From positions 1 through 58,618 of the forward strand of contig CAZVXF010000008.1 in NCBI GenBank assembly GCA_964630875.1: DNA of 58,618 nt, in the 5' to 3' direction. The first letter of the stretch is position 1, and every line of letters begins with the position of its first letter. The notes beneath the pieces are model-generated. The model had not been told where the DNA came from and ran no database searches. It was given only the letters and a program-made list of their open reading frames with translations. Origin of the DNA: an uncultured bacterium. GTDB taxonomy: Bacteria; Chlamydiota; Chlamydiia; Chlamydiales; SM23-39. Of this stretch, positions 1-58,618 are shown in pieces. The position numbers and the translations under genes are program-made.

Positions 1-2
1 AT

Positions 3-369
3 TGGAGGTGGAGAGAATCGAACTCTCGTCCTTAGCAAACTACTCATAAATGACTACATGCTTATCACCTGTAATTAAGTTGGTTTTGCCGACAGGCGAA
101 ACGCTTGGAACCAACTAGCAAACCTTAATCTCGAATCCTTACCCCAGATTTGCCAGTACTAGTAAGGTTCATACCAAGATGTATGACGGTGAGGATCTGT
201 AACTCTCGGTCTGATCCCAGCTCACCGGGCACTTAAGGCGGTTAAGCCTTAAGCAGCCATCAATTCGTTAGAATTGTCGTTTATATTTAATCGGATATTT
301 TTAGAGGCCAACGATTGTCCTCCACATGCCACCTATGCATCGCTTCCAAGTCGAAACCTTGACACCCCC
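3..369 (-). ncRNA. ssrA: tmRNA
   Basis: Minus strand begins GGGGGTGTCAAGGTTTCGAC and ends GAGAGTTCGATTCTCTCCACCTCCA (T-arm plus tRNA-Ala-like acceptor with G3:U). CCA is not encoded. Internal tag ORF ends in Ala-Ala-stop. Confidence 0.96.
249..278 (-). other. tmRNA proteolysis tag reading frame (A)DNSNELMAA*
   Basis: ATAAAC-GAC AAT TCT AAC GAA TTG ATG GCT GCT TAA inside the tmRNA. Confidence 0.85.
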
Positions 370-561
370 GCGAAGAATACTATTTCGAATATCCTTTGCG
401 GGAGAGAGAAGACATATGCTTATACACCCATTCTAGCATATGTCCTATTTTTCACACAAATAATGGCTTTTTTAGAGTATGTATAACTCATTTGTATTCA
501 GCGCTTTGAAAGTAAAAAGCGACAAAAATTTAAGTGTAAACTATAATCTTCCTTCTGTATT

Positions 562-3500
562 TTGAGGTTTCCTATTTTTCAGTTCGATCCAAGCGAAAGC
601 ATGCCAAAACGAGAAGAGCGAGTCCTTCAATTTTGGCAAAAACATCAGATTTTTAAGCGCTCTGTAGAAGAAAAAAAAGATCGCCCTTTATTTTCTTTCT
701 ATGATGGTCCCCCTTTTGCTACAGGACTTCCTCATTATGGTCACATTTTAGCTGGCACGATTAAAGACGCCGTTCCTCGTTACAAGACAATGAAAGGATT
801 TTGCGTCCCGAGACGGTTCGGATGGGATTGCCATGGGCTGCCGGTCGAAAATGAGATTGAAAAGGCAAAAAATCTCTCTGGCGCTCTTGCAATTGATGAA
901 TTTGGAATTGCAGCTTTCAACGAGGAGTGCAGAAGCATCGTTTTACGCTATAGCAATGAGTGGAAAAAAACGGTCGACCGAATGGGTCGTTTCGTTGACT
1001 TTAGCCAAACCTATAAGACGATGGATCCATCGTTTATGGAAAGCGTTTGGTGGGTTTTCAAGCAACTGTTCGATAAAGGACTCATTTACGAAGGCTTTAA
1101 GGTGATGCCTTACTCAATGAAATTGGGGACGCCATTATCGAACTTTGAAGCAAATTTGAATTATCAGGAAGTAGACGATCCCTCCATCACAGTTGCATTT
1201 AAAAAAGTGGACGAGCCGAACACGTATTTCCTGGCTTGGACAACGACTCCTTGGACACTTCCTTCAAACTTGGCCTTGATGGTCGGCCCGGAACACTCCT
1301 ATGTAAAAGTCAAAGATAAAACAGGCAAACAATATATTTTAGCCGAAGCGCGCTTAGCGGACACATTTAAAGAAGAGGTCGAAATTCTAGAGCGTTTTTC
1401 AGGCAAAAAATTAAATGGCGCTCGCTATGCTCCTCTATTCCCATTTTTTGCCGATCGAAATGCATTCCGCATCATTATGGAAGAATCTGTCTCAATCGAA
1501 GATGGTACAGGGATTGTTCATTCCGCTCCTGCATTTGGCGAGGTCGACTTTTTTGCTTGTAAGCGTGAGAATATTGAGCTTGTGTGTCCGATCGATTCCA
1601 ATGGTCGTTTCACAAGCGATGTGCCTTCTTATCAAGGAATGCTTGTCAAAGAGGCCGATAAAATCATCATGCGTGATTTGAAAGCAGCAGGCGTTCTTTT
1701 TTATCAAGGGACGATTCATCACCGCTATCCATTCTGTTGGAGATCCGATACTCCCCTCATTTATAGAGCGGTTCGCACTTGGTTTGTGGCTGTAGAACAA
1801 ATCAAAAATGAATTGCTCGCTTCAAACGCACACATCCATTGGATGCCCGAGCACATTAAAGATGGCCGGTTTGGAAAATGGCTTGAAAATGCAAGAGATT
1901 GGGCAATTAGCCGCAATCGATACTGGGGAACACCAATTCCTGTTTGGATCAACGAAAAAGGCGATGTCCACGTTGTAGAAAGCATTCAAGAGCTTGAAAC
2001 ACTCACGAATACCAAAATCACCGACTTGCACCGCCACTTCATCGATCACTTGATGTTCGAAAAAGACGGCTACACATATCGTCGTATTCCTGAAGTCTTT
2101 GATTGCTGGTTTGAATCAGGTTCTATGCCATATGCGCAGAATCACTATCCTTTTGAAAACAAAAAGACTTTTGAAAGCTCTTTTCCTGCTGATTTTATTG
2201 CAGAAGGCATTGACCAAACACGTGGCTGGTTCTACACTCTGACAATCCTATCTACTGCCCTCTTTAAAAAACCTGCATTCAAAAACGTCATAGTGAACGG
2301 AATTATTTTGGCAGAAGACGGCAATAAAATGTCGAAAAAGCTCAAAAACTATCCTGATCCAGAAATCGTCATTGATAAATTGGGCGCCGATGCAATTCGT
2401 CTTTACATGCTTGGAAGCCCCGCCGTAAAAGCCGATGATTTGCGTTTCTCTGAAAAAGGAGTGGAGCATACTTTACGACAAGTTCTCATCCCCATGTGGA
2501 ACTGCTTTGTCTTTCTCTCTACATACGCCAAAATCTACAACTGGAAAGCAGAGAAAATATCTTCCAAGCCCGCAGCACTGATCGATCAATGGCTGCTCTC
2601 TATTCTACAAAAGCTCATTGCCGATGTTGAGTCTGGAATGGAAAATTACGATCTCAATCGCGCCGTTGAACCATTTATCCAATTTATCGATCAGCTCACC
2701 AACTGGTATATTCGCAGATGTCGCGGTCGCTTTTGGACAGACGCCGATACGCAAGATCGAAGAGAATCATTTTCAACGCTTTATACAGTTCTCTTAAGTT
2801 TAACTCAGATTGCAGCCCCATTTATCCCCTTCTTATCTGAAGCGATTTATCAAGAGTTAAAAACAGACGATATGCCTGATTCGGTGCATCTCTCCGACTT
2901 TCCTCTTTATAATGAGAAATTCCGCAATAAAGATCTGGAAAAAGAAGTGGAAGCAGTCCAAGCAGCAGTAGGTCTTGGTCACGCTCTGCGCAAAGAATAC
3001 AAGCTTAAAGTTCGTCAACCTTTAGCAAAAGCTTATCTCATCTCTTCAAATCCAGAACGCCTCTTTTCTCTTAAAAAACAAACTCAACTCATTGCAGACG
3101 AACTCAATGTAAAAGAGATCGAATTTTGCAGCGATGAATCTGAATTTGTCCAATGGTTTGCAAAACCCAACTTCCCAGTCCTGGGTAAGAAAATCGGTAA
3201 ATTCATGCCACAGGCGCAAAAAATCATCACAGGTTTTACACGTTCGCAAATTCAACAAATCGCAGCGGGCAAAAACATTACAATCAAACTTGACGACCAA
3301 AATGTCGAAATCACACCTGCCGACGTTCAAATTGAGCGCAAAGTGAAAGAGGGCACAGCTGCCGGCAACCAAGGCGATCTTACTGTTACCCTCGATACGC
3401 AACTCAATGATGAACTTCTTGAAGAAGGTCTCGCTCGCGAGCTTGTGAACAAAATCAACACCATGCGAAAAGACCTCGATTTCCAAGTCACCGACCGCAT

Positions 3501-3666
3501 TCGTATTCAACTCCAAGCCACTGATAAAGTCCGCACCTGTTTTGAGAAATATTACGACTACATCACAGGAGAAGTCCTCGCAACCGAAGTCCAATTTACA
3601 AACTGTGATGGCCAATCCATTGATCTCAATGGGGAAGTTGCAAAACTTCTTCTCAAAAGAGTCTAA
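562..3666 (+). CDS. ileS: Isoleucine-tRNA ligase, type 2 (true start uncertain: TTG562, ATT574 or ATG601)
   Basis: DGPPFATGLPHYGH, GWDCHGLP, WTTTPWTLPSN and KMSKK motifs; 1034 aa. Confidence 0.98.
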   Translation: MRFPIFQFDPSESMPKREERVLQFWQKHQIFKRSVEEKKDRPLFSFYDGPPFATGLPHYGHILAGTIKDAVPRYKTMKGFCVPRRFGWDCHGLPVENEIEKAKNLSGALAIDEFGIAAFNEECRSIVLRYSNEWKKTVDRMGRFVDFSQTYKTMDPSFMESVWWVFKQLFDKGLIYEGFKVMPYSMKLGTPLSNFEANLNYQEVDDPSITVAFKKVDEPNTYFLAWTTTPWTLPSNLALMVGPEHSYVKVKDKTGKQYILAEARLADTFKEEVEILERFSGKKLNGARYAPLFPFFADRNAFRIIMEESVSIEDGTGIVHSAPAFGEVDFFACKRENIELVCPIDSNGRFTSDVPSYQGMLVKEADKIIMRDLKAAGVLFYQGTIHHRYPFCWRSDTPLIYRAVRTWFVAVEQIKNELLASNAHIHWMPEHIKDGRFGKWLENARDWAISRNRYWGTPIPVWINEKGDVHVVESIQELETLTNTKITDLHRHFIDHLMFEKDGYTYRRIPEVFDCWFESGSMPYAQNHYPFENKKTFESSFPADFIAEGIDQTRGWFYTLTILSTALFKKPAFKNVIVNGIILAEDGNKMSKKLKNYPDPEIVIDKLGADAIRLYMLGSPAVKADDLRFSEKGVEHTLRQVLIPMWNCFVFLSTYAKIYNWKAEKISSKPAALIDQWLLSILQKLIADVESGMENYDLNRAVEPFIQFIDQLTNWYIRRCRGRFWTDADTQDRRESFSTLYTVLLSLTQIAAPFIPFLSEAIYQELKTDDMPDSVHLSDFPLYNEKFRNKDLEKEVEAVQAAVGLGHALRKEYKLKVRQPLAKAYLISSNPERLFSLKKQTQLIADELNVKEIEFCSDESEFVQWFAKPNFPVLGKKIGKFMPQAQKIITGFTRSQIQQIAAGKNITIKLDDQNVEITPADVQIERKVKEGTAAGNQGDLTVTLDTQLNDELLEEGLARELVNKINTMRKDLDFQVTDRIRIQLQATDKVRTCFEKYYDYITGEVLATEVQFTNCDGQSIDLNGEVAKLLLKRV

Positions 3667-3684
3667 GATAGATATGATTCATTT

Positions 3685-4095
3685 ATGAATTCAAAACAGT
3701 CAGATATTCGTTGGCAACAGCGTTTTAGTAATTACAAAAGAGCTCTTTCACAGCTATCCAAGTTCATGAAGCATTCACATCTGAATGAACTGGAAGAGCA
3801 AGGTCTCATTCAAGCTTTCGAATACACCCACGAACTAGCCTGGAAAACTTTAGCTGATTACGCAAAGGATAAAGGGTATTCTGATATTTATGGTTCAAAG
3901 GATGCGACTCGTCAGGCATTCAATATGACGATCATTGAAAATGGTGATGTTTGGATGGAAATGATTCAAAGTCGCAACTTAACTTCGCATACCTATAATC
4001 AAGACGTCACAAAACAAATAATTGATGCTATCCACAAACGTTATTACTTAGCTTTTGTACAGCTCGAAACAAGATTAGAAAAGTTGAAAACATGA
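3685..4095 (+). CDS. HEPN-domain protein (HI0074-like nucleotidyltransferase substrate-binding family), putative RNase toxin
   Basis: GLIQAFEYTHELAWK and the RX4HXY motif RNLTSHTY; 4-bp overlap with the MNT gene. Confidence 0.9.
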   Translation: MNSKQSDIRWQQRFSNYKRALSQLSKFMKHSHLNELEEQGLIQAFEYTHELAWKTLADYAKDKGYSDIYGSKDATRQAFNMTIIENGDVWMEMIQSRNLTSHTYNQDVTKQIIDAIHKRYYLAFVQLETRLEKLKT

Positions 4096-4406
4096 AATTT
4101 GGTTTATCTGAGGACGAGCAATTAAAAATAAAATCCGTCTTTATGAAATATCCGCAAATTCAATCTGTTACTATTTACGGTTCTAGATCAATGGGGAATT
4201 ATAAAACAGGTTCCGATATTGATCTTACAATCAAAGGAGATGGATTAAATTTACAACTCCTTTGCAAAATTAATAACGATTTAGATGATTTATTTTTGCC
4301 CTATAAATTTGATATTTCTTTCTTTCAAGACATTAATAATCTAGAATTAATTGATCACATTCATCGTCGCGGACAAATTTTTTATGATTCTAAAAGTATC
4401 GGTTAG
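4092..4406 (+). CDS. Minimal nucleotidyltransferase (MNT), putative antitoxin
   Basis: GSX10DXD motif YGSRSMGNYKTGSDIDL; 104 aa. Confidence 0.9.
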   Translation: MKFGLSEDEQLKIKSVFMKYPQIQSVTIYGSRSMGNYKTGSDIDLTIKGDGLNLQLLCKINNDLDDLFLPYKFDISFFQDINNLELIDHIHRRGQIFYDSKSIG

Positions 4407-4641
4407 TCCAAATGCTCGTGAGAGCAAAATCGTCGGATTTCAAGATGATGTACTCAGAGTAAGAATTCACGCTCCTCCTGACAAGGGCAAAGCAAACGAA
4501 ACATTGATCGAATTTTTAAGTGAGACTTTTTCCATTCCAAAATCGAAAATACACATCTTATCCGGACATACAAGTCGTTTAAAGAAGCTTGAAATAGAAG
4601 GTGAAATTAATCTTTCTTCTTTGAAGAACGTTTCGATTTGA
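4384..4641 (+). CDS. DUF167/YggU family protein
   Basis: LKVSVSPNA, APPDKGKANETLIEFLS and SGHTSRLK; ATG 4384. Confidence 0.9.
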   Translation: MILKVSVSPNARESKIVGFQDDVLRVRIHAPPDKGKANETLIEFLSETFSIPKSKIHILSGHTSRLKKLEIEGEINLSSLKNVSI

Positions 4642-4804
4642 TTGGAACTAAAACATATTTAAATTTGGGTTTAATTGATTTTATTTTTCCGTTTTCCTCA
4701 ATCACTAAGGAAGTCTTTGTTCGAATTGCAAGATCGATCGCTCGTTTCACACCCAGTGCATGAGCTTTTAAGAAAAAATCATTGATGTCAGTGTACGTAG
4801 CCAT
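4607..4804 (-). CDS. Small basic protein coupled to the zeta-like ATPase
   Basis: Overlaps the 3' end of the ATPase gene; GVKRAIDLAIRTKTSLVIEENGKI resembles the small partners of such ATPases. Confidence 0.65.
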   Translation of the reverse strand: MATYTDINDFFLKAHALGVKRAIDLAIRTKTSLVIEENGKIKSIKPKFKYVLVPIKSKRSSKKKD

Positions 4805-5372
4805 AAACAATTTCCTGTAATTTTTCCCACATTTCTATATTCTCAATTTCTAATTGAGAAGACAACTCTTTTCTCGCGACAACTTCTCTTTCTGCTGAAT
4901 TATCAAGTATCAGAGCTGTATCTGCGATAGGCAAGTATAAATTGATTAGATTTTTTAACCCACGAAAATAGCGTCGGCGAATATCTGCTTCTGGAATATT
5001 GTGACCTCCTTGCTGGACTCTGCGAGCGACTCTTTTTACGGCCAGCTCTGGGCTAGAAAGCCAGAGATAAATCAAATTGATTGTATACCCCATCGTTTTC
5101 GCTTTTTTCAAATGGGTTACATAAGAAAGTCCAGAAGCAGTTGTCTCAAATACAAAGCTCTTATTTCCCGATAAACACTCATGAAATCTTTGAATCATTA
5201 ATCTTCCAGCCTGAACATTTACGCTTTCTGGATGTAAAGGAGAAAGGCCTCTTGCAATATGATCTGCATTAATGAATTCATCGTAAATATCATCTTGCTT
5301 ATAAAAAATGGCTTCTGTTGTTGTCGTCTTGCCGGCACCGTTTGGTCCTGCAATCATCATCAACTTTGTCAT
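4788..5372 (-). CDS. Zeta-toxin-like P-loop ATPase (COG4185-type)
   Basis: IAGPNGAGKTT, FINADHIA, SFVFETT and RVARRVQQGGHNIP. Confidence 0.88.
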   Translation of the reverse strand: MTKLMMIAGPNGAGKTTTTEAIFYKQDDIYDEFINADHIARGLSPLHPESVNVQAGRLMIQRFHECLSGNKSFVFETTASGLSYVTHLKKAKTMGYTINLIYLWLSSPELAVKRVARRVQQGGHNIPEADIRRRYFRGLKNLINLYLPIADTALILDNSAEREVVARKELSSQLEIENIEMWEKLQEIVYGYVH

Positions 5373-7192
5373 AATTTATGGGATTGTTTCTTGCGACGAT
5401 ACACGAGATATCCAGCAATGATGACCATGGCACTTCCCCAAACAAAAATCGTTGGGAATGTGAGTTGATTCTTCTCAGGCTGTGGCAATTTGCCAAAACG
5501 CGAGCCAGGTGGAGAAAAGAGGAAGCTTAAAACCCCTTTTAGATTGTCTTGCGGGACAAAACCAAATTGTCGACTATCTGCGCTCATTGCATGGTTATCA
5601 CCAAGCATGAGATACATTTTCTCAGGAACGACGACACCATATTTACGAATGAACTCCTTATCAAGACTTCCATCAGCTAAGAGTGGTGCGCCTTGATCAA
5701 TAAAGGCATCAATTCTTCCCTGTTCTTTTTCATTGAAAGCAACAAGAGCAGGATCATTCCGTTCAAGAATTGAAGATCCCATCAAATAGAGTGATCCATC
5801 CCTAAAATAGGCATATCGAGAAGGATAAAGCGTACTATTTTTTGCCGGTTCATAGAAAGTCAGGAATTCTATTCCAAAATTGTACAGCTTCTGAACAAAA
5901 CTTGGGTCTTTGTTATACAACGGATGATTTGCAGCCAATTCTTTTGTTATCCCAAGCGGATAAATGCGAACAGCTTTCCCATTTTGGATTTCATAGGTGC
6001 CATTCGGGACATTTTCGAGTGTCGGAAAATAACGCGAGAAGAAAGGATGATTTTTCTGTGATCCGATATGAAATGCCTTTCCGTTTTCTACAGTAAAACG
6101 GCAGGTTGTTAAGCTGTTTGCAATTGTATGTAGATGATCTTTTTGCAATGGAATTAGAGAAACTGTTGTCGCTAAGTCAGGACGAACACGGTGCATGCGA
6201 TCTTTAACGAGCTTTCCATGTTTCAAACTTGGATGATGGGTCAATTCTAGATATAAAAGACCATTCTCAGGTACAGCACCTGGATACATTGAAGCTAACT
6301 GCTCTTGATTCAGAAGGCGTGCCATCGCATAGTTTTTCATGCCCCAAAGGTCGCTATAATGCTCCAGCCCCCCGAGCATTTCGCCCTTGATTGTGCCAAA
6401 GACATTGGTTTTCAACTTGGCTACCGGAAGATTCATTTGCTGGAAAACAGACGTCATAAACATCTGCCCTTGTAAATCTTTGGTATCGACTGTTCCCTCA
6501 AAACGAATGAAGGGAACATGTTCTAAGTTTTGGCTCCAGTCTGATTTGCGCAATTCAGCCAAATCATTGCCATTCTTATCGATTCCATAGATCTTTCCAC
6601 CATAGAAATAAAGCGTATCCCCAGGCTTTCCCATGAGTCGTTTCACAAACAGCTTTTTGCCCGGAAAGAGATAAAAATATACCGTGTCAGAATCCGGGAT
6701 GTCCATATTGGCCCCTGTCCAGACAACAATGCTTCCCCTCTTCACAAGAGAATCATCAAACATAAAATGCGTTGTAGAAAGAGGTACATTCACACTAAAA
6801 TCGGTCTTTGAAACAACGAGGAAATCGCTTTCCTTCAATGTCGGGCGCATAGAGCCGGTTGGAATTGTATAGAGCTCAAACCACATTTGACGAATGACAA
6901 TAGCCACCAGCAGTGCAAATCCCAGCCCGCCTACAGCATGCCGCACTTTTTCAAAAGCGGTCTGTGGCATATACTGATGCGCAGCTTCTTGCAGTTCCCG
7001 AGCACGAATCTTTGCCTCAGGCGCATTTTTTGCCTTCAAAGCCTCCCGTAAAGAATCCAGATGAGCAATAATTTTTTCTTTAGCATGGTGATCTAAGACT
7101 TTCCATTTTCTCTGGTAAAGTCGATCCAGCTTACGCAGGACTTTTTTTGACCTTCTTAAATGGTAAAATGCGGTGAGCCCGTATCGTTTCAT
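5369..7192 (-). CDS. lepB: Signal peptidase I, long chlamydial form
   Basis: IPTGSMRPTL (Ser), VKRLMGKPGD (Lys) and GDNHAMSADSR. Confidence 0.95.
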   Translation of the reverse strand: MKRYGLTAFYHLRRSKKVLRKLDRLYQRKWKVLDHHAKEKIIAHLDSLREALKAKNAPEAKIRARELQEAAHQYMPQTAFEKVRHAVGGLGFALLVAIVIRQMWFELYTIPTGSMRPTLKESDFLVVSKTDFSVNVPLSTTHFMFDDSLVKRGSIVVWTGANMDIPDSDTVYFYLFPGKKLFVKRLMGKPGDTLYFYGGKIYGIDKNGNDLAELRKSDWSQNLEHVPFIRFEGTVDTKDLQGQMFMTSVFQQMNLPVAKLKTNVFGTIKGEMLGGLEHYSDLWGMKNYAMARLLNQEQLASMYPGAVPENGLLYLELTHHPSLKHGKLVKDRMHRVRPDLATTVSLIPLQKDHLHTIANSLTTCRFTVENGKAFHIGSQKNHPFFSRYFPTLENVPNGTYEIQNGKAVRIYPLGITKELAANHPLYNKDPSFVQKLYNFGIEFLTFYEPAKNSTLYPSRYAYFRDGSLYLMGSSILERNDPALVAFNEKEQGRIDAFIDQGAPLLADGSLDKEFIRKYGVVVPEKMYLMLGDNHAMSADSRQFGFVPQDNLKGVLSFLFSPPGSRFGKLPQPEKNQLTFPTIFVWGSAMVIIAGYLVYRRKKQSHKL

Positions 7193-7381
7193 AAGTAATA
7201 AAATACCCTTATTTCCTCTTCACAGCAAGACTTTTTTCATACTGACGTTCAATCGAGGCCTCTGTATGAAATGAACAAAAACCAGTAAAGCACAAAGATT
7301 TATAATTATTAATATTATTAATTATTTTTATAATTATATGTGATGTTATAGTTAAATAAAGAGTTAAAAAATGGTATTACC

Positions 7382-7642
7382 ATGAAAATAAATGAAATTA
7401 TTATAACGAATAAGCAAGGCGGGGGATATGAAATCCAAGCTAAAAATCTCCAAGCCTATAAAGAACTGCAAAAGGCCATTACAAATGCAAATGTTCCTAC
7501 CGGAGAAAAAAATCTAGAAAAAAAAACCGTAGTGATAGATGCCTATGAGCATGAGTTACGTTCAGTGTTAGAGGCCCTTCATATCAACAAGAACGATGCG
7601 GATAAAGCAATCGATCATATTCCTAAGGGATACGCGCCCTAA
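7382..7642 (+). CDS. Hypothetical protein
   Basis: 86-aa ORF after an AT-rich promoter region and before a terminator. Confidence 0.6.
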   Translation: MKINEIIITNKQGGGYEIQAKNLQAYKELQKAITNANVPTGEKNLEKKTVVIDAYEHELRSVLEALHINKNDADKAIDHIPKGYAP

Positions 7643-7652
7643 AAATTTTGGG

Positions 7653-7688
7653 TTAAAAAGGTTTATCGAGAGGGATAAACCTTTTTAA
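7653..7688. terminator. Bidirectional intrinsic terminator
   Basis: TTAAAAAGGTTTATC-gagagg-GATAAACCTTTTTAA perfect 15-bp stem between convergent genes. Confidence 0.85.
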
Positions 7689-7698
7689 GTCCAACACG

Positions 7699-9069
7699 CT
7701 ATAGAATCTGCGCTGCAAGTGATGCAAGCTCCGAACGCTCAGTCTTTTCTAAGAACATGTGGCCGTATATTTTGTGGTTTTTGAACTTATTCACCACAAA
7801 AGTAAGGCCGTTAGAATCCTTATCTAGGTAAGGATTATCGATTTGCGTTGGATCGCCAGTCAAGATTACTTTTGTCCCTTTACCAGCTCTAGAAATGATT
7901 GTTTTCACTTCATGAGGGGTGAGGTTCTGCGCTTCATCGACAATTATGTACATTTTAGGCAACGAGCGCCCGCGAATGTAGGTCACAGCTTCCATCTCAA
8001 CGCGCTTACTTTCCATGATGAAACCAAGGGCTGCAGCGCTATTGTTTTCACCGCTTGTGAGAGCGCAGAGATATTCCATGTTATCGAAGATTGGCTGCAT
8101 CCAGTGGGCGAGCTTCTCTTCTTTTGTCCCAGGAAGATAACCGATGTCCTTTCCAAGAGGAACAATCGGACGAGAAACTAAGATTTTTGAATAGCGATTT
8201 TCGTCGAAAACTTTACGCATTCCACATGCGAGTGCGAGCAATGTTTTCCCCGTGCCTGCCTGTCCTATCAGAGTCACAAGGTGAATATCATCGCGCATGA
8301 GAAGATCAATTGCGCATCGTTGTTCTAAGTTTAAAGGTTGAATGCCCCAAAGGTCCTTGCTAATCGGCGTTAATGGCTCTAATTTTTTCGTTTTCATACT
8401 GTGCTTACATGCAACAGAATTTTCGCCATTTGTTAAAAGCGCATATTCGTTGGGTCTAAAACCTTCTTCAATTATTGGGAGTGCGCCATCTTTTAGGAAC
8501 GTATCAATGTCTTGCTTTGTGCATTCAATTTTGCGAAAACCTCTATACATCTCTTCATAAGGCGCTTTGAGATTTTGATAATCTTCCGCTTCTAGATTCA
8601 TCGCTTCAGCTTTTACGCGAGTGACAAAATCTTTAGATACAATCACAACCGATTCGCCCTTCGATTTTAGAAGATAGGCGATAAAGAGAAATTTATTGCT
8701 GCTTCGATCTAGCCCTAATGGGAAACCGCTGACTTTCTCAGAAACAAGATCCAAATGAATGCGAATTTTTGGACCCTCAGGAATTTCAATCCCTTGATGC
8801 AAATCCCCTGTATTATCTGCTTTCAAAGAATCAATATAACGGATCACTTCTCGAGCATTTTTGCCAACCTCATCCGAATAGCGCTTTAAGCTATCTAATT
8901 CTTCCAATACAGCAAGGGGGATGACGACATCATTGTGTTTAAATTTTGTAATCGCAGCGGGATCGTGGATTAGTACGTTGGTATCGATGATAAAAGTCTT
9001 TCTACTCACTTTTCTTTCCTCGCTTTTTGTAAGAGTGATATGCGAAACCGGCGTGGACGCCATGCTCAT
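7699..9069 (-). CDS. PIN-PhoH family protein (PhoH2/YlaK-like)
   Basis: PIN start FIIDTNVLIHDP; GQAGTGKT, YIRGRSL, DEAQN and GDPTQID. Confidence 0.95.
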   Translation of the reverse strand: MSMASTPVSHITLTKSEERKVSRKTFIIDTNVLIHDPAAITKFKHNDVVIPLAVLEELDSLKRYSDEVGKNAREVIRYIDSLKADNTGDLHQGIEIPEGPKIRIHLDLVSEKVSGFPLGLDRSSNKFLFIAYLLKSKGESVVIVSKDFVTRVKAEAMNLEAEDYQNLKAPYEEMYRGFRKIECTKQDIDTFLKDGALPIIEEGFRPNEYALLTNGENSVACKHSMKTKKLEPLTPISKDLWGIQPLNLEQRCAIDLLMRDDIHLVTLIGQAGTGKTLLALACGMRKVFDENRYSKILVSRPIVPLGKDIGYLPGTKEEKLAHWMQPIFDNMEYLCALTSGENNSAAALGFIMESKRVEMEAVTYIRGRSLPKMYIIVDEAQNLTPHEVKTIISRAGKGTKVILTGDPTQIDNPYLDKDSNGLTFVVNKFKNHKIYGHMFLEKTERSELASLAAQIL

Positions 9070-9210
9070 TGAGGCCTACCTTTGTTATTCTGATTCAAAA
9101 ATTTCCTTATAGAACGTCAGGCAATCGCTGTCAAACTTAATACACAACTATATCACCATCATACACTTAAAACATAACCAGCAGTCAGGCGCAAAGACTG
9201 CTAGTTTTTA

Positions 9211-9240
9211 TTGACAACAGATCCTAAATTATTGTATAAT
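9211..9240 (+). promoter_or_regulatory. Consensus sigma66/sigma70 promoter
   Basis: TTGACA-18 bp-TATAAT; GAGG ribosome-binding site before ATG 9264. Confidence 0.8.
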
Positions 9241-9263
9241 AGGCTTATATTGATTGAGGTATT

Positions 9264-9920
9264 ATGAAAATCACGCCTAGGCTTTTAAGTATCCCGCCTT
9301 ATCTTTCTACCAGCTGGAGCAACATCTCCTCGATTCAACTGCAAAGCAAAAACGAGCGTTCTCTTTTGATTGTTACACTCAAATGCGGAACTCAAGTCGA
9401 GATTCCAAGCATGGCGCAAAGTGATATCGATGAAATCTTCCAAGCCCATGCAGCCTTTCATGATGGTGAACCGGCCTCCCTTTTAAAGAATTCCCTCAGT
9501 TTTACTCTTCCTCTCAAAAGCACTGAAGAAGGAGCCGTGATTGATCCTTTAAATGCTACAATGCAGCACAATCCAGAACAATCAGACCTCCCGCCAATTC
9601 CGGGACATGTTTTAGAAAAAATCGGGTCAATTGTAAAATCATTTGGGCTCGAAAACACCCCTTTTCTTGAACAAACGGTTGCGAATTGTAATTGTATCTA
9701 TTGCCAACTTGCGCGCTCTTTGCGACCTCAAGAAGAAATCATTGATGAAGCAGATCTCAAATTTCGTGATTGGGAAGTGACGCAAGTCGAAGAAAAGCTC
9801 TATCATGTTGTCAATCCAATCGATAAAAATGAATACTACGACGTCTTTTTAGGTGAACCAATTGGATGCACCTGCGGTTCTAAAAATTGCGAACACATCT
9901 GCGCTGTTCTAAATACATAA
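9264..9920 (+). CDS. Conserved chlamydial protein (CT016-like) with C-terminal SWIM-like Zn finger
   Basis: LSIPPYLSTSW, CNCIYCQ and CTCGSKNCEHI; lies between PhoH and the SH3 protein. Confidence 0.8.
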   Translation: MKITPRLLSIPPYLSTSWSNISSIQLQSKNERSLLIVTLKCGTQVEIPSMAQSDIDEIFQAHAAFHDGEPASLLKNSLSFTLPLKSTEEGAVIDPLNATMQHNPEQSDLPPIPGHVLEKIGSIVKSFGLENTPFLEQTVANCNCIYCQLARSLRPQEEIIDEADLKFRDWEVTQVEEKLYHVVNPIDKNEYYDVFLGEPIGCTCGSKNCEHICAVLNT

Positions 9921-9938
9921 TCGATCACACAACCATAA

Positions 9939-9984
9939 ACGCTTGCGTTTTCCAATTCCAAAAAATTTCGGAATCCGCAAGCGT
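9939..9984. repeat. Intergenic inverted repeat / possible terminator
   Basis: ACGCTTGCG...CGCAAGCGT with inner TTCC/GGAA pairing. Confidence 0.5.
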
Positions 9985-10068
9985 AAGTGCACAAAAATCA
10001 TTTTATTCTTTGATGAAAAACATTTAAGACTCTACTATGAGAGATGATTCATTTTTGGAGTTTTTGGT

Positions 10069-11259
10069 ATGATCCGTTCTGCATTTGTCCTTACTTGCAT
10101 TTTTTCAAATTGCTTTGCTGCGATGCCACAGAATAAAAATCCTGTTCCTCAACAGCAAACCGTAAAAGCATTTAAACCATTCACGGGAAGAGTGACAGCA
10201 AATAAAGTGCGGATGAGAGCAAAAGCTGATTTAGATAGTCATATTGTTCGACAATTCTCAAAAAATGAACTGCTTCTTGTTGTCGGTGAAGAGGGAGAAT
10301 TTTTTGCTGTAGAACCTCCGAAAGACACAAAGGCCTATGTTTTTAGAAGCTATATTCTCGATGATGTCGTCGAAGCAAATAAAGTAAACGTTCGCCTAGA
10401 GCCAAACCCAGAAGCTCCGGTGATCGGTCAATTAGAAGCTGGAATGAAAGTTCAATCCCAAATTTGCGCAAATAACCATAAGTGGCTTGAAATTCCAATG
10501 CCTGTGAACTCAAAGTTTTATGTGTCAAAAGAGTTTGTTGTGCAAGCAGGTGGCCCTGAATACTTGGGTACAATGGAAAAAAGAAAAACGCAAGTCGAGG
10601 AACTATACAATTCTGCACGCTCTTTAGCTTTAGCTGAAGAACAAAAAAGCTATGAGGAAATGTCCATATTTACCGCTTCCGATCAATTTCAAACGATCAT
10701 TCGCGGCTACACAGATTTCCCCGATATGCTTACAGCTGCAAAAGAGGCTCTCGCACATTTAAAAGAAGTCTATCTCAATAAAAAAATCGCCTATCTCGAA
10801 GAAAAAGCTGAACTATCCCCAACAGCCAAAGAAGAGCTGATTGCAAAACACAATGAAGAAACAAAAGAATATTTTGCTACAGAACAAGCGCATCCAAGTT
10901 TTTGGTCTAAGAAAAAGCCAAGAAATCAAATGACTGACGCGAAACTTTGGGATACTCTTGAAGAAGCCCTCTATTTGAGCTGGACATCCTTCCACACTGG
11001 CAAAAAAATGGATGACTTTTATGCTGAACAAAAAGCAAACAGCACCGTTTTAACAGGAAAACTTGAACCCTATACAAATCCAGTGAAAGACAAACCTGGT
11101 AATTACATTCTTAAAGGATCTACAGGCCCGATCGCATATGTATATAGTACACAGGTAGATCTAGAAAAGTATGCAGATAAAGAAGTGACAATCGTAGCAA
11201 GCCCACGACCTAATAACCACTTCGCATTCCCAGCATACTTCGTTATGGATGTTGAATAA
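10069..11259 (+). CDS. Exported SH3b-domain protein (CT017/Ctad1-like)
   Basis: Signal peptide, two SH3b-like repeats (VRMRAKADLDS, VNVRLEPNPEA) and C-terminal PRPNNHFAFPAYFV. Confidence 0.8.
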   Translation: MIRSAFVLTCIFSNCFAAMPQNKNPVPQQQTVKAFKPFTGRVTANKVRMRAKADLDSHIVRQFSKNELLLVVGEEGEFFAVEPPKDTKAYVFRSYILDDVVEANKVNVRLEPNPEAPVIGQLEAGMKVQSQICANNHKWLEIPMPVNSKFYVSKEFVVQAGGPEYLGTMEKRKTQVEELYNSARSLALAEEQKSYEEMSIFTASDQFQTIIRGYTDFPDMLTAAKEALAHLKEVYLNKKIAYLEEKAELSPTAKEELIAKHNEETKEYFATEQAHPSFWSKKKPRNQMTDAKLWDTLEEALYLSWTSFHTGKKMDDFYAEQKANSTVLTGKLEPYTNPVKDKPGNYILKGSTGPIAYVYSTQVDLEKYADKEVTIVASPRPNNHFAFPAYFVMDVE

Positions 11260-11271
11260 AGAGGGAAAAAA

Positions 11272-12369
11272 TTAACGATCTTCGAGAACTTTGGCTAACT
11301 TTTCGATTGCTATCGGCTCGCTGATTTCGGCTTGAATTGACCCAGTTTCTTTCAATTTTCGAGCCGTGACCATCACTCTTGATTCCATGGATGAGATGCT
11401 TTGATTGAATGCATCGACTGCGGTATTTAGATTCTTTCCCACTTTATTCCAATGCTCACAAACAGTTCCTAAACGCTCGTATAGTTCTTGACCTAAACGG
11501 GCAATTTCTTTTGCATTTTTGGATAGGCCATCTTGCTTCCACGTGAAGGCTATAGCTCGCAAGATCGCAATTAAAGTTGTAGGTGTTGCGACGATAATAT
11601 TTTGATCGGCTCCTAATTCAATCAGAGTTGGATCTGATTGGAGAGCTGCACTGTAAAATGCTTCGGCAGGCAAGAAAAGAATGACATATTCTGGTGCTAA
11701 GTCAAGCTGTTTCCAGTATTCTTTAGCTGAAAGTTCTTTGATGTGTTTACGTATGGATTGCGCATGATCGAGGAGCTTCTTTTTTCTGAGATTGTCATCC
11801 CCTGCATCGCTTGCGTCGAGATAAGCATGGAGAGGCGTTTTCGCATCCACTGCAATGTAACGCTGCGTCGGTAATCGAATAATGAGGTCTGGTCGCCAAA
11901 TTTTACCGTCAGATTCGAAGCTTTTTTGCTCGTAAAAGTCGCAGTGATTTAATAGACCTGCGATTTCGACGACTCGTCTGAGATGGATTTCTCCCCAGGA
12001 GCCTCTGATTTGTGGGGTGCGAAGAGCATTGACAAGTTGCGCGGTCTCTTTTCTCAGCTCAATTTCTGCGTTAACCATCCCCTCAACTTGCTTGGTGAGT
12101 GCAGCATAGGCACCGATTCTTTGTTTTTCGAGCTCTCTTTGTTGCAAATCGAGAGATTTTAAAGACTCTTGAAATGGTTTTAATGTCTCGTCTACCGCCT
12201 TTTGTCGGGATTCGGCACTTTCCTGAAAGAAGCGACTATTTTTCTCAAAGATCTCAAAAGTGAGAGATTTAAAGGTATTTTCAAGAGATTTTTGAGTGTC
12301 TGATGCTTTCTTGTGAAAAAGCAAACACAGCAAAAGAGTACATGCAATCAGAATCAGTATGGAAATCAA
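11272..12369 (-). CDS. rmuC: DNA recombination protein RmuC
   Basis: RGSWGEIHL, RPDLIIRLP, VDAKTP, FLPAE and TPTTLIAIL. Confidence 0.95.
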   Translation of the reverse strand: MISILILIACTLLLCLLFHKKASDTQKSLENTFKSLTFEIFEKNSRFFQESAESRQKAVDETLKPFQESLKSLDLQQRELEKQRIGAYAALTKQVEGMVNAEIELRKETAQLVNALRTPQIRGSWGEIHLRRVVEIAGLLNHCDFYEQKSFESDGKIWRPDLIIRLPTQRYIAVDAKTPLHAYLDASDAGDDNLRKKKLLDHAQSIRKHIKELSAKEYWKQLDLAPEYVILFLPAEAFYSAALQSDPTLIELGADQNIIVATPTTLIAILRAIAFTWKQDGLSKNAKEIARLGQELYERLGTVCEHWNKVGKNLNTAVDAFNQSISSMESRVMVTARKLKETGSIQAEISEPIAIEKLAKVLEDR

Positions 12370-13202
12370 TGTTCCTCTTCATCATCAGGTTCAAATTCTT
12401 CTAAAGTTTTTGATTTCTTTCCTGCGATCAATCGGATCAGCGATAAAATCAGAGAGACTGCAATATAGACCCATGCAACGAAAGCGAGAATCAATGAGAA
12501 GAAATATAAAATGCCATAAATGACGAAAACAGCACTGACGACTGCTAAAAAAGCCAAATGAAATGATGGGATTCGAAAGCGAAGCATCTTGAGACTCGGA
12601 AATTTCAAACGGCACACCATTAAATATCCGAGTAAAATCATCACGAAAGTGAGCATGATCGCTCTTGCAGAAGTAGACATTGGAATCCATTCTGTCACAA
12701 GCGGAGTCAGAAAAAATAAGTTTGCTGAAGTGGCTGCGATCGCAGCAGCGGGGATTGGGAGACCTGTGAAATGCTTTTTTTGCGCTTTTTGTAGCTCTTC
12801 GTTGCCTTTTGCTTCTTTTGCTTTTACACTAAAGCGGACGAGTCGAAGGACTCCGCAAAGCGAAAAGACCATCGCGCCAGTAGCAGCAAAGAAAGAGAGA
12901 AATGTCCCTTGCGTCATCGACAGCGTTTTTAAAAGAAGAACGCTGGGAGCAACTCCAAAGCAGATCGAGTCAGACAGTGAATCAAAGACAAATCCAAACT
13001 CACTTTCTCCGTGTAATGCGCGCGCTAAAGCTCCATCGATAAAATCTGCGAGTGCTGCGACGAGAAGAAGAAAAGTAGACATTTGAACCACTTCGTAGGC
13101 GCCGCTACCGGGTTCAACCATGTTCATTTTAAAAATAACGAAAAGACCACAGGCAAGTCCAAAGGCCGTGATCATATTCGGAAAAAGTGTTGCGCGTTTC
13201 AT
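12366..13202 (-). CDS. pssA: CDP-diacylglycerol-serine O-phosphatidyltransferase
   Basis: CDP-alcohol motif DFIDGALARALHGESEFGFVFDSLSD and FTGLPIP; GGAG before ATG 13202. Confidence 0.92.
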   Translation of the reverse strand: MKRATLFPNMITAFGLACGLFVIFKMNMVEPGSGAYEVVQMSTFLLLVAALADFIDGALARALHGESEFGFVFDSLSDSICFGVAPSVLLLKTLSMTQGTFLSFFAATGAMVFSLCGVLRLVRFSVKAKEAKGNEELQKAQKKHFTGLPIPAAAIAATSANLFFLTPLVTEWIPMSTSARAIMLTFVMILLGYLMVCRLKFPSLKMLRFRIPSFHLAFLAVVSAVFVIYGILYFFSLILAFVAWVYIAVSLILSLIRLIAGKKSKTLEEFEPDDEEEH

Positions 13203-13229
13203 TGTCTCCGATTGTAACCTAAATAGCAA

Positions 13230-13263
13230 AAAAGAAGCAGAAAATTTCTTTTCTGCCTCTTTT
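13230..13263. terminator. Probable intrinsic terminator
   Basis: AAAAGAAGCAGAAAA-tttc-TTTTCTGCCTCTTTT. Confidence 0.6.
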
Positions 13264-13274
13264 GTTCTGTGGCA

Positions 13275-13320
13275 CTATACCCAAACAAGCTTAAAAACCG
13301 ATTGTTGAGTTTGTTTGAGT
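13275..13320. repeat. TATACCCAAACAAGC-type palindromic repeat remnant
   Basis: 13275-13297 is the exact reverse complement of 46852-46874; degenerate inverted copy at 13305-13320. Confidence 0.7.
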
Positions 13321-13719
13321 TTACTTACTTGAACGTGAAGTATGGATGTAATATTGGAATGCTGTGCCGCTCATAATTCCCATGAAGCAGAAATAAATAA
13401 ATGGGAAAAATAAAGCAATTGCAATCTTAATCACCTCCGTACCAATCACAGCGGGTCGACTACGTCCTTTCGAAAAAGAGTAAATTTTTGTCACGATTGC
13501 ATCCATTTGCACTGGAGCAAAAAGTCCTGCAATACCACCGATGGCTAAAAACAGAATTGACCACCCCATTGTACCGATAAAGAAATGCATCCAACCGGAA
13601 AAAGTAGCCATTAAAATAGCCAGCACCGTTAAAGTCTCTACGAGATGTTTGTAGGTATATTTTTCTACTTCAGCCATCCCTTCTTTCATCTTATTGTTTA
13701 GTTCTTTCTTTCTCATCAT
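13321..13719 (-). CDS. Hypothetical membrane protein
   Basis: Several hydrophobic segments; AGGGGA before ATG 13719. Confidence 0.75.
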   Translation of the reverse strand: MMRKKELNNKMKEGMAEVEKYTYKHLVETLTVLAILMATFSGWMHFFIGTMGWSILFLAIGGIAGLFAPVQMDAIVTKIYSFSKGRSRPAVIGTEVIKIAIALFFPFIYFCFMGIMSGTAFQYYIHTSRSSK

Positions 13720-13838
13720 ATCCCCTAAATTTGCCACAACTCTATAAACATTATTTAACAAAATCATAATTAAATATTCAACTATTATCTTTAATTAGTT
13801 GATTTGTAATTAGTTAATTTGATATAATTACATCTATT

Positions 13839-14132
13839 ATGGAAATAGACAATAACAAAGTTATCAAAGGCGCGATAGGAGGCCTCCTCACCGGAGCTAC
13901 AGCAGGCGCACTATTTTATGGATATGGCACGTACATGATGATGCTTGGTATCAGCGCGTTACCTTCAAGACTTGTTAACTGGAAAGAAGAAAAAATGGTC
14001 AAGTTTGCCAAAGAGGGTGGTATTGCAGGGGTAAAAAGTGGAGCCCTAACTGGCGCAATGATCGGCATTCCAGTTGGAATTGTCGCATCCCTAACCATTC
14101 AAATAACATCGTCATTTTTCCAAAAAAAATAA
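13839..14132 (+). CDS. Hypothetical Gly-rich membrane protein
   Basis: Two glycine-zipper-like hydrophobic segments; TGATATAAT upstream. Confidence 0.6.
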   Translation: MEIDNNKVIKGAIGGLLTGATAGALFYGYGTYMMMLGISALPSRLVNWKEEKMVKFAKEGGIAGVKSGALTGAMIGIPVGIVASLTIQITSSFFQKK

Positions 14133-14294
14133 CAGCCCTCTTGCGCAACAAAAGTTCGACAGAATTTTATTTCATCGTGGTCAACAAATCCTAAATCGTG
14201 TATATTCTGCGTCACTGAATTCTTTCGGTATACAAATATTTATTTAAATGGTATACCGACCGCGAGACCCAAAAATTAGGTAACAGTCAAGCCC

Positions 14295-14762
14295 ATGAAT
14301 ATTAAAAGTGAAAGACTTAAAAAACTTGAAACAGAGCTCGAAGACCTTGAGCAGTGGATGAGCCTCGGCCTTGTTCCAAAAAAAGATATTGATAAGCATA
14401 AGGAAGAAATTCGCTCTTTGAATGCAAAAATCGAAGAGGAAAAAGAGAGACTTCGCTTCATGAAAGAAAGTGGCGAATTGGAAGAATATGTCACGCCTAA
14501 AAAATCTCAGGCGCGACAAGCCTATGCTGAACCGAATACCCTCCCAGATATGGATCTCGGCGATAATATGACTGACGCCGGACTTGATATGGAAACAGAA
14601 ACCTATGAAATAGAAACTGTGACTGAAGAAGACACTGAAAGCGGCGCAACATCTGCCGAAGATGAAGGCTCGGTATTAGAAGAAGAGGATGAAGATCCTT
14701 TCTCTGATCGAAATCGCTGGAAGCGGGGTATTCTAGAAGATCCGGACGCTGATAATTGGTAG
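14295..14762 (+). CDS. Conserved chlamydial protein (CT053-like)
   Basis: KSERLKKLE..WMSLGLVPKK and EDPFSDRNRW..DPDADNW; upstream of hemW as in Chlamydia. Confidence 0.85.
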   Translation: MNIKSERLKKLETELEDLEQWMSLGLVPKKDIDKHKEEIRSLNAKIEEEKERLRFMKESGELEEYVTPKKSQARQAYAEPNTLPDMDLGDNMTDAGLDMETETYEIETVTEEDTESGATSAEDEGSVLEEEDEDPFSDRNRWKRGILEDPDADNW

Positions 14763-14771
14763 TCCTTAGTT

Positions 14772-14935
14772 GATATCGAAACGTCTTGAAAAATCGAAAA
14801 ATTGGACAGGAAGCTCCTCCAAATTGTTATTCAAGCAAGTGACGATTGCGATCACGCAAGGCGCAAGTGAGAATACAAAATAATGAAGGAAAGCCGACAC
14901 AGTCAAGAATCGATGACTCAGGACGTTTCGATTTA
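14772..14935 (+). mobile_element. ERIC-like palindromic MITE, copy 1, at the hemW 5' end
   Basis: ATCGAAACGTCTTGA...TCAGGACGTTTCGAT ends; aligns along its length with the reverse complement of 55811-55974. Confidence 0.8.
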
Positions 14936-15998
14936 CTTTCATATTCCGTTTTGTACGAAAAAGTGTCCATACTGTCATTTTTACGTTATTCCAAATCAAA
15001 AATCATTTCATGAAATTTTGGATGTTGGCCTCTCCCTTGAATGGGAAAGACAACTCCCCCTTCTTTTAAATAAAAGGATTGTCTCCATTTATTTTGGTGG
15101 AGGCACGCCTACTTTATTTGTCGATGGGATTCAAAAAATTTTAGAAAAAATTGCGCAACAATTTACTTTGGATTGCGAAATTACGGTCGAAGCAAACCCA
15201 GAAGATGCATCCTTTGAGCTCTTTGAAAAATTAAAAGCATGCAAGGTCAATCGGATCAGTTTGGGAGTGCAATCTTTAGATGACCGTTCCTTGCAAACTC
15301 TGGAAAGGATTCATAGCGCAAAAAAAGCAGAAGAAGCAATCTTACTCGCAGCTCAAGCTGGATTTGTGAATATCAGCATCGATTTAATGTACGATCTTCC
15401 CGATCAAACAGAAGCAAGTTGGATGTATAGTCTTTCAAAATTAGAGAGTTTACCGATCCAACACCTTTCTTTATACAATTTGACAATTGAGCCACATACC
15501 GCTTTTTATAAACGACGAAACTCACTGACTTTTCCAACTGGAGAAACAAGTCTGCGATTTCTAACTAGAGCTGTAGAACAGCTGGAATCTCTTGGATTGA
15601 AGCGCTATGAAATTTCTGCTTTCGGCAGGCCCTCTGTTCACAATGTAGGCTATTGGACAGGACGTCCATTCTTGGGTTTTGGGCCATCGGCTTTCAGTTT
15701 TTGGAATGGCGAAAGATTTCGCAATTGCGCAAATTTACAGCGCTATACGCGCGCTTTAAAAGAGGGAAAATCACCTGTTGATTTTCGTGAAAAATTACAG
15801 GAAGAACAAAGGATCAGAGAAAAAATCGCAATTCAATTAAGACTCCTCGATGGAATTGATGCAAATCTGCCGACTCATGTTCTTGAAACATTAGAAGTCC
15901 TTGTGAATCAAAACTTGCTGATGAAAAAAAATGGGCGCATTTTTCTAACAGATCTAGGGCTTTTATTTCACGATACGGTCGCATCTCAAATCGTTTGA
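14883..15998 (+). CDS. hemW: Radical SAM heme chaperone HemW (HemN-like); start 14883 or 14913
   Basis: YFHIPFCTKKCPYCHF, YFGGGTPT, YEISAF and HNVGYW. Confidence 0.92.
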   Translation: MKESRHSQESMTQDVSIYFHIPFCTKKCPYCHFYVIPNQKSFHEILDVGLSLEWERQLPLLLNKRIVSIYFGGGTPTLFVDGIQKILEKIAQQFTLDCEITVEANPEDASFELFEKLKACKVNRISLGVQSLDDRSLQTLERIHSAKKAEEAILLAAQAGFVNISIDLMYDLPDQTEASWMYSLSKLESLPIQHLSLYNLTIEPHTAFYKRRNSLTFPTGETSLRFLTRAVEQLESLGLKRYEISAFGRPSVHNVGYWTGRPFLGFGPSAFSFWNGERFRNCANLQRYTRALKEGKSPVDFREKLQEEQRIREKIAIQLRLLDGIDANLPTHVLETLEVLVNQNLLMKKNGRIFLTDLGLLFHDTVASQIV

Positions 15999-16069
15999 AT
16001 TTTATTATCTTGCAAGTTAGAATTTCGAACACTCCCTGTTATTTTTTTTGCTAGACGTTAAACCGACAA

Positions 16070-16153
16070 CTACAATATACAGTGCATTGAAGGCGTTGAC
16101 CTCTACTACCTGTTGTAGTGGAAAGCAAAAGCACGGATCCCAATATTTAGAGG
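16070..16153 (+). promoter_or_regulatory. Three NrdR boxes
   Basis: ctaCAATATACAGtgc (16070-85), ctaCTACCTGTTGtag (16103-18) and tccCAATATTTAGagg (16138-53) versus consensus acaCwAtATaTwGtgt, directly upstream of nrdA. Confidence 0.75.
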
Positions 16154-16156
16154 TAT

Positions 16157-19100
16157 ATGATGAAAAAAACTGGCGATACGACGACATCTTTTCTTGAAGA
16201 GATCACTCTCAAAGTTGGGAGCAAAAAAAAGGAACCAACATCCAAAGAAACCAACTACACAGTAGTCAAAAGAAATGGAACTCTCGTTCCGTTTCGTCGA
16301 GAAAGAATTATGACTGCTTTGGAAGCTGCTTTCCGAGATACAAAAAAAATTCCTCATCCTACACCGATTGATTCAGAGTTAACGAAAACAATTGAGAACA
16401 TTGCCAATTTAGTCGTAAAACAAGTGCTTAGCCTTGCCTCTAAGGGAGCCTCTTTGACTGTGGAGGGAATCCAAGACGTTGTCGAAGTGACTTTGATGAA
16501 AAACTCCCATCACGATGTCGCTCGCGATTACATCATTTATCGGGACAATCGAAAAGCAACAAGAGAAAATTCTGTCCTCCATTTAAAGATTTATCGTCGC
16601 GATAAAACAACTCCAGCGCGCTTTAATCCAATGAAAATTGCCTCTTCTATTGAAAGAGCATTCAGAGAAGCGAGAAAAATCGAAGAACAAATTCCAGAAG
16701 ACGCTGTCACCATCATCAACGATCTAACGCAAAAAATCGTGCGTGAAATGATCGACTTATCCGCAAAAGGCGATACTCTTTATATCGATATGATCGAAGA
16801 TCGGATTGAGCGTGAGTTAATGAGCGAAAAAATCTTTGATGTCGCAAAATTTTATATTCTTTATCGCGCAGAAAAAACAAAAGACTCCCCTCTTCAAAAT
16901 CTACCTAGCGTTGATGAAACGGGAACAATTCGTCAGTTTGAAATCATCAGTGCAGATCAAACAAGACTCAAGATTAACGAAACGATGCTCCGCACAAAGC
17001 TCAAATTTGCATGTCGCGGGCTTGAAAAACTCGTTTCTCACGAAGAGCTTTTAGAAACTGCGATCATGCAATATTACACAGGCATGAAAGAGCATGAAAT
17101 CGATTTAGCCAATATTTTCGCAGCAAAATCTAAGATCGAAAAAGAGCCAGCTTATGCACAAGTTGCTTCTCGCCTTCTGTTAGACACCATCTATCGAGAA
17201 ACAATGGGCTTATCAGCATCAGACAGAACATTGCAAAAAACCCATCGTCAATATTTTAAGAAAACGATTAAAGATGCGATTTCTCATAAACGCCTCTCCC
17301 CTAAACTCTTAGATTTTGATCTCGATGAATTAGGCAAAGCAATGGATTTAGAAAGAGATGATCAGTTTTCCTATCTAGGGCTTCAAACTCTTTATGATCG
17401 CTACTTTATTCACCACGAACAAAAACGTCTGGAAACACCCCAAATTTTCTGGATGCGTGTCTCGATGGGACTTGCTTTAAACGAAGGTGAGCAAAAAAAT
17501 CAAAGAGCCATTGAGTTCTATAATATCCTTTCTCAATTCTATTTCACTTCGAGTACGCCCACACTATTCAATGCTGGAACAATGCATTCTCAGTTGAGCT
17601 CTTGCTATCTCTCGACTGTCATGGATGATCTGCATCATATTTTCAAAGTGATTGCAGATGACGCTCAACTCTCAAAATGGGCCGGCGGCATTGGAAATGA
17701 CTGGACAAACGTGAGAGCAACAGGGGCTCGTATCAAAGGAACAAATGGAACTTCTCAAGGCGTCATCCCTTTTCTCAAAGTTGCAAACGACACTGCAGTC
17801 GCAGTGAACCAAGGAGGAAAAAGAAAAGGCGCAATGTGCGCGTATCTTGAGACTTGGCACCTCGATATCGAAGATTTCTTAGAGCTCCGCAAAAATACTG
17901 GTGATGAGAGACGTAGAACTCCTGATATGAATACAGCCAACTGGATTCCTGATCTGTTCATGAAGCGCGTGCGTGAAAATGGAATGTGGACATTGTTTAG
18001 TCCAAACGATACTCCTGATCTGCATGACCTTTATGGGCAAGCGTTTGAAACGCGTTATACTGAATATGAAACAGCTGTAGAGCAAGGGAAAATCAAGCTC
18101 TTTAAACGCATTGAAGCGATTCAATTATGGCGCAAAATGTTGAGCATGCTCTTTGAAACAGGTCATCCTTGGATTACATTCAAAGATCCATCGAATATCC
18201 GTTCGCCGCAAGGACATGTGGGTGTTGTTCACTCATCCAATCTTTGCACAGAGATTTTGCTAAATTCATCAGCGGATGAAACAGCGGTTTGTAACTTGGG
18301 ATCCATCAATTTACCCAAGCATACAACAGAAAAAGGTCTCGATGAGAAACAGCTCGCAGCGACCATTCGATCTGCGATTCGCATGCTAGATAACGTCGTG
18401 GATATTAACTTCTATCCAACAATTGAAGCACAAAATTCCAACTTACGTCACCGTCCGATCGGCCTTGGCATTATGGGATTCCAAGATTCGCTCTATATTC
18501 AAAACATCAGTTATGCAAGCCATGAGGCGGTTGATTTTGCAGACAAGAGCCAAGAGATGATCTCCTACTATGCAATTTTGGCTTCAACAGAACTTGCACA
18601 TGAAAAAGGGACCTATGCAAGCTATCGAGGATCTGCATGGGATCGAGGACTACTGCCGATCGATACAATTGAGCTTTTAGAAGAGCAAAGAGGGGCGAAA
18701 ATTGATTTAGATCGCTCATCTACAATGGATTGGAGCGTTGTGCGCGAAGCTGTGAAAAAACATGGCATGCGCAATTCAAATACAATGGCCATCGCGCCCA
18801 CTGCGACGATTGGCAACATTATTGGCGTCATTCCATCGAATGAACCCATTTACAAACATCTGTTTGTGAAGTCCAATCTCTCTGGAGAGTTTACAATCAT
18901 CAATCCATATCTTGTAGAAAAATTAAAAACCCTTGGGTTATGGGATGATGAGATGATCGATGATCTCAAATATTTTGATGGTTCGATTCGTGAAATTGAA
19001 AGAATTCCAAAAGAGGTGAGAAATCTATTCCTGACTGCTTTTGAAATTGGGCCAGAATGGATTATTGAGTGTGGAGCACGTCGCCAAAAATGGATTGACA

Positions 19101-19375
19101 TGGGTCAATCGCTCAATCTTTATCTCGAAGAACCCAGCGGGAAAAAACTGCATCAAATGTATATGCTTGCATGGGAAAAAGGATTGAAAACAACCTATTA
19201 TCTCAGAACTTTGGGAGCTACACAAATTGAGAAATCTTCTGTTGATATTAACAAAAGAGGCTTACAACCGCGCTGGATGAAGAACAAATCCGCATCGAGC
19301 AATATTGCAGTGGATAGAACCGATGACATGCCAAAAGCTTGCACACTCGGAGAAGGCTGCGAAAGCTGCCAATAA
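16157..19375 (+). CDS. nrdA: Ribonucleotide reductase class I alpha subunit with tandem ATP cones
   Basis: VVKRNG cone, TPTLFNAG, SSCY, SNLCTEI, KTTYY and C-terminal CESC. Confidence 0.98.
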   Translation: MMKKTGDTTTSFLEEITLKVGSKKKEPTSKETNYTVVKRNGTLVPFRRERIMTALEAAFRDTKKIPHPTPIDSELTKTIENIANLVVKQVLSLASKGASLTVEGIQDVVEVTLMKNSHHDVARDYIIYRDNRKATRENSVLHLKIYRRDKTTPARFNPMKIASSIERAFREARKIEEQIPEDAVTIINDLTQKIVREMIDLSAKGDTLYIDMIEDRIERELMSEKIFDVAKFYILYRAEKTKDSPLQNLPSVDETGTIRQFEIISADQTRLKINETMLRTKLKFACRGLEKLVSHEELLETAIMQYYTGMKEHEIDLANIFAAKSKIEKEPAYAQVASRLLLDTIYRETMGLSASDRTLQKTHRQYFKKTIKDAISHKRLSPKLLDFDLDELGKAMDLERDDQFSYLGLQTLYDRYFIHHEQKRLETPQIFWMRVSMGLALNEGEQKNQRAIEFYNILSQFYFTSSTPTLFNAGTMHSQLSSCYLSTVMDDLHHIFKVIADDAQLSKWAGGIGNDWTNVRATGARIKGTNGTSQGVIPFLKVANDTAVAVNQGGKRKGAMCAYLETWHLDIEDFLELRKNTGDERRRTPDMNTANWIPDLFMKRVRENGMWTLFSPNDTPDLHDLYGQAFETRYTEYETAVEQGKIKLFKRIEAIQLWRKMLSMLFETGHPWITFKDPSNIRSPQGHVGVVHSSNLCTEILLNSSADETAVCNLGSINLPKHTTEKGLDEKQLAATIRSAIRMLDNVVDINFYPTIEAQNSNLRHRPIGLGIMGFQDSLYIQNISYASHEAVDFADKSQEMISYYAILASTELAHEKGTYASYRGSAWDRGLLPIDTIELLEEQRGAKIDLDRSSTMDWSVVREAVKKHGMRNSNTMAIAPTATIGNIIGVIPSNEPIYKHLFVKSNLSGEFTIINPYLVEKLKTLGLWDDEMIDDLKYFDGSIREIERIPKEVRNLFLTAFEIGPEWIIECGARRQKWIDMGQSLNLYLEEPSGKKLHQMYMLAWEKGLKTTYYLRTLGATQIEKSSVDINKRGLQPRWMKNKSASSNIAVDRTDDMPKACTLGEGCESCQ

Positions 19376-19405
19376 AAAAAGAACCACCGAGATTAAGAGG
19401 GAAAC

Positions 19406-20437
19406 ATGACTCAAGCAAAAGAACAACGCGTTAATATAAAAGATAAAAGACTCATTAATTGCCACGCAGTTGATGTGAACCAACTCATGCCCCTCAAATA
19501 TAAGTGGGCATGGGAACATTATTTGAATGGATGCGCAAACCACTGGATGCCCAACGAAGTATCCATGGCAAAAGACATCGAGATTTGGAAATCAGATAAA
19601 TTATCCAATGAAGAAAGACGCGTGATCATGCGCACACTTGGATTTTTCTCAACGGCTGAAAGCTTAGTCGGAAATAACATCGTACTTGCAATCTTCCGTC
19701 ATATCACAAATCCAGAAGCGCGCCAGTATCTGCTACGTCAAGCATTTGAAGAAGCGATCCATACCCACACATTCCTTTATATCGTTGAATCTCTAACGCT
19801 AGATCAAGGCGAGATATTCAATATGTACAATGAGATCCCAACGATTGCTGAAAAAGATCAATTTGAAATGGAGCTCACAGAAGCAGTCCTTCAACCAGAC
19901 TTTACTACAGCAACACCCGAGGGAGCTCAACAATTCCTCAAAAACCTGATTGGCTATTACATCATTATGGAGGGCATCTTCTTCTATAGCGGATTTGTCA
20001 TGATCCTCTCTTTCCTGCGCCAAAACAAGATGATTGGTATCGGTGAGCAATTCCAATACATTCTCCGCGATGAGACGGTCCATTTAAACTTTGGAATCGA
20101 CCTAATCAATGGAATTAAAGAAGAGAATCCTCATCTATGGACTGCTGAATTCCAAGCACACATCATTGAAAAAATTAAACAAGCAGTTGAGCTCGAAATC
20201 CGTTATGCAGAAGATTGCTTGCCAACAGGCATTCTCGGCCTTACTGCTCCGATGTTTCGAGAATATGTGCAACATATCGCTGACCGACGTCTGGAAAGAA
20301 TTGGCCTAAAAGCAATCTACCGCTCAAAGAACCCATTCCCATGGATGTCCGAAGCAATCGATCTAACAAAAGAAAAGAACTTCTTCGAAACGAGAGTCAC
20401 TGAATACCAGTCCTCTTCAAACCTCGTTTGGACCTAA
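19406..20437 (+). CDS. nrdB: Ribonucleotide reductase beta subunit, class Ic (Mn/Fe)
   Basis: FFSTAES (Glu ligand), EEAIHTHTF (Phe at the radical Tyr position), EGIFFYSGF and RDETVH. Confidence 0.96.
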
Positions 20438-20449
20438 TCGAGTATGCTT

Positions 20450-20469
20450 AGGGGGGATTTCCCCCCCCT
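20450..20469. terminator. Probable terminator hairpin
   Basis: G-run / C-run hairpin (GGGGGG-attt-CCCCCCCC) between convergent genes. Confidence 0.55.
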
Positions 20470-20494
20470 GGGTCTAATCCCGTAATATCTTTAA

Positions 20495-20728
20495 TTATTC
20501 TTCTGTATCTTCTGCGTCGTTAAGCCCTGATTCTTCTTCATTTCCTAATTGCGCAACTTTTTCTTGTTGTTTTTGCTGTTCTGCAGCGACAGCGCTTGGT
20601 TCCGCGACTGCATTTTCTGCAGCGCCAATCGCTTCAATTTCCTGGTTGTCGCTTTGATGATCATCGAACTCTTGCGCGGATAAACCGTAAAAACTAAGAG
20701 CTGCTGCCATTAACATTATTTTTTTCAT
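20495..20728 (-). CDS. Small exported acidic protein
   Basis: Signal peptide MKKIMLMAAALSFYGLSA; AGGAG ribosome-binding site. Confidence 0.75.
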   Translation of the reverse strand: MKKIMLMAAALSFYGLSAQEFDDHQSDNQEIEAIGAAENAVAEPSAVAAEQQKQQEKVAQLGNEEESGLNDAEDTEE

Positions 20729-20780
20729 ATATTCTCCTATTGTTCAACGTGATCCAACAAAGTACTAAAAAAATATTTAT

Positions 20781-20810
20781 TTGACAACTTTTTCATTCGG
20801 TTTATAGAAT
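20781..20810 (+). promoter_or_regulatory. sigma66-like promoter
   Basis: TTGACA-18 bp-TAGAAT upstream of 20837. Confidence 0.6.
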
Positions 20811-20836
20811 GCAATTAGACATTCTCGGAGAAATCA

Positions 20837-21265
20837 ATGGTCGCCAAGGCAAAAAAAAGAACAAAAAAACAGACGTCTCGCAAAAGTGTGAAGAAAAGAG
20901 CTGCAAAAAAAGTGACGTCTAAAAAAAGAACTGTGAAAAAGACGGCAAGCAGAAAAACTGCACAAAAAAGAAAATCCACACGAAAAGAATCCTCACTTTC
21001 CAATCATGAATCTCTTTGGAGAGCCTACAAAGGACTTCAAGAAAAAATTGACGACGCATGGAAGAAACTGCAAGCGGATGTAAAAAGAAAAGCTAAAACC
21101 GATGTTCTCACGGCCCATAAGAACCATTTGCTACTTTTGCTTGGCGAATGCAATTACATGGCACGTGAGTGCATGAAGTCAGCTGGCGAATCTGAATCAA
21201 GTGGATCCTCAGCATCTACAACACCTGTTGATACTGACAACAATCCTTTTAAGCATCGGCAGTAA
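20837..21265 (+). CDS. Histone H1-like basic protein with helical C-terminal domain
   Basis: First ~50 aa are K/R/T/S/A repeats (KKRAAKK, KKRTVKK). Confidence 0.7.
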   Translation: MVAKAKKRTKKQTSRKSVKKRAAKKVTSKKRTVKKTASRKTAQKRKSTRKESSLSNHESLWRAYKGLQEKIDDAWKKLQADVKRKAKTDVLTAHKNHLLLLLGECNYMARECMKSAGESESSGSSASTTPVDTDNNPFKHRQ

Positions 21266-21273
21266 GACCTCCG

Positions 21274-24168
21274 ATGCTTGTTGGATCTTCTTATCGTTCA
21301 TTTCGAGGGACAAAAAATCTTCCCTTGAAAGAACTCCAAAGTACACTGATCGAAGCTGTGCATGAGCCTACCGGCGCTAGAATCATGCACATTGCGAACA
21401 ACGACCCCGAAAATCTTTTTTGCCTCTCTTTTCAAACTCTTCCTTCGAGTTCTAATGGGGTGGCTCATATCTTAGAGCACATTGTTTTATGTGGATCCAA
21501 AAAATTTCCGATCAAAGATCCATTTTTTTCGATGACTAGACGGAGCTTAAACACCTACATGAATGCGCTGACAGGACAGGATTTCACCTGTTATCCAGCG
21601 AGCTCTCAAGTCGAGAAAGATTTCTACAATCTCCTTGAAGTGTATATCGATGCAGTATTCCACCCTGAGCTTAAACTCATGAGTTTTTTGCAAGAAGGGC
21701 ATCGGCTTGTTTTTACAGAACAAAAAACCCTGGAATTTCAAGGCGTTGTTTATAACGAGATGAAGGGATCTTTATCCTCAGCAGAACCGCGTCTTTGGGA
21801 AGTCGTGTTAAAACATTTAACTCCAGATCTTCCCTATGCTGTCAACTCTGGAGGAAATCCAAAAGTCATTCCAAGTCTCACTTATGAAGAACTCAAGAGT
21901 TTCCATCGCAAGTACTACCATCCATCGCGTTGTATCTTTTTCTTTTACGGCAATCTCCCTCTCGAGAAACATTTAGATTTCCTTTTAGAGAACGCACTTT
22001 CCGATGTTAAAAAAGAGGCCCCGTTACCTCTGATTCCTCTGCAAAAAAGATTTTTAAAACCTGTGACTATTCAAGCCTCTTACCCGATCGCAGAATCGGA
22101 ACCTACATTGAAAAAAACATGGATCGTTTTCTCTTTTCTAACAGCTCCTTTGCTCAATCAAGAAGAGGTTCTTGCCCTTTGCCTCATCGATAGTTTATTA
22201 ATGGATACAGATGCTTCACCTTTAAAAATTGCGATTTTAAAGTCAGGTCTTTGCACAAGCGCAGACTCATCTGTTGATGTAGAAATGAGCGAGATCCCCT
22301 TTTCGTTTATTTTTAAAGGATGCGTTGAAAAAAATGCGCCGGATTTAAAAAAACTTTTGTTCGATACGCTGAAAACATGTCATTTTAGTGAAGAGGAAAT
22401 CGATGCTTCTCTTCATCAATTAGAATTTGATCGTACTGAAATTGGCGCTGAGGGAGTCCCTTTTGGCCTTTCTCTTTTCTTCAGATCCGCTTTAAATAAA
22501 CAACATGGTAGTGAGCCAGAAAATGCATTGCTCATTCATACTCTTTTCCGCTCTCTTAGAAAAGATTTAAAAGATCCTCAATTCTTACAAAATCTGATTC
22601 GAAAATATTTCTTAGATAATCAACACTTCGTAAAAGTGATTTTTTCTCCAGACGCAAAGCTGAGCGCTCAAGAAAGAAATGAGGAAGAAGCTACACTGCG
22701 CAAACTTCTGCATGAAGTGGATGAAAAAAAGATCATCGCAGAGACTAAGGAACTTGCAAAATATCAAGAATCCATAGAAACGCAATCCCTTGATTGTCTT
22801 CCGAAACTGAATTTGAAAGATATTCCCAGAAAAGTGAAAGACTATCCCCTTTTTGAAACAAAAATGGATCAACTTCACGTCTTTCATCATCCTTGCTTTA
22901 CCAATCAAATCCTTTATGCAGATCTGATTTTTGATTTGCCTGCAATTGCAGAAAAAGACCTTCCCTTAGTTTCATTATTTGTCCATTTTCTAACAGAGCT
23001 TGGTTGTGGAGGAAGAGACTACGCAGAAAATTTGAGCTTTCAACAAGCCTATACAGGAGGTGTTCAGGCGTCTTTAGCAATGCATACACCGCGAGAAACT
23101 CCAGATCTTTTTTATCCCTATTTTTCTTTGCGAGGTAAGGTGCTCGCTCGCAATAGCGAAAAGCTTTTTTCTCTCTTTGCAGATTTTATGCAAGGAGTCG
23201 ATTGCACAGATCGCGAACGAATCCAAGAATTGCTCGAACAGCAAGCAACTGAATTACAAAATCGTTTAACGAAAAATGCCCTCAATTATGCGATACAAAC
23301 ATCCCTTCTTGATTTTTCAAAAATCGCTTTTGTTTCCGATCAGTGGTATGGGTTATCGTATTATCAGGCCGTACTTGAGTGGTTGAAGAAACCAGAGAAA
23401 ATTCCTGAAGAACTCCATCGCATTCAAAATCTGATTTTAGGGAAAGGGATTCCTCATTTGGTCATCTCTTCTGAGAAAGAGACATTCGATGAAATTCAAA
23501 ATCAGTCATTTTTTAATCTTCATAAAAAGCTTGAGACGCGCGAATTGATTCCTTGGAAAAGCGACTTTTCAGTCAAAAAACAACGATCCCAAGCGCGTTT
23601 TATCTCTTCGCCTGTTGCATTTACAGCAAGAGGCCAGCGTACGATTTGCTACAAAGATCCCCGCTCTTCCTTCCTCGTGCTTGCCTCAGAACTTTTGGAT
23701 AATACTCACCTCCATAAAGAAATTAGAGAAAAAGGAGGCGCCTATGGAAGCGGTGCCAATTACTCTCCACATACAGGCAATTTCCATTTTTATTCTTACC
23801 GCGATCCGAATCTGGCTAAAACCATCGGAGAATTCCAAATTGCTTTAGAAAAAATCAGCAAAGGTAATTTTAGCAATCAAGACTTAGAAGAGGCAAAATT
23901 TGGTGCAATTCAAAGTCTAGATGCCCCCGTTCCACCAGGCAATCGGGCAAAAACCGCCTATGCATGGTACCGTTCCGGCAGAACGCTTGAGGAGAGACAA
24001 AAATTCCGAGAAGCCGTTCTATCTGCAACGAAAGAAGATGTTGCAAATGCCGTCAGAGAACTATTATTGCCATCACCGCATGTCATTGTTTCGTTCTTAG
24101 GAGAGGATTTGTATCGCCGAGAAGAAAAAAAGCTTCACGACCCTCTTGACATTCTAACGATTCACTAA
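21274..24168 (+). CDS. M16C (insulinase/PreP-like) zinc metallopeptidase
   Basis: HILEH motif, FQGVVYNEMKG and IREKGGAYG. Confidence 0.95.
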   Translation: MLVGSSYRSFRGTKNLPLKELQSTLIEAVHEPTGARIMHIANNDPENLFCLSFQTLPSSSNGVAHILEHIVLCGSKKFPIKDPFFSMTRRSLNTYMNALTGQDFTCYPASSQVEKDFYNLLEVYIDAVFHPELKLMSFLQEGHRLVFTEQKTLEFQGVVYNEMKGSLSSAEPRLWEVVLKHLTPDLPYAVNSGGNPKVIPSLTYEELKSFHRKYYHPSRCIFFFYGNLPLEKHLDFLLENALSDVKKEAPLPLIPLQKRFLKPVTIQASYPIAESEPTLKKTWIVFSFLTAPLLNQEEVLALCLIDSLLMDTDASPLKIAILKSGLCTSADSSVDVEMSEIPFSFIFKGCVEKNAPDLKKLLFDTLKTCHFSEEEIDASLHQLEFDRTEIGAEGVPFGLSLFFRSALNKQHGSEPENALLIHTLFRSLRKDLKDPQFLQNLIRKYFLDNQHFVKVIFSPDAKLSAQERNEEEATLRKLLHEVDEKKIIAETKELAKYQESIETQSLDCLPKLNLKDIPRKVKDYPLFETKMDQLHVFHHPCFTNQILYADLIFDLPAIAEKDLPLVSLFVHFLTELGCGGRDYAENLSFQQAYTGGVQASLAMHTPRETPDLFYPYFSLRGKVLARNSEKLFSLFADFMQGVDCTDRERIQELLEQQATELQNRLTKNALNYAIQTSLLDFSKIAFVSDQWYGLSYYQAVLEWLKKPEKIPEELHRIQNLILGKGIPHLVISSEKETFDEIQNQSFFNLHKKLETRELIPWKSDFSVKKQRSQARFISSPVAFTARGQRTICYKDPRSSFLVLASELLDNTHLHKEIREKGGAYGSGANYSPHTGNFHFYSYRDPNLAKTIGEFQIALEKISKGNFSNQDLEEAKFGAIQSLDAPVPPGNRAKTAYAWYRSGRTLEERQKFREAVLSATKEDVANAVRELLLPSPHVIVSFLGEDLYRREEKKLHDPLDILTIH

Positions 24169-24313
24169 ATAGAGAATTGCAAAACTCCCCTGTGCGCAAA
24201 ATTTGAATCCAATAAAAAAGCGATCATCTTACAGATCGAAATAGTACTTACAAGCACTCTCTGTGGTAAAATTTTCTGTGATTTTCTATAATTCAACTTT
24301 TTTTGAGGTGACT

Positions 24314-25735
24314 ATGAAAAGACAAATCTTATCTATATGCATGCTACTGGCTCTCACCCATGTTGCTGAAGGAAAAGGATCGCAGGGAGATGAGGGCGCA
24401 AGTTTGCTTGAACAAACATCACTTGCCTTTACCCATATCGCGGATAAAGCAATGCCGGCGACGGTTTTCATTAAGACTCAGATCAAAGAACAGACTCAAG
24501 GGGCCAATCCTTTTGACATGTACGGCGATGATTTTTTCCGTAAATTCTTTGGTCCCCAATTTCAAAATCCACAACAGCAACAACAGCAGGTTGCCGGGGG
24601 ATCTGGATTTATCATTAGCAAAGATGGTTACATCGTGACGAATCATCACGTGATTAAAGATGCGTCTCAAATCACCGTCATCTTAAACGATGATCGAGAA
24701 TATATCGCCACGGTAAAAGGGACAGACCCAAGAACGGATCTCGCATTATTAAAGATCGAAGAGAAAAATCTTCCCTTTTTGACATTTGGAGACTCTGACA
24801 AACTTCGCGTTGGAGAGTGGGTTGTTGCAATAGGAAACCCTTTTGGTCTTGAAGCTACGTTAACTGTTGGCGTTGTAAGCGCGAAAGGACGGCAAGATGT
24901 TGGGATTGCCTCCTATGAAGATTTTATCCAAACGGATGCAGCCATTAATCCAGGCAATTCAGGCGGACCTCTTTTGAATCTTGATAGCGAAGTTATTGGC
25001 GTAAATACCGCAATTTTCAGTCGAAGCGGCGGATATATGGGTATTGGTCTATCCATTCCGAGTAAAATGGCAGAGCATGTGATCTGTCAGTTAATGAATG
25101 GTGGCTGCATTCAGCGCGCATATCTGGGAGTCATTTTACAACCAGTTGACAAAACTTTAGCAGACGCATTGAACTTGGAAAAACAAGAAGGAATTCTCAT
25201 TTCTGAAGTCATGAAGGATTCTCCTGCGGCAAAAGCAGGTCTTGAAAATGGGGATATCATCGTCCAATACAATGAAAAAGCAGTCAAAAACGTGAATAAG
25301 TTCCGCAATGATATTGCAATGTATAAACCAGGCTCAGAACTGAAGCTCGTCATCTTGCGGAATAATAAAAGAATCACCATCAAAGCCATCCTTGGAACGC
25401 AAAGCGAAGGAGAGGCGCTCTCTACTGAAGCAATCCAAAAAATTGGCTTACAACTGGAGAATTTGACACCAGAACTCGCAAGTCGTCTTGGTTACTCCTC
25501 GGACGTGGAAGGGATTGTCATTTCGAAAGTGAAACCAAATTCGCCTGCAGCTTTGGCTGGAATTCAAGCTTCTAATTTGATTACAGGCATCGCGTTTAGC
25601 TTAAACAATCAAAAACGGATCAGAAACATAACGGATTTTGAAGAAGCTTTAAAAGACATCGGAGATCGCAAACACATCATCCTGATTGTCAGACATCACA
25701 ATTATCAACGCTACTACACCGTTAAACTCAACTAA
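24314..25735 (+). CDS. htrA: HtrA/DegP serine protease with two PDZ domains
   Basis: TNHHVI, DLALL and AINPGNSGG; GAGG before ATG 24314. Confidence 0.96.
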   Translation: MKRQILSICMLLALTHVAEGKGSQGDEGASLLEQTSLAFTHIADKAMPATVFIKTQIKEQTQGANPFDMYGDDFFRKFFGPQFQNPQQQQQQVAGGSGFIISKDGYIVTNHHVIKDASQITVILNDDREYIATVKGTDPRTDLALLKIEEKNLPFLTFGDSDKLRVGEWVVAIGNPFGLEATLTVGVVSAKGRQDVGIASYEDFIQTDAAINPGNSGGPLLNLDSEVIGVNTAIFSRSGGYMGIGLSIPSKMAEHVICQLMNGGCIQRAYLGVILQPVDKTLADALNLEKQEGILISEVMKDSPAAKAGLENGDIIVQYNEKAVKNVNKFRNDIAMYKPGSELKLVILRNNKRITIKAILGTQSEGEALSTEAIQKIGLQLENLTPELASRLGYSSDVEGIVISKVKPNSPAALAGIQASNLITGIAFSLNNQKRIRNITDFEEALKDIGDRKHIILIVRHHNYQRYYTVKLN

Positions 25736-25764
25736 ATGTGAAGTTATAGTCGTTGAAAATAGCG

Positions 25765-25788
25765 CCGAGAAATTCGTTGGTTTCTCGG
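25765..25788. terminator. Hairpin between convergent genes
   Basis: CCGAGAAA-8 nt-TTTCTCGG. Confidence 0.5.
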
Positions 25789-25790
25789 TA

Positions 25791-26648
25791 TTATTTCTTC
25801 TCATCGTGCGTTTCTTTTTTGCTCAAGATAGCCATCACTCCTCCAACGAGAATTAAAGCCGTTCCGGCAAGCGCTAAGATCGAGGGAGTCTCGTCAAAAA
25901 GCCACCATCCTAAAAGTCCACCAAAGGGAATCGCTAAATAATTCACAGCGCTAACCTTCGTTGACCCTGCGTATTTGAGTGAACGTGCATAACAATATTG
26001 AAAAAGGGCAGCAATAAGACCAATTAAACCAAGATTTATCCAAATAATCGGATTTGTAATGGGTTGCCAAAAATAAATCATCGGAAAGAAGGTGACTACG
26101 GTGATGATCACAAAGTAATGCGTCAAAATTTTCTCGATTGACTCTGTAATCGACAATTGTTTGATACCAATTTGGACAAAAGCACCGCAAAGCCCTCCAA
26201 ATAAACCAATGAGCGCGGCAATTAGATGAATATGACCGTCCGGATGCAAGATAATCACAACACCTAAAAATCCAATGAGCAAGGCCAGAATGCGTGTTTT
26301 TGTAACAACTTGTTTAAGCCAAAAGAAAATCACTACAGGCAGAAAAATTGGCGTTGTATTGCTAAATGTCAGCGCATCCATGATAGCCAAGTGATAGATT
26401 GAGTAGAGGAAGCAGGCCATTGTGAGAAGACCCGCAACAGCCCTAGGAGTATGCAACCGAATACTCGTTGGGGTAAGAATGACTCTTCTTTGCCATAAAG
26501 AAGGGAGAACAAATAGAGAACATATCGCAAAACGAAAAAAAAGAAGCGTTGTGACAGGAACTGGAGTATACCGCACTAAAATTGCACTCACAGCGCTCAA
26601 AGCAGCGGTTCCAACGGCAACAAGCAAACCATGATGCTCTTTATGCAT
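25791..26648 (-). CDS. EamA/DMT family transporter
   Basis: ~10 transmembrane segments, FFRF, GFLGVVIILHP and LFDETP. Confidence 0.9.
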   Translation of the reverse strand: MHKEHHGLLVAVGTAALSAVSAILVRYTPVPVTTLLFFRFAICSLFVLPSLWQRRVILTPTSIRLHTPRAVAGLLTMACFLYSIYHLAIMDALTFSNTTPIFLPVVIFFWLKQVVTKTRILALLIGFLGVVIILHPDGHIHLIAALIGLFGGLCGAFVQIGIKQLSITESIEKILTHYFVIITVVTFFPMIYFWQPITNPIIWINLGLIGLIAALFQYCYARSLKYAGSTKVSAVNYLAIPFGGLLGWWLFDETPSILALAGTALILVGGVMAILSKKETHDEKK

Positions 26649-26660
26649 ATTAGACCACGA

Positions 26661-27032
26661 TTAACCTTTGATTTTCTGTAAGCGATCTAAGACAACGCGC
26701 GCTTCAAAGGCTTCAGGGGATGGCCCATTTTCTACAATCTGCTGAAGAATTTCCCTTTCTTTAAGAAAAAAATTTTTCGATCCCTTTTCCATCTGTTTTT
26801 CAATCATCGTGAGCTGTGATTGTTGAATTTCCGAAGCTAAATGGTCGACTTCGTCGCTCGCGACCTTCAGATTTCTTTGAGCATATTCGAGTTTTTTTTG
26901 CAAAATAGCGATTCTTTGTTTTTGTTTTGTCAAAGGCATCGCCTGCACAACATTTTGATTTTCTCCAAGATGAAAACCCTGAGTCATGCATCCTGAGAAA
27001 ATGATACTAAGGACAATCAAAAACCTCTTCAT
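26661..27032 (-). CDS. Putative lipoprotein with coiled coil
   Basis: Lipobox-like FSGC after a hydrophobic leader. Confidence 0.7.
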   Translation of the reverse strand: MKRFLIVLSIIFSGCMTQGFHLGENQNVVQAMPLTKQKQRIAILQKKLEYAQRNLKVASDEVDHLASEIQQSQLTMIEKQMEKGSKNFFLKEREILQQIVENGPSPEAFEARVVLDRLQKIKG

Positions 27033-28175
27033 CTAAGACCTCATCTGATCAACAAATTCATTAAACTGGCGAGACGTCTTTAGCGCTACAAAAATCTCTT
27101 CTTGAAGGATTTTTTCTAAGTTGACATCTCCATGTTTCCAGGCAGTTTGCAACCATCCGCCGGCAAGTTTTGGTTCTTTGAGTCGTGCAAACGCTCTTGC
27201 GTTGCGAAGAGCCACTTCTTTTGTAGATTGGATTTGATAGCAGCTACTTGATAGCTTGGCAACGAGCTTGTCATTCATAAATTCTTCAGCAAGCTTCTGC
27301 ATCACACATTTCGTTTCATCGGACAAGTGATCCTGCTCTGGAAGCATCAGCTCGTAGGCCTCTTTGCGCTCTCCCTCTTTCACTTTGATGAGCGCAAGAT
27401 ACTGCCGAGCAGCCGCTGCAAGTACGCCTCGTTTCGTCTTCTCTAGAACCTTTGCAAAAGCTTCCTTTGCAACATCTGCTTGCCCTTCTCTCAGAGCCAT
27501 TTCACCGGATTGAAGAATTTTTTTTGTCTCCTCGTCGCGGTCAAAACCGGTAGCATAGCGACTTTGGCGCCAAAGATCAAAGCTTTGAAAAGCAAACAGG
27601 AAAAATAAGGCGCCCGCTAAAAACATCTGGACCATAAAAAAAGCAAAAGCAAAAACAGCGGAAAGAATCGCGCCGATCAATAAGGATGCTTTAAACCCTT
27701 TAATGCCAAAATTTGCCTCTAAAACAATGCGTAAAAGCTGCCCTCCATCGAGAGGAACAACCGGTAAAAGATTCACAACAGTCCAAAATACATTTGCAAG
27801 AGCCGTCATTTTTAAGATCGCTGTCGGTAAGGGCGACCAATGAAATTGTAAAAGCAAAGTCGCAATCACATACAATAAAAAACCAAATAGAGGTCCATTG
27901 AAAACGATGAGAAATTGTTGCCAAAACTTCAATTTTGGACCATCAAAGGAGGTCACTCCGCCCATTGCAACCAGCTGAATACGCGCTTTTTGCTTAAAGA
28001 AAACCGAAGTTAAGGCATGTCCATATTCGTGAATCAATACAGAAAAGAAAATGATTCCTATCCAAATGAACATCCACAAAAAAGAGCCTGCAGAGTTAAT
28101 CCATCCAATGAATGCCGCAAGAACCCAAAAAAAGGGATGTATTGCGATCGGGATTCTTCCTGGAATTTCTATCAT
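27033..28175 (-). CDS. M50 site-2 intramembrane metalloprotease with C-terminal TPR-like region
   Basis: HEYGH and NLLPVVPLDGG. Confidence 0.9.
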   Translation of the reverse strand: MIEIPGRIPIAIHPFFWVLAAFIGWINSAGSFLWMFIWIGIIFFSVLIHEYGHALTSVFFKQKARIQLVAMGGVTSFDGPKLKFWQQFLIVFNGPLFGFLLYVIATLLLQFHWSPLPTAILKMTALANVFWTVVNLLPVVPLDGGQLLRIVLEANFGIKGFKASLLIGAILSAVFAFAFFMVQMFLAGALFFLFAFQSFDLWRQSRYATGFDRDEETKKILQSGEMALREGQADVAKEAFAKVLEKTKRGVLAAAARQYLALIKVKEGERKEAYELMLPEQDHLSDETKCVMQKLAEEFMNDKLVAKLSSSCYQIQSTKEVALRNARAFARLKEPKLAGGWLQTAWKHGDVNLEKILQEEIFVALKTSRQFNEFVDQMRS

Positions 28176-28211
28176 AGTTTTCAAACAATCTTTCTGATAG
28201 ACTTACACCGT

Positions 28212-29099
28212 ATGTTAAATTTTATCAAAAAGATTTTTTCACCATTCGCTAAAATTAAATCGCAATTGGGCGCAAAAATTCGCTTCCTATTTTCTCGCGG
28301 TGTGGATGAGTCGACCATTGAGCATTTAGAACAAATTTTTTATGAAGCCGATCTTGGCGCAAAAGTATCCACTGAACTTGCTGAAAAAATTCGTCGCCAA
28401 AAACCAGAACCTAAAACAATTATTCCTTTCATCAAGTCAGAACTACAGAAAATTTTTACATCTCTACCTCCAGTTTCTCTTCAATCTCCCCATGTCATTT
28501 TAATTGTAGGCGTGAATGGAAGCGGAAAAACAACGAGCATTGCAAAACTTGCGCGCCACTACAAAAAACAAGGCAAAAAAGTACTGATTGCTGCTGGAGA
28601 TACGTTCCGAGCAGCAGCCGTTGAACAACTTGAAGCCTGGGCCAAAAGAATCGATGTAGACATTGTGAAATCGCAAACGTTTGCAGATCCATCAGCTGTT
28701 GCCTTTGATGCTTTGAGTGCAGCCAAAGCGCGGAATACAGATATCGTCCTCATTGATACAGCAGGTCGACTGCAGAACAAAACCGATTTGATGCACGAAC
28801 TTGCAAAATTGCGCAGAGTCTGTCAAAAACAGATCCCCGACTCCCCTCACGAAACTCTACTCGTCATTGATGGAACAGTGGGTCAAAATGCCCTTGATCA
28901 AGCGCGCGTTTTCCATGAATTTACACCCATTACCGGAATTATCCTCACAAAACTTGATGGTTCTGCAAAAGGTGGAATCGCAGTCTCCATCCAAAAGGAA
29001 CTCAATATCCCAATTCGTTGGGTCGGTATGGGAGAGGCTGAAGAAGATCTCTTCCCTTTTGATGTGGATGCCTATCTAGATGCCTTATTAAAAGAATGA
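28212..29099 (+). CDS. ftsY: SRP receptor FtsY
   Basis: GVNGSGKTT, DTFRAAA, DTAGR and TKLDGSAKGG. Confidence 0.96.
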   Translation: MLNFIKKIFSPFAKIKSQLGAKIRFLFSRGVDESTIEHLEQIFYEADLGAKVSTELAEKIRRQKPEPKTIIPFIKSELQKIFTSLPPVSLQSPHVILIVGVNGSGKTTSIAKLARHYKKQGKKVLIAAGDTFRAAAVEQLEAWAKRIDVDIVKSQTFADPSAVAFDALSAAKARNTDIVLIDTAGRLQNKTDLMHELAKLRRVCQKQIPDSPHETLLVIDGTVGQNALDQARVFHEFTPITGIILTKLDGSAKGGIAVSIQKELNIPIRWVGMGEAEEDLFPFDVDAYLDALLKE

Positions 29100-29193
29100 A
29101 CGATGACCATTACAAAACCGGAGCTAAATCAATTTACGAATTTATCCTTTAATCAAAAAAATAAAAAATGTTAAAAAGTTCTCATGAAGCGCC

Positions 29194-29631
29194 TTAACCT
29201 TCGAGCATTTCGAATGCCAATTCTTTGGCAATTTTGCCATCGACACCATTGTTGATTTTCATCACACCTTTCATCACAAGGCCAAGTTCTTTTCTTGTTT
29301 TCGCGCCCGTTTCAAGAATCGCTTGAGCAACAATTTTTCGTGTCTCTTCAAGATTTGGACTTTTAGGCAAAAATTCTTGAATGATTTGCAGTTCGACTTT
29401 TAAAGGCTCTGCAATATCCATTCGATTTGCACTTTGCGCTTGTTCTAATGACTCTTGGAGATTTCCATAATATGTTTTAAAGATTTTGATCACTTCGCTA
29501 TCTGGCAAACTGGCGCGCGCATCGACTGCCAAGATTTTTGCTTTTAGCATACGGAGCGTTGTGAGTCTCAATTGATCACGATTTCGCATCGCTTCTTTAA
29601 TTTGGTCATTGACCTGTTCAATAATTGCCAT
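29194..29631 (-). CDS. GatB/YqeY domain protein
   Basis: KEAMRNRD..LRML, EFLP and LGLVMK. Confidence 0.88.
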   Translation of the reverse strand: MAIIEQVNDQIKEAMRNRDQLRLTTLRMLKAKILAVDARASLPDSEVIKIFKTYYGNLQESLEQAQSANRMDIAEPLKVELQIIQEFLPKSPNLEETRKIVAQAILETGAKTRKELGLVMKGVMKINNGVDGKIAKELAFEMLEG

Positions 29632-29756
29632 AGGATCTCCAGTTAAGATAAGGATAAAGAGGTATTTAAATTATTCGCAATGTTCAAAATCAGCAAAATC
29701 TGCTACGCTTTACGGCGCTCGCTTAGGCTATGTGCATTTTAATGTGAAAAAATTGT

Positions 29757-30245
29757 ATGAAAAATACAGATTCGTGGTTTCAATTCTCTCCGCGTCTAGA
29801 TATGATCGCAAGACGCTCTTTAGCCTTATGTTTTATCCTTGAAGAGTTGATCAAAGAAAAGAAAAATTACGACTGTTTAAGTTATTACTGCGAAAACCTC
29901 ACGAACGAAGATGCACTTCACAAAGAAATAATGAACTTAAAAATTGCAAAACTTGCAGGTAAAGCGGAACAAATTTCTTCTTTTTTCTTGGCTCTCATGC
30001 CTTTTCTTTTTCAATCGCGAACGGATGAAAATATTCTCATAAAACTTCTTGAGATTAAAGATGCTTTAAATCAAAAATTAGGCCCAAATTCCATTGAAAA
30101 TCTTCTCTCCAGTTTTTCTCCTTTAGGATTGACTTATGTAAAAACAATCGTTTCAGAAGGGTTAACTCGGAGGGGTTTCACCTCTTTTCTTGCAGAAAAA
30201 GAGCATTTAATGAATACGATTGAGTCATGTCCTACGCAAGTTTAA
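29757..30245 (+). CDS. Hypothetical protein
   Basis: 162-aa ORF overlapping the next gene in an operon with priA. Confidence 0.7.
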   Translation: MKNTDSWFQFSPRLDMIARRSLALCFILEELIKEKKNYDCLSYYCENLTNEDALHKEIMNLKIAKLAGKAEQISSFFLALMPFLFQSRTDENILIKLLEIKDALNQKLGPNSIENLLSSFSPLGLTYVKTIVSEGLTRRGFTSFLAEKEHLMNTIESCPTQV

Positions 30246-31159
30246 TTCGAGACACTCTAGAACTTCTAAAAGAAGAATCGACCATTTTAGCATCGCAAGA
30301 AGATGCGCAGTATTTTCGAACAATTCTCAAAAAATCGATTCTAGCTCCGGTAGTTATTCCATCGATCAAAAAAAAAGTTGCGCAAGACACGGAAACTGCA
30401 CAAATTTCAAGTCTAGAGCAAGCAACCGTTGCCTATGGACAAGACGCGAATGAAGACAAAAAAATTGTTGCAGAATTGCCACAGTCAGACTCAACTGTAT
30501 TTTTGATCAATGGTTCTACGCAAACTCCAAAAGTCAATCAACTGGTTGTTTTAGAAGTGGCGCCAAAAATCACTGTTCATCAAGAACCACCTGCACTGCC
30601 TCCTTCGATCCCACCGAAAAAAACACAAGATGTTCCTCTAGTTGCTTGGAGAAGCGAGTCAACAATTTCTATAGAGCCAGTCAATTTTTCTCATTTAAAA
30701 GCAATCTATCAAAGACTCTTTCCTCAGATGCCTTTGATTCAGACAACCCCAGCAGATGATCAGGCAAAAAAAATTGCCAATCGATGGAAAACAAAAAATC
30801 AAGCTGCACCGATATCGATTTTATACTTTAGTGAACCTGGCCCCCAAAAAGAACTTTTGATAGCAATCACTAAAGCAATCGATGTCTACTTTGGTCCCGC
30901 ACGCTTAATTCAAGCAGAGACCATAGAAAAAGAAAAACAATGGGAAACATTTCTCTCGAGTTCAGCGCTCAAACTCGTGATTGCTTGCGATTATACTCTG
31001 TGGCAGTTGACTGATCTGATGCAATATTTTAAAGAAAAGCCTTCAAGAACCCTTAAAAATGTTCCTCTTTTTCTTTTGCCTGACCTATCGTTATATCTAA
31101 AAGATCCATCATTGAAAAGATCGCTGTGGAAAGCGATTCAGAGAAACGTATGTTCGTAA
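30227..31159 (+). CDS. Conserved chlamydial hypothetical protein upstream of priA, carrying an in-frame MITE
   Basis: C-terminal YLKDPSLKRSLWKAI; overlaps the priA start. Confidence 0.75.
   Translation: MSYASLIRDTLELLKEESTILASQEDAQYFRTILKKSILAPVVIPSIKKKVAQDTETAQISSLEQATVAYGQDANEDKKIVAELPQSDSTVFLINGSTQTPKVNQLVVLEVAPKITVHQEPPALPPSIPPKKTQDVPLVAWRSESTISIEPVNFSHLKAIYQRLFPQMPLIQTTPADDQAKKIANRWKTKNQAAPISILYFSEPGPQKELLIAITKAIDVYFGPARLIQAETIEKEKQWETFLSSSALKLVIACDYTLWQLTDLMQYFKEKPSRTLKNVPLFLLPDLSLYLKDPSLKRSLWKAIQRNVCS
30355..30518 (+). mobile_element. ERIC-like palindromic MITE, copy 2, in frame within a CDS
   Basis: CCATCGATCAAAAAAAAAGTTG...CAACTGTATTTTTGATCAATGG inverted ends (19/22); family motifs GACACGGAA...CACAGTC and CAAGACGCGAATGAAGAC. 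Confidence 0.72.
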
Positions 31160-33321
31160 CTGTTTATCTAGATCAGAGTTTGCAAAAACCTCTTGATTAC
31201 GCAGTTCCAAAGGACACGATCGTCCAAGTAGGAATGAGAGTTGAAGTACCTTTAAAGACGCGCACTGCAAAAGGAACAATTGCGACCATCAAAACCCATT
31301 CTAGCTTTTCTGAGGTAAAAGAGATCATTCGAGTTCTTTCTCCTCAAGGAGAACTTTCAGCTAGCCAGTGGAAACTTGCTGAATGGATGTCGCATTACTA
31401 CGCAACTTCTCTTCAAAAAGTACTCAAATGTTTTATCCCCCCGAATATTCGACGGGACGTAAAAGAGAAAAGCCAGAAGTTGTTCACACTTGCAAAAACG
31501 CACAAAGAAACGTTGGAAGAATGTAGCCATTTACGGATTCAAAGCCCAAAACAAGCAGATGTTCTCGAGCTTCTGCTGCAATTTCCAAAAGGAGTCTTTT
31601 TTTCTCATATCAAAGAAAAGATTTCGGTCAGCGCTTTGCAAACTCTTGTGAAAAAAAAATGGATTCAAGAGCAAAATCTTCCCTTCAGCGATATTCTAGA
31701 AGAGGAATTCTTCCCATCATCACCTAAAACTTTAAACGAAGAGCAGGAAAAAACGCTCGATTCCATTCGAGAAAATCTAGACAAGAAAATTTTTTCAGCT
31801 CATCTGATTTATGGAATCACAGGAAGCGGAAAAACAGAAGTCTATTTACAAGCTATCGCAAAGGCCTTGGAACTGGGTAAAAGCGCGATGCTGCTTGTTC
31901 CTGAGGTTGCGCTTACCTCACAAACAATTGAGCGATTTAAAGCCCGTTTCCCTCATAAAATTGCCATACTTCATCACAAAAGAAGTCTTGGAGAGAGAAC
32001 GACTGCTTGGGAGGATTTGCGCTCTGGCAAAATTCAGATTGTCGTAGGTGCGCGCTCTGCCATTTTTTGTCCTATCCAAAATTTGGGGTTGATCATTATT
32101 GACGAAGAGCACGATGGCTCTTACAAACAAAGCGATGAAATGCCCTGTTATCAGGGAAGAGATGTGGCCGTCATGCGCGCCCATTTTGAGAACTGCTGCG
32201 TTATTTTAGGAAGCGCAACGCCGTCGATCGAATCCCGCTATAACGCAAAGCTTGGGAAATACCATCTTCATGAATTGCGCGCTCGTGCTACGAAAGCAAC
32301 TCTTCCCAAAGTCCACATCATCGATATGAAAATGGCAATGGAGCGCAATGGTGGATTCACCCATTTTTCAAGCGAACTTCTCAATGCTATGAAAGATCGA
32401 CTTGAAAAAGGAGAACAAACACTTTTGCTTCTGAATAAGCGAGGGTTTCATCGAATGCAACTATGCAAAAGTTGCCGTAGCATTGTGAAATGTCCGCATT
32501 GCGATCTATCCCTTACATTTCATCGAGAAGCAAACCTTCTCAAATGCCATTTTTGCAACTATGGACTTCCCCCTTATCGCGATTGTCCATCCTGCCACAA
32601 ACCAGAACTCGAATTTAAAGGATTTGGAACAGAACATGTAGAGCGCTCTTTGCATGCTATTTTGCCGAATGTTCGCACTCTGAGAATGGATCGAGATACG
32701 ATCCAAAAAAAACACGATCATGAAGAAATTTTTAAACAATTTCGCGCTCACAAAGCAGACGTACTGATTGGGACTCAAATGATTGCAAAAGGCTTTCATT
32801 TCCCATCTGTCACTCTGGTGGGCATCTTGAACATCGATGCATCCTTGACCATTCCTGATTTTCGCTCTCCTGAACACGTATTTCAACTGTTGATTCAAGT
32901 CGCAGGACGTGCCGGCCGCGCTGAAATCCCAGGCGAAGTCTACTTACAAACCTTTATGCCCGATCATCCAGTCATCAAAAAAGCACAGATGCAAGACTAT
33001 GACGCATTTTATAATGATGAAATTGAAGAAAGAAAATCATTCAATTATCCACCATTTTCACATCTAGCAAAACTCACTTTCTCCGATACAAATTCTGAGA
33101 TCGCTCAAAGAAATGCAGAAAATGCTCATGCATTTCTCAAAAAAGAACTCCCTTCAACTGCACAGATCTTCCCTGTAGTCCCAGCGGGTCACCCAAAAAT
33201 CAAAGATCTTTATCGTTTCCAAATACTGATCAAAACACCTAAAATCGGAAACATCGCAAATATATTGCAGAATATCCAAGGCGCAAAAATTGACACAGAT
33301 CCCAACTCTACATTCTTCTAA
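31150..33321 (+). CDS. priA: Primosomal protein N'
   Basis: GITGSGKTEVY, DEEH, four CxxC, GTQMIAKG and QVAGRAGR. Confidence 0.97.
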   Translation: MFVTVYLDQSLQKPLDYAVPKDTIVQVGMRVEVPLKTRTAKGTIATIKTHSSFSEVKEIIRVLSPQGELSASQWKLAEWMSHYYATSLQKVLKCFIPPNIRRDVKEKSQKLFTLAKTHKETLEECSHLRIQSPKQADVLELLLQFPKGVFFSHIKEKISVSALQTLVKKKWIQEQNLPFSDILEEEFFPSSPKTLNEEQEKTLDSIRENLDKKIFSAHLIYGITGSGKTEVYLQAIAKALELGKSAMLLVPEVALTSQTIERFKARFPHKIAILHHKRSLGERTTAWEDLRSGKIQIVVGARSAIFCPIQNLGLIIIDEEHDGSYKQSDEMPCYQGRDVAVMRAHFENCCVILGSATPSIESRYNAKLGKYHLHELRARATKATLPKVHIIDMKMAMERNGGFTHFSSELLNAMKDRLEKGEQTLLLLNKRGFHRMQLCKSCRSIVKCPHCDLSLTFHREANLLKCHFCNYGLPPYRDCPSCHKPELEFKGFGTEHVERSLHAILPNVRTLRMDRDTIQKKHDHEEIFKQFRAHKADVLIGTQMIAKGFHFPSVTLVGILNIDASLTIPDFRSPEHVFQLLIQVAGRAGRAEIPGEVYLQTFMPDHPVIKKAQMQDYDAFYNDEIEERKSFNYPPFSHLAKLTFSDTNSEIAQRNAENAHAFLKKELPSTAQIFPVVPAGHPKIKDLYRFQILIKTPKIGNIANILQNIQGAKIDTDPNSTFF

Positions 33322-34294
33322 AGGGTACGCAGCTTTTGACCCAGGACATGAACTCCAACCGTTCGCATACAATTTACCAGAATTACAACCTCATGAGATT
33401 CTTGTAAAAATTTCTCACTGCGGACTTTGCCATACCGATCTTTATATGATCAATAATGATTGGAAGCGATCCTCCTATCCCCTTGTTCCTGGGCATGAAA
33501 TTATCGGCCACGTTGTAGAAAAAGGAGCTCTTGCTACCCAAAATATGAACGATCGTGTCGGTGTAGGATGGATTCATTCTACGTGTCAACAGTGTCATGA
33601 ATGCAGATCGGGTCAACCAAATATCTGTCTCAATAAAACATCCACCTATTCTCAAGGACGCTTTGGTGGCTTTGCAACACACATGATTGCAGATAGTCGA
33701 TTTTCTTTTCTGATTCCAGAAAAGCTAGATTCCGCACATGCAGCGCCCCTTCTTTGTGCGGGTTCAACCGTATATGCACCTTTGACACGATACGAAATGC
33801 AACAAGTCGCAGTGATTGGAATAGGCGGTCTTGGGCATTTAGCGATTCAATTTGCAAATGCATTAGGGTATGAAGTATCAGCTCTCTCTCATTCCACATC
33901 CAAAGAAAAAGATGCCCATTTATTAGGAGCCGCATCTTTTTACACATTCCAAAATCCACCCAAACCTTTGTCATTTGATTTTATTCTCTGCACTGGGGAT
34001 GCTCCATTGGACTGGAACCAAATCCTTACATTCTTAAAACCCAACGGAATTCTGTGTTTTGTCAGCCGACCACCTGAAGGTATTACATTTGACCCAAAGA
34101 ATCTTGTATCCGCACAAAGAACAATCTGCGGAAGTAATAACGCAAGCATCGAAGAAATGAAAGAAATGCTCTCCTTTGCTGCTGAAAATAACATTCGTCC
34201 TTGGATTGAAGAGCTGCCGCTTTCACAGATCAATTTAGCAATCGAAAAGCTGAAAAAAAATGAAGCTCGCTATCGCATTGTTTGTAAAATATGA
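33290..34294 (+). CDS. Zn-dependent NAD(P) alcohol dehydrogenase (CAD-like)
   Basis: CGLCHTD, GHE, CQQCHEC, APLLCAG and GIGGLG. Confidence 0.93.
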   Translation: MTQIPTLHSSKGYAAFDPGHELQPFAYNLPELQPHEILVKISHCGLCHTDLYMINNDWKRSSYPLVPGHEIIGHVVEKGALATQNMNDRVGVGWIHSTCQQCHECRSGQPNICLNKTSTYSQGRFGGFATHMIADSRFSFLIPEKLDSAHAAPLLCAGSTVYAPLTRYEMQQVAVIGIGGLGHLAIQFANALGYEVSALSHSTSKEKDAHLLGAASFYTFQNPPKPLSFDFILCTGDAPLDWNQILTFLKPNGILCFVSRPPEGITFDPKNLVSAQRTICGSNNASIEEMKEMLSFAAENNIRPWIEELPLSQINLAIEKLKKNEARYRIVCKI

Positions 34295-34305
34295 TGCAAT
34301 TGAGG

Positions 34306-36360
34306 TTAAGAAACTACGCTACCAGCAGGTAGTCCTTGGATCTGCGGAAGCTCTAGCAATGAGCCAAAGTGAGAAGCGAGAATCATGCCGCGACTTTCAA
34401 TGCCCATGATCGTTGCTGGAGCAAGATTGGCGACAAGAACCACTTTCTTTCCAATGAGATGTTCAGGTTCATAATGCTGAGCAATGCCCGAGACGATCGT
34501 TCTTTTTTCAAAGCCAAGATCTACAAGAAGTTTGAGTAATTTCTTGGATTTGGGAACTTTTGTGGCTTCAAGAACTTGTGCGACGCGAAGATCAAGTGTT
34601 TCAAATTGATCAAAGTTAATCGATGGCTTTTGAGTTTCGTATATCGGTTCTGCAACAGGAAATTCAGTTTTCACGACAACCTCTTTGTGTAAGGCCTTCG
34701 ACTTTCCAAGTTTTTCGATCTGCTCTGCGATTTCCTCATCTTCCACTTTTCGGAAAATAACGGAAGGTTCAGGAAGCTTTTGATGGGCCTGTACTTCCCT
34801 ATCTCGGATGTTTGCCCAGTTATCGATTATTGTCGTAAAACCGAGTTGATTCCAGATTTTTTGGGCTGCATCTGGAATGATTGGGAAAGAGATCAGAGCA
34901 AGCGCTTGAATACACTGAATACAGCAATACAATGTTGTTTCTAACTCTTTGCGTTGATCCGGATTTTTGGCTAAAGCCCAAGGTTTTCGATGTTCAAAGT
35001 AGCCATTTCCTGCTTGCGCAAGTTCCATCAAAATTTGCGTTGCTTTGCGCACATGGAAATTCGCAAATGCCTCTTCTGCCTGATCGACGAGTTTGCGAAT
35101 ATCGGCTAAAAACGCTTGATCTCTTTCTTGAAGCTCATTTTTTGGAGGAACAGTTGAAGAGCAGTGTTGTTTTGCGAACACAAGTACGCGATGAACAAAA
35201 TTCCCGAATTTGCCAAGAAGCTCTGCATTGCAGCGCATTTGAAAATCTTTCCAATTAAACTCAGCATCCGCGGTTTCTGGTGCATTTGCAGCAATTGTAT
35301 AACGCGCTTGATCCGGTGTGTATTTCGAGAAGAAATCATCCATATCAATTGTCCAACCATCGGATTTTGAGAATTGACGCCCTTCAAGCATGAAGAATTC
35401 GTTGGCGGGGAGTTGATCTGGAAGTTTATAGCGAATCTTTTGACCCATTAACATTGCTGGGAAAAAGACGGCATGAAAAGGAATGTTATCTTTGCCTAAA
35501 AATTGGACAAGCTCGGTCTCTTGTGACAACCAATAATCCTTCCACTTTTCTGGTTTTCCGATTTTTTGCGCCCAATCTTGTGTCGCAGAAATATAGCCAA
35601 TCGGAGCATCAAACCATACGTAAAAGACTTTCCCCGGCATTCCAGGAACTGGGATTCCCCAATCAGAGTCACGTGTAATTGCGCGCATTTTTAAATCATT
35701 GATGTAGCTCATCGCGAAGCGAACCACATTTTCTTTCCAATGTTTTGTCTCAATCCACTTTTTTAATTGATCCTTAAAGAGATCAAAACGGAGATAGAGA
35801 TGTTCGCTGGGTCGAACTGTCAGTGGATAGCCAGTTAATTTTGAACGTGGATTTTTTAGATCGGTAGCTTCATAAGAAGCAGCGCATCTCTGACATTCGT
35901 CTCCCCTTGCCTCTTCAAAACCGCATCTCGGGCAAGTTCCTACCACATAACGATCGGCGAGAAACCGATTCTCAGATTCAGAGAAAAGATGATTTTCTGT
36001 TTTTGCAACGATAAAGCCGTTTTCTTCTAACGCATGGAAAAAACTTTGGGTCGTCGCAACATGGCCCGGCCAAGTAGTCCGACTAAAGTGGTCAAAAGAA
36101 ATATGCAGTTTTTCAAAGAAATTTTTATTGATTGCATGGAAAATATCGACGTGTTCTTTGGGGGTGCGTTTTGCAAGATCCGCACTCAGTGTAATTGCAA
36201 CTCCATGCTCATCAGAACCGCAAATGTAAAGAACATCATTCCCGCGAAGTCTCTCAAAACGAGCATAGCAATCCCCGGGTAAATAAGCTCCTGCTAGATG
36301 GCCGAAATGCTGCGGGCCATTTGCATATGGAAGAGCTGCTGTAATGAGAATTCTTCTCAT
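34306..36360 (-). CDS. metG: Methionine-tRNA ligase with C-terminal tRNA-binding domain
   Basis: ALPYANGPQHFGH, Zn knuckle, YVWFDAPIGY and FSKS. Confidence 0.97.
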   Translation of the reverse strand: MRRILITAALPYANGPQHFGHLAGAYLPGDCYARFERLRGNDVLYICGSDEHGVAITLSADLAKRTPKEHVDIFHAINKNFFEKLHISFDHFSRTTWPGHVATTQSFFHALEENGFIVAKTENHLFSESENRFLADRYVVGTCPRCGFEEARGDECQRCAASYEATDLKNPRSKLTGYPLTVRPSEHLYLRFDLFKDQLKKWIETKHWKENVVRFAMSYINDLKMRAITRDSDWGIPVPGMPGKVFYVWFDAPIGYISATQDWAQKIGKPEKWKDYWLSQETELVQFLGKDNIPFHAVFFPAMLMGQKIRYKLPDQLPANEFFMLEGRQFSKSDGWTIDMDDFFSKYTPDQARYTIAANAPETADAEFNWKDFQMRCNAELLGKFGNFVHRVLVFAKQHCSSTVPPKNELQERDQAFLADIRKLVDQAEEAFANFHVRKATQILMELAQAGNGYFEHRKPWALAKNPDQRKELETTLYCCIQCIQALALISFPIIPDAAQKIWNQLGFTTIIDNWANIRDREVQAHQKLPEPSVIFRKVEDEEIAEQIEKLGKSKALHKEVVVKTEFPVAEPIYETQKPSINFDQFETLDLRVAQVLEATKVPKSKKLLKLLVDLGFEKRTIVSGIAQHYEPEHLIGKKVVLVANLAPATIMGIESRGMILASHFGSLLELPQIQGLPAGSVVS

Positions 36361-36524
36361 TTCTCGGCTTCTCTTTCCTCAACGGTGTCAAGAATATTTC
36401 TTAACGTTGTTTGGGGATTTTTCATGATCTCATTTCTTCCAACATGAATGGCAAAATTGCAAAGATCGAAATTATTTTTGAATTTCTTTCTCAAAGCTTC
36501 GGTTGTGACTGAATCATCTCTCAT
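36357..36524 (-). CDS. rpoZ: Putative RNA polymerase omega subunit (55 aa; absent from the ORF track)
   Basis: MRDDSVTTEALRKKFKNNFDLCNFAIHVGRNEIMKNPQTTLRNILDTVEEREAEK; GAGGT ribosome-binding site; directly after gmk; ATGA overlap with metG. Confidence 0.75.
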   Translation of the reverse strand: MRDDSVTTEALRKKFKNNFDLCNFAIHVGRNEIMKNPQTTLRNILDTVEEREAEK

Positions 36525-36587
36525 AAAAATACCTCAAGCAATAGATCGTACTACAACTAAGAGTCTTAGTACAAGAAAAAACTGCGG

Positions 36588-37154
36588 TTATAATCTATGG
36601 GTTTCGGCGATCACGATCGATCGAAGTACATCGTATGCATGATCTAAGCGATCATTCACTATCTCATAGTCATATGCATCAATACACTTCATCTCTTTTT
36701 CAGCCCATAAAAGCCTCTCAGAGATTGCTTCGCTACTTTCAGATTTGCGAGCCAGCAATCTTTCTTTCAAAACTTCCATGCTCGGAGGGCGGATAAAAAT
36801 AAACACAGCATCGATCTTGTCCTTGAGCAATTTTGCGCCTTGCGTGTCAATAACGAAGACAATATGATTGCCGATTTTCTGTTCATCTTCAAAGAATTTT
36901 CGTGAAGTTCCGTAATAATTGCCAAATACTTTCGCGTATTCTAAAAATTCACCATTCGCAATTTTATCAACAAATTCTTGATGCGTAATAAAATAATAAT
37001 CCTTACCTGGAATTTCCTGAGCCCTTGGCTTACGCGTGGTGTAAGATACGCTCTCAATAATATGCGGAAATTCATCTTGCAGCATGCGAACAAGCGTTGT
37101 CTTGCCAGTTCCGGCTGGCGCACTCACAACAAAAATAATCCCTTTCTTTCTCAT
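36588..37154 (-). CDS. gmk: Guanylate kinase
   Basis: SAPAGTGKTT, SYTTRKPR and YYGT. Confidence 0.96.
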   Translation of the reverse strand: MRKKGIIFVVSAPAGTGKTTLVRMLQDEFPHIIESVSYTTRKPRAQEIPGKDYYFITHQEFVDKIANGEFLEYAKVFGNYYGTSRKFFEDEQKIGNHIVFVIDTQGAKLLKDKIDAVFIFIRPPSMEVLKERLLARKSESSEAISERLLWAEKEMKCIDAYDYEIVNDRLDHAYDVLRSIVIAETHRL

Positions 37155-38029
37155 TATTCGATATTTTGGCTCTGTTCCCGAATTTTTTCAATCTCGCTTT
37201 TCATGTCCACAACTAAATTTGAAATTTGCGCATCCGCTGATTTGGAACCAATAGTGTTTGTTTCTCGAGACATTTCTTGGATGATAAACTCCAATTTTCT
37301 TCCGATACTTCCTTTCACTAAAAGGGATTCTGCAAACTGAACAAAATGAGATTTTAAACGAGTGATTTCTTCTGAGATATCAATTTTTTCAGCAAAAAAA
37401 GCGGCTTCTTTCATGATTCGATCATCGAGCGACGGGTCTTGGGGCAATAAACTTTTCATCTTCTCTTGAAGTTTTTGGCGCATTTTCTCAATGGCTGCCG
37501 GCGCTAGAGCCTCAATCGAAGAGACCATTTTTTGTAACATTTTTAATCTGTGACTCACATCTTTGACAAGCGCTTTTCCCTCTTCATTTTTCATCCGAAG
37601 AAGTGCTGTGAGAGCATCCCCCACACATTTTTGCAAAATCGAAAGATCTTCTTCTTTTAAAAGGTCATTTTTTTGGATAGATGGCACATTTGCAATCAAA
37701 AAAGAGAGGTCGATTGTATTCGGATCCATCTTCAACTGTTTTGCAATATTTTCCCAAGCTTCCTTCAAACTCTTTAGAGTTTCAACATCTGGAAGAAGGT
37801 TTGAGAGAATTTCGCTGGATGGTATCCATTGCACGCGAACTGTTATCTGACCGCGCTGGACTTTCTCAGCAACCCATTTTCGAATTTCATTTTCAAAGCG
37901 GGAGAGTTCCTTTGGCAAAGTTGTATTGACTTCAAAAAACTTCCGATTGAGCGACTGTATTTCGACAATCAAACGGCCAAAAGGAGCATCGATAATCCCC
38001 CTTCCAAATCCAGTCATACTTGTTGTCAT
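37154..38029 (-). CDS. yicC: YicC/YloC family endoribonuclease
   Basis: SMTGFGR, EEITRLKSH, RETNTIGSK and REQSQNIE. Confidence 0.92.
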   Translation of the reverse strand: MTTSMTGFGRGIIDAPFGRLIVEIQSLNRKFFEVNTTLPKELSRFENEIRKWVAEKVQRGQITVRVQWIPSSEILSNLLPDVETLKSLKEAWENIAKQLKMDPNTIDLSFLIANVPSIQKNDLLKEEDLSILQKCVGDALTALLRMKNEEGKALVKDVSHRLKMLQKMVSSIEALAPAAIEKMRQKLQEKMKSLLPQDPSLDDRIMKEAAFFAEKIDISEEITRLKSHFVQFAESLLVKGSIGRKLEFIIQEMSRETNTIGSKSADAQISNLVVDMKSEIEKIREQSQNIE

Positions 38030-38059
38030 AAAAATCCCTATTCTGCAATCTTAGACTGT

Positions 38060-39694
38060 ATGGCAACAAAATTCCAGGAATTTGTCCCAAAATCGTTTCT
38101 TTACTTTCGTAATTATCAATTTTCTACGTTCAAAAAAGATTTGATTGCAGGCATTACTGTTGGCATTGTTGCCTTACCGCTCGCAATGGCTTTTGCCATT
38201 GCTTCTGGTGTCGAACCTGCTCGTGGTTTATATACAGCAATTGTTGCAGGATTTATCATTTCTCTCCTCGGAGGAAGCCGGATACAAATTGGTGGACCGA
38301 CGGGCGCTTTTGTCGTGATCATCTACGATATTGTCCAAAGAACGGGATATGCAGGACTTTGTGTTTCGACAATGATCGCGGCCGTTTTTCTTGTATTGCT
38401 CGGGTTATTTCGCATCGGTTCTTTGATCAAATTTATTCCTCATTCGCTCATAACCGGTTTTACGACGGGCATTGCGGTCATTATCTTTTCGACACAAATC
38501 AAAGAATTTTTTGGTTTACAGCTCGCAGTACCGGCATCGTTTGTCGATAAATGGACAGCCTATTTTCATGCTCTTCCGACTTTGGATGTATTCACATTTT
38601 CAGTCTCTTTTGCCACTCTAGGAATCATTCTTTTTGTGAGAAAGGTCTTTCCATCCATTCCCTGGGCTGTGTTTGCGATCTGTTTTTCTACACTTCTCAT
38701 TGCAATTTTCAAACTTCCCGTCGAAACGATTCAATCCCGTTTCGGAGAAATCCCAAAAAGTCTTCCCCTCCCCGATTTCGCAAATTTTTCGATTCCCGCA
38801 GGAATGTGGAAAGAATGTTTGACCGATGCGATTACCATTGCTTTCTTGGGAGGCATTGAGTCTCTCCTTTCCGCCGTCATAGGAGATGGAATGATTGGAG
38901 GAAGACATCGCTCCAATTGCGAACTCATTGCACAAGGAATTGCAAATGGTGGCTCTATTCTTTTCGGAGGAATCCCAGCAACTGGCGCGATTGCACGGAC
39001 CGCAACAAATGTAAAATCTGGTGCTCAAACTCCGATGGCAGGAATGATCCATTCCGTCACTTTATTCCTCATCATTCTTTTTCTTTCGCCGATTGTCAGC
39101 CAAATTCCGCTTGCAGCACTTTCCGCGGTATTGATGATGGTTGCCTGGAATATGAGCGAAATGCCTCATTTTATCCAAATCCTTCGAGGACCGATTGGAG
39201 ACAAGCTTGTTCTTATTGTCTCGTTTCTTCTGACGATTTTCGTCGATATCACAGTCGCAATTACGGTGGGCATGATTTTAGCAAGTTTTATTTTCATGAG
39301 ACAAATGAGCCAAGTTTCAAAAGTCACCCCCATCTCTCATCTTTTCGAAGAGAACAATTTAGAAAAAAAAATGCCTATACATTTTCCGGAAGATGTGCAA
39401 GTCTATGAAATACAAGGACCTTTTTTCTTTGGGACAGCCAATCTGCTTCGAGACTCGCTTCAATCGACAACCGCTTTGCCTAAAAAATTTATTTTAAGGC
39501 TCAAGAATGTGCCTATGATTGATGCATCGGGAATTCATGCTTTAAAAGAATTTTATCATGTTTGTGAGAAGAAAAAGATCACATTATACCTGACTGAAAT
39601 TCAGGAGCATTCCAGAAAAGATCTCGAAAAATTTGGCCTCTTGAAAATGATTGGAGAAAATCACATTTTATCTTCTTTAAAAGATGCTATTTAA
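38060..39694 (+). CDS. SulP/SLC26 anion transporter with STAS domain
   Basis: DLIAGITVGIVALPLAMAFAIASG, GGPTGAF and GPFFFG. Confidence 0.95.
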   Translation: MATKFQEFVPKSFLYFRNYQFSTFKKDLIAGITVGIVALPLAMAFAIASGVEPARGLYTAIVAGFIISLLGGSRIQIGGPTGAFVVIIYDIVQRTGYAGLCVSTMIAAVFLVLLGLFRIGSLIKFIPHSLITGFTTGIAVIIFSTQIKEFFGLQLAVPASFVDKWTAYFHALPTLDVFTFSVSFATLGIILFVRKVFPSIPWAVFAICFSTLLIAIFKLPVETIQSRFGEIPKSLPLPDFANFSIPAGMWKECLTDAITIAFLGGIESLLSAVIGDGMIGGRHRSNCELIAQGIANGGSILFGGIPATGAIARTATNVKSGAQTPMAGMIHSVTLFLIILFLSPIVSQIPLAALSAVLMMVAWNMSEMPHFIQILRGPIGDKLVLIVSFLLTIFVDITVAITVGMILASFIFMRQMSQVSKVTPISHLFEENNLEKKMPIHFPEDVQVYEIQGPFFFGTANLLRDSLQSTTALPKKFILRLKNVPMIDASGIHALKEFYHVCEKKKITLYLTEIQEHSRKDLEKFGLLKMIGENHILSSLKDAI

Positions 39695-39724
39695 ATTCAT
39701 AATTACTCTATAATATCCGATGAA

Positions 39725-42481
39725 ATGCAGCAGCTCTTTCGAAAAGTTTTTGGGGTCTATTCAGGGGAGGGAAGACAAGCTCTCCAATTTGCCCGTTTAG
39801 CGATTTTTTGGGCCTTTGGTTGCTCTTGCTTAGACACGCTTTCCGATGGTTTATTCATTGAAAAGGTCGGGGCCGCTTCCTTACTCCGTGTCTATTTTGG
39901 CGTCGCGATCGCCTTGATTGCCACCTCTTCTTTAGTTTTCTATGGTCTTAGAAAGCTGAGCCCTTATCAAATTTTAATGTCTGTTTTTGGAATTGCAGCC
40001 ACTGTATGCATCACATCAGCGATTTTTGTCAGTGGCGATACGCCCACTTGGTTCTGGTATGCTCTCAAGATTGTTTCAAGAATTTTCTATTTAGTGGTTC
40101 TTCCTCTAATGTGGACCTTCACCGACCAATATCACGATTTACAAGATGCAAAAAGAGTCTATGCCCTCTATAACGGTACCTATTACATCGGCGCGATTAT
40201 CTCTGGAATGTCGATCAATTTCTTGCTGGATACACTTGGCTTTACGACCTTGCTCTGCGCTGCGTTTATAGCTATTATTTTAGGAATGCGAGAGGCCAGA
40301 CTCATTACAAGAGTGACAAAAGCCATCCATGATGACAGTACTGAAGGAGTCATGTCATCCAATCGAGACTCTTTAGTGACAATGGTCAAACAAATTCTCC
40401 GTTCAAAGTATGTGATCTGTCTCCTCTTACTTGCCATTTTCTCACAGCTGTTGCAAACAGTGACGGACTTCAATTGCATGGCAACCTTCGGGGAAGCCTT
40501 TAAAGGAGAAAGACACATTACCGAATTCCTTGGGAAAAGCCGAGCAATCATTGCGTTTGCCAATATTTTCATCGCGATGTTTATCTACAATCGATGCATC
40601 CGCCGCATTGGCGTCAACAATGCGATCTTAGTGACCCCGCTTTTTTTCGTAGCTGTCTATGTAGGATGGCTTTTTTACGACGGACTACCGACGGCGATAT
40701 TGGGGTTAGTTGCCATCGAAGGATTCCTTTACGGATTTGATGAAAATAGCACGAATCTCATGACCAACGCAGCGCCAAGTAAGCTAAAGTCAAAAGTACG
40801 CATTCTGATTGGATCCTTTTTTGAGCCGACTGGCATGCTGATCTCGGCCGCTTTAATGAGCACTTTTGAAGAGTCTACAAGAGGTCTTGGTCTTCTCATC
40901 ACTGTCTTTGTCCTCGTCTTCGCATTTGCAGTGAGAACGCTTTATTCTTCAGCGATTTTAAGTAATTTAAAAGAAAATGCCTTACATTTTGATCGAAAAT
41001 TAAAAACCTGGCTTGCTCTGATGACGCGTCGAGAGCAAAAAGAGGCCAAAAAAGCGATATTAAAAGCGTTAAAATCACCGCATGAAGATTTTCAGTTGCT
41101 CGGCGCCAAATCATTACTTGAAATGGGGGATGCAAATCACCTCGATGAAATTCTTTTCTCTGCTAGAAAGTTTGGCACAGTAGCGAAAATCCAATTATTA
41201 CAACTGTTGGAACATTCAATTTTCCACAATCATACAAACGTCATCCAAACAATCGATGCCTGGACTGAGTCTGATTCTCCAGAGCTTGCAAAACATGCCA
41301 ATTTTTATCTCGCAAAAAAGGGACTGCATCATCCTGAAAAGGCAGAAGAGGATCTTGAAGAGCCTGATCTCATACTCAGATCAGCCGCTATCTTAACTTT
41401 AAAGAAATCTCTTGCGAATTCGTCACTTGAAACGGCGGCATTAAATCGCACCATTGCAAGCAAAAAACTAGATATTATGCTGCAATCGAGCCGAATCGAT
41501 GAAATCGGCATGGCTCTCGATTTAATCGCCGAGGAAAATACACCTGAGCGGGCCCTTCCTTTTCTCAATCACGACTCCAAACTGGTCAAAAGAGCGGCTG
41601 CGCGCACGATTGCAGCTTCCGCGACAAAATCATTTAGCCGACATGCACCAAGACTCATTGAAGAACTCGAAAATTCAAGAGACTCTGGTATGCGCCTTTC
41701 TTTACTCGATGCGCTCGGCAAAATAGCCGATACGACGATCATTAAAGATCTCCTCTTAGCTAGTATCCGTTTTCGCCCTTCTGAACGACGACGCACTGAA
41801 GAAATCATTCTTCACATGGGATTAAAAATCGTTCCCCTACTTCTTTCTTTAACAAAAGATATTGCAATTCCAGAACGTGCCCGCATTTTATCCGGGAAAA
41901 TTTTAGCACGACTTGCACTTCCTCAATTGCAATCTATTCTCCCTGAAATTTTGGATATCGAAATTGATCGAGCCTATTTTTATTTCTATTTTGCCCATAC
42001 AATCCAAAAACAATATCCCCTGTATGATCTTGAAATGCTTCAGAATGCACTCTTTGCAGGCTATCAGTCTGTCATTGATTTTGTGATTCATCTGCTTGGA
42101 GCCGCAGGATCCTTGGAAGATCCCGATCTGCTCGTTCGCGCATTACATAACCGCAATGGAAAGATCCACGCGCATGCCATCGAAAGTCTTGAAAAAACTT
42201 GTGATGCGCGGATTTTTCGACTGATTGCCCCTTTAATCGATGATCTTCCTCTCGAAGAGAAAATGGCCGCATGCATTAGCTGGCATGGAAATTCTCCAAA
42301 CCTTACTCTTTCTGAACTTCTCGATAAACTGGACGACTCTCCCCTTCTTTTCGACAAAATTGTTGCTGTCCGCCTGAAGACGCAACTGCAAATGCCGAAT
42401 TGGAGAAAAGAGCTTAGAGAACTGATGAAACATTCAGATGAAACATTCCATCAATACGCATACGAGTTACTTGAAACATGA
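39725..42481 (+). CDS. Npt/TLC-like MFS membrane domain fused to HEAT repeats (CT234-like)
   Basis: ~12 transmembrane N-terminal half, helical-repeat C-terminal half, coupled to a cNMP gene. Confidence 0.75.
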   Translation: MQQLFRKVFGVYSGEGRQALQFARLAIFWAFGCSCLDTLSDGLFIEKVGAASLLRVYFGVAIALIATSSLVFYGLRKLSPYQILMSVFGIAATVCITSAIFVSGDTPTWFWYALKIVSRIFYLVVLPLMWTFTDQYHDLQDAKRVYALYNGTYYIGAIISGMSINFLLDTLGFTTLLCAAFIAIILGMREARLITRVTKAIHDDSTEGVMSSNRDSLVTMVKQILRSKYVICLLLLAIFSQLLQTVTDFNCMATFGEAFKGERHITEFLGKSRAIIAFANIFIAMFIYNRCIRRIGVNNAILVTPLFFVAVYVGWLFYDGLPTAILGLVAIEGFLYGFDENSTNLMTNAAPSKLKSKVRILIGSFFEPTGMLISAALMSTFEESTRGLGLLITVFVLVFAFAVRTLYSSAILSNLKENALHFDRKLKTWLALMTRREQKEAKKAILKALKSPHEDFQLLGAKSLLEMGDANHLDEILFSARKFGTVAKIQLLQLLEHSIFHNHTNVIQTIDAWTESDSPELAKHANFYLAKKGLHHPEKAEEDLEEPDLILRSAAILTLKKSLANSSLETAALNRTIASKKLDIMLQSSRIDEIGMALDLIAEENTPERALPFLNHDSKLVKRAAARTIAASATKSFSRHAPRLIEELENSRDSGMRLSLLDALGKIADTTIIKDLLLASIRFRPSERRRTEEIILHMGLKIVPLLLSLTKDIAIPERARILSGKILARLALPQLQSILPEILDIEIDRAYFYFYFAHTIQKQYPLYDLEMLQNALFAGYQSVIDFVIHLLGAAGSLEDPDLLVRALHNRNGKIHAHAIESLEKTCDARIFRLIAPLIDDLPLEEKMAACISWHGNSPNLTLSELLDKLDDSPLLFDKIVAVRLKTQLQMPNWRKELRELMKHSDETFHQYAYELLET

Positions 42482-42897
42482 AGAGCCTAATCAAAAAAGC
42501 ATTTTTCTTAAAAAAAATCCATCTTTTTAGTGAGTTAGAATTAGAGCTTTTACTCGCCATTGCAGAGAAATTGCATGAAGATGATTATGATGCAGATGAA
42601 AAGATTTTCTCTTCCGGCCAAGTTGCAAACCGCATCTACTTTATTGTGAAAGGGAAGGTTCAAATTCTTGATGAAAAAAATAGACCCCTTTTTGAGCTAA
42701 CCAACGATCAATACTTCGGCGATGAGTCATTGTTTAACGAAAGGTCGCGCACCTATGCAGCCATTTGCCAAACAGACAGCATTCTTTTTTCTTTATCAAG
42801 GAGCCACCTACTCTCAATCATTTCCGAATGCCCATCTGTCGCAATCGCACTCTTGCAAGTGTATTCAAGCCAGCTTCCTTGTAGGTATAAAGCATGA
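42478..42897 (+). CDS. Cyclic nucleotide-binding domain protein
   Basis: IYFIVKGKV and YFGDESLF..RTYAA. Confidence 0.88.
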   Translation: MKSLIKKAFFLKKIHLFSELELELLLAIAEKLHEDDYDADEKIFSSGQVANRIYFIVKGKVQILDEKNRPLFELTNDQYFGDESLFNERSRTYAAICQTDSILFSLSRSHLLSIISECPSVAIALLQVYSSQLPCRYKA

Positions 42898-42958
42898 ACC
42901 AATCCCCAAATTTCTACATTCGATTTCGATTTTCTCAAACAATGATCCGGACTTTTTC

Positions 42959-43969
42959 ATGAGAATCAGAACACGATTTTTGCTCTTCCTTCTTCCTACA
43001 TTTATCGGAAGTATTGCTCTTGTCTCGTCGCTGCTTGCCTATAACTGGTACTCAAGCCTTGAACACTTAAAAGAATACATCACTGCAGATGTTGATATTC
43101 GACTGATCGATGCACAATTTCGGCAAAGCTTATTTCTCATCTTTCTCTCGGCCAGTTTTACAATTCTCATTGTCGTCGGCACACTCTTTATGATCGCGAA
43201 TAAAATTTCTCATCCCATTCAAAAACTCAATCACTCGGCTCTCGCTTTAGCAGCAGGACAATATGGTGAATCCATTACCTCCCAAGGCCCCAGAGAAATC
43301 GCTGAACTTGCAGGAACTCTCAATATTATGAGCGAGTGCTTGCTTGAAAATATCAATCGTCTCAAAGAAAACGCCATCTTACGAGAAAGAATGTACGGTA
43401 AGTATGAATGCGCGATGCTCTTGCAGCACTTGATGCTTCAGAAAAATATTGACGACTGCAAATCAGATGCGATTGCCGTTAAACCCATCACGTTCTTTTC
43501 CGAAAATCCTCGAGGGATCCTCCTTCATTTCCCAAAAGCTAATGTGGGACAATTCACAATCGAGCTGTCTGAAGCCCTCACAGAAGGTTTCGAAGGCATG
43601 TATCAACTGCTTACAGGACCTAAAACTGATGGCGAAACGACCTGCATTACGCTGGATGAGGAAACATCTACGCTCCACACACCCAATCGTCTTCTCCTAT
43701 GGTCCATGAGCAAAAAACGCTTTCTCGATTTTACGCAATGCATTCAAGTACAAACTGGGGACCTATTTTTCCTTTATAATCAAGGGATGCTTCGATTTTA
43801 TAAGAACCACAAAAATATCCAAGATTTACTCAATAAAGTACTCAATATTTTTGCGCTTGATGGGCTAGAAACTACATCAAGAATGCTCCAAAAAGAAATA
43901 TCCTTTCTCGTCAAAAGAAAGGATCCTCAGGAAGATGTCCATCTTCTCTGCTTTCAAGTTTTAAATTAA
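42959..43969 (+). CDS. Membrane HAMP protein with degenerate PP2C/SpoIIE-like C-terminus
   Basis: Two transmembrane segments, HAMP (PIQKL..EIAELAGTLNIM), GDLFFLYNQG and EDVHLL. Confidence 0.7.
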   Translation: MRIRTRFLLFLLPTFIGSIALVSSLLAYNWYSSLEHLKEYITADVDIRLIDAQFRQSLFLIFLSASFTILIVVGTLFMIANKISHPIQKLNHSALALAAGQYGESITSQGPREIAELAGTLNIMSECLLENINRLKENAILRERMYGKYECAMLLQHLMLQKNIDDCKSDAIAVKPITFFSENPRGILLHFPKANVGQFTIELSEALTEGFEGMYQLLTGPKTDGETTCITLDEETSTLHTPNRLLLWSMSKKRFLDFTQCIQVQTGDLFFLYNQGMLRFYKNHKNIQDLLNKVLNIFALDGLETTSRMLQKEISFLVKRKDPQEDVHLLCFQVLN

Positions 43970-44014
43970 TACCAATACATTGTGGAAATTGCAAAACCCC
44001 ATATGGTTCCCAAT

Positions 44015-44344
44015 TTATTCGTCATGCAAAGCTGAGAATTGAATACGCAAAGGCATATCAGAGATTTTTTCTTCTCGAATACTTCCCCGTTTCATTTCCC
44101 CAGTTGTATCGTCGATTAGGATCACTTGAAAAGTCCGATCACTAAGACTTGATGGAACAAATCCATGAACGATCATATCAAACGACGCTTCAAACATTTG
44201 GCCCCATAATTGTTCTACCGCACTTTTGGTTGAATCGATTTTGAAATCCGATGAATCTGTAGCTATGAATTCATTCCAAAACACACTCGCTTGATTCGGA
44301 CTGCTTGCTCTCGATTCTAGTATCTTTAAATTTATTACACCCAT
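44015..44344 (-). CDS. Hypothetical protein (109 aa)
   Basis: AAGGAG ribosome-binding site before ATG 44344; fills the gap divergent from lysS. Confidence 0.6.
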   Translation of the reverse strand: MGVINLKILESRASSPNQASVFWNEFIATDSSDFKIDSTKSAVEQLWGQMFEASFDMIVHGFVPSSLSDRTFQVILIDDTTGEMKRGSIREEKISDMPLRIQFSALHDE

Positions 44345-44400
44345 TTTCTCCTTTACACTATAGAGAAAAAAACAGTACCATAGTCTTCTATAGAGGATCA

Positions 44401-45981
44401 ATGAGTTTTGCCAATCCAGATTATCATTCACACGAAGAATTTCAGAATAGAACTCGCAAGTTAGCCGAGATTCGTGCCCTGGGCGTTGAACCCTATCCTT
44501 CAAAACAGCCATGCGGCCAAAAAACTGCTGAACTTGCTTTAGAAATTCAGGGGAAAGAAATTGGGCACAGTGATGATGCTGGAGCAGGATTAACACCCAG
44601 CGCTTGTGTTGCAGGCAGACTTGTTCTTTTTCGCGCGATGGGGAAAAATGCTTTTGCGCATATTCAAGACGAAACTGGAAGAATCCAGGTTATGTTCAAC
44701 CGGGATCTCACCAAAGTCGATGGATTTCATCCTACTGAAGAGCTTTCACAGATCAAATTCATTGAGAAAAAGCTCGATCTCGGGGATATCTTATGCGTAG
44801 AAGGACATCTTTTTCACACTCAAAAAGGTGAACTGACAATTTTTGCAAAAAAAGTCACAATCCTTTGCAAATCACTTCTTCCTTTGCCAGATAAGCATAG
44901 TGGGCTTGCCGATAAAGGGATTCGCTATCGGAAGCGTTGGCTCGATCTAATCACAGACCAATCTTCGCTTGAAAAATTTCGTCTTCGTTCCCGCATTCTA
45001 CTTTCTATTCGCAAGTACTTTGAACAAGCAGGCTTTGAAGAAGTCGAAACACCGGTTCTTGAAAATATTTATGGAGGAGCCGCAGCCCGGCCTTTCACAA
45101 CGCATCTTCATGCGCACCATCAAGATATGTTCTTACGTATTTCTCTTGAAATCCCTCTAAAAAAATTGATCGTCGGCGGAATGCAAAAGATTTTCGAGAT
45201 TGGCAAAGTTTTCCGTAACGAGGGCATTGATAAAACTCACAATCCTGAATTTACGATGCTTGAGGCTTATGCTGCAGGTTGGGATTACAATGATACGATG
45301 GTTTTTGCTGAAAACTTATTTGAGTCGATTGCATTAGAGCTTTTTGGCGATACAAAGATTCGTTTTTGCAGTGGCGACGAAGGAACTGCGCAAGTGATCG
45401 ATTTGAAAGCTCCATGGAAACGAATGTCCATGAAGGAAGCCGTTCGTACTTACGTTCATTTAGACGTCGACAAAATGAGCGATCAAGAGATGAAAGATCA
45501 CCTTCGAAAAAATACACACGTCGAAGAGAAAAGACTTGCAGCCGCAACGCGAGGCCACCTGATTGCAATGCTTTTTGGCGAACTTGCTGAGCCTCATCTT
45601 ATCCAACCTCATCACATTATCGACCATCCGATTGAAACCACACCTCTTTGCAAACTTCATCGTGATCCGATTTTACGAAAAGAGGGAATTGTAGAACGCT
45701 TTGAAAGCTTTATCTTAGGCAGAGAAATGTGCAATTCCTATACAGAGCTGAACGATCCAGAATTGCAAAGAAAGCTACTTATTCAGCAAGCAGAACAAAG
45801 AGAGCAAGGTGATGTCGAAGCATCTCCTCTTGATGAAGAATTTATCGAAGCGATTTGCCAAGGAATGCCTCCGACTGGCGGAATTGGTTTTGGAATTGAT
45901 CGCCTGGTCATGCTCTTCGCGCAAGTGGAATCGATTCGTGACGTTCTTTTCTTCCCGATCATGCGTCCCGAAGAAATGTGA
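44401..45981 (+). CDS. lysS: Lysine-tRNA ligase, class II
   Basis: YGGAAARPF, FRNEGIDKTHNPEF and GMPPTGGIGFGIDRL. Confidence 0.98.
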   Translation: MSFANPDYHSHEEFQNRTRKLAEIRALGVEPYPSKQPCGQKTAELALEIQGKEIGHSDDAGAGLTPSACVAGRLVLFRAMGKNAFAHIQDETGRIQVMFNRDLTKVDGFHPTEELSQIKFIEKKLDLGDILCVEGHLFHTQKGELTIFAKKVTILCKSLLPLPDKHSGLADKGIRYRKRWLDLITDQSSLEKFRLRSRILLSIRKYFEQAGFEEVETPVLENIYGGAAARPFTTHLHAHHQDMFLRISLEIPLKKLIVGGMQKIFEIGKVFRNEGIDKTHNPEFTMLEAYAAGWDYNDTMVFAENLFESIALELFGDTKIRFCSGDEGTAQVIDLKAPWKRMSMKEAVRTYVHLDVDKMSDQEMKDHLRKNTHVEEKRLAAATRGHLIAMLFGELAEPHLIQPHHIIDHPIETTPLCKLHRDPILRKEGIVERFESFILGREMCNSYTELNDPELQRKLLIQQAEQREQGDVEASPLDEEFIEAICQGMPPTGGIGFGIDRLVMLFAQVESIRDVLFFPIMRPEEM

Positions 45982-46031
45982 AATCACGCTTGAGCCGAAA
46001 GTGAATATGATCCTTTAAACGTCAGCAGCCA

Positions 46032-46727
46032 TTAACAAGCAATAAGAGATTTCCACCAAGTTAAAGAATTATACCAGCATTCTGTAGTCTTCTGACTTGA
46101 TTTTTCTACAATTTCGCTTAAGCTAATTGCGTAGTGAAATCTTTTCGCTCCATATTTTATTTCTTCGCCTGTCAGATGCATACCTAGCTTTTCTAAAATT
46201 CGTTTTGAGGCTATATTATCAGGTCTCGAAGTGGCCACAATTTTTTCGAGTTTTTTCCCCTCAAGAGTAAAGCCTTCTTTGACCGTAGCTGGTGCAAATT
46301 CTGTGACTAATGCAGATATTGCCTCGCTACCATATCCATTTCCCCAATGCGCTTTGTGAAACAAATAGGCAATTTCAGATTCACCAGGATGATCTCCATG
46401 ACCCAAAATGATATGACCGATAAATTCGCTCGTATCTTTTCTAAAGACGGCCATTCCTACATAAGGATCATTTTCATGCAAACGCTTCACCCAAATATCA
46501 TTAATGCGCTTAGCCATTTCATTTTCTGTTTTTGTCGCGCCGTTCGCATATTTTTCCATGACGTCCTTGTCGCCAAAAAGAGCTGCGTAAAGGCGATGGT
46601 CCCCTTGATTAACGGTTCGAATCAATAAACGACTCGTCTCAATCGTTATAAAGAGATCTCCTTCTTGTGAAGAAAAATCAATTTTGGAAGTAGCACCGGA
46701 ATAAGTATGAGTTGAAGGAATTGGCAT
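46032..46727 (-). CDS. RimJ/RimL-type GNAT acetyltransferase
   Basis: IETSRLLIR, HWGNGYGSEA and NIASKRILEKLG. Confidence 0.9.
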   Translation of the reverse strand: MPIPSTHTYSGATSKIDFSSQEGDLFITIETSRLLIRTVNQGDHRLYAALFGDKDVMEKYANGATKTENEMAKRINDIWVKRLHENDPYVGMAVFRKDTSEFIGHIILGHGDHPGESEIAYLFHKAHWGNGYGSEAISALVTEFAPATVKEGFTLEGKKLEKIVATSRPDNIASKRILEKLGMHLTGEEIKYGAKRFHYAISLSEIVEKSSQKTTECWYNSLTWWKSLIAC

Positions 46728-46851
46728 TGATGACCTCTTAAAATGCCAAGATCATGCATTCTATCATGGAAAGAGTCAATCATTTTCTGGATTATATATT
46801 AAGGCACTTGCGATCGTTAAAATTAGGCGCTTTGGCGCGCTTAAAAAACAA

Positions 46852-46874
46852 TTTTTAAGCTTGTTTGGGTATAG
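46852..46874. repeat. TATACCCAAACAAGC-type repeat copy
   Basis: TTTTTAAGCTTGTTTGGGTATAG; 16 bp recur directly at 47321-47336. Confidence 0.7.
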
Positions 46875-46906
46875 CCAAAACTGATGAAATACATTTTATA
46901 CGACAA

Positions 46907-46930
46907 TAGACCTCTTTCGAAAGAGGTCTA
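46907..46930. repeat. Perfect 24-bp palindrome
   Basis: TAGACCTCTTTC|GAAAGAGGTCTA. Confidence 0.85.
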
Positions 46931-46964
46931 ATCTATTTTTATGGGGAATTTCTTCCCCTTTTAA

Positions 46965-47234
46965 TTAATGTTTAGGAAATCCAGCTTTTCGAAAATATTC
47001 AGTAGCAAGTTCTTTTTTGCCCAGCTTTTGGTAACAACGCGCAATTCTTTCGTGATGCATAGATACATTGTTCGACTTTGCTCCGAAGGCAGTTATAGAT
47101 GATTTCAATGCTAAGAAATGATGCGTCAAAGCACTTTCATATTTCCCAGCCTCTTCTAAACGATGCGCACAACCAGAATGTACTAACATCTTTCGAGCTG
47201 GGTCAAACAAAACTTTTACACTACTATTAATCAT
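46965..47234 (-). CDS. Small TPR protein
   Basis: GKYESALTHH and IARCYQKLGKKELATEYFRKA; GAGGG ribosome-binding site; hairpin at 46943-46958 downstream. Confidence 0.7.
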   Translation of the reverse strand: MINSSVKVLFDPARKMLVHSGCAHRLEEAGKYESALTHHFLALKSSITAFGAKSNNVSMHHERIARCYQKLGKKELATEYFRKAGFPKH

Positions 47235-47320
47235 AAATTCCCTCAAATTATTAAAAATTCAAAAGAGTACCCGTATTCCAACAAAAATTACAAAAGAATT
47301 TTTTCGACAAACGATTTGTG

Positions 47321-47336
47321 AGCTTGTTTGGGTATA
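47321..47336. repeat. TATACCCAAACAAGC-type repeat copy
   Basis: AGCTTGTTTGGGTATA identical to 46858-46873. Confidence 0.65.
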
Positions 47337-47347
47337 TTAGATGGTGT

Positions 47348-48319
47348 CTATGGCACGCTAAGCTCTATATCGATGTGATCCATGCCATAAGAGATTTGCC
47401 GTTCAATCGCTTTTCTTTTTGAAGGTAAACCAAGTTTGGCCATATGCAATTTGGTTTTAATATCGGCCAAATGGGTGCGAATAATTTCTTGACCTTGTCT
47501 ATAAAGCCAATAATTTTGATCGTCAGTAAACGTCCCTAACTCATCAAAATTCATCTGAATGGAAATATCCGCTAATGCCAGAGACTGCTCAACAAACTTT
47601 CTGTAGGCAATTTCAAGCCCTCGTCGTGTCACCCCAAAAAGATTTGTCGGATGCTCAGTGGGCAATTTTTCGCTCAAATCGATTGCTAAAACGACTTTCG
47701 CTCCATATTTTTTTGCAACAGAAACAGGGATTGGACAAGATGCACCACCATCAATACAATGACGTCCATAGAGTTGATAAGGTTTAAAAACTCCAGGAAA
47801 TGAACACGATGCCCGAATGGCGGATGGAATATCCCCGCAGCAAATCTCTACTGTCTCACCAGAAATCAAATCTGTCGCCACTACGATTAAAGGGATTTTT
47901 AAATCGTCAAAATGTCTTGCATTCAAAAGATCGCCCATCAAATTTTGCAAAAGATCCCCGTTCACAATTCCGAAAACCGGATTCATGTACGAATAATCTA
48001 GAACATCTCTTTTTCTCAAAGGAATCAAACGATTGATTGCGTTTTGCAATTCGGGTTGATCAGCATATAGTGCACCAGCAATTGCTCCAGCACTACAGCC
48101 AATAATTAAATCTGGACGAATGCCTGCTTTCTCCAATTCTTGGATTGCCCCTAAATGAGCAAGACCTTTTGATCCTCCTCCTCCTAAAACGAGCGCTAAT
48201 TCAATCGGCTTTGATGGTTGAAATGTTGGCAGAATCACATATTCTTCTTCAGGCAACACACGCAACGAAGAACATCCTGTCAAAAGAAGTGAGAGAATGC
48301 ACAGAAATCGACGTATCAT
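47348..48319 (-). CDS. Patatin-like phospholipase, putative lipoprotein
   Basis: GGGGSKG, GCSAG and DGG; lipobox LTGC. Confidence 0.92.
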   Translation of the reverse strand: MIRRFLCILSLLLTGCSSLRVLPEEEYVILPTFQPSKPIELALVLGGGGSKGLAHLGAIQELEKAGIRPDLIIGCSAGAIAGALYADQPELQNAINRLIPLRKRDVLDYSYMNPVFGIVNGDLLQNLMGDLLNARHFDDLKIPLIVVATDLISGETVEICCGDIPSAIRASCSFPGVFKPYQLYGRHCIDGGASCPIPVSVAKKYGAKVVLAIDLSEKLPTEHPTNLFGVTRRGLEIAYRKFVEQSLALADISIQMNFDELGTFTDDQNYWLYRQGQEIIRTHLADIKTKLHMAKLGLPSKRKAIERQISYGMDHIDIELSVP

Positions 48320-48445
48320 TTCGGCATTATAAATAAAGAACATTCGCTTGTCTATGAGGAATATCGCACACGTGAATTCGCTCTTTACAAAAGAATTTTT
48401 TTTGGGAAGAATCTTCGAGAAAAATTTATAAAATAGCTATAGACT

Positions 48446-50152
48446 TCATGGCGATTTCCTTGCGACCAAAATTGAAGAGACCTGATTGAGTGGATAAATG
48501 GTTTCTAAAGAAAAGCCTGCTTGGTTGAATAAACTGGAAAAATGAGCAAGACTCCGTTCGTATCCACCAGTCATGACCAGCATATTTAGATTTAACACTC
48601 CTCCAGAACCAGTCGCTTCATCGAGAATATTTTCAATAATATAGACCCGATTCTGTGGATGGTTCGACAGTCTTGAATGAACTTTCTCTAAAATCTCGAT
48701 TGCTTTGCGATCAGGCCAATCATGGATGACACGCGACAAAACAGCGCTTTCAACGCTAAAGACAGGCCAATTTTCGAAAAAATTTCCCGAAATAAGTTTT
48801 GTTCTGTCTTTTAGCTCATCAGGTATTTGTACGAGGTTTACTACGTTTGGAAGATCAAAAAGAAGGCCCGTGAGACTGGGATTTTTATTTAAAATTTCGA
48901 ACAGCAAAGTTCCATTTGATCCACCCACATCGAGGATTGATCGATGAACACTTAAATCGATCAAAGAACAAAATGCTTGATAATCTCTTTTCGCATACTT
49001 GGATAAGACGGTGTGATATAACTGGCACTTGTCTTCATGGTTTTCTAACCAGTCAAACCATCCCATGCCATATAGAGAATCAAACGCAGCTTTTTCTGTT
49101 TTCAAACTTTTCAATAGATGGCGCCAAGAGATAAGATGTTCTTCTTTCCAAAGACTGGCTGCGCCTTTCAGAGAAAAAGGGTGTTGCGAATGAAAAAAGA
49201 CTCCCGTAGCAGTTGCAAACCACTTTCGATCACCTCTTTTTTCAACATACCCCATCTCAAGAAGTGCTTGTAAAAGCTTAATGGTACTTGTTTCTGAAAG
49301 AGAAATGCTTTCTGCAATCTCAGAAGAGGAATTAGGCAAATAGTCAAAAAGGTGAATTTCTATAGCTGTTTGAATCGTGTAAAAACGCCAGTAGGAAACT
49401 AAATCAGCGGATGCAGAATGAAAAGGATCCTCAAGATCTTCCCTAAGAACACCCACTTTCCTCCCCTCTTCATCAATTAAATGGAGAGCGCCGCGGTCTG
49501 TCTCTACACGAGCAACCCCATTATAAAACGGCTCAATATTTTTATAGATCTCGGGATAAATACTTTCTCCTGAGGTATTGACATGAAACCACCCCTTTTC
49601 ATTCTTGGCTCTCGCAAACCCTTTATGGTAGACATCGAGGTCATGAAACCACTTTCCATGCAAAAAAGCACCACTTGGTAAAATATGGGTATAAAATCCG
49701 TGATTATTTTGCACGGTGGCATAACCATCATGAAAATCTCCCACGTAACAAAAGAGATTGGGATAGGCTTTTTTCCCATCTCGATTGATATGAAAATAGT
49801 TCCCTTCAAAATCTTTTACAACGGAGAATTTCTCTTGGAAGTTTCCACACCAGGAATACCTTTCTTTATAGAGCTCTTTTCCATTGGCAAGAATATGAAA
49901 ACATCCCCTTTCAGACTGGACCGCTGCCCGAGCGTCATAAAATCCAAAAACTCGAATATATCTCTCGGGATAGATCGGCTCTCCATTCACGTTGATATGA
50001 AAAGCCCCAGTCTCATCTTTGACAGCGGCAAGACCTGGCTCATGAAATTTGAGAACGGATAAAAATCGAGGCAAATAGGCTCTCTGCCTGTCGATGAGGT
50101 GACAGGATTGATCTTCTGAGATTTCAAACGTTTGCAAGCGTGCTTTCAACAT
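48446..50152 (-). CDS. WG-repeat / O-methyltransferase fusion protein
   Basis: ~6 N-terminal repeats (FHEPGLAAV, FYDARAAV, FHDGYATV...FHI); C-terminal dimerisation region, DVGGSNG, GNFF and SRVIHDW. Confidence 0.85.
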   Translation of the reverse strand: MLKARLQTFEISEDQSCHLIDRQRAYLPRFLSVLKFHEPGLAAVKDETGAFHINVNGEPIYPERYIRVFGFYDARAAVQSERGCFHILANGKELYKERYSWCGNFQEKFSVVKDFEGNYFHINRDGKKAYPNLFCYVGDFHDGYATVQNNHGFYTHILPSGAFLHGKWFHDLDVYHKGFARAKNEKGWFHVNTSGESIYPEIYKNIEPFYNGVARVETDRGALHLIDEEGRKVGVLREDLEDPFHSASADLVSYWRFYTIQTAIEIHLFDYLPNSSSEIAESISLSETSTIKLLQALLEMGYVEKRGDRKWFATATGVFFHSQHPFSLKGAASLWKEEHLISWRHLLKSLKTEKAAFDSLYGMGWFDWLENHEDKCQLYHTVLSKYAKRDYQAFCSLIDLSVHRSILDVGGSNGTLLFEILNKNPSLTGLLFDLPNVVNLVQIPDELKDRTKLISGNFFENWPVFSVESAVLSRVIHDWPDRKAIEILEKVHSRLSNHPQNRVYIIENILDEATGSGGVLNLNMLVMTGGYERSLAHFSSLFNQAGFSLETIYPLNQVSSILVARKSP

Positions 50153-51197
50153 CAGCCTCTTTCTTTTTTCTCATATTACAACCTTTGCATACAGCATGCT
50201 GCATATAGTTTTTCTGCAAATTTTTGTAGGGATCACTATTCCATATTTTTTCCAAAGAAACATCATAGAGATTTCCAAAATCGCCGAGTTTGAGCCGCTC
50301 GTCATTTGGAGCGCAGCATGGGTTGAACCTCCCTTCTGACGAGACCCATGCTTCTTGTCCAAGAAATGGGCAAACCCCTTCGGAAATCAGTTCCCCTGTT
50401 GCTGAATCTTCCAAGCAATAGATGTTCTCTAAAATGACCTTGTCTCCTGAAGGAAGCCTTTCTTTTTCTGCTACATCTATTGCTTTGACGACAATTTCAT
50501 TCCAACGTTGAATCGATTCTTTACTTCTTCTTAGATTTTGCTCTTGCATCTGTTTGGCAAATACCCAAAGGTGGTGACCTTTCACACGATTCACTCCCAA
50601 AGAAGCGGCAAGACGGACCACCTCTGGAAGCTCTTCCAACCCTATTTCCATGAAAGTTAGCTGAAATGTCACACGGCAAAAATTGCCTCCCATTTTTGCA
50701 ACCTCATCGCGCACTCGAATAAAGTCTTTCACATTTTGTAGCCTTTGTTCGAAATTCGATCCAATCATGATCAACTCCGACGTTTTTTTCGTCGATCCAT
50801 TCCACGATATTTTTACATCAGACCCAATGGGGACAATCTTCTCTGCCCACTTTGTCGCACCAATCCCAGGAAAAGTCCCGTTGGTCGTCAGATTGAGTTT
50901 CACACCATACTCGTGGCACATTTGGATGATCTCATCAAAATGGCGAAACAGAAGAGGCTCTCCCATTGTTGATGGAATCATTTCTTTCAAGGGAGATCCT
51001 TTTGCTTCCTCAAGGACTTTACGCAGGAGATGAATATCCATCCGCCTTCGAGGCCGACCTTCCTCTTTTCTTTTGGTTTGACAAGAGCTGTAGATCGAAT
51101 GTTCCTCACACATGATACAGCGAAGATTGCAATCATCAGGATTTGTATCAAATGTGATACGCCAAGGGCCTGGTTTTTCGAGATGTTCGATCTTCAT
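50124..51197 (-). CDS. Radical SAM protein with SPASM/twitch domain
   Basis: CNLRCIMC, MGEPL, TTNG and C-terminal CPF..PCC..CKGC. Confidence 0.92.
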   Translation of the reverse strand: MKIEHLEKPGPWRITFDTNPDDCNLRCIMCEEHSIYSSCQTKRKEEGRPRRRMDIHLLRKVLEEAKGSPLKEMIPSTMGEPLLFRHFDEIIQMCHEYGVKLNLTTNGTFPGIGATKWAEKIVPIGSDVKISWNGSTKKTSELIMIGSNFEQRLQNVKDFIRVRDEVAKMGGNFCRVTFQLTFMEIGLEELPEVVRLAASLGVNRVKGHHLWVFAKQMQEQNLRRSKESIQRWNEIVVKAIDVAEKERLPSGDKVILENIYCLEDSATGELISEGVCPFLGQEAWVSSEGRFNPCCAPNDERLKLGDFGNLYDVSLEKIWNSDPYKNLQKNYMQHAVCKGCNMRKKKEADVESTLANV

Positions 51198-52500
51198 GCT
51201 TTTTCCTCTGTTTGATTGCGATACTGTACAGCTTAACTACTTGTTCAACATGTGTTTGGATACTAGGAATACGGCGGTCATCTGATTGAAGATACCCACC
51301 ATTGCCGATTTTTAAAGCAATCTGAGGATCAGAAACGATTCTTGTCATTTGCTCTGCTAGACTTTTTGGATTTCGAAAGTTAAATAACAATCCATTCATT
51401 TCATGATGAACATATTCCCCCATCCCCCCAAAGTCGGCCGTGATAATGGGAACTTTTGCTTCTAAAGCCTCATGAATGACAAGGGGTGAATTTTCTCCCC
51501 AAATAGAAGGGACAACGATCGCATCGACATGGTTAAATACCTCTTCGATCAGCATTTGATTTCGATAGCTTCCCATCCAAAAAATACGACTCTGAGCGAC
51601 CGGGTCCATTGTCATAATGTAAGACTGTAACGATTGAGTAAATGGCTGTACGGGAGCTCCCCAAATTTTAAGCTGCGCATTTTGATAGGTTTCTTTGAAT
51701 GCCTGTAAAAGATGAAAAATCCCTTTTGCTTGTTTATGGGTGCCAATGTAGCCAAAAACAAAATCTTTCTCTTTTTTTCGATTTCTTCCCATGAGCCTTT
51801 CTCGCTGAAACCCATAATCGAGGTAGACAATTTTGGAAATGTCCACATCGAAATCTTTGACAAATCGGTTCATTAAGTAGCGTGAAGGTGCAATAAAAAG
51901 GTCCACCAAGGATGTGATTTCTCGAACATGCTCCATCCGTTTTCCAACCCAGTTTGTCCAATACTTAATGTCCTCTTGATCTTCTGGACTTGAAAAATAA
52001 CGCCAGTAACACTGCTTGGCACATTTTTCATCTTGTTGAGAATCGCAAGATGGATAAAGATCTTCTGTCTTAGAATGAATTCCCTGCAAAAATTGACCAC
52101 GAGGGCACATGAGCCAAAAATCATGCAGAGTAAATACAACCGGAATGTTTCTATAATTAGCTTCGAAAACTAAAGAAGTTGAAAGATGATTTAAATGCCC
52201 AACATGAACAACATCGGGCTCACATGCGTCCAAGAGCTGTGAGAACGCTCGATCCACTTCAGGATGCCTATACCCATCCTTCCCATGAGCCATGTTTATC
52301 AAACAAATTTTGATCTCTTGGCACATTGGATCAAACTCCCAATCCATAGAGTATTCTTGTTTATACGCATTTTCTTGTCGTGTGAATACAATAACCTCAT
52401 GGCCCTGTTTAGCTAATTCGTGACACAAAGTTTGCGAATAGATCTCTGAGCCCGCGTTGTATCGGGTGGGATACCCATGAATAACCTTCAAAATCTTCAT
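51148..52500 (-). CDS. GT4 family glycosyltransferase with Cys-rich insert
   Basis: HGYP..AGSE, TLHDFWLMCPRG and PSIWGENSPLVIHEA. Confidence 0.92.
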   Translation of the reverse strand: MKILKVIHGYPTRYNAGSEIYSQTLCHELAKQGHEVIVFTRQENAYKQEYSMDWEFDPMCQEIKICLINMAHGKDGYRHPEVDRAFSQLLDACEPDVVHVGHLNHLSTSLVFEANYRNIPVVFTLHDFWLMCPRGQFLQGIHSKTEDLYPSCDSQQDEKCAKQCYWRYFSSPEDQEDIKYWTNWVGKRMEHVREITSLVDLFIAPSRYLMNRFVKDFDVDISKIVYLDYGFQRERLMGRNRKKEKDFVFGYIGTHKQAKGIFHLLQAFKETYQNAQLKIWGAPVQPFTQSLQSYIMTMDPVAQSRIFWMGSYRNQMLIEEVFNHVDAIVVPSIWGENSPLVIHEALEAKVPIITADFGGMGEYVHHEMNGLLFNFRNPKSLAEQMTRIVSDPQIALKIGNGGYLQSDDRRIPSIQTHVEQVVKLYSIAIKQRKKHEDRTSRKTRPLAYHI

Positions 52501-53036
52501 AACTTCTTTTATTCAGACGATTCGGGTCGAAATGCTAACTAAAAAAAACTTTTTACACCATAAAAAACACCCCCTCGAGCAGGTTCACTTCTTTCACCAG
52601 CTTCTCGAAGAAAACATTCACAGGTTGTTTTTCTCAATTCGACAACCCAAAAAAGCTGACACTTTTTTTCTGCATTACTAAAGGAAACATGCCAAGCTCT
52701 TGATCAATTCATCGCTCTTCCCATGCCTAAGCCGGGCGACGGCGATCTAGATGTACATTTTATCCTTTTGAATCTTATTACTCTAAAAGCTCAAGAACAA
52801 CGTTTTAGAGGGAATCAGGAAATTGAGCTGACTCTCACTCTGTCTGCTCTGCCCCTCCTGAAGAAAGTGAAAGTAAACAATTATTCTAAAGCAATCAGCT
52901 ACTTTCAGCGTTATAACCCTAATGGGGGGATTGAGTAAATCTTTCGGCCATTGAACAAAAAACCACTTGACCTGATCCACAGAAACAATAGAGGTACAAA
53001 ATTCTCGAGGTGAAAAAGCCATTTATGTCCCTTATG

Positions 53037-53064
53037 GGAATTAAAAATGGCTCCATTCGTCCGA
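53037..53064. repeat. Array repeat R1 (flank only)
   Basis: GGAATTAAAAATGGCTCCATTCGTCCGA versus GGATCAAAAAYGGCTC.A.TC.TCCGA in R4/R5. Confidence 0.7.
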
Positions 53065-53266
53065 ATTAATTAGATGTTTTGAGAAATACGACCCCTTCTT
53101 TTTCAAACGATTTGTCGATGTTTTGATAAGGAATACGCGTAGGTCACTTATAATCAGCAATATGCACCAAACACGCCCTCACAAAATAGTAATTATTTAT
53201 GCATTGAAAAATAAATAAAATAAATGGTATAATTAAACTTTATAATTAATATTAATTAAGGCTTAA

Positions 53267-54727
53267 ATGATCTCCTCAATTAGATCTGGATATAGCAATC
53301 GTTTAACAAGTGCATGTATAGCTACCTGCTCAGTCTCACTTAAGAACTGTAGTACTATTGCAAAACTTTCGTTGAATGCTCTCTATGAGAGGAAATCACG
53401 ACTCATCCCTATTAGACAGGAAATGGTATGCATTCAAGATGAATTGGCTGCAACAATCAAGGAGAGTACTGAGCAATCAAGGCAAATAGATGCTGATTTA
53501 GAAAATCATCGAAAGGAAATTCATCGTCGAACAGAACATCCTAACGCCTCTTTCTTGGAGCCAAGCAAGTTGTCTTCAAAAAATAACGACTGGAATCATA
53601 GAGATAACATCCCACTTTATTTGATAATTGAAATTATTGTAGTTGCAACGTGTTTTTATAGATGTTATCAATATCAAAAACATTGTAAAGAAATCATAGA
53701 TCTCTCATCCTCAGAAAATTTGCCAAACCTTCGAAACAGAGTATGCGTTCCAATTTTCATATCGGATACAGACGCTATACTCTATGGTCTCTTTGTAAAT
53801 CTGGGAGCCCCCCATTTTGGGATAAGAGAGTTAGATTCTATGGGGGTAGTCCCCATTATTCGAAAGATCTCTCACCCAGAAGAAGCGCTTTCTATATTGG
53901 ATCAATTAAGATCTCAAAACAATGAGATCCCCATTTTGATTTTGTTGGGGCATGGTAACACACACAGCATAGAAATGGGAGGAGGGAAAACATTGAATTC
54001 TAACCTCCTTGCACGCGCGCCACTTTCACCTAATGCGCATATCATTCTGTATAGTTGCTCTACAGCACAGGAAACACCCAATTTTTATTCTTTGGCAAGA
54101 AAAATTTCTTTGTTGAATCCAGATGTTTTAGTCAGTGCTTCTCGAAGAAATGTCTGTGCAGGTCTCCCTTGGGAACCCTTCGGTATTTCTTTCAGGAAGG
54201 ACCCCTCCGGAAAACTTTTGGCTAAAATTTATATGCCCGATGAGTTCGGGACCAATCAAGTCACTCAATACAAAAATGGCCGCTATCAAACCGAAGGAGA
54301 TGGCCAAATTTCTCTAGCAATGAGATATTGCTTAGGAAAAGTAGCAAAAGTATGTCCAATAGTAGATGCATTCTTTCCTATGAGTACCCCTGTTGAAAAA
54401 TCAATACCGCCTGGGGAAATAGAATCAGCCCTCTTCCAAGTAGCCTCTTGCCTTACGAATCCTTTTTACAAGAGCCAAGAGTTCTGTCGACGGATTCGTG
54501 CATGTGAAGTGAACAATTCAGAAACAAAAGTCACTCAATTAGCGAGAAAAACTTCTCTTATTATGTCCTGGATTGGATGGACTACTTTAGCATTAATGAC
54601 TACCTTACCAGGCTTTGCTTGCTTCGCACTATTAACATGGATGCGAACTAAAACCTCCTTAAAACTTAAAGAAAATTCCGAGCTAAGACCTTTTAGAACT
54701 AGGTATACAGCAATAGAAAACTCATGA
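53267..54727 (+). CDS. Membrane-anchored protein with putative clan CD (caspase/CHAT/C80-like) protease domain
   Basis: ILILLGHG...IILYSCST; coiled coil and hydrophobic segments. Confidence 0.65.
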   Translation: MISSIRSGYSNRLTSACIATCSVSLKNCSTIAKLSLNALYERKSRLIPIRQEMVCIQDELAATIKESTEQSRQIDADLENHRKEIHRRTEHPNASFLEPSKLSSKNNDWNHRDNIPLYLIIEIIVVATCFYRCYQYQKHCKEIIDLSSSENLPNLRNRVCVPIFISDTDAILYGLFVNLGAPHFGIRELDSMGVVPIIRKISHPEEALSILDQLRSQNNEIPILILLGHGNTHSIEMGGGKTLNSNLLARAPLSPNAHIILYSCSTAQETPNFYSLARKISLLNPDVLVSASRRNVCAGLPWEPFGISFRKDPSGKLLAKIYMPDEFGTNQVTQYKNGRYQTEGDGQISLAMRYCLGKVAKVCPIVDAFFPMSTPVEKSIPPGEIESALFQVASCLTNPFYKSQEFCRRIRACEVNNSETKVTQLARKTSLIMSWIGWTTLALMTTLPGFACFALLTWMRTKTSLKLKENSELRPFRTRYTAIENS

Positions 54728-54763
54728 TTGGAACCGACCATCATGGATTCCCTCACTTGAGTG

Positions 54764-54870
54764 AAAAAACGTAGAGCTATTTCGTCCGATAGATTATCAG
54801 AAACCGTATCTTTTTGGTGACGCATACCGTCACTTCAGACAAGCTGGTTTTTCAATGCGAAAAACATCGC
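54764..54870. repeat. Array repeat R2 (degenerate)
   Basis: TTCGTCCGATAGATT..AACCGTATCTTTTTG..hairpin..AAGCTGGTT..AAAACATCGC follows the R4 layout. Confidence 0.6.
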
Positions 54871-54871
54871 A

Positions 54872-55030
54872 ATACTGAAATGAATTCAAAAATTGAAATT
54901 TTGACAAAGAGGCGGCGCATATTTTGGTGTTTGCAGCGAATGACCATTGGACTTGTCCAAGGCATGAGCGAAAACCCAAAATATGCTGCCAAGTCCAACG
55001 CAGTCAAAAACCAATTTTTGAGTTTATTAT
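54872..55030 (+). mobile_element. ERIC-like palindromic MITE, copy 3
   Basis: ATGAATTCAAAAATTG...CAATTTTTGAGTTTAT ends; TTGACAAAGAGG...CAACGCAGTCAA; GCGAATGACCATTG..CAAGGCATGAGCG. Confidence 0.8.
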
Positions 55031-55792
55031 TGAAAAAGTTGCGAACACGCATTTGTATACTTATTTAAAGGAGCACTCAATTTCACAAGCAATTACTCTG
55101 ATAATCCCTGTTATTTGGAATATAATTGTTTGTGTACATAATACTCATAAAGTTTGCGATATAGAATATGATGAAGACAAGTGGATTGAGCATGTTCTGC
55201 ACACACCTTTTGCTCTTGCTGATGCAAGTGAAGAGATTAGAGGCAATAGAAAAATAGTTCTGGCTGCTGTTCAGAGAAGTAGCTGGAATCTTCAATGGGC
55301 GTGTAAAGAGCTTCTAAACGATCCTTATTTTATGCTCGCCGCTATCCAAAAAAATGCAACAGCTTTTGAATGGGCAAGCGAAGAGCTCCGTGGTGACGAA
55401 GAAGTGGTTTTTCCGCGATTCAACAGAACGGCACAGCACTTGAGTGGGCAAGCGAAGAACTTCGTAGCAATCGAGAAATCGTCCTAACCGCTGTCTTAGA
55501 AGATGGTGATGCAATTTTCTATGCCAGCGAAGAGCTTCGTGATGACAAGGAGATTGCTCTGATCGCAATCAACCAAGCTTACGATACATTATCTGCTTGC
55601 AAGGCTCTCAGAAATGATAAGGAAGTAGTTCTTGTTGCAGTTCAACAAAGCGGCTGGGCTCTAGAATGGGCAAGTGAAGAGCTTCGAGGGGACAGAGAAA
55701 TCGTCCTTATCGCTATTCAGACTTCTCCCTGGGCGCGGAATTTGATACTTCAACTTGCAAGCAAGGAACTTAGAGAAAAATTTTCAATCTGA
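55031..55792 (+). pseudogene. DUF4116-repeat gene, 5'-truncated and frameshifted
   Basis: ASEELRxDxEIVLxAV repeats in two frames, joined at the T5 run 55408-55412; stop 55790-92; native start not evident. Confidence 0.82.
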
Positions 55793-55810
55793 ATTATTTA
55801 ACGCCTTCTT

Positions 55811-55974
55811 TATACCGAAATAACCTGAAGAATCGGTTTTTGACTGCGTCGTTTTTTTCTCAAAAATGGCATTCTCACTCGTGCCTTGCGATTCCGCAAT
55901 GGTCACTCGCTCCGAATGCAATTTTTGAGAAACTTCCTTGTCAAATTCCCGATTCTTCAGGTTATTTCGGTATA
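55811..55974 (-). mobile_element. ERIC-like palindromic MITE, copy 4 (best preserved, 164 bp)
   Basis: Perfect 26-bp TIR TATACCGAAATAACCTGAAGAATCGG; nested inner stems; TA at both ends. Confidence 0.9.
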
Positions 55975-55977
55975 TCC

Positions 55978-56032
55978 AACCGGACTCCTTTCTGGCGAAG
56001 CGAGCCGATGCGGCTCGCCCTCGTTCAGAAAG
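55978..56032. repeat. Array repeat R3 (left part lost at the MITE)
   Basis: 55979-56032 is 48/54 identical to 58333-58386. Confidence 0.85.
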
Positions 56033-56069
56033 TTAACGGCTTTTTCGGCCTTTTTGACTCAAGGAGAAG

Positions 56070-57095
56070 CTATTTTTTTTCTCGAATGAGAAGATTAATC
56101 AATGTTAAAGGTTTTACAACAGCTTCCTGTCGACCGTGAATACGAATATCTCCGGCATAATCTCTTAAATATTTCTCTTTTTGAGCGAGAGGAAAATAGG
56201 TTCGCGCCCAGGGGTCGCATAGAATACTGTCTTGGCTATTTCTCGGACCAATAATAATAAAGCTGTGATCACCAAATAGAATTGAATAAGATTCGCAAGT
56301 TGTTGCGTGAAGGATTTCCGGATGTTTATCATTGAGGAGTTTTAAACCCAGCCTTGCAATCTCCCGACAATTACCTTCGCCAATATGATTATGAGACGAT
56401 AACCTTTTCCTCAAAGTTTCTTGATATTCGGAATCGCTCATTTGATCAACATCAAGTTTACCCCGAAAATAATTCATTGGTAGGCGATCTTCAGTGAGCT
56501 TTAAGATTTCTTGAGCGATAGAAATATTTTTTCTCATCTCAGGCGAAATCGCTTGAGGAAGATTTGCGAGATATTTGCTTCCGACTAAGATAGTGTGTGT
56601 TTCGGCTTGAACAGAAAGGCTTTTAACAAGCAAGGAAACACCAAATACGCCAAAGCAGGCTCTTGCAACGCGTACAAAAATAGATGATGATTTCCTATAA
56701 AAAAGAGCTGTCGCTAAAGGATAAATGCTAGCTAAAGATAAAGCAGTCCAATTTAGAACATCACTCTGTTTTTTTGTGTTATCGCATTTTAGTACTTTAT
56801 AACTTACGGTTTGCGGAATTCTATAACTTGTCTCACTTTGAGGAGTTTCTGATTTAATAGCAGATGTAATAGGAAAAAATAGCAAATCCGATTCCGACTC
56901 CGGAAATAACATTTTTTGAACAGATTCTAGGGTAACTTCATAGGAATCGGGCCAGACAATTTCTTTTTCTGGTCCATGAATCACTCTCAAAGACTTAGTA
57001 TATCCTCTTCTTAACCTCACTAGAGGTTCCGGATAATATTTTCCGAAAGCTGCAGCACAGCCAGTAAGAATAAATTTATCTATAAAAAAAGACAT
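56070..57095 (-). CDS. Putative effector with Cys-His-Asp papain/transglutaminase-like domain (HopX/AvrPphE-like)
   Basis: GNCRE, DHSFIIIG and CDPW; hydrophobic hairpin; AGGT before ATG 57095. Confidence 0.7.
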   Translation of the reverse strand: MSFFIDKFILTGCAAAFGKYYPEPLVRLRRGYTKSLRVIHGPEKEIVWPDSYEVTLESVQKMLFPESESDLLFFPITSAIKSETPQSETSYRIPQTVSYKVLKCDNTKKQSDVLNWTALSLASIYPLATALFYRKSSSIFVRVARACFGVFGVSLLVKSLSVQAETHTILVGSKYLANLPQAISPEMRKNISIAQEILKLTEDRLPMNYFRGKLDVDQMSDSEYQETLRKRLSSHNHIGEGNCREIARLGLKLLNDKHPEILHATTCESYSILFGDHSFIIIGPRNSQDSILCDPWARTYFPLAQKEKYLRDYAGDIRIHGRQEAVVKPLTLINLLIREKK

Positions 57096-57242
57096 TTTAC
57101 CTGTTTTTTGTGAAGATTTTAACATGAAAACAGAAAAAAAAATAAATACTAAAAAACGAAACATCTGACGAGATCTATCTAAAAAATTATATTAAATTGA
57201 TAATAACTATCTAATTTGTTTTTTTTCATTGACAGCCCTGAT

Positions 57243-57371
57243 CGGGATCAAAAATGGCTCTACTCTTCCGATTGGTTGCAGGTAACCGGACTCCTTTTGC
57301 CCGGGCGAGCGAAACGCTCGTCCCGTCGGGCAAAAGCCGGTTCGTCGGGTTTTGCTCACGCAAAACATCGC
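57243..57371. repeat. Array repeat R4
   Basis: 57243-57293 is 43/51 identical to 58291-58341; AACCGG-ACTC-CTTTTGCCCG...CGGGCAAAAG-CCGGTT stem. Confidence 0.88.
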
Positions 57372-57372
57372 C

Positions 57373-57546
57373 TATATCGAAATGAATTCAAAAGTTGGAA
57401 TTTTGTCTAGGAGACGGCGCAGATTTTGGCGTCTGTCTGCGGAAACGAGAAAAAACATGTTTTTTCTCGAGGAGCAGGTGAACGAATGTGAACCGGGTCG
57501 GACGACCACGCCGATAGGCAAGGCGCGAATGAAGACCCAAAATATG
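57373..57546 (+). mobile_element. ERIC-like MITE, copy 5 (extra nested hairpin, right end lost)
   Basis: TATATCGAAATGAATTCAAAAGTTGG..CGGCGCAGATTTTGG..CCAAAATATG aligns to 54872-54985. Confidence 0.75.
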
Positions 57547-57570
57547 AGAAGCGGTAAAAGAGGCACCATT

Positions 57571-57603
57571 TAAAAATAGAAGAGTCAGAAACTGACTCCT
57601 CTA
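57571..57603 (-). terminator. Intrinsic terminator
   Basis: GAGTCAG-aaa-CTGACTC stem, with a T-run on the minus strand. Confidence 0.65.
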
Positions 57604-57621
57604 CTCCCTAATTGGCACAAG

Positions 57622-58206
57622 TTAGAACAGATTCTGATAAGGGAATTTCTCCTCAGCGATTTTAACTACGGCTTTTAGTCGTTCCTCTTTTTGGATGAGA
57701 ATCCTTATTGTACTCCTGAAATTTCCAAAGGAAATAGAAGTCACCTCACAACTTTCCATTAACATAGCAGCTGCCGATAAGTTTAGCATTTTAGTCTTCA
57801 TTTCGATTTGGTTTTCAAAAAAAGTCTTTAATTCTGGATCTGTAGTGTTTGATAAAATTGCAATGTCGGAATCGATTTCTTTCCTTAGACGCTGAAACTG
57901 TACCCTATGGAATTCTTCATACAACTTAGCCTGCGAGCTATCCTCATGCGAAGTTTTAATGGCAGTAGCGTTCCACTTTGCAAATTCTGCTCGTATATAG
58001 TCTTTTCTAGCTTTATCTACCTTTAAATCTGCCCCTTTCTGCACTAAGGAGGCTAAAAAGGGAAGATTTGTATACCTCTCTTCAGCTCCCTTGGGAGCTG
58101 GATTCGAAATCCCTAAATCTAAAAGTTTAAAAACTTCTATTGGTCCCAGAGTTGTTATTGCACTTAGAAAGGGTCTGCTGTTCGCAGTCATTGAGCTTCT
58201 TATCAT
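57622..58206 (-). CDS. Hypothetical helical protein
   Basis: 194-aa ORF, AGGT ribosome-binding site, TGATATAAT promoter and own terminator. Confidence 0.72.
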   Translation of the reverse strand: MIRSSMTANSRPFLSAITTLGPIEVFKLLDLGISNPAPKGAEERYTNLPFLASLVQKGADLKVDKARKDYIRAEFAKWNATAIKTSHEDSSQAKLYEEFHRVQFQRLRKEIDSDIAILSNTTDPELKTFFENQIEMKTKMLNLSAAAMLMESCEVTSISFGNFRSTIRILIQKEERLKAVVKIAEEKFPYQNLF

Positions 58207-58290
58207 AGTAAATACCTGTTGTTTTATTATTTAATAAACGTAATTATATCAGTTATCTTGATATTAATTCAAGCATTAAATATTTGAATA

Positions 58291-58507
58291 CCGGATCAAA
58301 AACGGCTCAATTCGTCCGATTGATTGCCGGTGACCGGACTCCTTTCTGGCGAAACGAGACGAGACGGCTCGTCCTCGTCCAGAAAGCCGGCTACGGGCTG
58401 GCGCCCTTCGCTTCTCGTCCTAAAAAAGCTTCGCTTTTTTTCACCGGCAAAAACAAAGAGAAAAAGCCGGGAGGCTTTTTCTCTTTGTTTTTGCAGGCAA
58501 TCGGACG
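58291..58507. repeat. Array repeat R5 (most complete; tRNA-like fold on the minus strand)
   Basis: GCCGGTGA/TCACCGGC stem, CCGG/CCGG stem, internal hairpins, and outer CGTCCGATTG/CAATCGGACG inverted repeat. Confidence 0.88.
58447..58494. terminator. Perfect 22-bp hairpin (terminator-like)
   Basis: GCAAAAACAAAGAGAAAAAGCC-ggga-GGCTTTTTCTCTTTGTTTTTGC. Confidence 0.6.
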
Positions 58508-58517
58508 TAATCAGAAC

Positions 58518-58618
58518 GTGCGACACGAGGTCGCTGGAGGGAATTGTCTCTATCATGGGACCGCTCCTACTGCGGAGTGAATCTAGGGCCCTGAATAAAG
58601 CAGCGGGCCCGACAATAT
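58518..58618 (+). mobile_element. Possible 5' end of a group II intron (truncated by the window)
   Basis: GTGCGACACGAGGTCGC start followed by GC-rich hairpins (ATTGTC...GACAAT, GGGCCC...GGGCCC). Confidence 0.4.

Follow-up and report, generated by a model that had tools for sequence, protein, structure and literature searches.

The window analysed here is the entire contig C8 (58,618 nt; CAZVXF010000008.1:1-58618) of assembly GCA_964630875.1 (hereafter G000; 1.37 Mb, completeness 90.9%), from an uncultured bacterium, an environmental chlamydia. Five related, co-oriented repeats (R1–R5) lie at its right-hand end, with exactly one gene in each interval between successive repeats, as the initial annotation had described. 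The features of the region are:

48446–52500, minus strand: O-methyltransferase, radical SAM/SPASM and GT4 glycosyltransferase genes (Pfam)
53000–53064, plus strand: R1, reduced to the final ~21 codons of the gene for a probable large serine recombinase (P arm), with neither core nor hairpins
53267–54727, plus strand: 486-aa orphan cargo gene
54777–54871, plus strand: R2, decayed recombinase end, decayed core, hairpin and module mC
54872–55024, plus strand: MITE, not part of the att repeat
54897–55792, plus strand: DUF4116-repeat gene, broken by a frameshift (open frames 54897–55487 and 55397–55792)
55811–55974, minus strand: MITE in opposite orientation, with 26-nt terminal inverted repeats
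55979–56032, plus strand: R3, last 9 nt of the core and hairpin mB
56070–57164, minus strand: 364-aa orphan cargo gene
57227–57373, plus strand: R4, ~50-nt recombinase end, core with 2 mismatches (57278–57293), hairpin mB and module mC
57374–57546, plus strand: MITE (matches D5 and D11)
57622–58206, minus strand: 194-aa orphan cargo gene
58287–58518, plus strand: R5, full composite site with ~40-nt recombinase end, exact core (58326–58341), hairpin mB and variant middle, followed in its right part by a terminator hairpin (58444–58497) and an attL-type site from 58494
58519–58618, plus strand: 5' end of a truncated group II intron, inserted in the attL-type site and continuing into contig C43

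The cargo genes lie on both strands, are strain-specific and have no paralogues in G000. None of the three orphan products had a Pfam match, and the 486-aa and 364-aa proteins each matched only themselves among 5.8 billion proteins. The 486-aa protein, initially annotated as clan CD protease-like, has hydrophobic segments close to its two termini and a His/Cys pair, the His in an HG and the Cys in an SC context; its structure rows in the Atlas, to CHAT, DUF6642 and Peptidase_C25 models (residues 155–340), fell under the service's bar, and the protease assignment is kept as a lead only. Only its C-terminal ~100 aa gave matches, weak ones, in 9 of the 102 other genomes of the family. The HopX-like label given to the 364-aa protein is likewise kept as a lead; this protein shows a Cys...His...Asp pattern and Atlas rows to Peptidase_C93/Transglut_core under the bar (TM 0.29–0.50); a putative transglutaminase-like cysteine peptidase is a lead only. 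Among the 103 genomes of the family this gene was found in 4, its own among them, with G002 keeping residues 314–363 only. The DUF4116 gene is a pseudogene, as annotated, with a PF13475 match (E 1.7e-15), 74-nt internal repeats (D1–D3) and a frame break at ~55397–55487 (stop-to-stop frames). The three best promoter-like matches in 52500–58618 lie just upstream of the three intact cargo genes (that of the 486-aa gene, the best match, at 53204–53233 and that of the 194-aa gene at 58272–58243), in keeping with the suggestion that each has its own AT-rich upstream region, although the total of 16 matches is not above that in shuffles (12.7 ± 4.1).

The three MITE copies are short and non-coding, with terminal inverted repeats, and belong to a family dispersed over at least 14 contigs. 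The copy at 54872 is 81% identical over 182 nt to one on contig C6, and that at 55811, whose terminal repeats are perfect (I2, 100% complementary), reached a summed contig depth of 373–1558 in three metagenome runs. Part of the likeness between R2 and R4 (the 62-nt D5) is due to such unrelated MITE copies. The intron sequence begins GTGCG at 58519, which we take to fit the group II 5' consensus, and C43 carries an Rfam RF02012 match cut at its 5' end (1–131) and an RVT_N domain (522–1040).

Composition of the repeats

R1–R5 are overlapping pieces of one composite site rather than five copies of a single unit. R5 and R4 show the full form, in which the terminal 40–50 nt of the recombinase gene are joined to a 16-nt core copied from the tRNA-Leu(CAA) 3' end and to conserved hairpins. 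The earlier description of five same-orientation copies of one repeat stands in so far as related same-strand sequence, far more alike than by chance, is present at all five places (for example D4, 53020–53064/57227–57271/58275–58319, and D8, 57245–57297 against 58293–58345, 87% of 53 nt), but R1 and R3 have nothing in common (mean column identity 54%). R1 is 90.6% identical over 64 nt to C43 2776–2839 (blastn; 21 aa at 90% by tblastn), R2 is 77% identical to R5 (D13, 54781–54806 against 58311–58336) and matches module mC of C6 from 54846 onward, and R5 is 92% identical over 225 nt to C43 2813–3031 (blastn). The reported 48 of 54 nt shared by R3 and R5 was reproduced (D7, 89%, 55979–56032 against 58333–58386). 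An age gradient, with R1 and R2 more decayed, is not borne out: identity to C43 is 91% for R1, 94% for R3, 92% for R5 and 81% for R4, with R2 not found, and the leftward copies are more truncated, not more diverged. The recombinase codons left number 21 at R1, 15 at R4 and 12 at R5. The attL-type site of R5, a diverged core copy followed by a conserved P' motif, has counterparts of this motif at homologous places (C43 3025 and C6 65309), and inverted repeats I3 and I10 were found at R5.

The core is the reverse complement of the last 16 nt of tRNA-Leu(CAA). With up to 3 mismatches it occurs 8 times in the 1.37-Mb assembly, 6 of them in the array and the tRNA-Leu(CAA) locus (C8 57278 and 58326, C43 2846, C6 65503 and 65854, and the tRNA gene itself at C6 61452); the others are at tRNA-Leu(TAG) on C4 and a 3-mismatch match on C2. 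The five copies beyond the tRNA gene have 0–2 mismatches and the orientation of the tRNA's own end. The repeat carries a tRNA-like recombination site, as proposed, in the sense that the core copies the tRNA 3' end and marks recombination-site junctions.

The tRNA-Leu(CAA) locus and recombinase remnants

Contig C8 appears to continue into C43 and then C6 (minus strand) through 55-nt end overlaps, each unique, an adjacency based on k-mer overlaps and synteny. The minus-strand tRNA-Leu expected to the right is present on C6 (61385–61468; L002 6386–6469), ~9.35 kb beyond the window by this linkage. In the same-genus genome G001 the downstream flank of tRNA-Leu(CAA) carries orthologues of C8 47477–48328 and 44392–45975, the former ~2.5 kb from the tRNA, and relative to that genome the region is an insertion, which agrees with the expectation of gain at a tRNA site; G005, G007, G002 and G004 share synteny on the 5' side of the tRNA. 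An intact target tRNA at one end, direct copies of its 3' end within and conserved flanks are features of a tRNA-anchored island, and the array is most likely the distal portion of one of 15–20 kb, made by tandem integration and decay, and not an integron. The genes at 48446–52500 may represent the island's oldest portion or a separate accessory block; of the 5 same-genus genomes searched, none yielded the GT4 gene.

In place of a functional integrase gene the island holds a 130-aa recombinase C-terminus (C43 2461–2853) and shorter remnants. The fragment is 95% identical to residues 363–492 of P0001, and its stop codon lies inside a copy of the tRNA end. It carries none of PF00239, PF07508 and PF13408 itself and aligns to residues 363–492 of full-length homologues (~490–540 aa) with all three; the enzyme appears to be a large serine recombinase instead of the tyrosine recombinase that had been anticipated. 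The catalytic domain PF00239 had no match in G000, where at 90.9% completeness an intact recombinase may be missed. The initial annotation was right that a recombinase gene is missing from the window; the repeat does, however, have a left part made of recombinase coding sequence.

Relatives hold intact versions. Homologues were found at 80 loci. In 70 of them the sequence goes on for 110 nt or more beyond the gene, and in 43 of these 70 a convergent tRNA or tmRNA gene starts −60 to +80 nt from the match end, such that the intact recombinase gene ends inside or against it; in G016, G005, G004, G002 and G073 the recombinase end and core abut tRNA-Leu(CAA). A second, left-hand (attL-type) site lies 4–9 kb upstream of the recombinase gene; in it a conserved 17-nt motif comes after a copy of the target's 3' end. 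It was seen in Tyr, tmRNA, Leu and CPR Ser/Glu loci, although in the Leu type just 10 of 14 positions agree between the core copy and the tRNA end. The intact elements are roughly 6–11 kb and multi-gene. At C8 the only left-hand site is that at 58494. The unit that runs from it to C43 2861 retains both of its ends, its recombinase gene being truncated; R1–R4 lack the motif. A fragment of G002 (contig C171) resembles the window starting exactly inside the core (from its last 4 nt, at R3), so a breakpoint inside the repeat, as predicted, exists among relatives.

An active platform of the integron kind, in which a dedicated recombinase captures single-gene cassettes, each with its own site, at a tRNA-like site, would account for one gene with a promoter-like site per interval, for co-oriented sites limited to the locus and for the arrays of left-hand sites upstream of the recombinase gene at L089 (three perfect and two degenerate) and L073, spaced 1.1–1.7 kb. 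We consider it very unlikely. No IntI-type gene was found, the sole PF00589 matches in G000 being two ~300-aa proteins on C12 (16990–17490) and C30 (12967–13470) and thus not on C8, C43 or C6, and the serine catalytic domain was not found in the assembly. The window cassettes hold a right-hand scar only, so no complete site would be possible on a circle; the scars retain variable lengths of the recombinase (~20 to 64 nt), as expected from gene deletion, and the relatives' elements are far from single genes. Logan contigs from three runs of one study showed no recombination, neither a circle nor an excised cassette: the joints had sides of only 21–37 nt, of which those below 30 nt are frequently produced by repeats or foreign organisms and that of 37 nt is an opposite-strand join.

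A structured unit behind tRNA and tmRNA genes

The hairpin part of the composite site belongs to a previously undescribed covarying structured repeat, the S unit, found in 52 of 103 family genomes. Its recognition behind tRNA and tmRNA genes is what is new here. It sits 8–48 nt behind these genes, a position kept in 24 of 28 cases, and S-unit model R1 has 13 matches in G000, all at three tRNA loci; with core and model matches confined to tRNA loci, the repeat is not scattered genome-wide. R4 (57276–57412, minus strand, E 1.2e-10, a copy outside the model's training set) and R5 (58324–58449, minus strand, E 2.1e-11) match the model, and R2 does not. R4 is an attR-type junction into an S unit.

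The unit has 42 pairs, 26 with compensatory changes, and its share of paired cells is 95.1%, against 77.7% in shuffles (0 of 500 reach it) and 37–51% when slid. Its closing helix repeats the acceptor- and T-stem sequence of the tRNA next to it, and the stretch between tRNA and unit contains a hairpin, flanked on each side by A- and T-tracts, that would terminate either strand. These properties, with the constant position, could mean that the S unit is primarily a tRNA-like small-RNA gene or a tRNA 3'-processing or termination structure, the repeats being degraded copies that elements hit by chance. This is quite unlikely in our judgement: no Rfam family matched above chance on either strand (nearby matches are only tRNA, tmRNA and group II intron), the unit is patchy in the genus and absent at tRNA-Leu(TAG) in four same-genus relatives, and the recombinase remnants are left unexplained. 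The pairing counts fit single-stranded or cruciform DNA equally well, and as a long imperfect palindrome with extruded hairpins the unit loosely resembles a folded recombination site of the integron kind.

S units are also found in uninterrupted tandem arrays, free of any insertion (two units at tRNA-Phe on C10; in G022 four, with a period of 216 nt), and occur in genomes lacking a recombinase match (G007, G022, G019 and G041). Terminator hairpins resemble each other more closely inside G000 than across genomes, and in three units a MITE occupies the same position, which would fit a duplication that followed MITE insertion. All this would follow if a tRNA-end/terminator/hairpin unit had been multiplied locally by slippage or unequal crossing-over, with the genes in between brought in or shuffled by homologous recombination among repeats and MITEs rather than by serial site-specific insertion. 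We regard such an origin of the array as unlikely, since duplication cannot yield recombinase-end sequence left of the core at R1, R2, R4, R5 and C43, nor the left-hand motif common to tmRNA- and Tyr-type elements of other genomes, and G000 has no paralogues of the cargo genes.

Probable serial insertion and comparison with known systems

We conclude that R1–R5 are probably junction scars of elements that a large serine recombinase with specificity for tRNA/tmRNA 3' ends inserted serially behind tRNA-Leu(CAA). On this reading small mobile elements have most likely decayed to the repeats and single genes seen now. Crossover would occur at the very 3' end of the tRNA gene, and later elements would integrate at the tRNA or at tRNA-end copies in the tRNA-mimicking S unit, acting as a spare attB. 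Deletions would then remove recombinase genes and left-hand sites, so that in the window each pair of successive right-hand scars encloses a single gene with its own promoter. For large serine integrases an intact attB is normally required, and hybrid sites are not recombined unless a directionality factor is present, so tandem stacking depends on S units serving as attB. Integrative elements appear to use the S unit in this way. In two-copy arrays the junction terminator–core–hairpin mimics a tRNA end with its terminator. The layout of the array recurs elsewhere: L080 reads recombinase–core–hairpin, then terminator–core–hairpin, then terminator–core–tRNA, and L089 carries the series of left-hand sites noted above. 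Alternatively, the whole block from recombinase end to left-hand motif may be one long attP. The gene-accretion platform initially proposed survives as serial accretion at a tRNA site, but not as single-gene capture, because the window cassettes lack the left-hand site of intact elements and look like reduced remains of these 6–11 kb elements. That every cassette has exactly one gene would not be predicted from random deletion. Since no catalytic serine recombinase domain was found in the assembly, the array is probably frozen, unless the enzyme is supplied in trans or encoded in an unassembled part.

Like an integron, this is a co-oriented array next to a fixed anchor, with structured repeats marking off short gene units. 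It differs in lacking IntI, attI, Pc and attC, in genes with promoter-like sites of their own in either orientation, and in repeats made of recombinase coding sequence, a tRNA-end copy and hairpins; the initial annotation had likewise excluded attC. In SCCmec composite islands, large serine recombinases use one chromosomal site at a gene 3' end with ~15–18 nt direct repeats, and form tandem stacks that include recombinase-less pseudo-elements. Their recombinases belong to a different clade and target a protein gene, not a tRNA, and we know of no S-like structured unit in them.

Accretion of CIMEs and ICEs at tRNA genes has been described in streptococci (PMC5704250). CIMEs keep both attL and attR, whereas four window units keep the right-hand scar only; R1–R4 were rejected as CIMEs on the missing left-hand motif, and no conjugation genes were seen. 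The same review has large serine recombinases usually integrating in, and disrupting, protein genes. Islander tDNA islands integrate at tRNA/tmRNA genes by tyrosine integrases (PMC4383910) and share with the window island a target tRNA regenerated at one end, a displaced tRNA 3'-end copy lying internally or at the opposite end, and an integrase beside the tRNA, the difference being the enzyme family, here large serine recombinases. The tycheposons of Prochlorococcus (bioRxiv 10.1101/2020.12.28.424599) show tandem accretion at tRNA genes with a partial tRNA copy separating neighbours, newcomers that push older elements inward, fragmented integrases and extra partial tRNAs marking old events, and small strain-specific cargo, all as in the window island. 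The island differs from them in showing only the serine recombinase family, in a recombinase stop codon inside the tRNA-end copy and in separators that are a structured ~150–190 nt unit, also standing alone behind many tRNAs.

Repeats, genes and the tRNA-Leu(CAA) anchor

The initial annotation of this region was largely right in what it observed. A repeat search of 51000–58618 recovered the repeats at five places (R1–R5) on the same strand, and an ORF search bore out a single ORF in each interval between them. That they are five copies of one repeat holds only in part: the sequences are related, but they do not form a single unit (54% mean column identity in the alignment), each copy having retained a different portion of a longer unit, which lowers the identity. 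One simple unit was ruled out by the five-copy alignment together with the MITE content, and the proposed age gradient across the array was unsupported.

Repeats, genes and inserted elements in the window (coordinates, strand where assigned, description).
53020–53064, 57227–57271 and 58275–58319: repeat family D4
54781–54806 vs 58311–58336: repeat pair D13, 77%
55979–56032 vs 58333–58386: repeat pair D7, 89% of 54 nt
57245–57297 vs 58293–58345: repeat pair D8, 87% of 53 nt
53267–54727, plus strand: ORF, 486-aa protein
54897–55487 and 55397–55792: DUF4116 gene, split into two overlapping frames (Pfam E 1.7e-15)
56070–57164, minus strand: ORF, 364-aa protein
57622–58206, minus strand: ORF
54872–55024, 55811–55974 and 57374–57546, with a partial copy at 30411–30471: MITE copies
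58519–58618, continuing into contig C43 (L001) 1–1040: truncated group II intron (Rfam RF02012 and RVT_N domain only)

The 62-nt match between R2 and R4 and the inverted-repeat element at 55811–55974 are members of one MITE family (~150–180 nt, 26-nt terminal inverted repeats, copies on at least 14 contigs), three copies of which occupy an identical position within S units, the tRNA-mimicking hairpin modules of the repeat. Metagenome contigs pile up at the MITE (summed depth 373–1558, three soil runs). Contigs of these three DNA runs, all from one study, gave joints with sides of 21–37 nt, those below 30 nt being unreliable, and the 37-nt joint joins opposite strands; the joints allow no conclusion on excision.

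A tRNA scan of the window found no tRNA-like gene except the tmRNA at 3–369, and Rfam gave no credible match in 50000–58618. The window is the complete contig C8 of an assembly of 52 contigs and 1.37 Mb (G000), in which blastn of the five copies located more copies at C43 2776–3031, C6 65303–65871 and 61454–61524, and C4 4399–4465, those on C6 lying near that contig's end. The end of C8 and the start of C43 are identical over 55 nt, and the end of C43 is identical over 55 nt to the reverse-complemented end of C6; these overlaps are the sole links of this type for those contig ends. ARAGORN placed tRNA-Leu(caa) at C6 61385–61468 and, via the overlaps, the minus-strand tRNA-Leu that had been predicted to lie rightwards is present ~9.35 kb past the window end, in window orientation. 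The last 16 nt of this tRNA, reverse-complemented, form the core of the repeat, which with up to three mismatches occurs in the assembly at C8 57278, C8 58326, C43 2846, C6 65503, C6 65854, tRNA-Leu(caa) itself, tRNA-Leu(tag) on C4 and, with three mismatches, once on C2. The blastn and core searches show a repeat confined to tRNA loci across the assembly, in keeping with the tRNA-like site originally proposed.

Downstream of tRNA-Leu(caa), the same-genus genome G001 has orthologues of C8 47477–48328 and 44392–45975, while the 5' flank of the tRNA is syntenic in four relatives (G005, G007, G002 and G004). This comparison of flanks indicates an insertion behind the tRNA in the source genome, ~15 kb long when counted from R1 and ~20 kb when counted from 48.4 kb; the contig order is likewise supported by the synteny. 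The stretch 48446–52500, which separates R1 from the conserved flank, encodes a WG-repeat O-methyltransferase, a radical SAM/SPASM protein and a GT4 glycosyltransferase (51148–52500), the last not found in any of the five same-genus genomes searched; these genes could form an accessory cluster for modification or be the earliest cargo of the island. Directly upstream of tRNA-Leu(caa) on C6 (extracted locus L002, 6211–6385) is another dispersed repeat (~150–175 nt), of which the same-genus G007 has more than 30 copies and G001 several.

By sequence comparison, the cargo is strain-specific. The 364-aa protein occurs in 4/103 family genomes, its own included, and in G002 is reduced to residues 314–363, the DNA likeness starting inside the core. 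The 486-aa protein has weak, C-terminal-only matches in 9 other genomes, and a word-seeded search of a 5.8-billion-protein collection returned only self-hits for both proteins. The C-terminus of the 486-aa protein (window 54330–54680; ~100 residues, including a two-lobed hydrophobic stretch) is its sole part with relatives. It is 31–42% identical to the C-termini of ~285–450-aa proteins from 9 family genomes, which suggests a shared membrane-anchoring module on differing heads in this protein and its relatives. The protease and HopX-like labels given earlier to cargo genes are leads only; the Atlas structure rows fall below the service's bar. Intervals outside the window hold several genes, C43 carrying the truncated group II intron, two small ORFs, a DUF6294 gene and a recombinase fragment, and C6 carrying Bro-N genes (one broken, one intact), a DUF4431 gene and others. 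The intron sits ~20 nt past the terminator hairpin, within a left-hand att site; a group II intron is also found in G020 (locus L138), ~1.2 kb past the S unit end.

A serine recombinase family at tRNA and tmRNA 3' ends

Judged by its coding content, the repeat's left portion is the 3' end of a recombinase gene. C43 2461–2853 codes for 130 aa and has its stop codon within the core; the peptide shares 95% identity with the C-terminal end of P0001, a homologue of 492 aa. The full-length homologues (~490–540 aa) among 62 proteins carry Resolvase, Recombinase and zinc-ribbon domains, by which the C43 fragment is probably the end of a large serine recombinase. Remnants detected by tblastn comprise 21 codons at R1, 15 at R4 and 12 at R5, and a further remnant of 65 aa (60% identical) lies at C12 2486–2680, ~2.5 kb from the tmRNA gene, C12 joining the window's left end. 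This last remnant suggests that the tmRNA gene may be a second, decayed integration site; tmRNA is one target of intact family members in other genomes. The PF00239 catalytic domain is absent throughout the source assembly (90.9% complete). A tyrosine recombinase, the enzyme expected initially, found no support, the two in this genome being located on C12 and C30, off the island.

Homologues of P0001 were detected in 18/61 family genomes (source genome counted), 4 of them full length, and adjoin tRNA-Leu, tRNA-Tyr, tmRNA or tRNA-Phe. The repeat is present in 12 of 41 related genomes (source genome included), and in G004, G002, G016, G006 and G005 the match ends exactly at the core end, with tRNA-Leu(caa) overlapping on the opposite strand. 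Across public genomes, 80 loci from Chlamydiota, Verrucomicrobia and candidate-phyla bacteria were kept; a convergent tRNA or tmRNA starts −60 to +80 nt from the match end in 43 of the 70 with at least 110 nt past the recombinase gene, and the gene frequently overlaps its convergent partner by 5–6 nt. Many loci have, 4–9 kb upstream of the recombinase gene, a ~14-nt copy of the target 3' end with a conserved 17-nt motif behind it, and the distance to this left-hand (attL-type) site gives an element size of roughly 6–11 kb. The geometry and left-end motif are common to the recombinase family from Chlamydiota to Verrucomicrobia and candidate-phyla bacteria. A Bro-N/DinD gene was rejected as the hallmark first gene of the elements (3/80 loci).

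The S unit

The S unit, which is the repeat's hairpin portion, is also found behind tRNA-Leu(tag) on C4 and tRNA-Phe on C10, and at each of these loci its tRNA-end copy matches its own neighbouring tRNA. In tRNA direction it runs from a terminator hairpin through an inverted acceptor-strand copy, a hairpin, an inverted T-arm copy and two further hairpins to a direct copy of the last ~17 nt of the tRNA. RNAalifold on ten S units from six kinds of tRNA/tmRNA gave 42 pairs, 26 with compensatory changes. Pairing reached 95.1% of S-unit cells, compared with 77.7 ± 1.4% after shuffling (0/500 reaching the observed value) and 37–51% with partners slid, a count favoured by deriving the structure from the same alignment, with the slid controls far lower. 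A covariance model of the unit has 13 matches in the source genome, all at three tRNA loci and including R4, R5 and the C43 copy, all three outside the training set.

With this model, the S unit was found in 52/103 family genomes (source genome counted) and, in an order-wide sample, in 9/141 genomes (7/134 in other families). At 24 of the 28 best S loci, a same-strand gene for a tRNA (Phe, Leu, Lys, Pro, Met, Thr, Ser or Tyr) or for tmRNA precedes the unit by 8–48 nt (245 nt at one of them), and three of the other four end at a contig edge. Rfam searches of the region and the S loci gave no family matching the unit. Four same-genus relatives are without it at tRNA-Leu(tag), but their downstream flanks all differ and give no clean empty site for comparison. 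The terminator hairpin was rejected as the native tRNA terminator of every genome, G001 and G003 differing there. Element-free tandem S arrays consist of two units on C10 and four in G022 (216-nt period). The latter lie head to tail at G022:C5:213263–214091, with at least 30 matches genome-wide, which indicates that S can expand into long tandem arrays.

We offer tentatively, as a joint reading that we consider rather doubtful, that the S unit could be a new kind of element of ~150–190 nt behind tRNA/tmRNA genes, either a gene for a tRNA-like RNA or a miniature that lacks a recombinase and is mobilised in trans. Inverted and direct copies of the 3' end of its own tRNA would flank three conserved hairpins, regenerating a tRNA-end-plus-terminator site, and in the miniature version the unit would be the partner of the tDNA-specific serine integrases. 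If this were true, tandem S growth would extend one tRNA site into a lengthening series of landing pads and so account for the ability of serine integrases to stack elements here at all.

Probable stacking of elements, and known tRNA islands

Four junction types surround the core. In window orientation, terminator–core–tRNA looks like an empty target, and terminator–core–hairpin (C6 65503 and C6 65854) is an empty-looking target made by the S unit. Recombinase end–core–tRNA occurs in relatives. Recombinase end–core–hairpin, found at R4, R5, C43, the decayed R2 and locus L080, would be the product expected of integration into the S unit's tRNA-end copy. Left-hand sites in the source genome number three (R5 end, from 58494; C43 3025; C6 65309), with a degenerate fourth at C6 64025, and they come after each terminator (58494, C43 3001, C6 65326); the layout of L080 repeats that of the source genome. 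From the junction types and matching left-hand sites, we read the locus as stacked elements followed by deletions: elements would have piled up both at the tRNA and wherever an S unit carries a copy of its end, with deletions after stacking. The four units of the window have one gene apiece and are without a left-hand site. Alternatively, the block from recombinase end to left-hand motif could be one long attP marking plain tandem copies. Under both readings, the repeats represent att junctions from a family of serine-recombinase elements. Serial accretion at a tRNA-derived site, as first proposed, is right in outline. In another genome, the Leu-type locus L089 (JAZKBL010000042.1, 1379–7550) shows five left-hand att sites (three perfect, two degenerate) spaced 1.1–1.7 kb, each after its own terminator hairpin and upstream of a recombinase fragment; by its layout, it appears to be a second cassette-like array.

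To our knowledge, recognised routes of gene gain in environmental chlamydiae are few. The present locus points to one such route, in which small serine-recombinase elements home to tRNA/tmRNA 3' ends and pile up, bringing strain-specific genes, some of them resembling membrane or secreted effectors. The recombinases are natural integrases with predictable tRNA targets, and the S unit, without an Rfam entry, is structurally conserved, with covariation, in half of the family genomes; should it act as an additional attachment site, gene arrays could be built by a simple mechanism.

The analogy to integrons found no support. Among known systems, tycheposons (bioRxiv 10.1101/2020.12.28.424599) accrete at tRNA genes with partial tRNA copies between them and leave fragmented integrases, and CIMEs follow a decay-then-accretion scheme (PMC5704250). 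The recombinase family here is of serine type at tRNA/tmRNA genes, contrary to the usual tyrosine-integrase rule: Islander ascribes tRNA/tmRNA integration to tyrosine integrases (PMC4383910), serine-recombinase elements usually integrate within protein genes (PMC5704250) and a mycobacterial survey gives tRNA/tmRNA sites only for tyrosine systems (PMC10654092). The part of the literature searched yielded no study of serine recombinases at chlamydial tRNA genes, of this family, of the S unit or of a tRNA-matched repeat; the supplementary tables of TIGER/Islander and tycheposons may list such integrases. The array is a new variant among known islands, its notable parts being the tDNA-specific serine recombinase family and the S unit.

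Follow-up and report, generated by a model that had tools for sequence, protein, structure and literature searches.

A gene-less folded module carrying tRNA 3' tails in a family of Chlamydiota, and a candidate array of serine-recombinase cassettes docked on its copies

The window, that is, the whole stretch of DNA analysed here (58,618 nt), is one contig (C8) of a chlamydial genome assembly of 1.37 Mb in 52 contigs, which is 90.9% complete; C6 and C43 denote other contigs of the same assembly, and G-numbers the genomes of relatives. The tmRNA gene lies at positions 3-369 of the window and, together with 26 tRNAs, makes up the tRNA set that ARAGORN, which was also used on one sequence at a time to call the tRNA and tmRNA neighbours discussed below, finds in this genome. 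Between 53001 and 58518 the window carries an array of repeats (R1 to R5), interspersed with open reading frames (ORFs) of cargo and with relics of the 3' end of a gene for a large serine recombinase (LSR). The features of this array, including the parts of R5, are the following:

53001-53063, plus strand: R1, an LSR 3'-end relic (ILEVKKPFMSLMGIKNGSIRP) found by tblastn, without a tail
54760-55030, minus strand: R2, a strongly decayed core with a nested MITE-like insert, a degenerate tail and an LSR-end-like block (ATCTATCGGACGAAATAGCTC)
55979-56040, minus strand: R3, only the variable palindrome and GAGTCCGGT (tail nt 57-65), then unrelated sequence
56070-57164, minus strand: cargo ORF of 364 aa
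57238-57294, plus strand: LSR 3'-end relic (LIGIKNGSTLPIGCR and a stop) found by tblastn, overlapping the R4 tail
57277-57411, minus strand: R4, the 3' part of the module (core, palindrome and tail GAGTCCGGTTACCTGCA), covariance model E 2.6e-7
57622-58206, minus strand: cargo ORF of 194 aa, co-oriented with the module
58292-58333, plus strand: LSR 3' relic, the last 13 codons (RIKNGSIRPIDCR) and a stop, with a tblastn match at 58295-58342
58325-58448, minus strand: R5, a module copy of 124 nt, identified by a covariance model match (89.2 bits, E 3e-21), by its fold and by homology to modules behind tRNA genes
58325-58341, minus strand: tail of R5, GAGTCCGGTCACCGGCA, equal to tRNA nt 57-73
58342-58386, minus strand: variable palindrome of R5, CTTTCTGG...CCAGAAAG
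58387-58392, minus strand: AGCCGG motif of R5
58395-58406, minus strand: small stem of R5 (GGGC GCCA GCCC)
58417-58420, minus strand: T-side complement GGAC of R5, after hp1
58422-58440, minus strand: hairpin hp1 of R5, AAAAAAGC/GCTTTTTT
58442-58448, minus strand: 5' strand of R5, GCCGGTG
58449-58493, no strand assigned: hairpin T, identical to the hairpin directly 3' of tRNA-Leu(CAA) at C6:61469
58494-58518, minus strand: Q joint, GTTCTGATTACGTCCGATTGCCTGC followed by AA, read as the P half-site of an LSR attP plus host flank

The letters quoted for R5 in an earlier note on this DNA match the minus strand of the sequence, and the coordinates 58325-58448 were recovered independently. On that strand, hp1 is followed by AGGACGAGAAGCGAA, then by GGGC GCCA GCCC, by GTA, and by GCCGG. 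The 124-nt unit folds with -58.3 kcal/mol (z -3.7; 0 of 200 shuffles as stable), and its 241-nt context yields z-scores of -7.2 on the plus and -7.0 on the minus strand, again with 0 of 200 shuffles as stable on either strand. The adjoining hairpin T is a perfect 20-bp palindrome between an A-run and a T-run, resembling a two-way terminator, and its stem can be extended into the tail and the 5' strand of the R5 module; its counterparts in other copies have different stems, with compensating changes. R5 was rejected as a genuine tRNA gene: ARAGORN reports only the tmRNA and no tRNA in the window, a single hairpin replaces nt 8-48, and the TTC of the T-loop is replaced by GAAAG. At the gathering score of Rfam, only the tmRNA passes and the repeat has no match; at E <= 10, the region 52400-58618 gives only miRNA-like matches to the long hairpin, all far under threshold.

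The earlier note had seen in the repeat a mimic of tRNA-Leu, expected its last 17 nt to recur at the 3' end of a tRNA-Leu, and was prepared to abandon the idea if no tRNA of this or related genomes had a similar end and more copies gave no support by covariation. The idea holds, since GAGTCCGGTCACCGGCA is identical at 17 of 17 positions to the 3' end of the genome's own tRNA-Leu(CAA) (C6:61385-61468). Exact copies of this 17-mer occur four times in the 1.37 Mb, namely in tRNA-Leu(CAA) itself, at C6:65503, at 58325 of the window and at C43:2845, where by our own arithmetic one 17-mer would be expected by chance about 1.6e-4 times on the two strands. The tail of R4, GAGTCCGGTTACCTGCA (57277-57293), has two mismatches to GAGTCCGGTCACCGGCA, as does the tail at C6:65854, and no assembled tRNA of this genome ends in this R4 sequence.

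R5 is one copy of an apparently undescribed, gene-less folded module of ~95-190 nt, which is nearly always found immediately downstream of a tRNA or tmRNA gene; a full-text literature search, judged from listings and abstracts, returned no description of such a module. In the sense of the tRNA, it begins with a spacer made of an A/T palindrome or a terminator-like hairpin, followed by the exact complement of the acceptor 3' strand and by hp1, a stem of 9-10 bp with many compensating variants. It then continues with GT, the complement of nt 57-65, a conserved core (GAAGTGA, an internal hairpin and GAACCGG) and a variable GC-rich palindrome (CYYTC...GARAG), and closes with the tail, which starts at or beside nt 57 in the 29 copies inspected. 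As nt 57-73 are present in both inverted and direct form, each module duplicates the tail of a tRNA and, in this lineage, also the flank following it. A covariance model built on 11 copies served to search for the module, and gave 11 matches in this genome (E <= 2.6e-7). Among 57 copies, 92.2% of the cells pair versus 64.0% in shuffles (0 of 500 reach the observed value), and slid controls reach at most 50%; changes on both sides are found in all 23 pairs. These figures are generous, given an alignment fitted to the model and genomes that share ancestry. For hp1, 97.9% of the cells pair, and both-side changes are seen in all 9 pairs.

These data bear out the tRNA-like topology claimed in the earlier note, as the acceptor stem, the one arm at the 7/49 position and the T-side stem are all real; the acceptor-like stem (7-8 bp), the first hairpin and the T-side stem are backed by covariation across the 57 copies, and the compensatory G:C to A:T swap that distinguishes R3 from R5 can be recognised by eye in their inner palindromes. 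The assignment of GCCGG to the 5' strand of the T-stem has to be corrected, however, as it belongs to the AACCGG/AGCCGG motif, which is unchanged whichever tRNA is concerned (Phe, Lys, tmRNA). Covariation with tail nt 57-65 is found in the segment directly after the first hairpin, which reads GGAC in R5, CTGGAATC with tRNA-Phe and GAGAGAATC with the tmRNA. Nor is the repeat specific to the array and to tRNA-Leu, as had been supposed: the module is family-wide and stands behind at least 11 kinds of tRNA and tmRNA genes. In this genome alone, modules lie directly behind tRNA-Leu(CAA), tRNA-Leu(TAG) and tRNA-Phe, each with the last 17 nt of its own tRNA and their complement.

The covariance model finds the module in 52 of the 103 genomes of the family, with up to at least 30 copies per genome and ~290 scored matches in all. 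In a phylum-wide sample of 151 genomes it was detected in 19. Within the family of the window these are its own genome and 6 of 19 further members; in a second family, some of whose genomes are single contigs, 11 of 22 carry the module, and in a third, 1 of 3. The second and the third are sister families, and none of the 106 genomes from 24 other families had a match. The repeat sequence is also present in three soil-metagenome DNA runs from one study, and no RNA run was among the runs listed; the joints on the contigs of these metagenomes reach only 22-27 nt on their short sides, may originate in other copies, and were left out of the evidence for mobility. The linkage to tRNA genes was counted on 51 module matches, which are the best ones and not a random sample: the end of a tRNA or tmRNA gene lies within 60 nt upstream on the same strand in 30 of these 51, and within 400 nt in 36. 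The neighbours have 11 identities in all (Phe 8, Lys 6, Leu-TAG 5, Met 4, Tyr, Leu-CAA and Thr-CGT 3 each, and Pro, Ser, Leu-TAA and tmRNA 1 each), and the tail has at most one mismatch to the neighbouring tRNA in 21 of the 36 modules. Among 12 apparent orphans, the tRNA is cut off by the start of the contig or locus in seven, a second module lies upstream in one, a Q joint in three (R5, C43 and C6:65373), and the start of a contig in one.

The site behind tRNA-Leu(TAG) is polymorphic within the genus, where two of seven genomes have it filled and five have neither hairpin nor module; the flanks of filled and empty sites are too diverged to align, even within genera, so that the exact borders are not fixed. 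In the two filled genomes, tRNA-Leu(TAG) itself has the C68 of the module, and with it an A5.C68 mismatch. The same hp1 variant is found behind Phe, Lys, Pro and Ser genes. This variant and the polymorphism at tRNA-Leu(TAG) indicate many moves of the module from one tRNA gene to another, with both arms matching the tRNA each time. We know of no mechanism that moves a module between tRNA genes with both arms matched. Several known kinds of mobile or structured elements were considered and dropped. A MITE with fixed terminal repeats, a hammerhead and a T-box were put aside on reading the sequence. A palindrome-associated element of the IS200/IS605 type was rejected since Y1 transposases do not co-occur with the module: Y1_Tnp is found in 40 of the 103 genomes, 21 of the 52 with and 19 of the 51 without the module, showing no association, and it was not found in the module-rich G022, G074 and G111. 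Extra tyrosine integrases were likewise discarded as movers, several module-rich genomes having only two. Within 1.5 kb on either side of 40 module loci, no recombinase gene was recurrent. The only recurrent neighbours were housekeeping genes and a putative DUF1016/YhcG-like nuclease gene, read from sequence (seven frames at six loci, two of which are overlapping stretches of one place).

A different class of recombinase lies at the tails themselves. The block 3' of the tail in R5, R4, R1 and C43 encodes the C-terminus of an LSR on the opposite strand, and the fragment on C43 ends in ...EPFMTLMGIKNGSIRPIDCR, its stop codon falling within the tail complement. This C-terminus has a match in 20 of 61 family genomes, the window's own included, and an intact homologue of 501 aa carries Resolvase, Recombinase and Zn_ribbon_recom domains. 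In relatives, intact LSR genes (503-533 aa) end on intact tRNA-Leu(CAA), tRNA-Tyr and tmRNA genes, and in G113 an intact LSR of 596 aa ends on the tail of a module behind tRNA-Ser. An LSR gene thus lies beside the site in the form of relics here and of intact homologues in relatives; the genome under study, at 90.9% completeness, has 0 Resolvase matches and no intact LSR. Two types of joints recur: an attL-type joint (tail, GCAA, LSR end) in R5, C43, R4 and at a real tRNA of G073, and an attR-type joint (Q arm, GCAA, hairpin) in R5, C43 and C6. The Q arm, which would be the P arm of the recombinase, is identical at 15 of 22 positions to the reverse complement of the LSR-end (P') arm; GCAA is the core common to all 8 aligned joints, and the arms form imperfect inverted repeats around it. 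This arrangement of Q arm, GCAA and LSR-end arm has the look of an attP site of an LSR, with inverted arms around a short core. As GCAA corresponds to tRNA nt 71-74, integration there would leave the tRNA whole. The suggestion that the repeats are remodelled att sites at a tRNA 3' end is therefore supported by the exact tRNA-Leu(CAA) tail abutting LSR relics, and by the intact homologues of relatives that end on real tRNA and tmRNA tails as well as on a module tail.

Across the family, the presence of an LSR and that of the module are not associated. LSR domains occur in 20 of the 103 genomes, 12 of the 52 with the module and 8 of the 51 without it, and among the 31 LSR loci of relatives only 2 lie close to a module. 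The module-rich genomes G022, G105, G106 and G111 contain only two tyrosine recombinases and, except for G106, no LSR match, so that the module exists independently of the LSR.

Within the window, the right side of R5 is bounded by the Q joint (58494-58518), which we read as an attR-type joint: its 22-nt Q arm, the shared GC, AA and then the hairpin are found again at C43 and at C6:65313. On the left side, the LSR relic has its TGA stop inside the tail complement, and its stretch IKNGSIRPIDCR is identical at 12 of 12 positions to the C43 fragment (tblastn); together with the tail, we read it as an attL-type joint. Further into the array, R4 has neither 5' strand nor hp1, its nested MITE-like insert runs on to ~57560, and its architecture is the same as that of C6:65559-65870. 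The LSR-end likeness in R2 (ATCTATCGGACGAAATAGCTC) was read by eye and tblastn did not recover it. R1 forms the distal edge of the array, beside glycosyltransferase and radical-SAM genes. As in accreted islands, the tails at 58325, 57277 and 55979 (the last one partial) bound the cargo ORFs, neither of which (57622-58206 with 194 aa, 56070-57164 with 364 aa) matched a protein family. Units with no cargo at all stand behind tRNA-Phe and tRNA-Leu of this genome, as would be expected of docking units that accrete or of CIMEs. We therefore read 53001-58518 as a probable decayed accretion array of LSR cassettes docked on tail copies.

We consider it rather probable that R5 is a copy of the tRNA-tail module and that the array consists of decayed LSR cassettes that docked on tail copies used as attB. 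According to this scenario, a tail and the flank following it would form the attB of tRNA-targeting LSRs, and cassettes carrying such an LSR would have docked on successive tail copies and later decayed. The joint to the right of R5 would then be of the attR type, composed of the P arm, the shared GCAA and the host hairpin, and that to the left of the attL type, in which the tail and GCAA lead into the final LSR codons on the other strand. R5 itself would be host DNA (hairpin, module and tail) enclosed by two successive cassettes, with the right end of the first on one side and the left end of the second on the other. Recombination presumably took place inside the shared GCAA (tRNA nt 71-74), and the modules may offer additional landing pads, so that the tRNA is spared. 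A bolder version, which we hold to be rather unlikely, makes the module a gene-less selfish mimic of attB that spreads between tRNA genes without a dedicated recombinase, both arms being re-templated from the tail of the new tRNA through replication or repair in the host, or with the help of borrowed recombinases; each move would then create landing pads on which serine-recombinase cassettes accumulate.

The module could instead be primarily an RNA, a tRNA-like molecule transcribed together with the tRNA or after it. RNase P would cleave its acceptor/T minihelix at the 5' strand and RNase Z would cleave behind A73, and recombinases would have come to use the module secondarily. At the level of sequence and fold, an acceptor/T minihelix with a discriminator base is indeed present; the module is co-oriented with the tRNA and directly downstream of it, its topology copies that of a tRNA with hp1 placed exactly at the acceptor/T junction, and the GAAGTGA and GAACCGG motifs are conserved and single-stranded. 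The strong covariation of hp1 (97.9% of cells, 9 of 9 pairs), a stem not derived from the tRNA, also fits an RNA, as does the excess of G:U over A:C in the helices (54 vs 22), a count that rests on the model-fitted alignment; the conserved hp1 and core would likewise fit an RNA of the sense strand. Yet the sense strand, which folds better in 45 of 53 modules, loses this advantage once composition is controlled for (32 vs 21, p 0.43), and in many copies a terminator-like hairpin stands between the tRNA and the module. The tail is moreover identical to that of the neighbouring tRNA, an identity for which a generic minihelix would have no need. The 11 positions at which the acceptor stem of the tRNA has a wobble pair or mismatch are particularly informative: at 9 of them the 5' strand of the module is the Watson-Crick complement of the tail, at one it follows the tRNA's own 5' strand and at one neither, and the G3.U70 of the tmRNA and of tRNA-Met becomes A3:U70 in the module, erasing the wobble. 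The 5' strand is thus an inverted copy of the tail and not a copy of the 5' half of the tRNA, which favours an inverted repeat templated by DNA over a selected tRNA copy. We therefore give the primacy of an RNA only a low probability.

The module might also be a part of the mobile LSR element, namely its attP arm, and arrive with each cassette, in agreement with its position between cargo and tail in R5, C43 and C6. This appears quite improbable to us given that most modules lie directly behind a tRNA without any cargo, that 40 of the 52 module-bearing genomes have no LSR, and that the arm at the LSR end is mirrored by the Q arm and not by the module. In G013 the borders of the cargo consist of a tail and of a Q-type arm plus tail, and a module is lacking there; in G113 the order of tRNA, module, tail and intact LSR puts the module outside the element. 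An origin without any function would be offered by template switching during replication at palindromes behind heavily transcribed tRNA genes, with the tail pattern as a mere by-product. The order of direct, inverted and direct tail with palindromic junctions resembles, from general knowledge, inverted triplications; the arms are perfect Watson-Crick copies, and G193 has seven identical tandem module units, all of which would suit such a process. However, the same hp1 and core are found behind different tRNAs and in three families, pointing to modules of one origin that were not made anew at each tRNA, and the hp1 stem has been kept through many compensating changes; we give this origin, too, very little credence. 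Docking of cassettes on tail copies of a module that exists independently of them thus remains our preferred reading.

LSR att sites such as those of phiC31, Bxb1, A118 and SCCmec Ccr have imperfect inverted-repeat arms of ~22 bp around a short shared core, and attL and attR are hybrids of a host arm and an element arm. The chlamydial joints are similar in their inverted-repeat arms and in the shared GCAA core, but differ in that the target is the extreme 3' end of a tRNA, that the integrase frame runs into the site, and that the tail copies of modules would act as extra attB. The attC sites of integrons are palindromic sites at cassette boundaries, too, in which structure is conserved over sequence and the arms pair when single-stranded. 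The module shares with them the palindromic form and the position at cassette boundaries, yet, judged by reading, its arms are a tRNA tail and its complement instead of RYYYAAC/GTTRRRY boxes; this genome has no integron integrase and only two tyrosine recombinases, both on other contigs, and the cassettes of the window lie in both orientations and have recombinase relics of the serine type. With neither R''/R' boxes nor IntI, an integron attC was rejected. RNAs of the mascRNA type, which are cut by RNase P and Z, and viral tRNA-like structures lack a normal anticodon arm but possess an acceptor/T minihelix and a discriminator base. The module resembles both in its minihelix and in the lack of an anticodon arm, and is known here from DNA alone; in contrast to both, its acceptor sequence copies that of the neighbouring gene and erases its wobble pairs. 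CIMEs, finally, are gene-poor, att-flanked and without a recombinase of their own, offer further docking sites to related elements, and are thought to be decayed islands. As in CIMEs and in accretion in general, the module would be a docking unit without recombinase, but it differs from CIMEs by its conserved folded core, its matching inverted arms and its re-fitting to many tRNAs.

The closest published case that we found is that of the ssrA islands of Dehalococcoides, as far as the accessible part of that paper describes them: tandem islands downstream of the tmRNA gene, each bounded by a ~20-bp direct repeat of the 3' end of the gene that starts in the T-loop, with a conserved motif just upstream of each repeat, a serine recombinase gene on the reverse strand beside attL, and units without integrase that are explained by accretion (PMC3146451). 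Compared with what that part of the paper describes, the chlamydial repeat is set apart by sitting in a folded conserved module with an inverted copy of the tail, by targeting at least 11 tRNA and tmRNA genes, by the overlap of the last LSR codons with the tail, and by the majority of modules that have no cargo at all.

The present data would add a further layer to the biology of this family, in that a conserved, gene-less folded module, found in half of the family's genomes and behind at least 11 tRNA and tmRNA genes, seems to multiply the docking site itself. Genes for tRNAs are classic docking sites of genomic islands, and the usual picture comprises an integrase, the tRNA and a short direct repeat. 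An LSR subfamily with defined attP and attB at tRNA ends would also represent a set of candidate natural site-specific integrases. The perfect matching of the arms to each new tRNA, with the hp1 junction kept, may reveal a new copying mechanism. For the chlamydial genomes that bear it, the module would explain why assemblies break behind tRNA genes, how arrays of cassettes could accumulate without damage to the tRNA, and why relics of recombinases occur a long way from any tRNA.

The array at positions 53001-58518 holds, besides its modules (folded, gene-less units ending in a direct copy of a tRNA tail), a second repeat family, a rod-like element of ~165 nt, whose copies include the following:

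55810-55975: rod-like element
~57411-57560: copy inside R4, a partial or decayed module
54872-55028: copy inside R2, likewise partial or decayed
C6:65608-65773: copy inside a module on another contig of the assembly

The element (55810-55975) has terminal inverted repeats of 25 bp (ATACCGAAATAACCTGAAGAATCGG ...) and a fold of -77 kcal/mol (z -13.5), and Rfam returned no match for it. BLAST found 30 matches in the same genome, several of them near full length and the majority consisting of the terminal repeats only. In the three soil-metagenome DNA runs that contain the R5 module sequence, its summed contig depth was 465-2072 versus ~10 for its flanks, which were many and unlike one another; the element is therefore abundant in the sampled soil community. 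It also sits at an identical nested position in three modules, which shows that the copying of these modules took place at the DNA level.

In a relative, G193, seven identical tandem module units of 148 nt each, plus an eighth, divergent unit, stand behind a tRNA-Phe-like gene (C1:568690-569723, locus L132). This tandem set indicates that amplification was recent.

The cargo genes of the array are the following:

54924-55790, opposite in orientation to the modules: DUF4116-repeat gene (E 1.7e-15)
56070-57164, minus strand: ORF of 364 aa
57622-58206, minus strand: ORF of 194 aa
53267-54727, plus strand: ORF of 486 aa

The DUF4116-repeat gene is not one open frame, as a single-frame reading of 54924-55793 meets six stop codons. 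Pfam assigned no family to the other three products; the pattern ...HIGEGNC...DH... in the 364-aa product is tentatively reminiscent of a cysteine protease. Two genes named from reading their sequence neighbour the module on contig C43 of the same genome, and one of them has its second copy inside the array on C6:

C43:510-1037: putative group II intron reverse-transcriptase-like fragment
C43:3079-3869 and C6:63066-63971: duplicated gene (HHPIS.LEFK...)

Behind the Phe tail of tRNA-Phe modules, loci L031 (genome G020) and L132, which belong to two different families, have the same cargo-element start (..CTTGCCGG..TAGATTTCCTTAAATCACCC..), followed in L031 by a frame read as a putative DUF1016/YhcG-like nuclease. 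No recombinase was seen within 1.5 kb of this cargo. The shared start suggests another tail-targeting element.

One tmRNA gene marks the contig edge:

1-369: contig start and, on the minus strand, the tmRNA gene, its 3' end 2 nt from that start

In relatives, a module lies 3' of the tmRNA (G013) or a large serine recombinase gene overlaps it (G077), and the assembly break here is probably due to the same kind of repeat. Finally, tRNA-Leu(TAG) carries C68, hence an A5.C68 mismatch in the acceptor stem, in both module-bearing genomes (C4:4192-4277 here; locus L098 in G002), and T68 in five module-free genomes of the genus. In the two module-bearing genomes, the module version has apparently replaced the original tail of this tRNA.
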